A DNA stretch of 53,847 bases, the filler included, from Asterionella formosa (lineage: Eukaryota): NCBI GenBank assembly GCA_002256025.1. It is 4 parts of 4 records of this genome, joined end to end, with 100 filler letters (N's around TTAATTAATTAA, not from the genome) between each part and the next. Parts side by side here need not be neighbours in the genome. Positions count along the whole stretch, not along the records: positions 13,491 to 26,880 come from NKIB01006732.1; 3 more parts are not named here. The stretch is one strand, 5' to 3'. Each line of letters opens with the position of its first letter. Position 1 is the stretch's first letter. Of this stretch, positions 1-53,847 are shown piece after piece. Made by a program: the position numbers and the translations under genes. Under the pieces are notes generated by a model. That model was not told where the DNA came from. It saw nothing but the letters and a program-made list of their open reading frames with translations, and did not search any database.

Positions 1-8
1 TAACATAT

Positions 9-128
9 TAAGTGAACTTTATTCTACAATTATGTGAACGAAATTACAGAATTACGTGAAGGATTTCAAATAATTATGTGAAGGATTTCAAATAATTATG
101 TGAAGTATTTCAAATAATTATGTGAAGG
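9..128. repeat. 22-bp tandem repeat (about 5.5 units, consensus TATGTGAAGGATTTCAAATAAT)
   Basis: Three near-perfect units at about 53-118, preceded by two degenerate units (TAAGTGAACTTTATTCTACAAT, TATGTGAACGAAATTACAGAAT). Confidence 0.85.
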
Positions 129-399
129 TGATCACATAATATAGTGATGATCAGGAATGCATGCATGATACTTTGATCAAATATTTAACGTGATGTATTC
201 AGATAATATATAGACATGTTCAACTACGTATTTTGATGTATTCAACTAATTCATGTGATGCATTCAAAATCAACTAGGCTTATTTACGTGATGGTCACTT
301 CACGTAATACGCGGCTTAGATGTAGTGGCTTGTTCTATTTGGTTTCCCACAAATATTCTTTGAGTGGCTGGCTGACATAAAATGGCATAGAAGTATGCT

Positions 400-660
400 A
401 AACTGGTTTCGAATAATTTATTTAGATGGTTTTAATTTAATTACAGAAACAGTGGGTATGTTCAGGTCTATGTAACTTATAAAGAACGCATTTTTTCGAG
501 TAAGCCATTCCTCATGTAGAAATATGGTATTTTGGCTATGTAATGCATCCTTCATATGCGAGGAACAGTTAAGACACCAGTTGTGCCGGCAATTCAATGC
601 AATTATTTTCAACCAGAGGGAGTAACAGCAGGTACCAGGTATAGAGGGTATTGTACTCCT
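400..660 (+). repeat. Dispersed repeat, copy 1 (diverged homologue at 41538-41820)
   Basis: Colinear shared blocks TGGTTTCGAATAATTTATT, GTCTATGTAACT, TTTTCGAGTA, TCATATGCGA, GTGCCGGC and CAGGTATA...TACTCCT. Confidence 0.75.
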
Positions 661-1069
661 TTCATAACACCAGTACATTATTCTACAAGAAATCACTCTG
701 ACCTGGCATATGCATCCCTTAAAGGTCTCATCTTTCTGATAGTAGGCTATCCTTATTGTTTCAACTCATGCATTTCAAGGGTGATTGTGTTGATTTCATG
801 GAAATATCTCATTCTTTGCACTCTTTCAGGAGTTGATATTCTCGATTTATGTGAAGGAGCATGCAAAATGATGTCATTGAATATTTTGAATTGATAAAAT
901 AGTCTATTTGGACACTAAGGAAATTAATCTTCCAATGGAAATATAATCAGATACCTGTATATACTTATAAATGGTGATGCCAGCTGAATGGAGTAAAAAT
1001 TAATTTAGCTTGTCCATTCCAATTTTCTTGATCAACAACTTAGGGCTTAATCATGTTTGTAATGCAAGA

Positions 1070-1185
1070 GGGAGAATGGCTTAATTGGTTAAACACCTCA
1101 TGAGGCGGGTATGACTCATGTACTCTCCACCTGTCTTCTTCCTTTTATGTATTCCCTGGGTTTCCAAGGCTGACAAAGAGACAGG
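1070..1185 (+). mobile_element. tRNA-derived SINE-like fragment, copy A
   Basis: GGGAGAATGGCTTAATTGG (A box) ... GGCGGGTATGACTC (degenerate B box) ... TCTCCACC. GGAGA/TCTCC can pair like an acceptor stem. The downstream flank aligns with the reverse strand of 37930-38065. Confidence 0.5.
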
Positions 1186-1621
1186 TGCCATTGTACCATA
1201 CAGACAAATAAAACCAGTACTAATTGTTTCCATTCAAGTGGGCATGAGTGCAATTATTGGCTTACTTTAACATACCATAAAAATCTAATTATCATTTATC
1301 TCTGTAACACAAGATAGTTGGTGGGTTCAAAGTATGACAAGTATTGTTTAGTATATAAATCACAACAACAGTGCTTGATTAACTATGTTTGTGCCTATCA
1401 TATTTAGTCCAAAATGTGCATTTACTCAATTTAACATTGGCTCTTGGTACCCTGCTCTTTATTCCTTGGTACTACCAGTAACCACCGCAACAGACATTGT
1501 GTATTGGATAGAAAATGCCAATACAAATTGACATTCCATGTCCTGTTGACAATCCAGCCTTTAATAAGCAGCTATGGGAATGTGGCACTCGGAACCTTGA
1601 TTCATTCCAGACAGCCCCCTT

Positions 1622-2986
1622 TCAAGCCAGTAGTTCATCCAACTGCTTCACAATTTCGATGGCCCACAGCTCATATCCAATCGTGGATGGATGCAAGTGA
1701 TCTGGCATCAATTTGCTGTCCAGTCGTAATTGGCTTGTTGGAGCTTCTTTGTCTGTAAAAAATAAATCAGTATTGTAGTACTGCACTTTCTCATTCATAT
1801 CGGCATAGTGCTGCAAATCATCATTAATTGCAGAAATATCTGCCCACAATGAGGGCAAGGCAGCTCTATTCCAGCTTAACAGCTTGGAATGACCCTTCAT
1901 GACGTAGCCTTTTCGGTTGAAAGTTCTTGGTAATAAGCCATTGATCACTATTGATGCATTGGGCCTCAGCAACCTAAGTTCTTGAACAATGCGTAGAATG
2001 CCAATTTCTACCAATTCTGGAGAGCACCATGTATTTCCAATGTCGTTGGTGCCAATGAGTAGCCAAATAACTTTGGGGTTAATTTTTTCAGGAAATTCCC
2101 CATTCTTGATTCTCCAGAGTAGGTTGGGTGACTTCAATAGTCAATTTGATCCATGCTTGTTAGTGAGAATAAACTGTCCTAACAAGGCGAACTTGACACT
2201 CTTGGCGACTTACCGTATCACCCGAAATGCCTAAAGCTAGTCCTTCATATTTACCAGAGTCTTTCGAAAAATATTTGTGAAATACTTTAGGGACATCTTG
2301 TGTTCTGGCACTCGTGCGCCCATATGACGTTCCCTTCCACCCCTCAGTGATGGAATCACCAAGGAAGAGCACATCAATCTCCCCCTCGTTGACGGCAGCT
2401 GCTTCTATATTAATTTCATGAGCTCGATGCCAGTATTTCAAATGATCGCGCCCTACTGGTTGTAACGGGTCCTGGCACTTGCATTTCGGTTGTCCGTCCT
2501 GTTGGTGGGCTGTCAGTGTCAACGTTGCTTGGTGCATCATCCATTTCGGGCTGTTTTTCAAGCGCCACTTACATAACACCACGTATCGACAGAATCTGTC
2601 GTCAATTCATTGATGGATTGAATTCTAGTAAAATCCCTCTGTATACGCTCCGGGGAAATCTCGTCAACTGGACTGGACGAAATCCAATCGTCTAATCGAT
2701 CCAACAACACGAAGGCGCCGAAAATCAACCCAACAATTCTTCCATACTTCAATGCCTTCATTCCCTTCAACCTTCGTTTTCGATCTCTTCTCTGGTTTTC
2801 GGATTCAACCGTTACGGATTGCATTATCAAGGGCGATTTTGGCGCCTTTCGCTGTTGAAGGCTGTCCCTAGGCAACGATGCAGAAGTTTCTGGAAGCGGG
2901 TCCATGTGGAGACTTAGATCCTGTTCCCGATGCTCTCGCACTTCTTCCTTGACCCACAAAGACTTTAGGTAGTCAGTTTGCAGCAT
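1622..2986 (-). CDS. SGNH/GDSL hydrolase (PAF-acetylhydrolase Ib-like), type II membrane; 3 exons: complement(join(1622..2131,2214..2498,2573..2986)), about 402 aa
   Basis: Motifs LFLGDSITEGW, LGISGDT, LLIGTND and DHLHPS. GTAAGT..AG introns at 2499-2572 and 2132-2213 have CTGAC/CTAAC branch points and join the three ORFs in frame. N-terminal TM segment IVGLIFGAFVLL. Confidence 0.9.
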
Positions 2987-4312
2987 GGCGAGGTATTTGG
3001 TTGTGACCGAGCAATGAATAACAAGTTGTGGCTTAGCTACCGGTCGATAATTGAGTACCGGTACGGTATACTATTTCAACATTTTGAAATCGGAAATTTA
3101 TTGATGTTGTTGAAATCCGAGATCATAATATCATAATTAGATGTAGGTATATTCCCGGCATGTGTAGGTATTTGCGGATCAGCCATACCGGTAACAATGC
3201 TAATACATAGTCGTACCACATCAAAATGTCCTCCTTTTCTGGCTGTTCGCTCTTTGTGAACGGCTGCAATACGGTACCTGGCCAGGTAGATGCTGATGCC
3301 GCCGCGGCAGCTGATGGTGGTGGGGATGAGAAAGTTCAGTCATCAACGTCACATCCGATATAATTATTTTATTAGCCAGAGCTCGCACTATCACATGCCG
3401 GTATGGCTGGTGTATGTATGATCACCATTCGGCTGCTCCGCCAAAATGGTGCCAGCGCGTACTCACTCCATTAGGTAGCTGGAATCAGGTACCTGGTACA
3501 GGTACCGTAACTCTACCAAGGAACTCGATTACCTGGTACGGTACTGGTACTGCTCTCTGTGACCGGGATCTGTATATTCCCGGTAACTGGTAGTATACCA
3601 GGGCGGTAAATATCATTTGTTGCGAGGTAAATAGGTGCATGTGGATAGTACATAGGAGTTGGTCCTGTTCATCCCGGCTACATACTAACCTGGTACCAGG
3701 TACCAGGTACTGTTCGTGTTCTTACCTCGACTCTTGCGCGCTTGTTGCTGATGCACACGTACATGGGTATCTACCACGAGGTCTGCAAAACCATCACGAG
3801 GGAGCAAGGAGGACCGCGAGTTATGATTTGGCTGCTGTGTCGACATCCTGCTGAATGGTGCTCTGCACGACATGCAACAACTGGTGATCACTGTGATGCT
3901 GGTGTATTGCTGTATGATCAACAGCATTTCTGACATGAGGCTGTTGCTCATGGTCAACCGAAATGACAACCAAGAAACAACAATGTTTTGGTTTCAGTAG
4001 CCCAAAAAAGGGGATGCTAGGCAGCAAGAGTAAAAAAGGGGATTCCATTTCCATAGCTATTGACTACTTTGAATGTAACAAGCAGAAACCCAATTTCATT
4101 TTAAGGTTGTAACCCCATCTTAATCCTATGGAGTTTGGAGCAAAACTGTTGCTAGGGTTGTAAAAAAGGCATGGAGCAAGGAGTTCGTTTCTGTGCAGTC
4201 CTGCGATTCTACTAGTGTCCATATGAATATTTAAATTTAATAGTAATCAGCACCAGATTGATAGAGTTCCATTTTAAACAAACAGAAAAGATATTTACAA
4301 GATCATATTATA

Positions 4313-4630
4313 AATGGCTTAGTGAATTTGCACATTTCCTTTGATCTGAGGTTGTGAGGTTCAATTCCCACAATTTTTGAGAAGCAATTGTTGGGTTTGA
4401 CTCCACACTCTTTATCGTCCTGCACGGTCTTGCCTGGTGTGCAAGAAATAGTGGGTTTCCCCCCTCCTACACGCAGCTTGTGCCGCCTTCCTAGGCGGTC
4501 GAAGTTTCCCCTAATGCTCTGGCTAAGACAATCACCTTGCTTTTGTGAAAGATGGTTGGGGACTCACCTATGCTTGCTTACAAAACCAGGAAAGCACAGG
4601 TCCTCTTGTTGGCAGGTAGCACAATGAATA
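4313..4630 (+). mobile_element. tRNA-derived SINE-like fragment, copy B
   Basis: TGGCTTAGTG (A box, about 4315) and GGTTCAATTCC (B box, 4358-4368). Body blocks TGCCGCCTTCCTAGG and TCTTGTTGGCAGG..CACAATGAAT resemble the reverse strand of 37700-37845. Confidence 0.4.
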
Positions 4631-7600
4631 CTTGTCTAGAAATAGGGGAGTGCGAATGGGCTATAAAATATACTAACTTTTATATTTTTGTTGGTGTATG
4701 TAGATATAAAATTAAATCCATACCAAAACACATAAATAGATCGTCAGAAGTATGCTAGCTACTAGTAGTAGCTATGTATAATTATGGTTGTTGTTCAAAC
4801 AAAATAAATGATATTTATATGTTCATATTGAATCTATGTTCTGAATATAGATTTATTATTACTCTACTCCCAAAGGCACACATATAAATCAGCCAGTACA
4901 TAGTATAATTTTGGATCATGATGATGGGAGACAGGATGAAACTATGGTGGTACCTGCTGGTACTGATTTTACTTACTGGTATACATCTAGTAGTACATGT
5001 GATCTTCTGGAAGTTATCCCTTGTTGATTCTTTACAATGCTTGATAGCCTCTTTTTGACTATTTTTGGGATAGTTACGATTCCTAGAGGGATCACAGAAC
5101 TTTCTCTCCAGAAATGAGGTCCTTACCATGTCTGAAGATACTAGAACATACTCAAAAGTTGAGCGATGACTATATGCTGAGTTGTCGTACTGGTAAAAAC
5201 TAATTGTGGCTTTAACTTAATTATTTAGTTGTAAATGTTGCGGTCCCACAGTTACAAGTTGCGAGGTCTGCATTGTACCAAAATTGCATATGTGTTGTAC
5301 ATCAATCCACACATTACGTACGACTAAATAAAATAGTAAAGCTAAAATTAGCTTACACCAATACAACCATTTGTATATGCAATTTCTAGCACTCTCAAAA
5401 TTTGGTGGTCTTTTCAGGTGCCATCATACCTTGATGATTACAAAACTTCGTCATAAGTAAAGATTTTCTGGTAAGGCGCAGCATTTCTTGAGTACTACTG
5501 CCCTCTACCTGTAGCCACAAGATGCATCGCTGTAAAAATGCTTACATACTTTTGACGAAGTTACTTTTTCATCAAAACAACCTAATGCATACGTCAAAAT
5601 ACATGCAAGTTGCAATCATTTTGCTTAAATTGATAATGTGATGCAGGACAGGCGTTTAATTACATAGAAAACGTCATCGATTCATTCCTTAACATTGTCT
5701 ATATGCGTGGTGATCACCAGTTAGTGACATCCTTGGTTTTATGATAATTAAATTCATCAAACCAGGGAAACATCAAGAAAACAAAACAAAAATGGGGCTA
5801 TAGAGGGGCGACTTGAATCAAAAGTAAGCAATACAAGCGCTTAAAAGTGCTACCTCGGGTACCCTGGCTGGTACCACCACCTAAAAACTGAGAGTCGTCC
5901 TTATTTCTTTTTTAACTGAGAGTCATCCTTAAGCAGGCTAATCTAATATTGGATGTTCGTTGATTCTGTTCCAGAAAAGTTGTTCCTTTGCATGTATGTA
6001 AGAGCAATGTTCATACTTGCAGGTTGAGCTTTCGTGGTCGTTCTCGAGATAAATAGGTTGAAAAGAAGCTGTCGGAAAAATTTGGGTCAAATCAGATTAC
6101 CCTATTGAGCCGGCAATGCATTTTCGACACTTAGATCACATTTTAGCTAATTTCATTATTTATTGATTCTTTGTTAATTATTTAGTGTCTTTTGTTTCTA
6201 TATTTATTGACTTGTATTGATTTGATCATCAATGTCACATGGAGTGCTGTTGTTGCTCCGTCCTGTTCACCACGCATTGAAAGAAGGCAGCGATCATTTT
6301 ACCGTTAGTTTACTATCAGGTAACCTACTATAAATCATTGTGTTGCCTGATGATCAACAAAAAGAAATCGGTCGTGCCTTTGATGGTGAGCCCACGAAGA
6401 ATGTACGGAGTAGATGAATACCTGCCTGTATGTACGCACTGATGGCAGAATCTTATGGTGTATAATTGTATGTCATATTTTGTCGGCATTATCATTACAA
6501 CCACTGAAACAAATGAAAATTATTGATTTTTTAATCATGATGCTATTCCTTTGAGTAGAATAGATTATTCGCTAGTATATTACGAAACGAATTTCATTGT
6601 AGCTTGTATATTTGTTCGATGATTTCTCGATCCCTCTTTGTCGCATCAAGACGCGACGCTTTCGAACAGATGCGCCGTTCAACGATAAAACAAAATCTAC
6701 TCGAGATTACATTCAAAAGCCATTATTGATGCATAATTCAATATTTAAACAAAATTGTCTTTCACCATTGTCATGGCTTTGTCGATCAGCAACATCGTCA
6801 TGACGTTTACCCGGTACCTGGTACACAGATTCATCGCCAGCAGTCGTGATTGTTTGGCCTAAATATTTTATTTATGAGGATTGTCAAACAACCAGTGATA
6901 GACTGTGATGCAATAGACTTAATTAAATATTACTTTAACTGTTGTTAACATAAATAACTGAAGTTACATTTGACCCGAAACCAAATATTAATAGTGGAGT
7001 ATCGTCGAAACAGACTATTATTATGGGAAGAAAGCATCGAAAGGGATAATAAATAAAGGGTAGTAAACTGTAACGGACTTATAATTTTGTGGCAACAATA
7101 GGGTAATCGGGAAAAAGTTTTCCCCTCCTTACTAGTTTTGGAAGCTATGGTCAATGGTAAATGGTAATTTGTCCCACCACATAGAAATGTGTCAATGCAG
7201 GAATCGATTTCAAGAATGTAATATACTCCATTTGAGCTAAAATATTGCTTTAGAGAATTGTCGATTTAACTCTTTCCTTGTTCCATGGTCCCACAATATT
7301 TCCCTTGTTCTTGTTTCAGAGCACGGTGGAAAGACGACTGTACCTCAGCAGTCATAATGTAAATGCGAATGTTCCAAAAGAAATGGAAGCATTCGAGGGA
7401 GGTCGAGGCCATAAAAATAGCATAAGAGTTCCGTTTTGTTGAATCATCATAGTACAACATGGGGAACCAGTGGTAGCAACAAGAGAAAAATGTAAGCAAC
7501 GGTGGGAAACCCACCCCTACTACTAATGGAGAGCAAAGATGCAAAGGTGCAAGCAAAATTGACTCCATGATGCCAAAAATGCCCAAACATTGAGCTGTTG

Positions 7601-9183
7601 AATTATCCAAGGCTGCTTGATCAACATCACATGTGCTCATGGCAATAAGCAAGCAGAATTGGCTTGATTGCTCTTGCAGCCAGACAATGTATCCTCCCAG
7701 CACAGCAACAAACTTAAACCTCCCTGTGCACTGTTGATTGATGTGTGTTCAGCTGAATGGAGCTGACTTCTTACATTGAAAAGTCGCTTGAGTGATGCAA
7801 GCACAGCGAATGACTGAAAATAGAGCATAGATAGTTAATAATCACATAATTGCATGCACCATATCAAAGCAAAATCATGCTTGTTGTTTTGCGTGCTTTG
7901 ACTCAAATGACTCAACTATATTCCCGTTGTTATGGAAATGGCAGATTCCTCAACCCATGAGGCTTCGTTTTGCAATCTCTCCATCGGAAGTACTCCAGAA
8001 CAAGCCCTGTTATCGATGGTGAGAAGCTCACCAATTAGAACTGGTCAGGATGACCAACAATTGAAATTCGCGTACGGCTTTTTGAACAGCAAGCAATTTT
8101 TCGTATTGACTTTTTTAGTCGCGGAAAATGTCAAAAAATTCCTCGATACACGGGGTTGGGCAATCTAAATTACTTTTCGCTTGGGGAAGCCCCTCTATTG
8201 CCCCAGTCATTATCAATTCTTTTTAGCCATTTGCCTCGTTTTGACGTTTCTGTGTTTTCAGATGAAATAATAATTTACGTCACTAACAAGTCATGATGCT
8301 GTCGACTTAAATACCGGGAGAGAGTCGATGACGTTCTTTTTTTGTCATTTAGAGCGCCTGTCCTGTGTCACGTTGTCCATTACAGCAAAATGATCGCAAC
8401 TTGCTGTTAATAATGGCAAATGATATTTTACTACAATAATTGTTAAAAGAGATTGAGGAGCTAAATTAATTTGCATCCTATAAGTACCGGAATGAGGCTT
8501 CTACTACCAGTAGGGGGTATCGGTACACTTTCCAAATACCGGTAACTCGGGACGTACCGAAAACAGTGCGTCCGTACCACTTAGTGGCTGGAAAACCAGG
8601 TTGGAGTACTACTGGTGGCAGAGCGGAGCTGCCTCACTATGTATACCGGCAGTTTGTGCAGGAAAATAAAGCAAGCAGGCAGAGATTCTGCATTATTGCT
8701 TGTATGTGCTATGCACCCCTTTTCGCGCCGAAAATTTTTCACATTTTTTTCGAAAGACTGCTCTCCACAAGATCCACCTAACGGATCCCTGGCCGCGCGT
8801 GTAGTGAGAGTGATTTAAAAACTTGAGGCCAACCATTGGATTGTGATAAATCGTGAATTGATAACATGCCAGTGCTAAATCCAAGAATTACTTATGTACA
8901 CTCCGCTTTCAGTCCCTCTCATCCCACGAATGTACCCTTGGTAGACTACCTGGTACCTGGTAGTGTCTAGGTATTGCGAGTGGTCCACCAAAACCCTTTG
9001 ACCATCATATGCTCGTGTCGAGACGACGGATAAGGATAAGTGCTCCCATATGTAGGATAAAAATGCAGTCGAAAAGAACCGAGAAGTTTGTAAATATCTC
9101 CGTAATTATAATAGACCAACAGTTATTTCATTCCTAATTCCCGCACCCACCTTCCAGTAACTTTGATCTACCTGGTAGGATGT

Positions 9184-10164
9184 CTACCAGGACCCGTTCT
9201 GTAGACGGTTCTTTTCTGAAAAGAAGTCAAAGGACTTGCTCCGTCCACATAACACAGTTACTGGAGACGAAGCTGGGAGAGTCTCAGCCCGCTTGATGAT
9301 ATGTCCTTGTTGGTGAAAAGGGAGCAGCTTGGGCTGCGGAGCAAACGTAGCGTGAAGAGCACATTCTTCTGAACGCTCATAGAGTTTCCAGAGCGAGCAA
9401 CGGCAAGAGTGCAAGTCTGTCGTCTGTGGGAAGCCTAGAGTCTGAACGTGTTTGACGAGCGCGCTTTCAGTTTGCATCATGCCTTCAAGAGCATTGAGGA
9501 TGCAAGCCAGAGCAACAATTGAGGGAGATTTGTCGACGAAAAAATAGTCGCAGACAGATAGTTCAGAAAAAAAGGCCGCATTAGCGTACAATTCCTCGAT
9601 TCCCTGTTCATTTAAGTCATCCAATTCCAGATAGTCTAGAAGCAACTGCGTCATGCAAGATGCCGTGGGAGGATGAAGCTTCCAGTCGAGTGAGGTAATT
9701 ATGTGCGCTTCCATCTCTGCCACGTCCCTCATGTTAAACTCTCCGCGGCTTAGGTCGGAAAGAATACCCAGATCTCCAAGCTTGTTGGGATAAAACAACT
9801 TGACAGCAATGTAAAGGGTAGCGGTAGCTGCTAACTTGAACATGGCGCGATCGCAGTTGCAGATAGATAAAAACCGATCCAGATACGATAGTGACAAAGT
9901 AACGACCTCTCGATCAATTCTGAAATAGTCAACGACTCGAAAAGTCCACTCGCAAATCTGTTCTCGGCAATACTCGTCCACTGCTGTGGAAGATACAGCA
10001 TGTTTACTCATCATACTGTCTTGCCAAGATGTCATCGCAAGGTAGTCGGCAACTTCGTATTTTCCAGAGCGTTCTTGTTCTAACAATGCCAAAATGTGAT
10101 CGGCCTCTCTGATCTCCTCTCTGCCTCGCCGCTTTCGGGGGTTCATCTTGAGTTTGAGCATCAT
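9184..10164 (-). CDS. Cyclin, diatom-specific (dsCYC-type)
   Basis: Cyclin box motifs CREQICEWTFRVVDYF, SLSYLDRFLS, ATATLYIAVKL and EMEAHIITSLDWKLHPPT, plus C-terminal FSELSVCDYFF..SPSIVALACILNA. Intronless, 326 aa. Confidence 0.92.
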   Translation of the reverse strand: MMLKLKMNPRKRRGREEIREADHILALLEQERSGKYEVADYLAMTSWQDSMMSKHAVSSTAVDEYCREQICEWTFRVVDYFRIDREVVTLSLSYLDRFLSICNCDRAMFKLAATATLYIAVKLFYPNKLGDLGILSDLSRGEFNMRDVAEMEAHIITSLDWKLHPPTASCMTQLLLDYLELDDLNEQGIEELYANAAFFSELSVCDYFFVDKSPSIVALACILNALEGMMQTESALVKHVQTLGFPQTTDLHSCRCSLWKLYERSEECALHATFAPQPKLLPFHQQGHIIKRAETLPASSPVTVLCGRSKSFDFFSEKNRLQNGSW

Positions 10165-11484
10165 GAAATTTTTATATTAGCCTTTAATACAATAAACTCG
10201 AGGAAGGACAACAACCCACGCGTGGGAATTGTGACAAAAGGGCGACCGACCAATTCGGTGCACCGTGACAAACGTTGTATCGTTTTGTGTGTCGTTTAGA
10301 GATCCTGCAGGGCGACTCATTTATTTTTATTTATTTTTGGCTTCCGATGTGTTTTTTCTTTGTCACGTCTTTGGTACGACTTATGCTGTAAGCAACGAAA
10401 CGATGCAGCCGTGTCGACGAACGGTTCTTCTATTCTAACTATAGTAAATGGGCTTGTACGTCAGCCGAACATTCAGAATTGTTGCACATGAGGATCCGAT
10501 ATACAGAAAACAAAATATCCGACTCGATGACAAAGCGAAATTAATAACCCGATTAATTCACCAATTTGTGCAACTATGTAGAATATAAATAACAGGCCCC
10601 CAAGACAGGATGACGAGGAAATTATAGTACGGGACAATTCCGGATTTGCATGCATACCGGTACACGACATAATATATCGATACACAACGTAGACGCACCT
10701 CTTTCCTTACTACAGGGCACTCTGGCTATACATGAGAATTTTCCTAGGCAACAAAAAGTAGTTGTAAAGCGAATCACAACGGAAAACAAATCCAGATCAC
10801 AATGCATATTTGGAGGTGGTGTACCTGATAACAAACAGGTCCAGGCATGTGGGATGAAGCAAAATGACAAGCATTGTTTGCTGTACTGCATACATTGGAT
10901 GTACTTAGATGCAATCTCAGCTAAGCTAATGACTGAAGGATCATTGCAGCTCAAAGGCTCACTCACGCCAGCGATTGTACTATGTACTCCCTCTGTTCAA
11001 CTACGACAGTTGCAACCAAAAAAACTTTAGGTCACTGCCTCTCATGAAGTGCAAGCCTTGGTATTTCTCTGGCTAACAGCCCTTCCTGTTTAAAAATTAT
11101 TTTGAATCGAATGGTGTATTTAATATATGTTCTAAGTAGTCAAGAATTAGGTGAACCTGACCTCTATTTTGGCTCATTTTTCATAGAATTGCGCCGCAAT
11201 TGGAATGTTTGCTCTGGACCCCCTTTTAGTCAATAGACATAATAAGAAGAAGGACCAATATAACACCAGAACAGCAACAATACATTGCTGATTGCTTGTC
11301 TTGCAACCTCAAAACAAGGGAGGCTGATGATTTCAAATTCTTATTGAGCACTACAGAGGAATCAGAAAGCCTGACTCTTCACTACTAGGAATCAGTAGGA
11401 ATGTTCAGAAAGCATCACTAACTGGTACTAGTGAAGTACATTCTGCCTCCCCATTGAGTTATCATATTTAAAGTACCAGGTGGT

Positions 11485-12360
11485 ACCTGGAAGGTCCGGT
11501 AGCATACATTTTATGCGCACCTTTTCAGTTCGATGCACTCCCAATGGATCATTGTCTCATGCCTGCCAGACAAGATAGTAGACTGGGTTTTCATTCCAAA
11601 CTCTCTTTGGTAACTTTCTTCAATGTTAAATTATCATTCATTAAACCCAATTCATGTTCTGATCATCGAAATTGTGTTCACTACCACTACTGATGATGGT
11701 ATTCAGCCACTGGATGACAGTTTGCTAGTAATGGAATTCACCAATCCAAAAAATCAGTAATTTCTAGTCGTATTCCGCAATTTCTAGTCATAGTAAGCAG
11801 TTTCTATTGCAGTCAGCATTTTCTAGTCATAGTCAGAAATGTTGCCAGCAAGTAATTGACAGCAGATTTCTAGTTGCACGTAGTCACCAGCCAGCTGGAA
11901 CAGTAATCATAAACAAAAAATCATTTTGAAAATGTCAATGGACCATTAATTGACATTACTTAAATAGAGAATCAAACAAAATTTCATTTGACCTACTGAT
12001 TACCATAGTGTAGCATGTTGCATCCTGTGAAAGTGTCAAATCTGTTTGTAACTTTGTTGTTTTGAATTGTGCATCATGTAAACTATGTGAAGCAATGCGC
12101 CATCGGCCATGGGCAACTTTTTCAATTTTCGTGGTTAATAATTAGTGCGATGACATTTATTTTTTTACGATTGTATTATCGATGTTGTGTTAGATATATT
12201 TGTCAGATAGCATAGCCTTGTTTTCATTTTCCATGGAGAAATTCATTATTTTCGAAATGGTCAAGGCGGAGATGGCATGACCGCACACAAGAACTACACT
12301 CTAGCAATTAATATAATACACAGCAAGAAATCGCACTATCTAAGCTAAATAATTATTGAC
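11485..12360 (+). mobile_element. Non-autonomous DNA transposon fragment (left end), homologous to 38805-39660; contains about 20-bp tandems at 11755-11890
   Basis: About 870 bp colinear with 38805-39660, from CCTGGAAGGTCCGGT to GCTAAATAATTATT. Shared blocks include TCATGTTCTGATCATCGAAAT and TCATTTTGAAAATGTCAATGG. Confidence 0.8.
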
Positions 12361-13390
12361 ATTTCAAGTATGTGTCCATCATGTCTTAAAATCCAAATGC
12401 TCGCCCACCGTGCCCTCATGGTGTGAATTTGAGTCTTTCGTCATGGCTTTTAGTCTTGAGATTTCGATAAAAGCATCCTACCGTAAGTGTATTCAATCAT
12501 AGGTAGTACGGTAGTAAAATTTGTATGTGCCGGGAAGAAGTAACGGGATATTGACAGGAGTACCGGTATCCCGGTTCATACGGTACTTTTCGCAATCATG
12601 TAAAATAAAAACGAGATTTGAAGTCTTAAATCGTTAACTCGGCCGGCAACAAACGTTGCCGTTGACTACCGTATACCTCAACTATTTTCTGAGCTAATTA
12701 GTAGTTCCTGTTACAAGATAAGACTTGATTTTTGAGTACCAGGTACTGGTGCTAGAAATATTCCATTTATTATTCTACTACCGGTCTATGGTACCTGGTA
12801 CCCTACCTACTTTTTCAAATTGTTCATTATTCGTAATATAAAATGAATTGCTCTGAGCGTTTGTCTACCGTATGCTTGTACGCTACCTGGTACCAGGTAC
12901 CAGATACTGTGCCTCCCGAACAATGGTAACAGGTACCAGGTACCCTTGTACCAGTACCAGGTCCTGGTTATGCATACATGGATTCTAATATGCAGCCTTG
13001 TCGTTGGAAGACGAATGCAGCAATCCCACTTGATTAATAGAGGACGACCGAACATCCTTTTTTCTGAAGGGCCATGCTTTGGCGCTTGCTTGTTAACTTG
13101 ATGAAGCTTTCCAGCTCCTCTTATATTCTGCTTATGAAAGTCTTGTAAGACAGAATCATTTCTTATTTGGGAGATGCCTGCAAGTAAAGCATGTATATCT
13201 AGGAAGTATAGATAGCATGTGGTTGTTGTCAAACGCAGTGTACAAACCTAGTAGGCAGACTTGGGCATTACTTTGTTTGTTGCAAGTTTGTTTTCTTGCC
13301 ATCATGGTGTGTCTAGGATCTAGACTACATAGAAGTATTGCAGATTGAAACTGTACCAGGTCAATGCAGGCATATGGCGTGGTAAACGTC

Positions 13391-13490
13391 NNNNNNNNNN
13401 NNNNNNNNNNNNNNNNNNNNNNNNNNNNNNNNNNTTAATTAATTAANNNNNNNNNNNNNNNNNNNNNNNNNNNNNNNNNNNNNNNNNNNN
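13391..13490. other. Assembly gap with artificial TTAATTAATTAA spacer (also at 26881-26980 and 40341-40460; plain gap at 49743-50350)
   Basis: An identical 12-mer giving stops in all six frames is embedded in three N runs. Confidence 0.95.
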
Positions 13491-16400
13491 TTGTGTCTCA
13501 AGGCCCAGAACCACAGACATGACCAAAAGCGCACGGACAGTAGACCACTGGACCACAGGGGCATAGGTTTCAAAATATTCAATACCTTCCTTCTGGAGAT
13601 CCCTGTGTACACAAAACCGTGCTTTGCATTTGCGAACATGACCATCTGGAAAGAGCTTGCGCTTGAAGGCCCACGTGCCTGGTAGAACCTTATGGTTAAT
13701 AACCGATGAACGGGGCACAAGCGTCCAAGTATTCTTTTTGGTTAAAGCAGTGACTTCAGTGACCATAGCTTCACGAAAAAATTCGGAATCAGGCCCAGAC
13801 ATAGCCTCGTGATAGCGAGGATTATCGGGGTCCATTTTACGTGCCATGGCGGCGTAGATAAGAGGATCAGAACACTCAAGAAGTCCAGTGACAGGGTCGG
13901 TCATTACAGCACACATATAGGCCATTGCAGAATCAGACGCACTGACTTCAGAACATTCAACAAGACCAGCAAAGAATGCATTGGAAAGGTATTCTCCTGG
14001 TACAAAACGAGTGGGCCCGATTCCGCGTGTAGAACGAGTACTGCGGCGGGGAGAAGAGATGTTTGGAGGGAAAATTGCAATTTCAGGAGATGGAGGCTTT
14101 TCTGGTGAAAAAAGGAATGGATGCTGGTGGTGGCGGCGTAGCTGGAATTATGATGATGGGAACAGGAGGAGGAACAAAAGGAAGAGAAACAAATTCGGAC
14201 TCTCTCTGACTTGGTAGTTCATCGGGAGGTAGGTTCAAACGGGGAAAGATCTTAGATTCTTTTAGTAGGAGCCGGCGACGGGAAATGTCATCTGGCTCTA
14301 GCCACTCATCAGCAAGTGTGAAGTTTGTGTGTTTGTCAAATTTGGTCTCAAACCGGGACTCGTGAACGACAGTTTCCCAATTTCCCGGAGGGTCGTAGGA
14401 TATATTTAGCGAGGAAACGGTCGAGAATAGATCATCAAAGACGACGTGGTGAAATTGCGGAGAAATATGTTCTGTTGTCAGATTAAGTACCAAGGGAACA
14501 TTGGTACTATGAACATGGGAGATTCCAACAAAAATGGCGCGGCGGGAGCGAGGTTGCCAGCGTGGAAGCTTTTGTCCATTTTGTAATTTAGGGTCAAGGA
14601 CATAACAAGGACAACCCCAAACGTGTAAGTCCTTCAATCCATGACATGGAAGGATGGATTTCGTAAATAAGTCCATGGGAGATTGTCCAGTCTTGGAACT
14701 GGGCACATGGTTGTACAAATGTACTGCATAGTCCACCAACATAGGCCAGAGAGCAGGGTCAGCTGTAGAAGGCCAACGAATGGAAGCATTTAGTATCATG
14801 ACACGGGCCATGTTGGAAACAGTGCGAATGCTGCGTTCTGCAACACCATTTTGATGATAAGCTCCAAGACCACAAAAATTTTACAATTTGTCCTTTAGTT
14901 TGAATGACATCTACAAATTTACTGGCTCCAAAGCTGCCATTGTCAGTAGTATATTTATCAAACAAAACTCAAGAATTATAGCTCCAATTTTCAAAAGCCA
15001 TTTTATCTTGCAGAGTTTCTAGGACAGTGAATTCAACTAGATTCTGAATGAAAAGTAGGCCAGATAAGTGATCAGTAAATATGCACCCCCCCCCCCTTGT
15101 ACATATCGGTTGGTGAAGTCTTTCCTCTAGAAGTGTCAAGACGACCAGGGACCTTAGAAACAAAACGGTCAACAGAAACACCGGAGCCGGGATAAAGGTC
15201 ATTTGCTTTCACTCCCCCTTCTTTTACCGGTGTTGGGGCGGACGTGGATGCCTGAAAGGGTTTACGGTACGCCTTCCCGTATTCACAGGCAGCGCATTTT
15301 GGAGGAGTGCAGCGCGAAGCCGCTCGAATTTTCTGGGATGTACCAAATGATGGCTGACGTAGAAGAAATTGAATGGTGTCTGAGCAGAGGTGGCCAAGAC
15401 GGAAGTGCCAGTGAAGATATTCCTTTTGAGCCTCAGTAAGGTTTTGGTTTGTTTCGTCTGTGACACATAAGTTAAGGGAGGCTTCTTTGTCGCACACAGA
15501 TGAAGCACGAATGCCATGACTGGTAGGAAGAGAGTTTATGGGATCATAGGGAATAGTCAAGGTGGGTGATCCATCAATTACAAGGCGTGCGCAATCAGCG
15601 GTTACCTCGAAAATTCCCACATGGCCATTTTCTTTGTCGAAGATACGTTGAGGAGATAAAAGGCGTTGTTTGCATTGAGGCACATAATATGCAGTAAGAT
15701 GAAGTGTCAAGAGGCGACCAGAGTCAGAAAGGAAAGTCCACTGTACAGTGGCGATGCCAGCAACTGTGAGACCAGAAGCAATACCACCAAGATGAAGGTG
15801 AATGGAGGGTTGAAGAATGGGACCGACAAAATCGGTGGAATAGGCAGAAACAGGACGTGAGGCACCAGTGTCCCAAATGGCGGTGAAATGTTGTTCAAGG
15901 CCACCAAACAAGGAGATGGGGTCCATTTCAATGGGACGAAAGATGGATGAAGGCAAAGGTTTTGATGTGGGAAGGATGTTGATGGCGGGAGTGCAGATGG
16001 AGTCAAGAATGACAGGAAGAGGTGAAAAATTATGAAATGAATCTTGGAAGATGATGTAGGCAAAGAGTGATGGAGCCATGATGGGAGGAGTGGAACGTAG
16101 AATACTTTGTGTACCAGTGGGGAGAAATTTGCATAAGGAAGACAGAAAAGGAGTAGAATAAGGGATGGTAGAAAGGGAAAAAGTAATCCCAGGTAACCCA
16201 GGCGAAGGATCAGGAGGTTTAGGAGAAAAGAAAAAAAGAAAGAAGGGAGCAATATCCAACAAGAATGGAGAACAAGAAGGACCATGCCAGGTGACCATGT
16301 TATCATATGCGCCACCAAGAAACATTGCAGTAAACCACATGTTAATCATGATCCCACAAAAAATCAACCATACTGTCGGGTAGCCCAGTAATTTAATGTC

Positions 16401-16511
16401 GGTGATACGCCGACAACCAAAGATATCAAACATTGGGAAATACCAACAGAGAGGCATCGCTGTTGGTAAGTCTGTCAAAAGAAGCAAGGACCACCAAACT
16501 TGGGAGAACAA
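13491..16511 (-). mobile_element. Ty1/copia (CoDi-like) LTR retrotransposon pol, interrupted; PR-INT-RT order, truncated at the scaffold gap
   Basis: Protease IWDTGAS. Zinc motif WHFRLGH..CAACEYGK. Integrase PGSGVSVD, TDNGSF, QNGVAER and WGCPCYVLDPKLQNGQKLPRW. RT start EAMVTEVTAL..LPGTWAFKRK..KARFC..FETYAPVVQWSTVR. Several frameshifts and stops. Confidence 0.93.
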
Positions 16512-17338
16512 TCAGACGGATTCATAGGACTGGTAGCAAAAGGGGTAGTAGGGTTCAATGATAAGTCAATGGACAAAGTCAAAGGAACAAGAAAGTGCGA
16601 GTCAGTGAGATGAGGATTGGAAGGCAACATAGTAGTAATGGTGGTAAAGTTGGATAGGTCTGGCACAGTACCACCAGTCATGAGTGTTATGCCCAAGGGG
16701 CGATAATAAATCATTATTAACAATCAAAGACAAATTATTATCGACCGACCAAGTGACATGAGAGTCATCACAAGTAGAAATACATCCAAAACTTCTAAAT
16801 TGAAGAACAAGAGCATTGTTTTCATTCCCTCCCTACTATGTACCACCTCCTGCTGTGGTTGTCGTTGTTGCTGTTGCTGCTTCTGCAGCTGCACCTCCTC
16901 CTGTTGCTGCTACTGGTTGTCCTACTAATGATCCACCATTCCGTGATCAAGTTTGAGACTCCGCAAGTAAGAATTGAATGAGAAGCTCGTGATTTATATA
17001 ATTCATCAGAAGAATTCTCTGATGATGATACTGCCCTGGAAAAGTGTAAAACGTTAAGTAATAAGAAGAAAATTTTTGTAGAATAAACGGAGTAAAAATA
17101 AACACCGGTTGGGGGGAAAATATATGAAGGTTCCTGCATTTGAATCCCTAGCTCGAGGTAGGGTTTAAAAAATATTATTGAGTCAGAGTGGTCAAACCTA
17201 CACTTCTTACGAGAAAAACGTAAATGTATATCGCTAAATGGAGCTTTCACCAATATACACCCTTTCCATATGCTTAGATACAGTCTTCTGACAAATTAGG
17301 GGTATAGGTCAATGCTGTATATTGTAAGGATATGGATC

Positions 17339-17464
17339 CGGCAAGAAACTGCAGAAAGGAACTTCGGTTTTTTAAACTTTGTTGAAAATTGAGGATTTTA
17401 CCGGGCCAACTCGTTCATTTGGCCTAGTAAAAAAACCGAAGTTCCTTTATGCAGGTTCTCGCCG
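17339..17464. repeat. Imperfect inverted repeat of about 36 bp (about 53 bp spacer) inside the transposon end
   Basis: CGGCAAGAAACTGCAGAAAGGAACTTCGGTTTTTT versus AAAAAACCGAAGTTCCTTTATGCAGGTTCTCGCCG. Confidence 0.85.
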
Positions 17465-17496
17465 AAAGTTATCTTCTGGGGCTATATGAAGATTAC

Positions 17497-20163
17497 CTAT
17501 GTACTTAACTCTTCTTCAAAACCTTCCAACGTTGAGCTATTGTCGTTCAAAAATTCGAAAATATCGGCCTTTTCAACGGTCACCGAAATGTCGGAATCAG
17601 AATCACTAATCGCCAAAACGTCATCATCGGAATAGGAGTCTCGTGATTCGATTTTTCGTCCTACAATCGCCTGTACAAAAAATTCAATTGTAAGTGCACG
17701 CTTCACTATAAATATTTTGATTGGTCAAGATAAAATACTTACTGACAATTGATTGGTGGCCTGGTTTGCGCGGTCTTGCAAACCCAAGCTGGCCACACTG
17801 GATGCACATGTAACATTTTCTAGGGTGTTGGCCGGTACAATATCTACAGTAGGTAGCTGATCATCATTGATCATACGCATACCAGTATGATCAGGCACTT
17901 TGCCTACTGGTACATTGAATGGACAGAGTGTGCTGCTATTCCTTTGATGATCATTTCGGCCACAATGATTGCAGACATTTGTTCCTTTCCTTCTTGTTTC
18001 CTGATGTTCCCTTCTGAGTGCAACACCAGAGCCATAAGTCTTACCTGATTTGTTATCTTGCCTTTCCTGTTTGACTGTTTCGAATCGTGCTGCATGTATT
18101 TTTTCGCTTTGTTTCCTCTATTGTTTGAATTGTGCTTTATAGGCTCCATTGTCACTTCGTCCCTTTTCTTTTTGTCTCCAGAAGGATTCTCGCAGTGCTG
18201 ACATCTGCATTCCACATTGCTTGTATACATTCCTTGTGTATTGTGTTGCTCCTTGTGTGTGTTTCCCAGAAACCGAAGCCACTCGATATTGAAGGCCTCC
18301 AGATCCCGCAAACACCTGGTTTTTTGGACATCGTCGCGACACTGCATTGTTCATTGCCTCATTAATCTGCGTGTCAATGGGATGATGCAATTAAATTAGC
18401 TTTTCGCCTTCGACTTTTGTTGCAACATGCAGCATTAACCATTCGTATAAATCTTTTTCCTTTTCCTTGTCATGATATTTTCCGTTACTAACCAATTTTC
18501 CTGCTTTTACAGGGCACCATGTCTCAGAGCAGTAATCGTGGCAGCCAAATTAATGGTTGATTGGTGCCTTGGAGAAAATACTGAATTCGGCCAGAGAGAG
18601 GTTCCGGTTTTTTTAAATCCAAGCGCCATAGTAAACTTTCAACCGGAGACAATCTGCTTTTGAGGGACACTCAAGGGAGACCGGGCCATTGGGCGGATTT
18701 CATAAAAGCTGGGCGGAGAAGGACCTGTACTCTGTGGGATGGGTCAGACAGAAATGCAGGTTCAGGTACAGTCAGTGGAAAACATCCTTTGTCCGATTTT
18801 TTCAATCCTTCAATGTTCTGGGCCATTGGAAGGATGGCTTTAGTTTCAATAACTCCTTCTTATAGGACCACTTAGAAACAACTCGACTAGTAGAATTATC
18901 ATCACAGATGATTGTAGAGTAGATAACATTGCTTTTCATTACTGCATCAATCATCATTTCCACACAAGCATCTGGTTCCATTGCTAACTACCAGTTACAT
19001 GATTCTTGGGACAAACATGTTCCTTGATTGGCTCCTTGTACCGTACATATAGCCCTGTCGCACACATTACAGACCTTAGATTTCACTCTGTAGTCTAGTA
19101 TCTTTTTCGCTAGTCTAATGGCTTTTTCGTGTAGCCACCAATTGAAAAAAAGCATGTCCACTTAGAATTGTACTTATTCCCACTGGTCCGCTGCTGCCAG
19201 CCCATATCGTAACTAACAGTGAGTCGAGGCATACTCAAAAAAGACAAGCGATCCTTACCAGTCAGACTGTTCAACCACTGAAAATCACGTCCTTTGTCAG
19301 CCCAGTCTCCTCGTTCATGCACATTGAGTTTCAGATATATTTCATACTGACACGCCTCTTTTGTTGCAAGAGCGGTTGCAGTAAGTTCAGCGTTTCCCAC
19401 CAGTTCCTCTACCGCACCAAAGTTACCTTGCGTAGACCAAAATCCAAAGGTAAGTGGAAGATTCATTGCGGAGCAGATGATATAGTATGCATCTGCTGGT
19501 CCCATTCTGGCTTCGTGACAACCCAAAATAAACTGTTTGTTGATAGAAAAGTAATAAACTGTTTGTTGATAGAAAAGTGTTCTGCTTCTATTGCGTTATT
19601 TCTTATCTCATCATTTCTGTCTCCATTGCTGTTGCTTCTTGCAGGTTCGAGATTAGAAATCAGTTTCTGACAGGTCAAACAAGAGACAGTGAATTCGCTT
19701 GCCAGTCCAAGCCGTAATTTTTGGAAGATACAACAATCAACGGTTGTCTCATTGTTGAAATCGGAAAGTCAAACACATCCTGCTCCAGGAATGCTTCACA
19801 TTACTGTTCAATGGACAGCTTTTGTTTTCTATTTGATGTAAAGTAAGTTACAAAGTCACGAAGTGATTGTTTGCAATATTCTTTTACAAATTTATTAACA
19901 CAACTTTTGCAATACAAATCTTCCTGCAGAAATTTCGACAATGTATTATAGTCGATTATATGATTCATGTTCAGTTGAGAATAGTCTGTTTTAATTGGTG
20001 ACGATGTGATTGCTAGTTCAATTCGTGAAGAGGTTGCTGTAGGGGGACAAAAAGGCATCTGAGAGGTCCACCAATTTTGATTTTCATTGGACGCTATATT
20101 TCGTCCTCCTTGACCACCAACACCAATTTCGGAAATGAGATGGCTACCACTGGAACATGGCAT
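17497..20163 (-). pseudogene. DDE transposase pseudogene (Kolobok / Pfam Mutator-like transposase type)
   Basis: Ordered motifs across frames: LYCKSC; GLASEFTVSCLTC; INKQFI..GCHEARMG; TVSYDMGWQQRTSGNKYNS (D1); HVCPKNH..AMEPDA; IICDDNSTSR (D2); LSDPSHRVQ; FGCHDYC; DTQINEAMNNAVSRRCPKN (E); C-terminal CNHCGRNDHQRNSSTLC. Probable phase-0 intron 17671-17742 leads to an acidic last exon. There are in-frame stops and a 26-bp duplication at 19527-19578. Confidence 0.85.
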
Positions 20164-20315
20164 GATTTTGTCTTATAATAGTTGGTGTTGCTTTTTTTTA
20201 TGGCTGGTTGATTTGTTTGATTGTGTAAAAATAGAAATATATTTGTCATTCATGTCACCTCACTTCTAGAAGGTTTTGAAACATCGTACGTAGGTGGATT
20301 GAAGTTCTTGATTTA

Positions 20316-20825
20316 CTAATGAAATAAATGAAAATCGTAAAAACAATAATCACTAATAGATTTAGAACATTTAGAACGTTTGGAAGTTGGTTTTAAACCA
20401 GTGTACACTTTGTTTGGGTCCTTGTTCTTCAAAAGAGATCGAACCCCCTTCAAACAACAGTCAGGAAGTTGCATCCAAACACCTTTTCCCAATGGATCAC
20501 TGAAAACTCTGATTAGAAACTTGTACAGAAGATTGCAGGCTCTTGATGCTGTAATGTCTTCATCCTTCAACCTGGTAAGAATGGATTCACCTTCCAGAAA
20601 CTTCTCCACCAACTCTTCGACTTCATCCCATCGGCACTGACATTCAGGGCAGCAAAAATCGCAGCATTTGCAGAAGATGCGATCCTTATATCCCTCCACA
20701 TACAACTCTACAATCAACTGCTGGTCTTGGCAGGGAGGACAACTATCATGACTGTAGATAAATTTGTTATTACCGTTGTCATTATCATTTTGATGTGTTA
20801 TTTCGCTCATGGTTGATTGTTGCAT
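20316..20825 (-). CDS. KolX-like Cys-rich protein (P2X7 intracellular ballast domain-like), transposon accessory ORF
   Basis: Intact 169 aa. Cys cluster CPPC..FCKCCDFCCPECQC, followed by LYKFLIRVFSDPLGKGVWMQLPDCCLKGVRSLL..KVYTGLK. This matches the KolX/P2X7 C-terminal pattern YR.F.....LGKG.R...P.C....IR..FP....Y.GFK. Lies inside the TIRs. Confidence 0.72.
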   Translation of the reverse strand: MQQSTMSEITHQNDNDNGNNKFIYSHDSCPPCQDQQLIVELYVEGYKDRIFCKCCDFCCPECQCRWDEVEELVEKFLEGESILTRLKDEDITASRACNLLYKFLIRVFSDPLGKGVWMQLPDCCLKGVRSLLKNKDPNKVYTGLKPTSKRSKCSKSISDYCFYDFHLFH

Positions 20826-22068
20826 TTTTTTGTTTCTTACCGGTAGTCATCAACAATATTTGCCATGCTGCCAGCTCGTCTGACACATATATGTTGATTG
20901 TATGATAGGGTATATAAACATTGAGCAATGGGGAGAATGTTTATGTATATATTTATTGAATTCGAAAAGGAATCTATGTTTGTATGCGCAAATTTCCAGT
21001 GATTCAAATGTTTCAAATGGAATTACGTCATTCAAAATTAACTCAAAAAATTCTTAGTTCCAGGGAATTTCGGCAACCCTTAGCAATATATAAATTTTTG
21101 CCTAGGGGTTCCAATGCAGGAACGTTAATGTACAAATAGAAAAATATGCACTGTAAGCCACCGCTATGCAACAATCTTAGTGACTTTGGAAAAATTATAT
21201 CTACATGGCTCAATACACTGAATTGAAACTGATTACTTAACACTATAGCAGAGAGCATCTTCAAACATACACTTTGTACTTTCATCAAGTTTTGATTGTT
21301 GTACTGTATTACATAGATATTTTTAGTCGGAAGATAGAGTAAGATAGCGTGGGCTTACCGGTACAGTTTTTAACTGGCACTCACTGTAAGGATCTAACAG
21401 ATGTTTGGACAAAAGAAACAGATGGTGAGACAAAAAGAATTAGGAAATGTTGACGAATGGGTCACAGCCAGTTGAAGCAAGAAAAGGAAGACGTGTGATA
21501 TTTAGCATGCAGTATTCAGGAACAAAAACAAGACCAGCGTCAACAAATTTACGACTAAGATTGTTTATGGCATGAAAAGGCTCTTCTTTTTTTAATTCTC
21601 CCTATTACAAATTTTTTCGATCGCCCTGTCCCTGTTTCACACTGGATCTGTTGCTTGATTAGCACAGAGGTGTTGCAGTACATAGGAACCGTGGTTTCAA
21701 CATCACACTCACACATCTGTCGAATTCAATTTATTTTTCTGCTTATCATCATCTCTTTGAATTTACAATTATTGCGTATACATATTTCGTATTGATTCAT
21801 TCATTCGCTTTCTTGCGATCGCATCTTTCTGTTAACTTCGCTCTCAATACAGGCCTCTCCTTTTATTGGGATTCTAATAGTACATCATATTATTGTGATA
21901 AGCAAGCGCAAGCAAATCATCCTATCGTCGTCAAAGTGGGCATTTGTTGACTTGACTTTTTCAAATTATCCTTTCTTCCTTTCTTTGCATCATTATTAAA
22001 CTGGGTGGCGGGTGTCAATGACACTTGCTTTTGGTGTGAGTGTGTGTGTCCAATTTTCAACGTGAAGG

Positions 22069-23295
22069 ATGTCAAATTCATTGTGTCTTCGGAAAGAATT
22101 TGCCGAACATGAGGCGCCACAGTCATTCCGCCAACGTAGCATCCAGTTTAGTCGAAAACGATTCAGCTTTAGCGTCGTCGGTGAAGGTCCGAATAGAAAG
22201 ATTCTGGGATACGAACTATCACAAACGAACCTGATGAGCTCACTTTCTGCCATGAAGAATACTTGTGGATGGCTATGCACGCATTGTAAATACGAAAACG
22301 TGGACTCAACGAACACTACTTGTTCTGTATGTGAAAACATTCACGAGGAATCGCTCAAAATTGAAAATGATGCACTATTACTTGATTCGATTGATAGTAG
22401 TGATAGTAACGCACACGGTTCGGGATTTACATCTACGGGTTTCGACAATGAATTCAGCGTCGATAGGCGTCCTCGGCAAGGTTTTGTTCGTAGTAACGAT
22501 GAAAGTATGATGTTGGGCAGTTTATTGATGGGTGACAGACGAGGAAGTTCCAGTAAAACTATTCCATCGGAATGGAAACTTGATAACATTCCCTGGACTT
22601 GTACAACATGTACGTTTATCAATGCTGACATTGGCATGTTGAGTTGTGAGGTATGTGATATGGAATACGCAAGGAACCAAGAAATTGAGGTGGCTGACCG
22701 CAGAGGCAGCTTTGCAAGGGGACAGCGAAAGTCCTTGTGTGCGGCCATGGATAGTCCATTTGTGGGCGACATGGAACACCAGATTGCACTGTTTCGGGAG
22801 TTTGAAGAAAAGGCGCTAAAGAAGGCACGGATGGAGGAGATCATTACTCACCAGAAACAATTTTTAAATGACATTGCTCCGCATCCTCATGGTTCCGAGA
22901 TTTCTCAAAATGACCATTGGCAAGGAGAAGTAGACTTTGAAGAGCTTGAATTGACCAAGATAACCCTTCAAGAGTCCAGGGAGAGACTTCGATTTTTGGA
23001 GTCTATCCATTTTTCAGAAAAGGAAGACCAAGACAAGATGGCAGCGTTACTAGAGGAAAGAAAGAAAGCGATTGAGCATTCGGAGGGCAAACCAATGGAT
23101 GAATACACCGGTCGAGCGACTCGCCCGGGTGCATGCTCTGTCTCTGTAAATGCCCTGGAATGGGTGGCACAAAACCGACTCTTACTTGATTGGAAGGCCC
23201 AATGGGAGGAGCGGAATGACGAGATAAAAGCCCTCGTGGAGCAAGAACGACTAATTGTTGACAAGTGGAAGAAGGAATTTGACATTTCTTTGTAG
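22069..23295 (+). CDS. Protein with two RanBP2-type zinc fingers and a C-terminal coiled coil
   Basis: WLCTHCKYEN..CSVC and WTCTTCTFIN..CEVC. Glu/Lys-rich helical C-terminus. 408-aa ORF; start codon uncertain. Confidence 0.85.
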   Translation: MSNSLCLRKEFAEHEAPQSFRQRSIQFSRKRFSFSVVGEGPNRKILGYELSQTNLMSSLSAMKNTCGWLCTHCKYENVDSTNTTCSVCENIHEESLKIENDALLLDSIDSSDSNAHGSGFTSTGFDNEFSVDRRPRQGFVRSNDESMMLGSLLMGDRRGSSSKTIPSEWKLDNIPWTCTTCTFINADIGMLSCEVCDMEYARNQEIEVADRRGSFARGQRKSLCAAMDSPFVGDMEHQIALFREFEEKALKKARMEEIITHQKQFLNDIAPHPHGSEISQNDHWQGEVDFEELELTKITLQESRERLRFLESIHFSEKEDQDKMAALLEERKKAIEHSEGKPMDEYTGRATRPGACSVSVNALEWVAQNRLLLDWKAQWEERNDEIKALVEQERLIVDKWKKEFDISL

Positions 23296-23404
23296 CTTAT
23301 ACAATACTTACAAGAATAAATCTAAATATTTTGTGGATATCTAAATCGCGTGTTTTAGACACGTAGACAAGGCCAAAACATGAGGAAAAGAACCGAAGAA
23401 TCAC

Positions 23405-24520
23405 TTATTTTACATACACATCCCATCGATTCACTGACCCTTTAATTTCGTGGGAGGGTTTTCGTATGGAGGAGTTTGTAGTCCCACCTAACGGCAGTGC
23501 TTGGATTGGACGCTTGACGACCACTCGACATGCAGCAGCTTCGATGGCGACTTCAAGGAGATGCATTTCTCGTATGCTAACATCGGTTTCGTCAATTTCC
23601 TGTGAGTTAAGGAGACCATGCAGAATTTGCATGTTTTTCTTGACGGCGGAAGATTTTGTTCTTGGAGCGAACATTGGATCAAGGTACATACAGTCAGGGG
23701 GAGGAATATCCAAAGGTGAATTTTTCACAGCCTCAGCTGCCTCGCCAACTTGCAGTGACAAACGATTTAACAGATCTGAGGCTGTATCTTGTCTACTATC
23801 ATCACTTTGTGAAATAAGTTTCAATCTATCCAAAGCATCTTGCAGCAAAGCTGCGACAATGGGATCACGTTCAATCATGTGCACATGCGATGCACCATTT
23901 TGCGCTAGTATCAACGAATCCTGTCCAAACCCTGCAGTCAAATCGTATACCACGGCTCCGTTCCTATTGCTTGATCTAATCTTTCCTGGCGCAACTGCCT
24001 TTACCAACAAATCAGAGCCCGATTTTCCTTTGGTCCTCCTGTCGAGCTTGCTACCCTCAGGAGGGCAAAAGTCGACAAAGAATGGTGTCGCGAGGGGCGC
24101 ATTGCGCCTGATTCTATTCTTCTTGTCACTTGAGTCCCCTCCGAGCGATTGAACACCGATAGCAGTGCCCTCAGTGGTACCTGCAGTGTACCGCACGACT
24201 ACTAGGGCATGGTGGAAGCGATCGACATCCGCACTGGCTACCTCGTGCACGTAGGGTATCGAAAGCCTTCCAGCTAAAGTCCTTGCAGTAGCTATGAGAG
24301 CGTCGTCGTCGGTCAAGACGCAGATACGTTGCTTCTGTGAATCTTCACATAGCTTGCTTTCCTTATGAGACATCAGTTTCGACGTTGTTTGGCAATACTG
24401 GCCTGGCCTGGCCCTGGTTTGGCGCCGAGCCCCGGAAGTATCCAGGGCCAACGATGATACTCTATAGGAAGCGAGAAGTGGAAATACGACGAGTGATGCT
24501 GAGATCCAACATGTTCTCAT
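23405..24520 (-). CDS. rsmJ: RsmJ/YhiQ-like SAM-dependent SSU rRNA methyltransferase, probably plastid-targeted
   Basis: DLTAGFGQDS, MIERDPIVAALLQDAL, YLDPMF, SAVKKNM, RVVVKRP and RWDVY parallel bacterial RsmJ motifs. Hydrophobic N-terminus ending in VSS-LAL, then a basic transit-like stretch. Confidence 0.9.
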   Translation of the reverse strand: MRTCWISASLVVFPLLASYRVSSLALDTSGARRQTRARPGQYCQTTSKLMSHKESKLCEDSQKQRICVLTDDDALIATARTLAGRLSIPYVHEVASADVDRFHHALVVVRYTAGTTEGTAIGVQSLGGDSSDKKNRIRRNAPLATPFFVDFCPPEGSKLDRRTKGKSGSDLLVKAVAPGKIRSSNRNGAVVYDLTAGFGQDSLILAQNGASHVHMIERDPIVAALLQDALDRLKLISQSDDSRQDTASDLLNRLSLQVGEAAEAVKNSPLDIPPPDCMYLDPMFAPRTKSSAVKKNMQILHGLLNSQEIDETDVSIREMHLLEVAIEAAACRVVVKRPIQALPLGGTTNSSIRKPSHEIKGSVNRWDVYVK

Positions 24521-26390
24521 TTACGACGCAATCTGGACAATGATCAAATAGAACACTGGCGCACAAGGATTCTATATAACGACGACGAGCTCCTTCATTT
24601 AGAGTATAGTGAGTGTATAACAACTGGTACCGGTAATAGTATGGTTTAGATATGAATGATCTTCTTTAATGTATGATCCTACACCGAGGATGGGCGACAC
24701 TAAAGGAACGACGAGCGAAGTGATGTGCTATTTTTGCGTTTGCTGTGTTGATCTCGGAGTAATTTTATGATACCCTTTTGTCGGTCTCGTTCGTATCATG
24801 ATTAATAGATTATCACAGGTGTACCTGGTACCAGTACCAGGTGCCAGCACCTGGTAGTATTGCGCGTTTCGTACATGTGCGGTATCATACGAAGCTATAT
24901 TGTGATGATTAAAGCTACTCGAAGTAGAGCAAATACCGGTTTACGTGCTACAGTTAGACTACTACAAGTAGTCTAAGTAGTCTATGCCATGCTGGAAACC
25001 TGTAACAAAGAATAAAACTAAAGCAAAATTGAGAATGATAATGAAATATTTGTAAGATCAAATACTTCAGCCTTTTGTTCAATGTTTTACTGTTAAACTT
25101 TGTTAAAGTAACCATTTCTTTGTTAATAGCTGTAAGCTTACTTGTCCAACTGTTTGTATTGTTAGCTTCAATGATAACTTGACTTGTCTTACATTTTAAG
25201 ATTCCAAACTAAAGTTGAAAGCAGATTTCACACTTTGCTAAAGCTAAAACTCCACAGATGAACTTTTCTCTGATTGTCGTCCATTGCAACAACTGTTCAT
25301 TCACAAACTAGATCTGTTTCCCCAGCACCATGATCACTCCAATGTCTTGGTTGCTCACACTTTACAAAAAGTGAATTGACATCTCATGTCAAAATCAAGA
25401 TTCATTCCATTGAAACATTGTTCATTCAAATATAATCATATTAAAATTTGATCAAATTGATCAAATCACATAAAATAGAATCCACGATTCAATATTTTGT
25501 CAAAACTTCACATGCGAGCTTCTATCACTGGATGCAAGTAACCTTATTTTCTGAAATAGTGGCATTAATTCATGTGAATTGACAAATTATTCGACTCATC
25601 GGTACATGAAATTTCGAAAATTGGCATGTGTTGTATGCTGCGGCTTAGATGATGTTTCTACTTTATAGGCTGCAAGCAATATCAAGAAGGACCTGGTGAC
25701 ATAAATATTCTGGACAACATTGCGTCATGTTTCAAGTTATGATTTTCAAGTACTATGGCAAGGAGAAGGAGAAACAAGATATCACACGACCAAGGTGACA
25801 GATGTATTTGGAAGATTATTCAATCTACTATTGCCAATCTGGTATGGAGTGCATACCAGGTACAGTCTAAGCCTCCTACCAGGTACCCTGTACTAAGTCT
25901 ATGCACAAGTACAGATGGCGATAAATAACTTCTTGGATCATTATGAAACATCATCCAGAGCAAATCCACAAATCATCAGATAAAGTTGACGTCCAAAAAA
26001 TGACCAACCATCGTCAACATTTATAGGAAAAAGAGATCATTTTCCTCTCTTTGGCAATGGCGATCAGCCATTCTACAAACTGCAAATAGTGGAAAAGAAT
26101 AGCGCTCTCCAGGACCTTACCCAGTACCAGGTACTCAGAGTTCCACCAAAAAATGAGAGCCAACATTCAATCACCACATCATTTTTTTCTTATATGATGA
26201 AATTCGAACCAAGTAAGAATTTTATTGTAGAGAATAGAAAAGGAATCGCTTATCATGTAATCAGTTCTAAAGTAGAGCATACACCAGTTATGGAGGTCTA
26301 AGCCAATTTAGCTATGTCACACATTTTGATTTAAAAAGCTATCTGTCATAACATATTTTTTACATAAACAAAAGCCAAGACAGGGTTGAT

Positions 26391-26593
26391 CTTGAATTGT
26401 AAGTTACCATTACTTTTTATTGGAACTTATGACCTTGTTTTGGGATGACAGCCAAAACCCAATACAAACCTTGAATTGTAAACTATCATCACCTTGTATT
26501 GGGATGGGATGTAGTACAGCCAAAACCCAATATGGGGACATCCTTGACATGTAAATTATCTTCACCTTGTATTTGAACTTGTGACCTTGTATT
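26391..26593. repeat. Degenerate tandem repeat of about 79 bp (about 2.5 units)
   Basis: CTTGA(A/C)(T/A)TGTAA recurs at about 26391, 26470 and 26543. ACAGCCAAAACCCAATA occurs twice. Confidence 0.75.
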
Positions 26594-27089
26594 GTTCGGA
26601 TGTGTCAAAGGTGCACTCCAAGTACCTGGTACCGGGTTCTGAGGAGAAGCATACCTACCTGGCACGACGTGCGAGTTTACAGGACGAAACGCTCAAAAAT
26701 TTGGCCCCCTCCCGGTCATTTTGAGAACTCATGTCGGATCAATAAGCACCACATAACACCTTTTTGTGAGCAATAAGCATTTTCTTTTGTGCCTGATGGA
26801 AGATAGATTTGTCTTCTTAATCCGTTAGAGTGACATTTGAATTTTTCGACGAAGGATTCATGTCGACGACAGTCAACGGANNNNNNNNNNNNNNNNNNNN
26901 NNNNNNNNNNNNNNNNNNNNNNNNTTAATTAATTAANNNNNNNNNNNNNNNNNNNNNNNNNNNNNNNNNNNNNNNNNNNNCTTATGCTGAACGCATGATT
27001 TAGTACGAATTTTTCGGCCGGCCAGCAGCACGCAACCCGACACATACGTCATCACCTCTCTTGACATCGACTTCCCCGATGCATGCCAT

Positions 27090-27270
27090 CCGTACCAGTA
27101 CCGTAGCTGATACCTTGTACTGGTACCAGGTACTGGTATATACCAATACCGGTAAGTAGAGGAATGCAACCTGGCACCTGGTACCAGGTACCAGGCCCTT
27201 GGTACAGGTAGCCTAAGGGACCATTTACGGTACCTCCAGGGTTCAAGGTACCTGGTACCCTGGTACTGGA
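27090..27270. repeat. Cluster of palindromic GTACC(A/T)GGTAC simple repeats
   Basis: Dense run such as CTGGTACCAGGTACTGG, CCTGGTACCAGGTACCAGG and GGTACCTGGTACCCTGGTAC. The same motif is scattered through the non-coding DNA of the window. Confidence 0.8.
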
Positions 27271-27546
27271 ACACTGGTGTGGCAACAACATGCATAAGCC
27301 GGTACGATTGTTCGTCCCATCGTAAAAGCAGGATACATATGAAACGCCCTGCCAACGTTTCTGTTGATGTCGACGTCTCTGATTCTTGACTGAAATTACT
27401 CTAAGAGCAACCTCCATCCATGGCTCCATAGACTGTTAGCTTGCCTTGCCACTCGGAAGTTGCCGCAATCTTTCTCATCTTCAAATCTAGCTTCTCTCCT
27501 CTCTTAACATTATCGCCGCGCAGAACAGAATTGACAGCCTCTGCCA

Positions 27547-28711
27547 ATGTGTCGTATCCACAGTGAGACCTGCCATTTGAACACACGAACCAGTGCTAAG
27601 ACCCATGATTGTCCAGTTCATGGCGGCAGACACACACGTCGAAGACAGCGTCATTTCCCTCGATCGTGCACCTCATTGGCATATTTCTTTACACTCGCAA
27701 GTCTCATGAGCGGCGTGCTGGCCTTTCCAAGGACGAGCAAACTGTCGTCATTTCTGTTCCACATCAGACCGTTGCATGTTTGCACTCCGCAGAACTTCAA
27801 GTACCTCGAGACTCTGGCCAGTCCAGATTCCATTGTCGCATCGTGGGATCCTTTTCCTACCAAGCCGATAGCGACAACGTCGTGGGAAAGACTCTTTGAT
27901 CTGCAGCTGCCAGAAGGGCGGTGCATCGGCCTTGTGTTATCAGATGTTGACCCGTCGCACGCAGATGCCTTGACACCGGAGGGGATTGCTCATGCCAAGC
28001 ATTGGATTCATGACATGTTGCATCCTCAAGAAGTGTCCTTTGGAGTAGCTCAGCCATCGCATCATGCTCGGACGTCCTTCTTCCTGGGAAGGCTGGCCAT
28101 GCGAGAAGCTCTGCGACTAGAGCGGCATACTTCGAAAAGCATTTCTATTCTTAAGGATGAGCACGGACGTCCAACCGTTCCGAATGGATATCTGGGTTCT
28201 ATTAGTCACAAGGGTGCAACTGGAGTGGCATTGATCGCTACTACGACAGAGGAGCACCTGGCAACAGGAATTGGCATTGATATTGAGCAAACATTTTCGG
28301 GGCGACGAAGCATCGCCCCACGAGTTTTGACGGAACGAGAACAAGGTGAACTAGGACGAATCGATGGTGTGACAGCGGATGAGGAAGTGTTACTAAGATT
28401 CAGGTATGTTTATGTATCTCAGTTTTTTCGACTGCACTGCTTTCAGTCATTGTTGTAATCCCCGACTAATTGGCGTGTCATTTTTCCCCTTTAGCATGAA
28501 AGAGAGTCTCTACAAGGCTATGCATCCGTTAATTTGCCAATATGTGGGGTTTCAAGAAGCAGAAGTTACTCCGCATGTGGATGGAACTGCAACAGTGGTC
28601 TGGAACCTCAAGTCTGGGGCACATACACGATTTGGTGTCGTTACCACTCACTGGCGTCGGCTGGGGGAATACTTTCTGACTAGCGCAAGTGTGACTCTCA
28701 ACGAGAAATAG
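27547..28711 (+). CDS. 4'-phosphopantetheinyl transferase (EntD/Sfp-like); join(27547..28403,28495..28711), start uncertain
   Basis: FFLGRLAMREAL, GRPTVP..GSISHK, GIGIDIE and the spliced LLRFSMKESLYKA. Intron GTATGT..TTAG at 28404-28494 has a CTAAT branch point. A signal-like segment LAYFFTLASLMSGVLA-FPR lies near the N-terminus. Confidence 0.9.
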
Positions 28712-29793
28712 ATGCGCAATAAGAAGAAGTGCACAACAAATTAGATCATTCCAAATCATTGTAAAGCATTATTAATATAGAATGCATAAATCTTTTTTAC
28801 AAACAGACGGTGCTAATAAGATACCGGAATACTGTTATTAAACTGATTATATATATATATGATTGGTTAGAGATGTTGTTGCAATTGTTCCCAATCTATT
28901 GGGAGCTTGCTTTCCCCAAAGAGGAAGACGTGATGACGTTTCTACCATTCATGTTGTGCCCCTGGCAGCAAGAACAATGACTCATGTCCATCCCCTTTGT
29001 CGACCAAATATATTGATTCACTTGTGACAGAGATTGATAAATACTATAGATAAGCAGGGAAGTGTAGCAATTATTTTAAAACTATGATTATCACTATGTA
29101 CTTTCGGTGCAAACATTGGCAACTCATAGACTTACCAGCATGTATACCCATGTGAAGAATATACATAGCATCAATGGCTATCATTAGTCATGAGGACTGT
29201 GTGGACTAGACTATTGTCCAATGAATCAAATGATGCATTCCCTCCCATGTCAGGAAGCTTGCTAACAAAACTTATGTTTCAGATCAATCAAAAGAAGGCT
29301 TGCATCAACAAAATGGGAACACAAAGAACAGGTTCACAATGTGTGATGAGTGGGATTGAAACTAGGTTTAATTTTCAGCTTACAGTTAAGAAACAGTGAG
29401 AATTACATTTGTGCATGGGGCGGGGCTGGTAGAAGAATGCTCCCCATTCCGGTATTCATCTTGTCATGTGACTCGCTCGTTTTCACACCTGGCTGTGTTG
29501 CTGTCTCCCCTACCACCCATCGTCGGCGGGAGGACGACGAGGAATGCGCGGAAGAAGACGGTTCGTACATATCAAAAAATTAGCTAGATTGCTCTTTTTC
29601 CGCAACTTACAAGTAGAGTATTACCTGGTATGTCATACATTCAGTTCGTAGGATGTTGGATAAAGAACGACGAAGGAGAATATGGCGCGCGAAGGGGGCT
29701 GAACGATTGCGGTGCACATCATTTTGCTTAATTAATTCATCACAACGGAAGGCAACACCGCCGGATAGTTATTCCGCACCATTCCTGACCACC

Positions 29794-32700
29794 ATGGCTC
29801 CCATGACGATGGATGAGACGAAGATGTCTCCTAAAGAAGACGAAGATGAATCGGATGTCGAAATGGAAGGTATGTAGGTTGAGAAACAAACAAGGACAGA
29901 AACAAGGGATTGCACGTAGTTGTTGTCTCTCCAATGCTGACGCCCATTGTCACTTTCTAACACACAGGCATCGAAGTGGATGAAGGAGAAGAGCAAGCCT
30001 TGGATGCAGAAGACACTACTGTTTCTCTTGTAGCAGCGGCAGAGAATGACGATGTTGTAGAGGAGTTGGCCAAGGCCGAGGACAAGGAACTCGAGGCTGC
30101 TCGAAAGGAACGATTGGAATTGATCGCTTCCGAACTCCAACAAAGTAAGATTAAGTCACAACCAGCTGCAAGTGCACAAGAAAGACTACAATACTTACTG
30201 GCCCAGTCAGATGTCTTTGCGCACTTCCTGGCGGGATCTGTGGCTGCGACGGACAAGAAAGGCAAGAAGAAGGGATCCCGTGGCAAATCGGGTCGAATGA
30301 CGGAAGCAGAAGAAGACGAGCAGCTCTTGAAATCGGCCCAGTCCGCTCGTCGTACCATTAGAGTTGACAAGCAGCCTTCCATTCTTTCACCGCACTGCAA
30401 AATGCACGGATATCAGCTGGAAGGCTTGAATTGGTTGATCAAGCTTCACGATCACGGGATTAACGGGATCTTGGCGGACGAGATGGTGAGTGATAGGCTG
30501 CTGCTCCTCTCCAGTTTTTTACTATCTATCAATGACAAGGCCTAATATTTCCCTCTTTGATATCGGCACTGATCACAGGGTCTCGGAAAAACACTACAAA
30601 CCATTTCCCTTCTGGCGTACCTACGCGAATATCGCGGGGTGAAGGGACCTCACCTTGTCATTGTTCCCAAGTCTGTGGTTGGAAATTGGATTAAGGAGTT
30701 CAAAAATTGGTGCCCTAGCATAAGGGCTATTCGTATGGGTGGTACGAAAGATGAGCGACTCAAGATTGTCACCGAAGAACTTACTGCGGCCCCAGCCACT
30801 GGAAAACACAAGTTTGATGTTCTTGTTACATCGTACGAAGGAATATTAAAAGAAAAGGGAAAGCTACTAAAGATCAATTGGCAGTATCTGATCATTGATG
30901 AAGCACATCGTATAAAGAATGAAAACTCGTCCTTGTCCAAATGCGTACGCACGATGCAAACCAAGTTTCGTGTCCTCATCACAGGAACTCCATTACAGGT
31001 ACGTTGCAACAAGGAAGATAAGGATGAACGTTCACTTCTTTAAACCAAAAACTAATATTCTCTTCTCTCAATAAAGAATAATCTGCATGAGTTGTGGGCA
31101 TTGCTAAATTTTCTTTTGCCTGATATCTTTGGCGATGCTGAACAATTCGACGAATGGTTCAGTCTTTCCGACAGCGCTGGTCAAGAAAATGTTATCAAAA
31201 AGCTACACACCGTCTTGCGACCATTCATGCTTAGACGCGTTAAGAAAGACGTCGCATGTGACCTGCCACCAAAGAAGGAAACAAAGCTTTACATTGGCTT
31301 GACCGCAATGCAGCAGGACTGGTATACCAGAGTCTTGACGAAGGATGCATTTGAACTGAATGCTCTTGGGGGACCGGAGAAAAACCGCCTCCTGAACATT
31401 CTCATGCAACTCAGAAAGGTATGCAATCATCCTTATCTCTTTGATGGAGCTGAGCCAGGTCCTCCGTACAGTGACGGACCTCACCTTTGGGAAAGCTCGG
31501 GTAAGATGATGCTTCTGCACAAGCTCCTTCCAAAACTTAAGGCGAATGGCTCTCGTATTCTTATTTTTAGCCAGATGACTCGTGTTCTAGATATCCTTGA
31601 GGACTACTTTCGCTTTATCGGTCACGAGTACTGCAGAATTGATGGGAACACAGAAGGAGAAAAACGTGATTCGCAGATCAATGAGTTCAATGAGGAGGGA
31701 TCAACGAAATTTGCTTTTCTACTTTCCACTCGTGCTGGAGGACTTGGAATTAATCTTGCTACTGCTGATATTGTTATTCTCTATGACAGTGATTGGAACC
31801 CACAAGTTGATTTGCAGGCGTAAGTCGAACAAGCATATCTATGTGAATTCTAACTTCTTCCCTCACAACGAATTTTTTGTTGTTTTACAGCATGGACCGA
31901 GCCCATCGTATCGGCGCAAAGAAGTTAGTGCAAGTGTTCCGCTTTGTCTCTGAAGGAACTGTTGAAGAAAAAATCATCGAGCGCGCCGACCGAAAGCTTT
32001 TTCTCGATGCAGCTGTTATTCAACAAGGCAGACTTGCGGAGCAAAATACATCACTTCAGAAAGAGGAGCTCATGAAGATGGTTCGATTTGGGGCCGACCA
32101 GATTATGAACAAGAAAGGTGGCACTTATAGTGACGAGGACATTGATGCATTGATTGCCAAAGGAGAGGAGAAGACGAGTGAAATGCAAGCCAAACTGGAA
32201 ACTGATGCCAAACATAGCCTAGCCAATTTCTCGTTGCTAGCAGAAGATGAAACGGGGATCGATACGTTTTCCTTCGATGGCAAGAATTATCGCGATTCAG
32301 AAAAAAGCAATGCCGGAAATTTCATCAACTTACCGCAACGTCAAAGGAAGCGAAATTATGACGTCAATGAGTACTTCCGTGATGCCATGAATACTGGTGG
32401 TTCTAGTGGAATGAAAGCGCACGCTGCGGATGCAGCAACCAAGAAGAGACGGAAAGGACCAGCTGTTCATGATTTCCAACTTTTCGACAAGGAACGTCTT
32501 AATCAGATTGACGAGCTTGAGCGTGAGATCGGCTCGAAGAAGGAAGAGGCGATAAATACTATCAAGGAGCTCAGAATGAAGTCCAAGGATGCGCCAACAA
32601 TTTCGGAAGGTGGGGCGCGTGGGCAATGCAAGGAAGAGCTCATTAAGTTAGCCGATGAAATGGAGCGCCAGCTTGATTGCTACAAGATGTCTGATGAAGA

Positions 32701-33478
32701 TCAGGCCGAGAAACAAAGCCTGCTTGCAGAGGGTTTCCCAGACTGGTCAAGAAAAGACTACAAGTACTTTGTTGCAAGTGTGGAGCGCCATGGCCGATAC
32801 AATTTGCGAAACATTATCGCCGATGTAGTGGACAAATGTGGGAAAGAAGAAAAAGAAGTAAAGAAATATTTTGTTGCTTTCTGGACTACGTATCGCAGAA
32901 TTGGCGAGTGGAAAAAGATCTTGGAGCGTATTGAGAAAGGGGAGAAAAAGATTTTGAGATTACGTCAAATTCGTGATTCTATTCAAGAAAAAGTTGAGCG
33001 CCATCTCGAGGAGACATTCGTAGATTTTTACACTGATGAACACGAAGGTAAGGAAAGGCTTAAGCAGATGCCTTCGGTTGGCGAGCTCCTTCACTATTCT
33101 TGGCCAAAGATGAAGGTTAATTACGGATCAGGTTTTAGAGGACGATCATACCAGGAGGACGAGGACGCCTTTCTGATCTGCATGATGCACCGTCATGGTT
33201 ACGGTGCTGCTGAACGAATCCGAATGGAAATCCGTCGTGCCTGGCAATTCCGTTTCGATTGGTATTTCAAATCACGGAATGCAATGGAAATTCAGAAGCG
33301 ATGTGATTTTCTAGTCCGAGTCATTGAAAGAGAGAATGACGAGTTGCAAAAGAAAGAGCAGCTAGCACTTGCGCCTGTTGCAGAGGATGCCACCACAGAC
33401 GAGAAGGTGACAAGCGGCGTCATTTCAGCGATGGCAACAATTCCGTCGACACCTACTGTAGCAGTCCCTAAGGATTGA
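29794..33478 (+). CDS. ISWI: ISWI/SNF2H (SMARCA5-like) chromatin-remodelling ATPase; join(29794..29869,29968..30485,30579..30998,31077..31819,31891..33478)
   Basis: [57 protein letters not shown] and [19 protein letters not shown]-terminal HAND/SANT/SLIDE-like [19 protein letters not shown] and [11 protein letters not shown]. Four canonical GT-AG introns restore the frame. Confidence 0.97.
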
Positions 33479-33630
33479 TTCTTTGGTATCTATAAATAAT
33501 AGAGTTTCTTGTCCATTATAACTAGCAAATATCAAAATATGGTGCTCATGGCCACTTTCAAAGCGCCTTAAGTACGGCGTGATCATTTTATCAAGTGTGA
33601 AGTCTATGTAGCTCAAGCGGTATTTCCGCC

Positions 33631-34380
33631 CTACAGGGCCCCACCCACTACTACCGCCTGGCGATGCAATGTTGGTTCGATTGCTTCCTTCACAAGAAAC
33701 CTTGCCAGGTCCATTTTGGAAATTTCATTTCCCACTCTGTCAACAAATTTCTTTTGCTGGACCCAGTAACAGCCTTGTGGCATGGATTCGTTCGTAAGCA
33801 CACTTCGTGCAATAGCATAATCTAATTGGGAAGCGATTGTTCCGTGCTGCACTAATTGCTCTGCGCCTTTCAGGTCTTGATATTGACTCCAACATACAGT
33901 TCGAAAGAAGCCAGCGAGTAAGTCCCCTTGTCTACATCCTTCCATTGGGGGCCAATCATTGCCGATCCCAACCGAGGAAAGTAGCACGAGGCGCTTGCAT
34001 CCCCATTGGTGCATCGCTAGGATCAGTTGCTCCGTGCCTAGTTTTGCGACAATATCAGGGTGGAAGGGTAGGCGATTCCCTAAGCAGGAAATTACTGCAT
34101 CAACTCCCTCCAGGAACGGCGCAAGGTTGTCCGTGGAGCAATCAGCTTGATTCATTTCGAGTCGCGTTCGGTCTGTTGTTGTTATATGATGCCTACTACA
34201 ACCGCAGTTCCAGTTGCCATGCTCGAGGGTTGTGGGATTGCTCGATATTACCCTGACAGTCCTTACGACAGACGGCGCCATTTCCAGCGCCACGGCGACT
34301 GCGTGCCTGCCAACATCGCCAAGATCGCCGGTCGAAAATAAGATCACTATAACTTTTCCTGTTTCGTCAGTTGAGGTCAT
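33631..34380 (-). CDS. NAD(P)-binding Rossmann-fold protein (flavin reductase/BLVRB-like)
   Basis: TGDLGDVGR, GVDAVISCLG, LVLLSSVGIG, LDYAIAR and ISKMDLARFL. Start probably MTSTDE at 34380; the upstream ORF extension is repeat-derived. Confidence 0.85.
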   Translation of the reverse strand: MTSTDETGKVIVILFSTGDLGDVGRHAVAVALEMAPSVVRTVRVISSNPTTLEHGNWNCGCSRHHITTTDRTRLEMNQADCSTDNLAPFLEGVDAVISCLGNRLPFHPDIVAKLGTEQLILAMHQWGCKRLVLLSSVGIGNDWPPMEGCRQGDLLAGFFRTVCWSQYQDLKGAEQLVQHGTIASQLDYAIARSVLTNESMPQGCYWVQQKKFVDRVGNEISKMDLARFLVKEAIEPTLHRQAVVVGGAL

Positions 34381-36626
34381 CAGAAATGTTTCAATTGTGT
34401 GCGGTGAAATGGAGGAAACAACTACCGTTATTATCTCTACATAAATACCGGTATTGTACTCCGACTGCCAGGTACCGGGTGGTATACCGGTATACACTCT
34501 ATATGTAGACTGCAGCCGTCTGTGATTTGCTTCTAGTGGGGAATTGAATACATAGCCTGCACAGAAATTTGCTTAGCAAGCTGCTCTTTAAATCTTGCGT
34601 TCTTTTGTTGAAGAACACGTTCTCCTTCTGAGAGTAAACAATCTTTGAAGGCAGAACGCAAGTTTTGAATTTCATTGGATTATGAAAATTTGTATGTAGC
34701 ATTTGAGGTACCTGGTACATAATAGAACTCTTGTTATAAAAACTCCCTCTGTTCCAGTATACATACGGGTATACCTGTACCAGGGTAGTTGTGTCCAACC
34801 TTTTTGTGCTGTTTCATGAAGCGAAAGCTCCAATATTTATTTATAACCAATTCATTTATAGCAGCCCCTCCTGTTCGAAAATTATTCTGAATCGAATGGC
34901 GTATATAATATCTTCAGCTTCTCCTGTTTAAGTCCTTTTTTTGAACCAGGCACTATGCAACCCAGTGCAACCCAAAGAACTCCACACCAGTTGAGGCTCA
35001 ACAATGCATATTTAAAAATTTTATACCATTTATGTTTTCAGTCATCTCTGAACATTCAAACTTGATTTTACTTTTTTGGCATGACATTTTTCTTAAAAAA
35101 TTGTGCCCCTCCAGGAAAATGGTTGGTGAGTCCCCTTTCCTCTGACCCTTTGACAACCAAGAAGAGGCAATAGAAAAAAGATATGATACCAGAAAAACAT
35201 GGATACATTGTTGATTGTTCGCTTTGTAACTTCAAAAGGGAGGCTGATGGGATGGTCAAAATGGGCGGCCAGCTTGTCATAAATCTGGGCAAGCAAGCAC
35301 AAAACTTTGGCTATATTATTTGCCAAGAAGGAGTTTTGCATCAAGTTTTTTCAGAAATGCATGCTCATCAATTTATTTTGCTTATTTTGTTTTCGTACTC
35401 TTTTCTGATATATGCACATTGATGCATGTAAACGGAATGTCAGTAAGCTGATCAACAAAATTAAATAACCCTACTAAAAGTCCATATGTATCACTATTCC
35501 AGCTTTTTCTTGCCTCAATAAGCTAGTCTAACCAAAGCACCTGTAGCCTGCATCGTGCATCGTCTAGCATAGATGGGCCTTGGATTGCAAATAAGGACGG
35601 AAAGAAACAATAACCCAGAAGTGAGAACACAAAGATTGGGATAGCCTCGATGTGAATGGCCTTTTGCATTCATCTGTTTTATGTCGTCTTGAAATAATGA
35701 ATCTTTGGGGAGGATTCATGTGTTACAATATGATTTTGGGTGGGAGGGTCAATGAGATAGCAGTCATTGAAAGCAAACATGACCATGATGACATCATATT
35801 GAATGAAAATGCAAGAATGCAACTTCAAAGACATTTGGAATGATGTTGTTATGTATGATTCACCTCCTTCCAACTCACCTGCTGACAGCAATCAACAAAA
35901 GCATAGTATTTCTGGAGTAATTTGATTGGTGACCCTCTGGAGATGCTAGAATTTTTTGCACCACCAAACAGTAAAACTTCAATTGTGACGAGAAGGATGT
36001 TGGAAAGAATAAAATTACATGACTCAGTGAACATGAGTACAAGCAATTGGAGACTCCTTTTCAAGGAGAGACAAAAGGAAGATGCATTTATGATGTTTTG
36101 ATCATTCAACCAAGAAGTATGTACCTGGTAATAGTAATTCAAAAGTTTTTGAGTGCTGAGTAACAAAGGGGTACAACATGGATTTGGCATCACTTCATTA
36201 CGCACACTATTTGTACAGTAAAATCTACTAAAATTGGGACTCTACATAGGTGGCATCTACAACTCACGATAAGTTTAGACAATACAGCAGGCAAGCTTCA
36301 AATAGAGGCTCATGGCGAATAGATGTAATTTTTTGACAGACGTGACTTTTCATAGAGTTCGACAAATGAGGTAGGTACAAATTACAGTTAAACTGAGAAG
36401 GCATGTTAAATGTATTTCAGTACAAAGTGTCCATATTGGCTTCACACAGCGTAATAGTTGCAAGATGTGGCAACCAACGTTTGTGTACATGCTATAATTC
36501 ACTTGATTCTTACGTAGGCAATGACACGAATGTCGAGAACTTTCGTGAGCAACTTGAGTGTCCACCAATGGCTTATTGCTGGAACAGTAACGTAGTTCTG
36601 TGTTGGGAAAGTCAATATTCATTCTC

Positions 36627-37202
36627 CTAATGTAAGGAATCTCTATTTCCCACTGCGGAGCGTATCGACTTTGACACTAGATGTCCCATACATCGCTCAA
36701 TGGCTAGCTTCTCAGCACGACAAACACCACCATGACTAAATTTTCCAGTCTCAGTAATCTCCTTTACGACGTCAGGCCCTTCCAAATCCCAGCATCGCTG
36801 ATAACGTTCCGCCGTAGCTCTACAGTGCGTACCAATCAGACAACTTTTGTACTCGCGGTGAAGCATGGCAAATTGCCCCTTTTTCTGGTTGATTTTCGTT
36901 TTGGCTTCGTCTGGAGTAATAGTATCGTAGTTGGCGCGTTGTGCGTTTTCCCACGCTTCCCTGGAAGTTTCCATTTTTGATTTGTACGCCTTGCATGCAT
37001 GAATTATTTGATTCAGGTCGTTCCCTACAGGAGATTGGAAGAGCCGCGTTCGTTCCACATCGTCTAGAAGGACATCGTTTTTGATATTATTCAGCAGTTG
37101 AATGCTTGACTGTATTTTTGGAAAGTTCGGGTCGGGGATAGCCATGACGGGGAATCTCGCACTCGGTGGTAACCGTGGGGCATCGGGGGCCCTAGTAGCC
37201 AT
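36627..37202 (-). CDS. Hypothetical protein with twin CX9C (CHCH-like) motifs
   Basis: C-RATAERYQR-C and C-RAEKLAIER-C within a helical, natural-looking 191-aa ORF. Confidence 0.75.
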   Translation of the reverse strand: MATRAPDAPRLPPSARFPVMAIPDPNFPKIQSSIQLLNNIKNDVLLDDVERTRLFQSPVGNDLNQIIHACKAYKSKMETSREAWENAQRANYDTITPDEAKTKINQKKGQFAMLHREYKSCLIGTHCRATAERYQRCWDLEGPDVVKEITETGKFSHGGVCRAEKLAIERCMGHLVSKSIRSAVGNRDSLH

Positions 37203-37699
37203 TGCAGTGCCGGTTTCAAGAGCAGATGATGAATGAGGAACACAGACAGCACTCCTTTGCTTTTTCTGTATGGTCAGGTGAATTCGAATGGTAAGTAAAA
37301 TACCGGAATATTATCATCATTGCTGAGTACAGCTCTAGTGTATGTATTATAAATATACGAATAGTATATAAAAAATATTAAGTAAAGTTTATAGTACCCT
37401 GTAGCATGGGATGTGACCGACGGATCAACCCCGTTTCTAACACCCCTTGAAAAGAAATATACCCCAGCAATTGAAAAGAATAAGCTCACCATTGTTTCGC
37501 TCAAATCCGCTGACATCGAAAGCATAACTGAGAAAATGAAAGACCGGTTGGAGCAGTGCTGACTTCGAAAGCAAGCTCACTCAACCACAGAAAGACAATA
37601 CTGTGTTGTTTGATCTGAATAGGCCTTTTTCGAGAGCATAAAACCACACCCACCCACCCAGCAGAAATCTAGTCTACGGACATTAGTCACTGTGGTGGA

Positions 37700-38065
37700 G
37701 GCAGAAATTCATAGTGAATTTGCCTTGACCACCAAGACTCATTATACTACTGCTAGACCCCAAACTTTTCCTTATTCTAAGGCTGAATAGAAGTTTCCTC
37801 ATTCTAAGGTTGAGTAGAAGAGGCAGTCCTAGGCAAAGCGGCAGAGATCGCTATTGTTGCTTGTTAAAGAACACAACAATTGTGGAGGTTGTGAAGTCGT
37901 TCTTGGCCCTAAAGAGGGCCTTTTAGACCGGCTTGTTGTCTGCCTCACCACAAGGAACCCAAGGGACTACCAGTACCTACATAAACAAAGGAGGTGGAGA
38001 ATGTGGGAATCAAACCCGCCACCTCAGCAGGTGAGCTAACTAACTACTACCAGTAAGCTATTCCC
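37700..38065 (-). mobile_element. tRNA-derived SINE-like element, copy C (longest)
   Basis: Reverse strand reads GGGAATAGCTTACTGG (A box)...GAGGTGGCGGGTTTGATTCCCACATTCTCCACC (B box and tRNA-like 3' end). The body is shared with 1070-1185 and 4313-4630. Internal 27-bp duplication at about 37766-37820. Confidence 0.55.
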
Positions 38066-38804
38066 TACAAATAGTATATACATGCTGGTATACAGTTGAA
38101 ACACAGAAGAATTCTTGATTCCTGATTCTCAGTTAGGTCTCCACTTTTGTATGAAGACAACATTTCCCTACTAGTTGTTGTGTTTGATGGAACAACACAC
38201 AATTAGGTACCGAGATTAATAACCTTCAGATATTTGATAAAGAACAATGTTGAAGGGCAAATTCTATCAAGTACTAATTAAGTTTGGTAAACACTTAACT
38301 ACTATGAATGATTGGAGAGACAAATCAGTTCTGTCCAAAGGATTGAGGAACAATCCAATCATTGTAGTGGTGGAGATACCTGAAAAAAGTTTCTCAGTAA
38401 AAGAACATCTACTATGTCCTAGAATCTATCTAGGCTAGATGGATATATATGTTACAAGGATGTTATCTACTTTGCTTCAGCTGTAGGAACTATGATGAAC
38501 CTCATCTCCAAGGAACAAAGAACAATTCCTTTCAGAAACATGTAGGAGTTGGCTGCCATGTTTCAATTGAAGCTACATTTCAAAATTACATTTAGTTTAA
38601 GCTCACTCTTTTAGAAAACACACAAGTGACACTACTAAGATTGTCAACAGAATATTATATCATTTTTTCCGTATTCATGCTACTCACTGGCTGAGATATT
38701 ATTTCTTAACTCTTACGACTCACCCCAACGTTGAATACTGGTATGTTTAGCGATATTTAGCTTGATCATTTCCTAAGAAGTAAAAACCTTGTTTTACCGG
38801 ATCT

Positions 38805-40340
38805 TCCAGGAAGGTCCGGTTGTGCACGTTTTATGCGCACTTTTTCAGTCTCAATGCACTCACGACGATGCCTGCCGGACGAGATTGATTGGCTTTTCAT
38901 TTCAAACTCTCTTAGTAAGTAACTTTCTTCAATGTAAGATTACAATTAATTAAATCCAAGTCATGTTCTGATCATCGAAATCGTGTTCACTACTCCTACT
39001 GGTAATGCTATTCAGCAACTGGATGATGGTTTGCTAATGGAATTTACCAATCAGTAACTTCTAAAATTTCAAGTCAGCTAGCAGATTCTAGTCATAGTTA
39101 GCTAATTCTAGTCGTTGTCAGCAAATTCTTGTCACTGTCAGCAAATTCCAATCATTGTCAGCAAGTTCTAGTCGCTGTCATCAGATATCTAGTCGTATCA
39201 GCAATCATAAACAAAAGAGTCATTTTGAAAATGTCAATGGAATATTAATAGATGAGATTACTTGGAATCAAACAAAATTTCGTTCTACTACCTACAGATT
39301 ACTGTAGTGAAGCGTACTGCATCCTGTGAAAGTCTCAAGTCCATTTGTAACTTCGTCGTTTTGAAGTGTGCATCATCTAAACTGCGTGAATCAATGCGCC
39401 ATTGGCGACTTCAATTTTTGTTGTCAATTTTAGTGTTATTACAATTATTTTTTACAATTGTATTATCTATGTTGTGTTAGATATATTTACCAGATAGCAT
39501 AGCGTCGTTTTCATTTTCAATGGAGAAATTCGTTATTTTCGACATGGTCAAGGCGGAGACAGCATGATGCAGGATTCTCCAGCTGTGCACAAGCAAGAGC
39601 TGCACTCTAGCGTTTATATACAGAAAGAAATCGCAACATCTAGGCTAAATAATTATTTACTAGCTTCCATAAGGGCTACCTTGGGTACCAGGTACCCTGA
39701 AAATATGTACCAGTATCCTATGTAGTAGCCATAGTAGCATATATGTGATATGTGATATATGTATTATAGTAATGCAAATAGCCTAGTATAGTGGTTTCCT
39801 GGTAGGTTGTGCATTGCATCTGGTGTGATGATGACTGTGACCATGTATATAGATATGACGTTACATTTGCTTATATCTAGTACTATTGGCAAGGCAATCA
39901 GGGGCAGTGGTTGTGTTTGTTCATGTATATACTTCATAGGCAAAAGGGTCATTCAGAAAATCTATTCTTATTTGCAAGTTTCAGTCGTTGTCAGCAAGTT
40001 CTGGTCATTGTCAGCAAATTCTAGTCGTTGTCATCAATCCTACTAGTCATTGTCAGCAAATTCTAGTCACTGTCAGCAGGTTCTAAATGTAGAAAGGAGG
40101 GATTCCTATTTGGATTCTGAAGCTAGAAGAGTGGTTTGCTGAACCTGGCATCAGTCAGCAAATCCGAGTCATGTTCAGAGATTGACTCTGCAAATCGTTA
40201 TTGGTCAAGAAGAGTTAATGTTTTCCTAAATTACTCAAGGAATATTGTTTTCATCAAAAGGTGGCCTATCTCATCCGGCAGACATGAGATGATCCCCTCT
40301 TGGGAGTGTGTCGAAACTGAAAAGGTGCGCATAGAATGTG
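38805..40340. mobile_element. Non-autonomous TIR element (about 1.5 kb) with internal 20-bp tandem arrays
   Basis: Left end TCCAGGAAGGTCCGGTTGTGCACGTTTTATGCGCAC. Right end read on the minus strand CCCTGGAAGGTCCAGGTGAGCACATTCTATGCGCACC. GTCAGCAAATTCTAGTC(A/G)TT tandems at 39060-39205 and 39980-40085. No ORF. Confidence 0.72.
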
Positions 40341-41537
40341 CTCACCTGGACCTTCCAGGGNNNNNNNNNNNNNNNNNNNNNNNNNNNNNNNNNNNNNNNN
40401 NNNNTTAATTAATTAANNNNNNNNNNNNNNNNNNNNNNNNNNNNNNNNNNNNNNNNNNNNGGAAAACAGCGGAAACGATTGGAGTCGTCATGGTGGAAGA
40501 AGGCCTGAGAGGCCTGAGTGACAGGGACAGCAAACGGGCAAGCGGTGCTGGACACTTGATTGTTGAGACCAGTGCTGGTTTGCACTGTCGACAAGAGCCG
40601 CAACTTCGCAGGTGCGGACAAGAGAGAAAGAACAGATATTGTAGTTCTGTTGAGGGGAACCTTATCGTGAATAAAGGTGAACTACAATATTATGACTATT
40701 CTATTGCTGTTCCAAGTACATCGTTGTTAGCACTCACGCATGTACCTAATCTGGTGGCTGCGCCGGTATGGTTCGTACAGCGCATGTAGCTATGGAGCAT
40801 CATATGCAGATATTAACAACCACATCACTTATATGATTATTCAACCAGAATCATGACATGCACGAAATATTTCTGCATCATGAGGCAGCAGATGAAATGA
40901 TTCTGTGAACACTTCCGGCAAGCCGACAACATCAAGGCCAGAACTGCCTGAGCCTTTAGCATTTAGCTTGATAATCGCTCCACAACAAGCATGCAAGTTG
41001 CAGCTTCGACTTTTGAAATAGATCTCAGGACAAGGATATTGCCATCGCAAATGTCATTGGCATCGCTCATGTTGTTGTTGATTGTTGTTTCATGATGGTG
41101 ACCGGTAAGAATACAATTATAGTAAATGCATTAATAAATAGCTAGAATACAATAATATGCTGTTATTTTTTCTGTAGACATAAAATATTTGGGGGTGTTG
41201 TGCCAGATGTACGAAGGGGGGCACAGGTATCTGGGGGGATACGACACCAGGTTTTACGGTACGGTACCTGGTACAGAAACCCTGGTACGGTTCGATTACG
41301 GAATGCGCGGCCGTGAAAGTGGCGATGATGGGAAGGAAGAAAACGACGGGTATGCTCGTTTTGACGATTGGAACCGTTAAATAGCTGGCAGTTAGGTTGA
41401 TGTAAATGTAGCAACAGTAGAAAATATACATGTGTATTCGGCTTCCCGCAAATATTTGATTGACCGGTCGATGTAAAACAGCATCATTTGGCGATATGTA
41501 TGTGCATGTATGGAATGTACCGGTATACATGTATATT

Positions 41538-41820
41538 AAATTGGTTTCGAATAATTTATTAAATTGCTGATTTTTTTTTTAGATTGATTGGAGAGAATAT
41601 GATCACGTCTATGTAACTCATAAAAAGCAATTTTCGAGTATGCCGACCCTCTCGTTGAATGATCATATGTTGGCAACGTATCATATGCGAACAGAAAGGA
41701 CACTAGTAGTGCCGGCGATATGACGCAATTGTTTTCGCCCAGGGGGAGTGCATGCTCTGCATCGTGAGTTTCGGTTTTTGTAAAGTTACTACATACAGGT
41801 ATACTGGTATTACTCCTACC
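41538..41820 (+). repeat. Dispersed repeat, copy 2 (homologue of 400-660)
   Basis: Colinear shared blocks with 400-660. Lies about 230 bp upstream of the CDS at 42050. Confidence 0.75.
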
Positions 41821-42049
41821 AGCCAGGATTCGACACTCAGCAATCCTCCCTAATTACCGCTAGCTCTATCCGATGCGACTGCAGTGCGTTTGGTATTGTT
41901 GTCTAGAGTACCACTAACTATCGGAGTACAACATAATAGTAGCGACGAATTACAATCCTTTAACTACCAATAGGTCCTACCTTTTGCTGTAGCAATCCAA
42001 CAATCCAACAAACAAACAGCAAACAGCAAGAGCAACAGACACACGTGAC

Positions 42050-44122
42050 ATGGTCGCCAAGATGCCCAGCAAGGATGGGTTGCCTCGTTGTGTCGATGCC
42101 CTGTTAGATCTATTGGCTGCAGCCTCGTTAGACACTGTCGACAATACCACGTTGCAACGGGAACTCGCTCGCTATACAATGGAGATGTCTCGGTCAAATC
42201 CAGAACTCCCTGACACAACGCAAGCCTGGGACAAGCACATTGATAAGATGGTGCGCCAATTGCGAGAGGCAGTGAAGGAGACACCAGAGCGAGAATCGCC
42301 ATTGCTGTCCTTTGAGGATGTAGCAACAATAGGTCCCTCCACTTTCCGAGGACGAACAGCGGCAGCTGCGAATCACAACAGCTACAACTATGCCACTACT
42401 AATTACAATAGAGGAGGTGGATACGGGGACGGGCACAAGCCTGAAGGTTTCATTCCAGACGTTTCTAATGGAGACCGCCACCAATATCTAGAACGAGAGT
42501 TTTCCTCCACAAGCTACCCCAAGATTGGACCTGGATATACAGATTCGATTTCCGTCGTGTCAGAACTTACCATTCCCACCGTTGTTCCAGGGATGCATGT
42601 CCCAGAGGAAGAAGACTATTCACGTCCATCTCCTGGGATTGGCATGACTTTGGAATTCAGTACCAAGCCATCGAGGTCATCATCTAAAGATAATGCACGT
42701 CCACCGTCATTTGCAATGGAGCAAAACAAACCCAAATCAAGAAATAAGACTGCACAGTACTCCAATGCACAAACGACATCGAGACGTGCTGTCTCGGAAT
42801 TACGGCCACCATCACAACGTGTCATGAATCAACCAACACCATCACCGCCGTCATCTCCACAACCTATTGATGCAGCACAGCGGCGACGACAACTACATCA
42901 AGCTACCATGGCACAATTAGGAGAACGATCAGGACCAAACGCATCTCCTGGAACTGCCACGACTTTTGCTACGACTCGTTCCTTTGCGTCTGCCACAACT
43001 GCTCCAGCCAAGAAAGAAATGACTGTCAATGACTTTCCATCCTTGAATGCAAGTCCAAATTGTTTTTCAACCGACGACGATAGTGCCGGTACAAATCGAA
43101 GAAGATCGATGTTGTTACGTAAACCAGACAATTATGCAAGAGCTGTCCCAACTCCGTCATCACGGATGCTCTTGTCCAATCAGAATTTATCCAAAAGTAA
43201 AAAAGCAACAAAGTATGGAGGAATTAGGAGTGATAGGCGTAGATCGTTGGCGGAAAATGGAGACACGTTGGCTGCTGATGCTGCTGCTGCAGCAACTTCT
43301 AACGTCCAAGTGACGGAAAGTGGGGAAAAGAATATTGATTTGGATGGTGTCCTATCGACCATGGGACAAGATATTGATTTCATTTTTAGAGAACTCACAG
43401 CCCTAGAAGAAGGTGGAGTGGTTCCTGTCAAGAAGCAACCTAATGCGGGATTTTCTGATAGCAACATCGGAGCAACAGCGAAAATTAAAAACACATTAGG
43501 AAGTGTGGAAAAATACCTACGCAAGGATGGAACCATTGGGACAACTACGGGGAATAAAAGTTCTGCCGAGTTTCAAAATATGGATGGATGGCCATCAACG
43601 CTAGATGCAAAAAAGGACAAGAAGGACAAGTGTGACCCACTGTTGATCGACGAGGATGGCTTCATTATTAGTGCAGACCCGAATGACAATGCCTTTGAAG
43701 ATCCATTTGCTTTGCAACCTATGGAGCACCCCAAGAATGATTTCGGCTTTGAAACCTCCTTTTTCCAGTCGTCGTCCCGTGACACCAAGCCAAAGAACTC
43801 AGCTCGTGGGAAAGCCAGTCGTCGAGGGAGCACTGAAGTCGGTGTGTCTGTTACGAAGAAGAGGGGTAGTAGCAAGGGTGGCAAGTCTTCGTCCAAGGGT
43901 CCGGACAAGGAGTCTCGAATCGATGCTGTTGAGTTGGCCACGAAGAAGAAAATTGACATGCTACGGCAATTAGTTGCGGAACGTGCTGGTAAAGAAACTC
44001 GAGGTGGTTCCAAGCAAGTATTAGACAACAAACTGGACTTTGTTGAGACAGAGACTATGAAACAGATTGCTAGACTTAGAGACAAAATGGGAGAAAGCAA
44101 ACGTCATCTGGAGCAACGGTGA
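42050..44122 (+). CDS. Hypothetical protein, largely disordered Ser/Thr/Lys-rich, with helical termini
   Basis: 690-aa uninterrupted ORF with coding-like composition; no family recognised. Confidence 0.82.
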   Translation: MVAKMPSKDGLPRCVDALLDLLAAASLDTVDNTTLQRELARYTMEMSRSNPELPDTTQAWDKHIDKMVRQLREAVKETPERESPLLSFEDVATIGPSTFRGRTAAAANHNSYNYATTNYNRGGGYGDGHKPEGFIPDVSNGDRHQYLEREFSSTSYPKIGPGYTDSISVVSELTIPTVVPGMHVPEEEDYSRPSPGIGMTLEFSTKPSRSSSKDNARPPSFAMEQNKPKSRNKTAQYSNAQTTSRRAVSELRPPSQRVMNQPTPSPPSSPQPIDAAQRRRQLHQATMAQLGERSGPNASPGTATTFATTRSFASATTAPAKKEMTVNDFPSLNASPNCFSTDDDSAGTNRRRSMLLRKPDNYARAVPTPSSRMLLSNQNLSKSKKATKYGGIRSDRRRSLAENGDTLAADAAAAATSNVQVTESGEKNIDLDGVLSTMGQDIDFIFRELTALEEGGVVPVKKQPNAGFSDSNIGATAKIKNTLGSVEKYLRKDGTIGTTTGNKSSAEFQNMDGWPSTLDAKKDKKDKCDPLLIDEDGFIISADPNDNAFEDPFALQPMEHPKNDFGFETSFFQSSSRDTKPKNSARGKASRRGSTEVGVSVTKKRGSSKGGKSSSKGPDKESRIDAVELATKKKIDMLRQLVAERAGKETRGGSKQVLDNKLDFVETETMKQIARLRDKMGESKRHLEQR

Positions 44123-44666
44123 AAACTAGGGCCGATTTTTGGCGGAGTGATTGTGTTGCACGCTTAATTTATTACTATACACTAGTAGTATTACTCCATT
44201 TGATACTTTGTACACTATTACCTAGAAACCGGTAACCACCACCGTTAGACTCGTTGTACCATTTCTATTATCTATTGATCCTAGTATTCTAACGAACAAA
44301 GTCCGAGGTGCACAGGTGTATTTTATCTCCCTGCTAATTCCGCGTGACATTCCTATACTGCTGATATTGCTCCACACTTCACGCGGGAAGTATTTATTCT
44401 ACATGATGGTGCGTTCTCCGAGTATTACTTACAATCGTGGAAGGTTCTCGACGTATATACTTACGTCAAAATTAATGGCATCCACATTATCTTGAAAACT
44501 GACAATGTATTTCTCCTCTCAAGAAAACAAGAAAAAGCAGTCCTATATCGTACCCTGGGGGGGGGGAGTGATTTTTGAGGTCGAGCCTTTTGGAACCTCA
44601 TACATTCTGGGTTGCTTTTCCCCTGGTTCGTGCAGTTGATGGTAGTATCTCATCTAACGACCAACG

Positions 44667-45722
44667 ATGTTCAACAGGAAACGACGCGGGTATACGCGTC
44701 ATAATGAATGCAACTCTCAGGAAGAACAAGAAGACGATTCAAAGACGTTGCTACCTCATTTCCATCATGCTCGACGATCGCTTTGGTCCTTTCGCCTATC
44801 GCGCCCCTGTTTTGCAATGGAACCAATAGTACCAGAGGACTCACGCAATGACGATTTAGTGCAACATAAGAAGAAAAGCATAGGAAGACTGGACCTCGTT
44901 CGATGTTGGAGAAAACCTGAGCGAGAAATGGAACCTCTCCAACCACTTGATGATGAGCCATCGATGGATTCTTCATTATCCTCTGTGCAGGATCCTTGGT
45001 GGAAGACTCATCCGGTGTATGACTATCCATCTGTGCGGCCTGATTTAACATTGAGCTTGCTGGGGGAGCGTTCCAGCGAGGATGGTGATATGTGCGAGAG
45101 CCTGTATGAGATGTCTCCGCCTCGTTTTCCTATTCAACATCGGAAACGAATTCCTCCCGACGATTTTCCATCCGATGTGCCGTTGAGTAGCCATGAAAAC
45201 ATGATGGAGTATCTCACTGCGAGTCCAACCATGGATGATGAAGATGGTTTGATACCTCCATCGCCACTGGAGACTGAGAACGGCGTGGAGGAACAAGTTA
45301 GCATTGATGAGCAAGACGATTTCCGGGAGGACGAGGACGATGAATCTGAAAATTTAGATACTAGAGACTTTTATGGCACAGAGTCCGAGGGTTCCTTTGA
45401 CACTACATTTATTGACCTGAACGAGGAAGATGAGGAAGGCAATCCCTTTTTTATTTCCAAAGTCCCTTTAACTCGCTTTTGTCCATTGAAAGGCTCGGAT
45501 GCCAGTTCTGCCTTTTCGTTGGAATCGATGGACTCGCTGGTCGCGTCTCACTGGGACCCTGATGACGGGCTTTCGAGCGTAGCGACACTTGTGATGACGA
45601 ATACAGTCGTCTCCAAGCAGAATGTCGTTCCAGATGCGAAATTTTACATGTCAGAACATCTTGGTTATCTCAAGGCCAAGGTTGGGGATCATTGCATTGA
45701 ACCCGCTGATGTTTTATCGTGA
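44667..45722 (+). CDS. Hypothetical acidic, low-complexity protein
   Basis: 351-aa ORF rich in Asp/Glu/Ser; no family recognised. Confidence 0.72.
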   Translation: MFNRKRRGYTRHNECNSQEEQEDDSKTLLPHFHHARRSLWSFRLSRPCFAMEPIVPEDSRNDDLVQHKKKSIGRLDLVRCWRKPEREMEPLQPLDDEPSMDSSLSSVQDPWWKTHPVYDYPSVRPDLTLSLLGERSSEDGDMCESLYEMSPPRFPIQHRKRIPPDDFPSDVPLSSHENMMEYLTASPTMDDEDGLIPPSPLETENGVEEQVSIDEQDDFREDEDDESENLDTRDFYGTESEGSFDTTFIDLNEEDEEGNPFFISKVPLTRFCPLKGSDASSAFSLESMDSLVASHWDPDDGLSSVATLVMTNTVVSKQNVVPDAKFYMSEHLGYLKAKVGDHCIEPADVLS

Positions 45723-46272
45723 ACGAACAAGTGCGTTTTGATATATTCATATACATTTTTTTATACATAGTAGATATATAACAGTATCCTAGCGGTTGCG
45801 GAAGACTACATAGAAGGCCTGATACCAGGTACTACCGGTATATCAACACCGCCTGTACTACGGTACACGGGACCAGGTACTGGTATGCACATAAACAGTA
45901 TTGTTACCAATTTTACATACATAAAATCAATGCGCCGGTAGGTACCAGGTCCCATATGGTTAGTTACAGGTGGTATGATACCGACTACCCTGGTATCATT
46001 TTGCAGCCCTTCAGCAATTTTATAATAACCAATTCTTCCTCTGCCATTCATTCAAGTTGTGCTACTGGTAATAAAATAAAAAACCCAAGAAAAGTGAACA
46101 TTGGAATATTTGGTGCATGTCATAAAGTACGGTGAGGTCGCTCCTCTCTGCCTAGTCCCATCGATCGTATCAAGCGCCGGACCGGAATACATGTAGATAT
46201 ACATGTTCTTATCCTGCAAGCGTCAATGCCACGAACAGATTACAATCACAGCCAAAAATATCTGGAAGCACC

Positions 46273-46884
46273 ATGGCCAAGAAAGGAAAACAGCCGCCAC
46301 GTAATAATGGCGAGCCAAAGAAAAAAGTTACCAAGGAAGAGCGCCGTGCCAAGTATACTCAGATTGCTCGAGACCGTCGAGAAAAAAAAGTCAAGCAGGA
46401 ACGGAATCGCAATATCACGTGCTACACATGCCGGCAACCAGGACATACGGCAAACGAATGTAAGGATGGGAGTAAGGAATGTTGCTGTTACAAATGTGGA
46501 GAATTGACTCATTCGCTCAAGGAATGTACAAAGTACAATGCCAAAATTCCACTTCATGAACAAGAGTTACCATACGCCACATGTTTTGTCTGTAAAGCTA
46601 CTGGACATTTGGCATCGCAGTGCGACAAGAATGATAAAGGGATTTACGTGAACGGAGGAAGCTGTCACAAGTGCGGTTCGAACATGCATCGATCGACTGC
46701 TTGTCCGACAGCGAGAAAGGAAAAGGCCAAGGTCGAGGAAGTTGTCGAGGAAAACTATGATGACTTGCTGGATGCTGTCGAAAAAGTTGGCACCATTAAG
46801 CCAATCGGTAAAAATGACTTGGAAGCAAAGGTGGAGGGTGACACTGAAAAGCCAAAGTTGAAGCGCAAGATTGTACAGTTTTGA
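46273..46884 (+). CDS. CCHC zinc-knuckle protein (ZCCHC9-like)
   Basis: Four CX2CX4HX4C knuckles (CYTCRQPGHTANEC, CYKCGELTHSLKEC, CFVCKATGHLASQC, CHKCGSNMHRSTAC), with LPYATCF and KGIYVNGGSC linkers and a KIVQF end. Confidence 0.92.
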   Translation: MAKKGKQPPRNNGEPKKKVTKEERRAKYTQIARDRREKKVKQERNRNITCYTCRQPGHTANECKDGSKECCCYKCGELTHSLKECTKYNAKIPLHEQELPYATCFVCKATGHLASQCDKNDKGIYVNGGSCHKCGSNMHRSTACPTARKEKAKVEEVVEENYDDLLDAVEKVGTIKPIGKNDLEAKVEGDTEKPKLKRKIVQF

Positions 46885-47889
46885 AGCTCGAAACGACTAC
46901 GTTACTACAGAACCAGTCGCGACTTTTCGTCCCTTTGAAAATAGAACTAAAAGTCTCCTAACACATTTGTGGAATCGAACACAAAGCCATTTGTGATAGC
47001 GAAAAGTATTGTACCTTCAAAGATGGGAGGGGGGAAGGGGTTATTGCGACTTTTGTATTGTGTGGTTACAGTGTCCCACCAGACTTGGGCAATTTTTAAG
47101 GGTACTATAATTGTGAGGACCTGACTATCTGGTTTGTTACCAGGTACTAACGGTCTATAATAATCTTATGCATATGACCTTCCTGCTTCTTCGTTCATAT
47201 TTTTTAATTGACCCCAACAAGCCATGAATGCGCCCGTATACAGGAGTTCTTACGATGTTTCAGCCATATTACAGTATGTTGTTGCATGAATTCCGGTTAC
47301 CGGTATGTGTAAATACATACGGACCGGTACCTGGTACCTACTAGGCAATGTGCCGCACAAAATTGCGAGATATAATGGAAAATAATACCGGTATATTACC
47401 GGATAAAATATTTGGATCACCAAGGTAAAATGTACATAGACCTATGTACTAACGTAAAACTATTGTAAGCAGCCTCAAGCACATACAACGGTTTCTTGAA
47501 CATACTATGATATTTGTCGTTCCAATGAAATCAATTTCTTTGAAATTTATTTTTCATTCGAATATATTCGTACATGAATGAACATATATAAAATTTCTGT
47601 ATGCCTGTTTCAGTTAACTCATTTTGGTGACGATGTGAAGACACGATTTGGAAACTGTGATTATGGTTCAGAATGGTATGATCAAAACAAGGTATTCTTA
47701 TATATCATACAACCTTGAGTAATGATATTTTGAGGGAAAAGTCTCAGGGTCTCACGCCTGCCCTTCCCGATATAGATCAAAATTCTTATATATTTTGCTT
47801 GTCTGGCTCTCGCCGTATCGCTTTTTTTCCCGTCTCACTCACATTTTTACCACAACTCTTGTTATTGTTATTCTTTACCGTTAATAATC

Positions 47890-48342
47890 ATGGGCGCTGT
47901 AGCTCGACCGCTTGCTCAACGACCAGCAGGGGCAGCCTCACCTTGTCGACGCTTCGTTGTGATTTCCCATCAAGAGGACCCAATGATGGCATTTGCTGCC
48001 GCTGAACGGCACAAGAATACTCCCGTGATCCAGTCGTTCGCCACGTTTATCGATACATTGGCTGATTTGTGTCTTTGTCATCACCCGATGGGCATAAAGA
48101 GGGATAAACGTGTCGTCTATCCTATTGAAGCTTTTGATTATCCACTCAACCATGCGAAACTAGTGGAACAACGTCGGCGAGCACTGAAACACAAACTGTT
48201 TCGGCCAGTGTCAGTCGATGAAGGTTCAGTGCCAGACAAATATATTGTTCCCAAGCGCCAAAAGGCAAATATAGCTCGTTTGAGTTACACGCAGGGAGTA
48301 CGAAGTGGACTGAAAAATTTCGGCCCATCTTCATCATATTGA
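47890..48342 (+). CDS. Hypothetical protein
   Basis: 150-aa GC-richer ORF following an AT/pyrimidine-rich leader; no family recognised. Confidence 0.55.
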   Translation: MGAVARPLAQRPAGAASPCRRFVVISHQEDPMMAFAAAERHKNTPVIQSFATFIDTLADLCLCHHPMGIKRDKRVVYPIEAFDYPLNHAKLVEQRRRALKHKLFRPVSVDEGSVPDKYIVPKRQKANIARLSYTQGVRSGLKNFGPSSSY

Positions 48343-48727
48343 CCTAATTCAAGGTGATGAACCAGCCTTACGAACGGATTGAAATGCTGTCGACCTTATT
48401 CGGGAATTTAAATTTTGAAAATTCTTTTTCCACCATTCAGCACATCCTTGTAACTGGTAACGTTCGAACCAATAAGCATTGAAGGATTGTGTGGGAACAG
48501 CTAGTGAATGCTTTCTAGTTGAGGCAAGCAAACTGAGCCATGACAAAGTATACGCTCACCACTTTCATCACCAATAGTGGGCCCCAAGCGATAGTAACAT
48601 TTACGTAACCTATTGTCAGTTGATGTGTTCATCACGATAGTGCTACAACTGAAAATATGTACTGAAAGCTAGTAAGTGCGACACTATTAGGCAAAGATAT
48701 TTACAACAAAATTTTCTTCTCCTCTCG

Positions 48728-49742
48728 TCACACTTGATACATTTCTCGCTCTTGTCCATCTGCTGGGTCAGGTAGCATATTTCCTGGCGATTTCCAATAA
48801 GTATAATTTCCACCATAATGCAACACGAACCGTAATCCAAAGTAGTGATTGTCTCCAACTTGGGCGGTTGGGACGTACGAGCAAAGTTTAGGAACACGCA
48901 AACATGTAGATTGTGCGACTGTTTGGTCTTCGCCAATAAACATATTGCGTTCTAAGAATCCTTTTATCGTTGCAATGTATTCTTGGTGCCATTGCTTCCA
49001 TGTATCTCGATAGGCTGCCATTTGTGAACCAGAATGGTAAAAGTTTTCCTTTTGCGAGTACTTGTTATTCCACCAAATGTACCGTGGTACTTTTGTTTCA
49101 TGGTGTGCCATTTGGAGGGTGGTCGTCTCTGGAACGACTTCATAGTGCACCATCATTGTTTTTCCGTTGTACTTGTCATTTCGAAAGCATCCAATGTCTG
49201 ACCAAATATAAACGTGTGATTGAAAGTAATCTTTCTTTATCGCATCTGTAACGAACCAAGATTTGGACAACCAAATCCAAAACAACTGGTACGATCTGTG
49301 AATTTGTCGTTCAGGATCTTGCTGCAATTGTCCTTCCCAAAATTGCGCACTGTATTCCTTTGCCAAGGGCAAGTCTGTCATGTCCATCCCAATCACCACT
49401 GTCCTGTCCCGTGCATGGGATCTATGTGTTTCCATATGTGCCACTAAATCATGAGATGTATAAATGACCATGCTGTCTTGGAGAGACAACATGTTGGCCA
49501 TCCATTTGTTGTAATGTTCCTTTGGGAATTTTGACGCGAGTGAAAAGTAAGCCGTCACGATGGTTGCGTTGCTTTGTGGTCGTACTAGCTGCTGTTGCTG
49601 TTGTGTTGTCATGCCAATCGGATCATTTCTATTCGACACGGTTTCGTTCAACGTGACCGATTTGTAATGGGTTGACACCATGGAACTCGTGCCAATGACA
49701 ACAAACAGAACGAAGGTCAAACCTAAAGCTTGGACATGTGTA
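48728..49742 (-). CDS. HtrL/YibB-like (glycosyltransferase-like) type II membrane protein, 5'-partial
   Basis: TIVTAYF, IWLSKSWFV..AIKKDYF..YIWSDIGCFR and FIGEDQ. TM segment LGLTFVLFVVIG. The frame stays open up to the gap at 49743. Confidence 0.8.
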
Positions 49743-50483
49743 NNNNNNNNNNNNNNNNNNNNNNNNNNNNNNNNNNNNNNNNNNNNNNNNNNNNNNNNNN
49801 NNNNNNNNNNNNNNNNNNNNNNNNNNNNNNNNNNNNNNNNNNNNNNNNNNNNNNNNNNNNNNNNNNNNNNNNNNNNNNNNNNNNNNNNNNNNNNNNNNNN
49901 NNNNNNNNNNNNNNNNNNNNNNNNNNNNNNNNNNNNNNNNNNNNNNNNNNNNNNNNNNNNNNNNNNNNNNNNNNNNNNNNNNNNNNNNNNNNNNNNNNNN
50001 NNNNNNNNNNNNNNNNNNNNNNNNNNNNNNNNNNNNNNNNNNNNNNNNNNNNNNNNNNNNNNNNNNNNNNNNNNNNNNNNNNNNNNNNNNNNNNNNNNNN
50101 NNNNNNNNNNNNNNNNNNNNNNNNNNNNNNNNNNNNNNNNNNNNNNNNNNNNNNNNNNNNNNNNNNNNNNNNNNNNNNNNNNNNNNNNNNNNNNNNNNNN
50201 NNNNNNNNNNNNNNNNNNNNNNNNNNNNNNNNNNNNNNNNNNNNNNNNNNNNNNNNNNNNNNNNNNNNNNNNNNNNNNNNNNNNNNNNNNNNNNNNNNNN
50301 NNNNNNNNNNNNNNNNNNNNNNNNNNNNNNNNNNNNNNNNNNNNNNNNNNTCATATGCATGAATACCTCTTATCTTTTAGAACTCCTTTTTACATAAAAC
50401 GTGATGCAGGCGGCTCTCAGTCCATTTTTAGTAAAGGGAAAATGGGCTGGCTATTATTGTTAACCAGAAACCGTCTTTAACAG

Positions 50484-50769
50484 TGACGATATTCTCAGTG
50501 GCAATACCGGAAAATAAAGGTTAAAATGTAAAACGTAAACTAAAATTATGATATAAACAGTGAAAAATGGAAATGATCTCCAATGGTCAATCCATTCCTC
50601 TCTTCCTGTAGGTTAATACTAATTCCATATGTAAATAGTGCATACGTAATCCCCGAATTGACGTGGTATGCAAACATACGTATTCCTTTTTCTCAAATTC
50701 TCAAGATCGGAACATATCCAGCTCTTCTGATCTTCCTCTATATATACTAAACCCCTAGTACTCCCCTTC
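50484..50769 (-). repeat. Putative polypurine tract (50761-50769) and 3' LTR of the adjacent copia element
   Basis: GAAGGGGAG on the minus strand about 310 bp after the RNase H stop, followed by about 277 bp starting TA (not canonical TG) and ending ..CGTCA. The 5' LTR is outside the window, so this is unconfirmed. Confidence 0.4.
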
Positions 50770-51077
50770 ATGCCATTATACGTGAGATCTTCAAGTGTGT
50801 GGGATGATCCTTTGTTTAGTGATGGAGGACTTGATCTTGTCTTTTAAGGCTTTGTTTCTGTGCAGCATCCAACAACCTTTTCAGGAATACTGACATCGCG
50901 TCGTACTTAAGTAGGTTGTTGTATTTATCCCATGAAATATTGGTAGTCAGTACATACTCGGGAGTACTTTGATTGCTGATATATAATAGATTGTTTCCTC
51001 TGGTACACAAATTGCGGTGCTGAATAAAATGTAAGCTGATCGTGGTTGCCCCTTGAACACATAGGGCTGCGTGAATG

Positions 51078-53847
51078 TTATGGGTTCCGAAACAATAATT
51101 CCTTTATCAAGGGGTGAAATTTCGCGCCAGGTAATGGTTTCGTTAATACATTGGCATAATTGTGTTCACTCTTGATGTGGTTGAACTGTATAATCCTGCC
51201 TGCTATGGCCTCCCTCACTCGACGATGGTATGCTATGGCATTATGTTTCTTTTTAGGTCCACTTGAGGGAATTGTGGTGTTCATAATAACGCTTTGGTTG
51301 TCACTTAACATCCAAGCTGGTCCATCGATCTTCACTCCAAGCATTCGTGGGTTATAACGAACTTCGATAATCAGTTCAGTTGCAATTCTAGCCGCCACTA
51401 GTTCAGTACCATATGTGGACGATTCCACCGTCTTCTGTCGTCTTGAAAGCCATTTGATGGACGTGTTATTGAAAAAGATGTGTATCCCGGTGATGGATCT
51501 CCTAGTGACCTGATCATGTGCATGATCTGCATCCACATAACATGTAACCCTTACAGTTCTTCCTTGTGGTGGGGGAATATTTGGGGGTAATTCTTCCTCC
51601 GCATCAGGATATAACTCACTCCAATCATCATTGATTGCATTGTCAAATTCACTCCAATCAAGATTGTTCGGGTCCATTGTTATGTGTCCTTTAGGGATTT
51701 TTTTCAAATATCCTAAGATTCTTTGCATGGCAACGAAATGTCCTTCGCATGGTGTCAAATCTTCCCAATGTTATCGCCCAATTACAACTTCCAACCATCC
51801 CTAGATATTTTGAAGCATCTCTAGCATCGACCAAAGGTGTATCATCAAGCTCAGGATGGTAAGAGTCATGCATTGGTGTTTTGAAGGTTTTGATTTCATA
51901 TCCAAACATTTTCTCCATTTTTTCAATCATGTTGTTTATATAGGTTCTGGCAGACATTGCGTATTTTATGCCAATCTTGTTCCATGCATCACTTAAATAC
52001 TCAATATTCCCACCCAAGTAATACTCTGGTGCTCCTATTCCCTTTAATGTGTAATCTTTTTGGATGTCCTTGATAACTGCTAGTGGATCCTTGGAAAACG
52101 CCAAGATATCATCCACATATGTAGCGATGTATTCATAATGATCTCCACAGTCTTTGATCCATAGGTCAGTATCTGCATATGATGGTCGATACCCCATGAT
52201 GGCAAGTTTGGCTGATAAATGTTCATGGAATCTTGCTGAGTTACTATGTAAACCATATAGCCCCTTTTAAATTATGAGGTTTGCGCCAGGATTTTGGAAT
52301 TCTTGTCCTGCAACAATGTACACACCTTCTCCCTTGTTTTTCCATATAAGAAGGCATTCCCAATATCAGCAGCACAAATGTCTAGGTGGTTTATGGCAGC
52401 AATTAGGAATCCCATACGAACAGTGTCCATCCCGACAACTCCTGAGTATATGTCTTCTTTGGGTGGATCGGTTCGATGTCCTCCTCCTGCAACTAGCCTT
52501 GCTTTCCTCCTTAGATCAAATTTGACGTCGAATATTATCTGGTATGGGGTTCGTTTGTACCCTGCTGGTAATTCATGTTCTGACACCTCTCGAAACGTAT
52601 TGTATTCATTGATCTGTTTCAATTCCATGTCTATGGCGGTTCTCCATAAGTTATCATGATTCATCTCATCTAGATGTAATGCATGTTTTACTGATGAAGG
52701 GACTTCCACTCCAAACTTATTTCTTGGTTCATCACGAGTTGCTTTCATGATTTGTATTATTGCATGCAAGCTTGTATTGGGTTCAAGGTATTCTTTCACC
52801 CATATCCATTCATCTAGATGGCATAACCTTTTTTGTATTGCGTATTTTATCAACACCATACTAGGGTCCTGTAACCTTATTGATTCCATTGTAACCCATC
52901 CAGTGTCTCCATTCATCCATTGTATATTTATTGGTACTGAGTTGCCTGTATGGTCATGCTTCTTGGATCTGTGGTTCTTAAGTACTTTTAAGGGTGTCCA
53001 CATGTAATCATCATACTCTTGTGTTGCCAGTTTGTCAATGTTCCGGTGATATTCTTGTAACTGTTTGATATTTTTCCTGTCATGTACTTGTTTTCCTTGT
53101 TGTTTTTCATTGCATATTTCACCTTGTGCAGTTATTTGTCGGTAGATGTCACCTTCATAGTTGCTAAAAATACTCATCTTGTTTATTTCTTCTTTGTCAT
53201 CCTGTGGGCAATTCACAGCTGTCATTATATAATGGGGATTAGGCATGCATGCGTTTCCTAATTGACTTCCTAATGTTTGGTATCTTTTGTTCCACATGTG
53301 CCACCTCCGGCCCCTTTCTCCTGTTCTCTGATTCTCCCCTGTCTCTTGCACTGTGTGTATTGGACTATCATGCATTACTTTTGGTATCTCTTGTTCTGCT
53401 TCTACCTCTTGTTCTGTATGTAATACCTTCCCTGTCTCCTGTTCTCTAACCTCCCCTGTCTCTTGTGCTGTGCGTATTGGACTCTCACACGTTATTGCTC
53501 CCCTCGAAGTCGGTATTGTAACGCCAGGTGTCCTTTTGCGCTGGCGGGAAATGGTGGGTTCGACACGGGTGGGAGTAAAGCAGGTAAGGGGGAAAGAGGA
53601 GTTGTGTTTGCTACCGCAGGGTTGGTCATGGGATTAAACTGTATGCGGTGATTGGGGTGGGCCGGGTTACATGGTCGGACAACACTGCGGTGTAGCACTT
53701 GTTGTGTATGGTCAGTGAGGATTTTGTAGGTCAGGATGTCCCCCACATTGTCTGCAATTCCAACCCAGTACCCAGGCTTTTCTTTAGTATCTGGATATAC
53801 CTCTTGGTAGTCTAAGTAATACACTTTCTCATAAAACTGGAAGTGTA
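51078..53847 (-). mobile_element. Ty1/copia (CoDi-like) retrotransposon pol, frameshifted; integrase C-terminus, RT and RNase H; runs off the window end
   Basis: EKPGYWVGIADNVGDILTY; KFGVEVP..ALHLD..NLWRTAIDMEL; IFDVKFDLRRKARLVAGG; ADIGNAFL; YIATYVDD; YVDADHAHDQVTRRSITG; TVESSTYGTELVA; KKKHNAIAYH; ANVLTKPL. Confidence 0.95.

Follow-up and report, generated by a model that had tools for sequence, protein, structure and literature searches.

The window, the whole stretch of 53,847 nucleotides of Asterionella formosa DNA that was analysed, contains an element of 3,996 bp at 17129-21124. It is bounded by a 23-bp terminal inverted repeat (TIR) and carries two genes on the minus strand, a small cysteine-rich open reading frame (ORF2) first and a decayed transposase next. 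The left TIR, GGTTCCTGCATTTGAATCCCTAG (17129-17151, plus strand), is one base off the consensus of eight other copies of the family, and the right TIR (21102-21124, minus strand), which reads CGTTCCTGCATTGGAACCCCTAG as reverse complement, is two bases off. When the two ends are paired, 20 of the 23 positions are identical. The outermost base is among the three mismatches: the left terminus has GG, and at the right terminus this base is mutated. In the 53.8-kb window, a 22-nt core pattern derived from both TIRs matches only at 17130-17151 (plus strand) and 21102-21123 (minus strand). The repeat is not expected by chance, since none of 100 dinucleotide-preserving shuffles matched the pattern. 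The flanking tetranucleotides are TGAA on the left (17125-17128) and TTAA on the right (21125-21128), and the ends lie where the preliminary description of this locus had placed them.

In eight independent metagenome copies, which are 80-94% identical to the window, all termini read TTAA followed directly by GGTTCCTGCATTTGAACCCCTAG. Five of them continue as the left end of the window copy and three as its right end, and the sequences beyond TTAA bear no relation to one another. As all eight ends, of either type, start with GG, the termini of the family are GG...CC. The TGAA on the left is a decayed TTAA: the other copies have TTAA at this place (8/8), and in the sequencing runs the homology of many contigs breaks off just short of 17127, with TT as the last bases of the loose-end consensus in three runs. 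On the right, the TTAA read in the window agrees with all eight metagenome ends. Mutator-like elements (MULEs) produce target-site duplications of 8-10 bp. Variable duplications of this kind, which the preliminary description had named, together with homology beyond 17129/21124, as arguments against its own assignment, were not seen, TTAA directly abutting GG in each of the eight copies. Homology among the copies stops at TTAA, in seven of the eight at window position 17127, 21128 or 21131. One alignment of copy L003 runs on for 19 bases beyond TTAA at 78.7% identity. The expected boundary, with TTAA outside both GG and CC, is thus seen at single ends, of which the metagenome evidence consists; no copy with TTAA at both ends was seen and no empty site was recovered, and we therefore take the adjacency of TTAA as observed and only infer its 4-bp duplication.

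Inside the left end lies a subterminal palindrome of 134 nt (17335-17468). Its 35-nt arms (17339-17373 and 17430-17464) are 91% complementary, and it contains GTTCCT..TGCAG, a motif similar to the TIR. The predicted DNA fold (-40.2 kcal/mol, z -8.9) was equalled by none of 200 shuffles, and the self-match is found in all five metagenome copies of the left end.

Outside the element, Pfam identifies open reading frames of Ty1/copia type at 13503-16511 on the minus strand (gag-pre-integrase, integrase SH3-like and RVT_2). The sequencing runs show a high copy number for the immediate flanks too (16930-17128 and 21125-21266), the depth of which is far above that of unique DNA, and contigs join 17104-17125 to 21129-21149. 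We read the high-copy flanks as a sign of nesting in another repeat and not of a longer element, and the copia-type retroelement appears to have received the copy in its repeated 5' flank (about 16930-17128 plus 21125-21266). High copy number of the flanks, taken alone, could mean a longer element. In run X1, for which 48,857 contig pieces were placed, the element has a depth tens of times greater than the unique flank. Intact 791-aa transposases are represented by at least three distinct proteins in a 90% cluster, and derivatives with internal deletions occur as well (L003 and L008). Contigs from RNA libraries, which can contain DNA, match the transposase region with up to about 97% identity. 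The family is very large in the host, and probably still active.

The transposase pseudogene occupies 17725-20163 on the minus strand. That the scattered fragments belong to one DDE transposase had been proposed from their motifs, and this is borne out by P0039, an intact 791-aa protein with 86% identity to the window fragment, residues 1-790 of which are covered collinearly when it is used as a tblastn query. With respect to P0039, the window copy has five in-frame stops and seven frame changes. One of these, near 19553, results from a perfect 26-bp tandem duplication (19527-19578, 2.0 copies, 100% match). The minus strand encodes LTVSYDMGWQQR, IICDDNS and DTQINEAMN, the second of which shows that the D2 motif has changed from DDD to DDN, together with CxxC pairs in the N-terminal part and a CxxCx4Hx8C knuckle in the C-terminal part. 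Three of the window fragments match the Pfam family PF20700, which P0039 matches with an E-value of 3.8e-43; its sole other match at E <= 1 is at noise level. P0039 matched none of the other transposase models, including those of piggyBac type and of classical MULEs, at E <= 1.

When P0039 is aligned with 40 homologues of 23-31% identity (41 sequences), D308, W311, C347, C365, D455, H458, H517, H522, C525 and C530 are invariant, and C350, H363, D403-405, N581, E582 and N585 are conserved in at least 90% of the sequences. The presumed catalytic set (D308, D403-405, D455-x2-H458 and E582) is thus invariant or at least 90% conserved, and H517, H522, C525 and C530 form an invariant putative finger between DxxH and E. 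The layout common to P0039 and its 40 homologues is D, CCHC finger, D, DxxH, His/Cys finger, E, the same as that published for Kolobok (PMC9587614). A THAP domain was detected by Pfam neither in P0039 (E <= 1) nor in any of 53 long relatives (E <= 0.001), and its place is taken by the conserved N-terminal CxxC pairs. As a lead only, the Atlas clusters nearest to P0039 have PF20700 and come from Cnidaria, Porifera, Arthropoda, Parabasalia and Chordata; in one such cluster, 16% of the members have THAP too.

The Kolobok superfamily (Kapitonov and Jurka) is defined, in the account given in PMC9587614, by TTAA duplications and 5'-RR..YY-3' termini, and the latter separate it from piggyBac. According to the same account, its transposases have C/DxxH, common to MuDR, P, hAT and Kolobok and hence a sign that these families are related, and, between C/DxxH and E, a zinc finger that MuDR, P and hAT lack; this finger is named H2CH in the Xenopus elements (PMC9587614, PMC6004289). 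A CCHC finger after the first D is described there for some lineages, namely KolobokP, E, D and 5 and some solitary families (PMC9587614). The element at 17129-21124 resembles these CCHC lineages in the TTAA at its ends, the 5'-GG..CC-3' termini, the short TIRs, the DxxH core and both fingers. It differs from Kolobok elements in general in that THAP was not detected in the transposase family, a domain that is usual but not defining in what PMC6004289 reports, and from KolobokP, E, D and H in having a small cysteine-rich open reading frame instead of their accessory nucleases or helicases. The Repbase Kolobok families of the diatom Fragilariopsis cylindrus (PMC9587614) would be members of the same superfamily in another microalga.

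The name of the only matching Pfam family, 'Mutator-like transposase', would rather suggest a member of the MuDR/MULE superfamily, in which the TTAA would reflect a target preference and not a Kolobok hallmark, and the related DDE fold with C/DxxH could be accommodated by such an origin; our literature search found no link of PF20700 to Kolobok by name. However, the succession of TTAA and GG at all eight ends, the invariant histidines and cysteines between DxxH and E, where MuDR lacks a finger in the description of PMC9587614, and the lack of matches of P0039 to other transposase models at E <= 1 speak against a Mutator-like element, which we consider quite improbable. TTAA adjoining both types of ends could also be expected of piggyBac, the other TTAA-specific superfamily. 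This identity is contradicted by a transposase that matches PF20700 and no piggyBac-type model, and by the GG..CC termini, the feature that separates Kolobok from piggyBac in PMC9587614, and can be practically dismissed. In view of the sequence of its ends and its proteins, the element is thus very probably a dead full-length copy of a high-copy Kolobok cut-and-paste family, in agreement with the aged two-gene transposon initially proposed. As a transposon it is of known type, a real but fairly ordinary feature.

The stop-to-stop span of ORF2 is 20316-20846 (minus strand), and the frame is open from ATG 20810 (20316-20810, 164 codons) or from an alternative ATG at 20825 to the stop at 20316-20318. 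Its homologues, 38 in an early search and 69 later, are all environmental, and ten cysteines, W61, P116, R92, N93 and Y96 are conserved. That a cysteine-rich frame lies ahead of the transposase on the same strand had been noted in the preliminary description, which took it for KolX, the partner of the transposase in Kol0 elements (Kolobok-1_XT type) with the fold of the P2X7 cytoplasmic ballast domain. The position and a partial motif match speak for this interpretation, but profile and fold tests gave nothing. The cysteine clusters of the ballast domain are given in PMC7016195 as PxWCxCx2C, LCCRx3GxC and (L/I/V)PSC(C/S)x3IRx2(F/Y)Px5Y(S/T)G. The segment LPDCCLKGVRSLLKNKDPNKVYTG of ORF2 fits a relaxed form of the third motif, for which no match turned up in 200,000 shuffled versions of ORF2 or in 197 unrelated proteins. 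The R-x3-Y of ORF2 stands 19 residues before LP, as in the published numbering, and altogether R-x3-Y-x18-LP-x-CC-x3-V(R)..Y-T-G agrees in residues and spacing with R546, Y550, cluster 3 and F/Y581-P582 of the ballast domain (PMC7016195). The positions shared with the ballast domain are among the best-conserved columns of the ORF2 family.

It is therefore plausible, from position and partial motif match, that ORF2 is a KolX-like zinc-binding protein, and we would give about an even chance to the stronger statement that it is a true, very divergent KolX or ballast-domain protein, in a non-animal Kolobok lineage with a CCHC-finger transposase. Like the element described here, Kol0 elements carry a second gene that is small and cysteine-rich. 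Alternatively, ORF2 may be unrelated to KolX, either a lineage-specific cysteine-rich accessory protein of this algal family of Kolobok elements or, possibly, part of the transposase gene as its 5' exon, with a ballast likeness that is convergent or over-read. We regard this as a serious possibility, if somewhat short of even. The strict cluster-3 motif is unmatched in the ORF2 family, and the relaxed form LP-D-CC-x3-VR-x11-YTG is present in only 7 of 44 members. Cluster 1 has no motif match in ORF2, and the likeness to clusters 1 and 2 is limited to cysteine spacing (CCx6C, as in cluster 2, in 21 of 44 members); the first cysteine clusters are contiguous and not spaced as published. No Pfam domain was found in any of the 69 homologues, and none of 21 members matched a Pfam model of P2X7 C-terminal type at E <= 10. 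Among PDB sequences, neither the ORF2 sequence nor its profile retrieved a P2X7 chain at E <= 10. The ESM Atlas gave no support, two AlphaFold2 models were poor (mean pLDDT 43.6 and 44.1), and Foldseek found no match in the PDB at E <= 0.001. Moreover, the lineages for which PMC9587614 lists a CCHC finger (KolobokP, E, D and 5) do not include the KolX-bearing Kol0, and Kol0 and the ballast domain have, in the sources cited, been reported from animals only. The agreement with the published landmarks in the best-conserved columns and the failure of shuffles to reproduce the motif nevertheless argue against an unrelated protein.

Active members of the family would encode a 791-aa DDE transposase, the N-terminal CxxC pairs of which may bind the 23-bp TIRs and probably also those motifs of the subterminal palindrome that resemble the TIR. 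The RNase-H-like core, presumably with the D of SYDMGW, the D of DDDS and the E of TQINE as catalytic residues, and with the CCHC finger after the first D, the DxxH signature and the His/Cys finger before E in addition, would excise the element, insert it at TTAA and duplicate those four base pairs. The cysteine-rich gene ORF2 (152-164 aa), upstream on the same strand, travels with the transposase; its product is most likely an accessory protein that binds zinc and is akin to KolX and to the ballast domain of P2X7. The window copy appears to have landed in the repeated flank of the copia-type retroelement, and it has later decayed by stops, frame changes, mutation of both TIRs and the change of the left TTAA to TGAA.

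For the annotation of the genome, about 4 kb of apparent open reading frame fragments can be assigned to a single dead transposon within a retroelement. The transposon belongs to a family for which environmental assemblies contain intact 791-aa transposases and deletion derivatives. The element also provides a clean protist/algal case that links PF20700 ("Mutator-like") to the TTAA/GG..CC ends of Kolobok, and could correct automatic labels. KolX has been proposed as the source of the P2X7 ballast domain, and ORF2 is a candidate for a relative of KolX outside the animals, which would be of moderate specialist interest if confirmed. If the reading as a divergent KolX is true, it would extend the partnership of KolX and Kolobok beyond Metazoa and the Kol0 lineage, and would bear on the question of a pre-animal origin, as a transposon accessory protein, of a domain that was later captured by vertebrate P2X7.

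In the window, the N runs of the N...TTAATTAATTAA...N spacers (at about 13391-13490, 26881-26980 and 40361-40460) separate four pieces, so that no feature should be read across the joins. The element is located in the second piece. Its left TIR, GGTTCCTGCATTTGAATCCCTAG, occupies 17129-17151, and an imperfect reverse complement is present at 21102-21124, with identity between the two 23-bp ends at 20 positions. A 22-nt pattern that spans both ends occurs only at these two sites in 53.8 kb, and none of 100 shuffled sequences matched it. The tetramer before the left end is TGAA (17125-17128), a single change from TTAA, and the right end is followed by TTAA itself (21125-21128). The TIR and its flanks are thus as the preliminary description had them. 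Hairpins adjoining the TIRs were no better than those of shuffled sequences (z -1.3 and -1.7).

Other copies were studied in metagenome contigs, in collections of environmental proteins and in public sequencing runs, the best matching of which are labelled as algae or freshwater metagenomes. An exact-pattern search of the metagenome contigs yielded eight loci (L001-L008). All eight have TTAA followed by GGTTCCTGCATTTGAACCCCTAG at the end, and the 35 bases outside the TTAA differ in every one of them. The inward continuation resembles the left end of the window copy in five loci and the right end in three. As left-type and right-type loci both show TTAA followed by GG, the family element has the form 5'-GG...CC-3', in agreement with the TTAA and purine-purine termini predicted for other copies. 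The absence of matches among the shuffles, together with the eight metagenome ends, rules out a chance inverted repeat. Compared with the consensus of the eight loci, the left TIR in the window carries one change and the right TIR two, including the outermost base.

In BLAST comparisons with the window, L001 is 94.0% identical over 635 columns, L007 91.7% over 626 columns, and L002, L004, L005 and L006 88.8-89.0% over 600 columns. Homology of the metagenome loci stops at 17127, 21128 or 21131, and therefore does not continue past the proposed ends, except for one L003 alignment that reaches 21147 at 78.7% identity. In L003 and L008, sequence similar to 17672-17834 is fused to the right end, which identifies them as internally deleted derivatives. 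L004 sits inside the subterminal region of another family copy. At positions 378-622 of L003, two family right ends are arranged tail to tail, one of them without a TIR and connected through CATGT to the TTAA that belongs to its partner. Excision or rearrangement may have left this structure as a scar, or it may be a chimera of the assembly. The left subterminal region contains a strong palindrome of 134 nt (17335-17468, z -8.9), which is kept in all five left-end metagenome copies and coincides with a peak of run depth. Its arms hold a TIR-like GTTCCT..TGCAG motif, and may therefore contain a putative transposase binding site.

All coding fragments of the element lie on the minus strand, as expected if both genes share one orientation. 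Three window fragments match the Pfam family PF20700, 'Mutator-like transposase' (E 5.5e-08, 5.3e-04 and 0.021). The 161-aa window fragment is 86% identical to P0039, an intact environmental relative of 791 aa from a cluster of 159 members. P0039 itself matches PF20700 with E 3.8e-43, and has otherwise one noise-level match at E <= 1. In a tblastn search, residues 1-790 of P0039 align to the window in four collinear pieces, from 20163 to 17737, at 78-94% identity. The window reading frame is interrupted by five in-frame stops and seven frame changes, near 19708, 19553, 19110, 19050, 18987, 18860 and 18690. One of the frame changes coincides with a perfect 26-bp tandem duplication (19527-19578), another with a 20-bp tandem duplication (19091-19129). 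The sequencing runs indicate that several of the indels, and of the bases that create stops, are found only in the window copy. The second catalytic motif is DDN in this copy and DDD in its relatives. The window copy is full-length but dead, and its description as aged was justified.

An exhaustive HMMER search with P0039 retrieved 3,052 representatives at E <= 0.001, 1,131 at E <= 1e-10 and 185 at E <= 1e-30. From the 150 listed matches, every one of about 650 aa or more was scanned against Pfam, and PF20700 was the sole match in all 53. In an alignment of P0039 with 40 of these relatives (23-31% identity to P0039), the invariant residues include D308 and W311 (S.DMGW), C347, C365, D455 and H458 (DxxH), H517, H522, C525 and C530, and conservation is at least 90% for C350, H363, D403-405, N581, E582 and N585. 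The resulting layout is a D, a CCHC finger, a D, DxxH, a His/Cys finger, an E, and then a C-terminal zinc knuckle. According to the accessible part of one paper (PMC9587614), Kolobok elements create TTAA duplications and differ from piggyBac in their 5'-RR and YY-3' termini. A zinc finger situated between C/DxxH and E is a feature of nearly all Kolobok transposases and is absent in MuDR, P and hAT, and a CCHC finger that follows the first D is found in KolobokP, E, D and 5 as well as in some solitary families (PMC9587614). As judged from its TTAA/GG..CC ends and transposase layout, compared with this published definition, we conclude that the element most plausibly belongs to the Kolobok superfamily, and that the PF20700 label would be misleading for it.

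The accessible text of another report names DDE, THAP and H2CH finger as the usual Kolobok motifs (PMC6004289). No THAP domain was found in P0039 (Pfam, E <= 1) or in any of the 53 scanned relatives. In the Atlas, P0039 has as its neighbours PF20700 clusters from Cnidaria, Porifera, Arthropoda, Parabasalia and Chordata, and in one of these clusters 16% of the members have THAP; the resemblance of this taxon range to the published Kolobok range is only a lead. A literature search found no paper on PF20700, nor one on Kolobok together with a Mutator-like transposase. A scan of viral contigs with P0039 did not identify relatives.

Contigs of four sequencing runs were placed on 16000-22000 at 85% likeness, with 48,857 contig pieces from run X1 alone. 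The summed depth within the element is in the hundreds of thousands, compared with about 850-970 for single contigs of the unique right flank, a ratio that is not a copy number. The depth is greatest in the subterminal parts, a pattern that short derivatives with shared ends would produce. Immediately in front of 17127, loose ends accumulate (94 pieces in X1, 7 in X7 and 6 in X19). The consensus of the flank up to this point shows low agreement, yet finishes with TT in all three runs, which together with AA at 17127-17128 makes TTAA.

The immediate flanks (about 16930-17128 and 21125-21266) are also high-copy in the runs. Directly to the left of the element, minus-strand ORFs at 13503-16511 with Pfam matches to gag-pre-integrase, integrase SH3-like and RVT_2 domains represent a Ty1/copia-type retroelement, which is multi-copy in the runs and has its 5' side towards the insertion. 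Several contigs bridge 17104-17125 to 21129-21149; given the likeness threshold used, these represent paralogous copies of the repeat in the flanks. The preliminary description had named empty TTAA sites as a check. The bridging contigs have other letters at the junction (e.g. ATT, TGGT) instead of a clean single TTAA, and so do not provide one. In view of the adjacent copia-type ORFs and the bridging contigs, the high-copy flanks would be the repeated terminal region of the retroelement, and we infer that the Kolobok copy is nested in its repeated 5' flank.

In the poly-A metatranscriptome X19, contigs matching the transposase region have 6 differences in 203 and 224 bases, and a contig matching the unique right flank has 1 difference in 229 bases, although DNA may be present in RNA libraries. 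The near identity indicates that the source organism or a close relative was present in the sample. Family members may thus be transcribed, with the same proviso about DNA. Near-identical poly-A contigs also cover 21608-22000 and 22066-23295 (plus strand) in the unique right flank, so that a neighbouring host gene without Pfam family seems to be expressed. Further to the right, an ORF at 23405-24520 (minus strand) contains a SAM_MT (PF04445) putative methyltransferase domain (E 1.5e-39). Elsewhere, a repeat of about 0.9 kb is common to pieces 1 and 3 in direct orientation (11486-12360 and 38806-39660, 84-91% identity), with a part inverted at 40315-40359. A long 8-base-periodic array at 49715-50400 (78 overlapping copies reported) has open frames on both strands. 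An Rfam search of the whole window gave no match.

The second gene, ORF2, is open on the minus strand from 20810 to 20316, with an alternative ATG at 20825. A single-sequence search found 38 homologues and a profile search 69, all environmental and none with a Pfam domain. Gene calls in this family often begin at the MSEITH methionine, which gives 152 aa. For both P0001, an ORF2 homologue, and the transposase P0039, the reported source is a contig of 3,848 bases, which suggests that the two genes may be arranged likewise in an intact copy. Conserved ORF2 columns include ten Cys positions, W61, P116, R92, N93 and Y96.

The second gene had been taken for KolX. As described in the accessible part of PMC9587614, KolX of the Kol0 lineage is known from animals and resembles the C-terminal ballast domain of P2X7, with two zinc ions and seven conserved Cys. 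The ballast domain has three Cys clusters and the conserved landmarks R546, Y550 and F/Y581-P582 (PMC7016195, as far as accessible). The order in ORF2 is R-N-x-x-Y, 18 residues, and LPDCC-x3-V(R)-x11-YTG, in which the residues, the R-to-Y distance and the Y-to-LP distance agree with those implied by the published numbering. However, the gap to YTG has two additional residues, and ORF2 has no match at the S and F/Y-P positions. A relaxed motif occurred in none of 200,000 ORF2 shuffles and none of 197 unrelated proteins, but it fits just 7 of 44 family members, the chief reason being variation of the R that follows V. Spacing like that of ballast cluster 2 (CCx6C) is present in 21 of the 44, whereas cluster 1 is unmatched.

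Profile tests failed to support the relationship. Pfam gave only noise with ORF2, and no P2X7-ballast-type model among 21 members at E <= 10. No P2X7 chain emerged when the PDB was searched with the sequence and with the profile, and the weak matches (complement receptor repeats, NEMO zinc finger, ROCK coiled coil) are unrelated. An Atlas search with ORF2 gave no usable match. Two AlphaFold2 runs produced low-confidence models (pLDDT 43.6 and 44.1), for which Foldseek returned no match. The readable supplements of PMC9587614 contain no diatom or KolX entry. The identification as KolX is therefore favoured by the position in the element and the partial ballast motif, and disfavoured by the negative profile results and by a transposase of the CCHC type; we consider its chances about even or slightly better.

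Kolobok is a known superfamily, and Repbase already has a member from a diatom, as stated in the accessible text of PMC9587614. The element adds to this superfamily, and its wider interest lies solely in the possible non-animal KolX.

Follow-up and report, generated by a model that had tools for sequence, protein, structure and literature searches.

A cysteine-rich second gene, its tail weakly resembling the P2X7 ballast, in a Mutator-like transposon probably left as a dead copy in Asterionella formosa

Why does a short, cysteine-rich reading frame stay open beside a transposase gene full of lesions? The question is raised by a locus in the window analysed here, a stretch of 53,847 nucleotides from the genome assembly of Asterionella formosa, made of four parts joined end to end. 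An earlier note, made from the bare sequence, had likened this frame (ORF1) to the cytoplasmic ballast of the receptor P2X7 and to the KolX proteins of Kolobok transposons, and had suggested that it might be retained by the host. The background of this suggestion is in print: a resemblance between residues 476-595 of human P2X7 and KolX of Kol0-lineage Kolobok elements has been described (Kojima and Bao 2022, PMC9587614), as have a GDP site and a Zn-cysteine motif in the P2X7 ballast (Rump et al. 2020, PMC7016195).

ORF1 and its two recognizable parts lie as follows.

20316-20825, minus strand: ORF1, 169 codons with an ATG start and without an internal stop (ORF listing); the ancestral product would have had ~152-156 aa and ended at 20349.
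20634-20741, minus strand: Cys-rich half of ORF1, residues 29-64, read from the translation as CPPC...(C->Y)...FCKCCDFCCPECQC.
20391-20543, minus strand: ballast-like tail of ORF1, residues 95-145, with RAC-NLLYKF...LGKG...LPDCC...VR...YTGLK, placed by a profile match of the tail of one family member (P0006) and by comparison with the motifs given in the cited part of PMC7016195.

The stop-free frame of 169 aa, its dense Cys cluster and the tail motifs quoted in the note are thus all present in the translation. ORF1 has 14 cysteines, nine of them within residues 29-64 (C29, C32, C52, C54, C55, C58, C59, C62 and C64), where the family consensus runs CPTC..EGC..RIFCECCDFxCPECQC; the tail motifs begin at Y101-K-F, L112-G-K-G, L120-P-D-C-C, V128-R and Y141-T-G-L-K. 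Judging by its 38 protein matches, we take ORF1 to be a real gene frame, not a product of chance: these relatives were found at E<=0.01 in a collection of 5.8 billion proteins, with identities of up to 89%, and an exhaustive HMMER scan returned 37 cluster representatives. Searched with a family profile at E<=10, 5.8 billion proteins yielded 76 ORF1-family protein clusters (76/2757 candidates). All database relatives are short, and frameshifts are apparent in many of them, which is what copies of a repeat would show.

At the DNA level, the window element was compared with two other copies, one on a metagenome contig (L001) and one belonging to a second subfamily (L002); collections of genome contigs and of viral contigs contributed none. 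A tblastn search with ORF1 of L001 aligned to window positions 20822-20349 at 89.9% identity. The first ATG of the window ORF1 is probably derived, as L001 has K at this position and the common start would be M6. At the other end, the last 10 codons (20319-20348) lie beyond the ancestral stop, which followed ...SISD; the frame has this extension because the ancestral stop codon was lost.

Together with the damaged gene next to it, ORF1 falls within a single mobile element, whose remaining features are these.

17127-21139, minus strand: two-ORF Mutator-like DNA transposon of ~4.0 kb, its ends approximate, within ~7 nt.
21102-21132, no strand assigned: terminal inverted repeat (TIR) arm at the ORF1 end, 31 nt, 84% complementary to 17121-17151; the same arm is found in L001 at 246-270.
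17121-17151, no strand assigned: TIR arm at the 3' end of the transposase, 31 nt, from reading the sequence.
20164-20315, minus strand: spacer between ORF1 and ORF2, 186 bp in L001 (1020-1205), with 94.5% identity and 3 indels between window and L001.
17734-20163, minus strand: ORF2, a disabled Mutator-like transposase (PF20700), recovered as tblastn pieces over 20163-17737, with 9 frameshift indels and 5 stop codons.
17339-17464, no strand assigned: subterminal hairpin in the 3' non-coding part, with 35-nt arms that are 91% complementary and 56 nt apart.

The intact state of this element can be read from L001, in which both frames are open: ORF1 has 156 codons (164 stop to stop; 525-1019) and ORF2 has 791 (794 stop to stop; 1197-3581). 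ORF2 of L001 matches PF20700 with an E-value of 3.8e-43 (148 bits); the pieces of the window ORF2 reach 26.5, 18 and 14.4 bits against the same family, in colinear order and spread over three frames. No Kolobok family was reported for the transposase of this element in the Pfam scan, and by its profile matches the enzyme classes as Mutator-like (PF20700), not Kolobok.

ORF1 and ORF2 constitute one mobile unit, as shown by the arrangement in L001, by the alignment across both ORFs and the TIR, and by copies with internal deletions. The window aligns to L001 from 21142 down to 17528, where the L001 contig ends, with 92.8% identity. In three internal-deletion copies (P0044, P0061 and P0073), ORF1 runs straight into transposase sequence, and L002 is another such copy, its ORF1 likewise joined to transposase sequence. 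Closeness to the terminus might by itself let ORF1 persist in deletion derivatives, a possibility that counts against an accessory function.

The limits of the element are marked by contigs of other copies that part from the window sequence, about 10 of them before 17125-17127 and one behind 21132. The usual target-site duplication of Mutator-like elements (MULEs) is ~9 bp. A candidate 9-bp duplication, AAATATATG / AAAAATATG, agrees at 8/9 positions and fits ends at 17127 and 21139, having been picked among 2080 combinations of end and length in AT-rich DNA. The window holds only one copy of the element; in databases, the 90% cluster of the intact transposase comprises 159 sequences, so the family was numerous and recently whole. 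With a PF20700 transposase, 31-nt TIRs and multiple copies that include internal-deletion derivatives, the element has the sequence hallmarks of a MULE, and we classify it as one.

How badly damaged is the copy in the window? Measured against L001, its ORF2 carries 15 indel events, nine of them frameshifting, and five stop codons that arose by substitution, which bears out the earlier description of a transposase with many lesions. Along the element, nucleotide identity to L001 is nearly uniform: ORF1 stands at 96.0%, ORF2 at 95.6%, the 5' part at 95.4% and the spacer at 94.5%. ORF1 differs from L001 by 4 synonymous and 14 non-synonymous changes, corresponding to a dN/dS (omega) of 0.87. For ORF2 the ratio is 0.50, which shows that part of the divergence dates from lineages that were still active and thereby runs counter to a purely neutral decay.

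At the protein level, 12 of the 137 ORF1 columns compared hold a residue unlike that of L001, and replacements such as C-to-Y, R-to-C, G-to-D, R-to-W and F-to-L fall at columns with 70-84% agreement across the family. The suspicion that substitutions at consensus positions betray some decay was therefore justified. Going from L001 to the window, 60 changes lower the GC content (35 G>A and 25 C>T) versus 28 in the opposite direction (18 A>G and 10 T>C). CpG sites account for 44/162 substitutions, and the observed/expected ratio of CpG is 0.67 in the window vs 0.80. This bias from GC to AT and at CpG reads as a signature of unconstrained decay.

Against this stands the openness of ORF1 itself. 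ORF2 has accumulated 14 disabling lesions in 2373 bp; at the same rate, 2.8 would be expected in ORF1, and the probability of seeing none is P(0) = 0.062. This value is low, and unremarkable for one copy among many that was picked for its openness, in keeping with the caveat of the note that so short a frame could survive by chance. Both indels in the window ORF1 are of 3 bp, and of the indels in non-coding parts, 0/5 have a length that is a multiple of 3. Taken by themselves, the two 3-bp indels and the P of 0.06 count against pure neutrality of the window copy.

Retention by the host, as the earlier note proposed, would mean that ORF1 of the window was domesticated or exapted after the death of the transposase. 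This could account for a frame that stayed open while ORF2 took 14 disabling hits (P ~0.06 at equal rates) and whose indels both preserve the frame, and RNA contigs at least 90% alike cover much of ORF1 in three of four libraries (see below). Several observations oppose it. With its omega of 0.87, ORF1 has evolved like the non-coding flanks, its identity to L001 of 96.0% equalling the 94.5-95.6% elsewhere in the element; the replacements hit Cys, Arg and Gly positions that the family conserves; the stop codon is lost; and the frame is still enclosed in an element that has its two TIRs. The RNA contigs are strandless and possibly stem from other copies, splices were seen only in antisense, and the poly-A run covers just 32 nt of ORF1. 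We hold host retention to be highly improbable. The best explanation overall, and to our mind a likely one, is that the window copy is a dead relic in which ORF1 drifts neutrally, open by luck and not through selection by the host.

Sequencing runs with parts of the element include six metatranscriptomes as well as a poly-A run that shares its sample with the best DNA match, the latter labelled 'algae metagenome'. Four RNA runs, all in the form of contigs, were compared with the window; these contigs bear neither strand nor expression level and may represent other copies or DNA. In X18, X20 and X21 (3/4 RNA libraries), 20364-20771 is covered by contigs of at least 90% similarity; the poly-A run, X24, covers 32 nt only over ORF1, its uncovered parts being uninformative. 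The splice joints define one further feature.

19843-19951, plus strand: intron of an antisense transcript, inside ORF2, with its donor at 19843 and two acceptors, so that it ends at 19929 or 19951.

Contigs of X20 and X21 join 19842 to 19930, and X24 joins 19842 to 19952, with plus-strand borders of GTAAGT and ...CTGCAG or ...TTATAG, respectively. The strand-informative splices are thus antisense only, relative to both ORF1 and ORF2.

These data also bear on whether ORF1 is a gene of its own. Alternatively, splicing or read-through could attach it to ORF2 as a first exon of the transposase gene: both ORFs are on one strand, 186 bp separate them, and in L001 their coordinates 525 and 1197, each a multiple of 3, put them in one frame. 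A contig of X20 (record 15), however, is unspliced over 19930-20403 and so crosses the spacer between ORF1 and ORF2, and no sense-strand GT..AG joint occurs among the 15 joints listed of 23. Moreover, in-frame stops bound the spacer in L001, and predicted proteins that end in ...CCLKGV would be best explained by decay of CGA to TGA. A first-exon role consequently appears quite unlikely to us.

If ORF1 of the window drifts, does the family as a whole? Between the ORF1 sequences of L001 and L002, pN is 0.244 and pS 0.75 over 141 codons (protein-guided codon alignment), with synonymous sites saturated; a cruder, DNA-guided alignment gave an omega of 0.19. The corresponding values for the C-terminal part of ORF2 are 0.321 and 0.737. 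Codon comparison thus shows selection to have kept ORF1 over the divergence of the two subfamilies, about as strongly as the transposase. Since the constraint is similar to that on the transposase, ORF1 probably serves the element.

What kind of protein is it? The ballast, which binds two Zn ions and a guanosine nucleotide, is also described as a zinc-cysteine domain (ZCD), which, in the part of Rump et al. drawn on here, is defined by three motifs and reported from Metazoa only, being undetectable elsewhere (PMC7016195). Its Pfam family, PF20478 (P2RX7_C), appeared in 1/67 Pfam scans of ORF1-family sequences, comprising whole proteins, natural fragments and tails. The sole match, over profile positions 144-192 of 192, came from the 66-aa tail of P0006, with 13.8 bits and E 0.056, and no other Pfam family was reported for this tail; the score lies 9.7 bits under the curated gathering cut-off of 23.5 bits. 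The remaining 66/67 scans, those of ORF1 from the window and from L001 included, were without a PF20478 match. The same scans gave chance matches that equal or better this E-value, among them one of the window ORF1 to G-gamma (PF00631, E 0.0081).

Two candidate assignments were discarded. The G-gamma match is confined to 1/24 members and runs over residues that are derived in the window copy. The match to complement receptor 1 (2q7z_A, E 2e-5) is spurious, because it sums 4-6-bit matches to repeated modules and involves the derived residues D110 and W117.

Broader searches gave little more. No P2X7 chain was found in the PDB, either by sequence (whole ORF1, P0006 tail) or by profile (family profile, tail profile). 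The E<=10 profile search described above brought up only copies of the family, none with a Pfam label, and no intermediate sequences. The ESM Atlas yielded no usable match, the nearest named clusters being assorted small zinc-binding proteins with scores of at most 0.82 (<=0.82), and 0/9 transposase relatives also carry PF20478. AlphaFold2 models from alignments of 24 and 71 sequences have mean pLDDT values of 40.6 and 44.8, respectively; in both, helices span the two C-terminal ballast-like stretches, with low confidence. A Foldseek search of the PDB with the pLDDT-40.6 model found nothing at E<=0.001 and did not bring up a P2X7 chain.

We then set the family consensus against the three published motifs, a comparison made by eye and post hoc that scores the same residues as the PF20478 profile. 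Motif 1, PxWCxCx2C, is absent from the consensus: RIFCECCDF offers F-C-x-C, without P-x-W and without a Cys at +3. So is motif 2, LCCRx3GxCITTS/T, CCDFxCPECQC having CC-x3-C where CC-x6-C would be needed, and no ITT[ST]. Motif 3, (L/I/V)PSC(C/S)x3IRx2(F/Y)Px5Y(S/T)G, agrees with LPDCCLKGVRSLLKNKDPNExYTG at 8/11 specified positions if V is counted as I; the deviations are S to D, F/Y-P to L-K and a spacer of x7, not x5. When the pattern of motif 3 is relaxed, 10/71 sequences of the family alignment contain it, though the alignment has many fragments and decayed copies.

Placed ungapped on P2X7 numbering, the consensus has R546, Y550, P570, C572-573 and V577-R578, followed by Y-T-G-F; the full pattern, with the spacing from R to [IV]R, is found in 13/71 aligned sequences, again many of them fragments or decayed. 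R546, Y550 and R578 are conserved across metazoan ZCDs, and conservation beyond deuterostomes is reported for just two residues of the GDP site, R546 and R578 (PMC7016195). The window ORF1 has Cys97 in place of R546 and keeps Y101 and R129. In the column equivalent to R578, only ~40% of copies agree, which CpG decay of CGN codons may explain. For A549, Y/F553, W559, I/V568 and F/Y581-P582, the family consensus has no counterpart.

The likeness to the ballast and KolX is thus partial at best, the tail fitting motif 3 with the deviations given, and fails for motifs 1 and 2 and in nearly all Pfam scans and the PDB. From these comparisons, we regard it as weak, confined to the ~50 C-terminal residues and barely within reach of detection. 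Whether it reflects true homology to the ballast/KolX module is, on the sequences at hand, close to an even call.

Two readings of the family compete here. In one, to which we would give not quite half of our credence, ORF1 is a lineage-specific, zinc-finger-like MULE accessory without common descent from the ballast or KolX, the tail likeness being due to chance or convergence. The absence of PF20478 from 66/67 Pfam scans, the similarly strong chance matches to unrelated families in the same scans, the lack of the Cys arrangements of ZCD motifs 1 and 2, the protein searches devoid of intermediate sequences and the Atlas neighbourhood of assorted small zinc-binding proteins all fit it, as does the report, in the part of the paper used, that the ZCD is undetectable outside Metazoa (PMC7016195). 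It leaves to coincidence that PF20478, the family expected in advance, is the only one that Pfam reports for the P0006 tail, with the match at the C-terminus of its profile, and that six conserved ballast positions stand in ungapped register. Nor does it draw on the precedents for such a module as the second gene of a transposon, namely Kolobok and, with the C-terminal part only, a few piggyBac families (PMC9587614). In the other reading, which we entertain tentatively, at a little under even chances, the ORF1 family is truly related, across a very wide divergence, to the ballast and KolX, and serves an algal transposon of the Mutator superfamily as its accessory gene.

Known systems offer partial parallels. 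Like KolX, as characterized in the cited part of Kojima and Bao, ORF1 is a small stand-alone Cys-rich protein beside a DDE transposase in a TIR transposon (PMC9587614), and its tail resembles the C-terminal P2X7 ballast; the family was set beside KolX by published description, not by sequence. The partner of KolX, in contrast, is a Kolobok transposase and that of ORF1 a Mutator-like one (PF20700); KolX hosts are animals, whereas the host of ORF1 appears algal; and the N-terminal Cys clusters of ORF1 depart from the spacing of the seven ballast cysteines. Compared with the ballast itself (ZCD/NANOR-like; PF20478, PANTHER PTHR36981), the ORF1 family consensus has equivalents of R546, Y550, P570, C572, C573, [I/V]577 and R578 in register and the Y-[ST]-G ending of motif 3, the latter after a spacer 2 residues longer. 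It differs in remaining below the Pfam cut-off, in lacking motifs 1 and 2, and in its occurrence, the ZCD being reported from Metazoa only in the text cited (PMC7016195).

A handful of piggyBac families code for a protein similar to KolX's C-terminal part without most of the seven cysteines (PMC9587614). They share with ORF1 a ballast-like C-terminal part, used as an accessory gene in another superfamily and lacking the canonical cysteine set; unlike them, the ORF1 family is very Cys-rich, in another arrangement and in yet another superfamily. If the homology is real, the ORF1 family would, by analogy, resemble the piggyBac case, having kept the C-terminal part and rearranged the N-terminal cysteines.

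A Mutator element with two genes has a familiar counterpart in maize, where MuDR carries mudrA, encoding the transposase, and mudrB, a helper. Compared by gene content, the window element likewise belongs to the Mutator superfamily and has, besides its transposase, a second gene of another kind; it differs in that the small gene lies upstream of the transposase and on the same strand.

We therefore favour, with good though not full confidence, the explanation that ORF1 is the accessory gene of a two-gene MULE and that the window copy is a dead relic of such an element. Working copies would encode a Cys-rich protein of ~152-156 aa just inside the 5' terminal repeat and, after a spacer of ~186 bp, a PF20700 transposase of 791 aa on the same strand. 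The small protein would be an element-serving accessory factor, most likely zinc-binding, and may act with the transposase in the role that KolX holds in Kol0 Kolobok elements. Its two predicted C-terminal helices could resemble the Arg/Tyr- and CC-bearing part of the P2X7 ballast (ZCD) and KolX. In the window copy, the transposase is destroyed, and ORF1, hit at conserved Cys and Arg positions and deprived of its stop codon, would remain open because it is short.

For the window, this means that a transposon copy is decaying there and that its open ORF1 needs no special explanation. At the level of the family, the yield is modest: a Mutator-like element with a conserved, selected, Cys-rich second gene whose tail is ballast/KolX-like. 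Our literature search did not find a link between the ballast domain and Mutator elements, the transposon links being to Kolobok and a few piggyBac families only. Should the homology hold, the ballast/KolX module would occur outside Metazoa and in a third transposon superfamily, which would broaden both its Metazoa-only range and the Kolobok-only origin proposed for the P2X7 tail. Its common core, in that case, would consist of two C-terminal helices with a CC pair and two arginines, mounted on interchangeable cysteine clusters, and the case for descent of the P2X7 tail from an old, widely shared transposon accessory protein would be strengthened. The intact ORF1 of L001 provides a small, expressible protein with which the role of the module in a transposon can be tested.

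RNA contigs revealed a transcript running antisense to the disabled transposase gene (ORF2) of the decayed Mutator-like element, from which the following segment is removed:

19843-19951, plus strand: spliced-out segment of the antisense RNA, inside the transposase N-terminal coding region

The contigs show a single plus-strand donor (GTAAGT at 19843) joined to either of two acceptors, with the spliced-out segment ending at 19929 or 19951. Three libraries from two studies contain the spliced form, an antisense RNA of the transposon family.

The element's 3' non-coding part contains a candidate subterminal hairpin, and its surroundings comprise retrotransposon remnants as well as two long, intron-free host ORFs that flank it:

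17339-17373 / 17430-17464: 35-nt inverted repeat, arms 91% complementary, 56 nt between them
14083-16457, minus strand: LTR-retrotransposon polyprotein fragments matching GAG-pre-integrase (PF13976) and retroviral SH3-like (PF25597) domains
23405-24520, minus strand: host ORF, SAM-dependent methyltransferase of 371 aa (PF04445, E 1.5e-39)
22069-23295, plus strand: host ORF, 408-aa protein without a Pfam match at E<=0.001

About 700 bp separate the retrotransposon fragments from the 3' end of the transposon, and repeats are abundant in this region. Within the 408-aa protein, two W-x-C-x2-C...C-x2-C stretches look, by eye, like RanBP2-type zinc fingers. Stretches of N in the window comprise one gap of 608 N (49743-50350) and 44-N runs occurring in three pairs with 12 bases between pair members (13391-13490, 26881-26980 and 40361-40460, the positions of the joining filler); the pairs recur every ~13,480-13,490 bases, an even spacing that looks like a masking or assembly artefact and not biology.

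Distant relatives of ORF2 include three PF20700 transposases from other sources (P0097, P0100 and P0101; 26-28% identical), among which exonuclease-type domains (PF00929, PF22123) reside in the same protein as PF20700. This arrangement recalls KolobokD elements, for which a DEDDh exonuclease is mentioned in PMC9587614.

With respect to the small Cys-rich ORF1, five predicted proteins of its family (P0009, P0010, P0012, P0013 and P0060) stop exactly at ...CCLKGV, just ahead of the Arg aligned with residue R578 of the P2X7 ballast domain. That column is the least conserved of the family's tail (~40%). Both the shared end point and the variable column likely reflect repeated decay of a CpG-containing codon, from CGA to TGA or CAA, in copies that are methylated.
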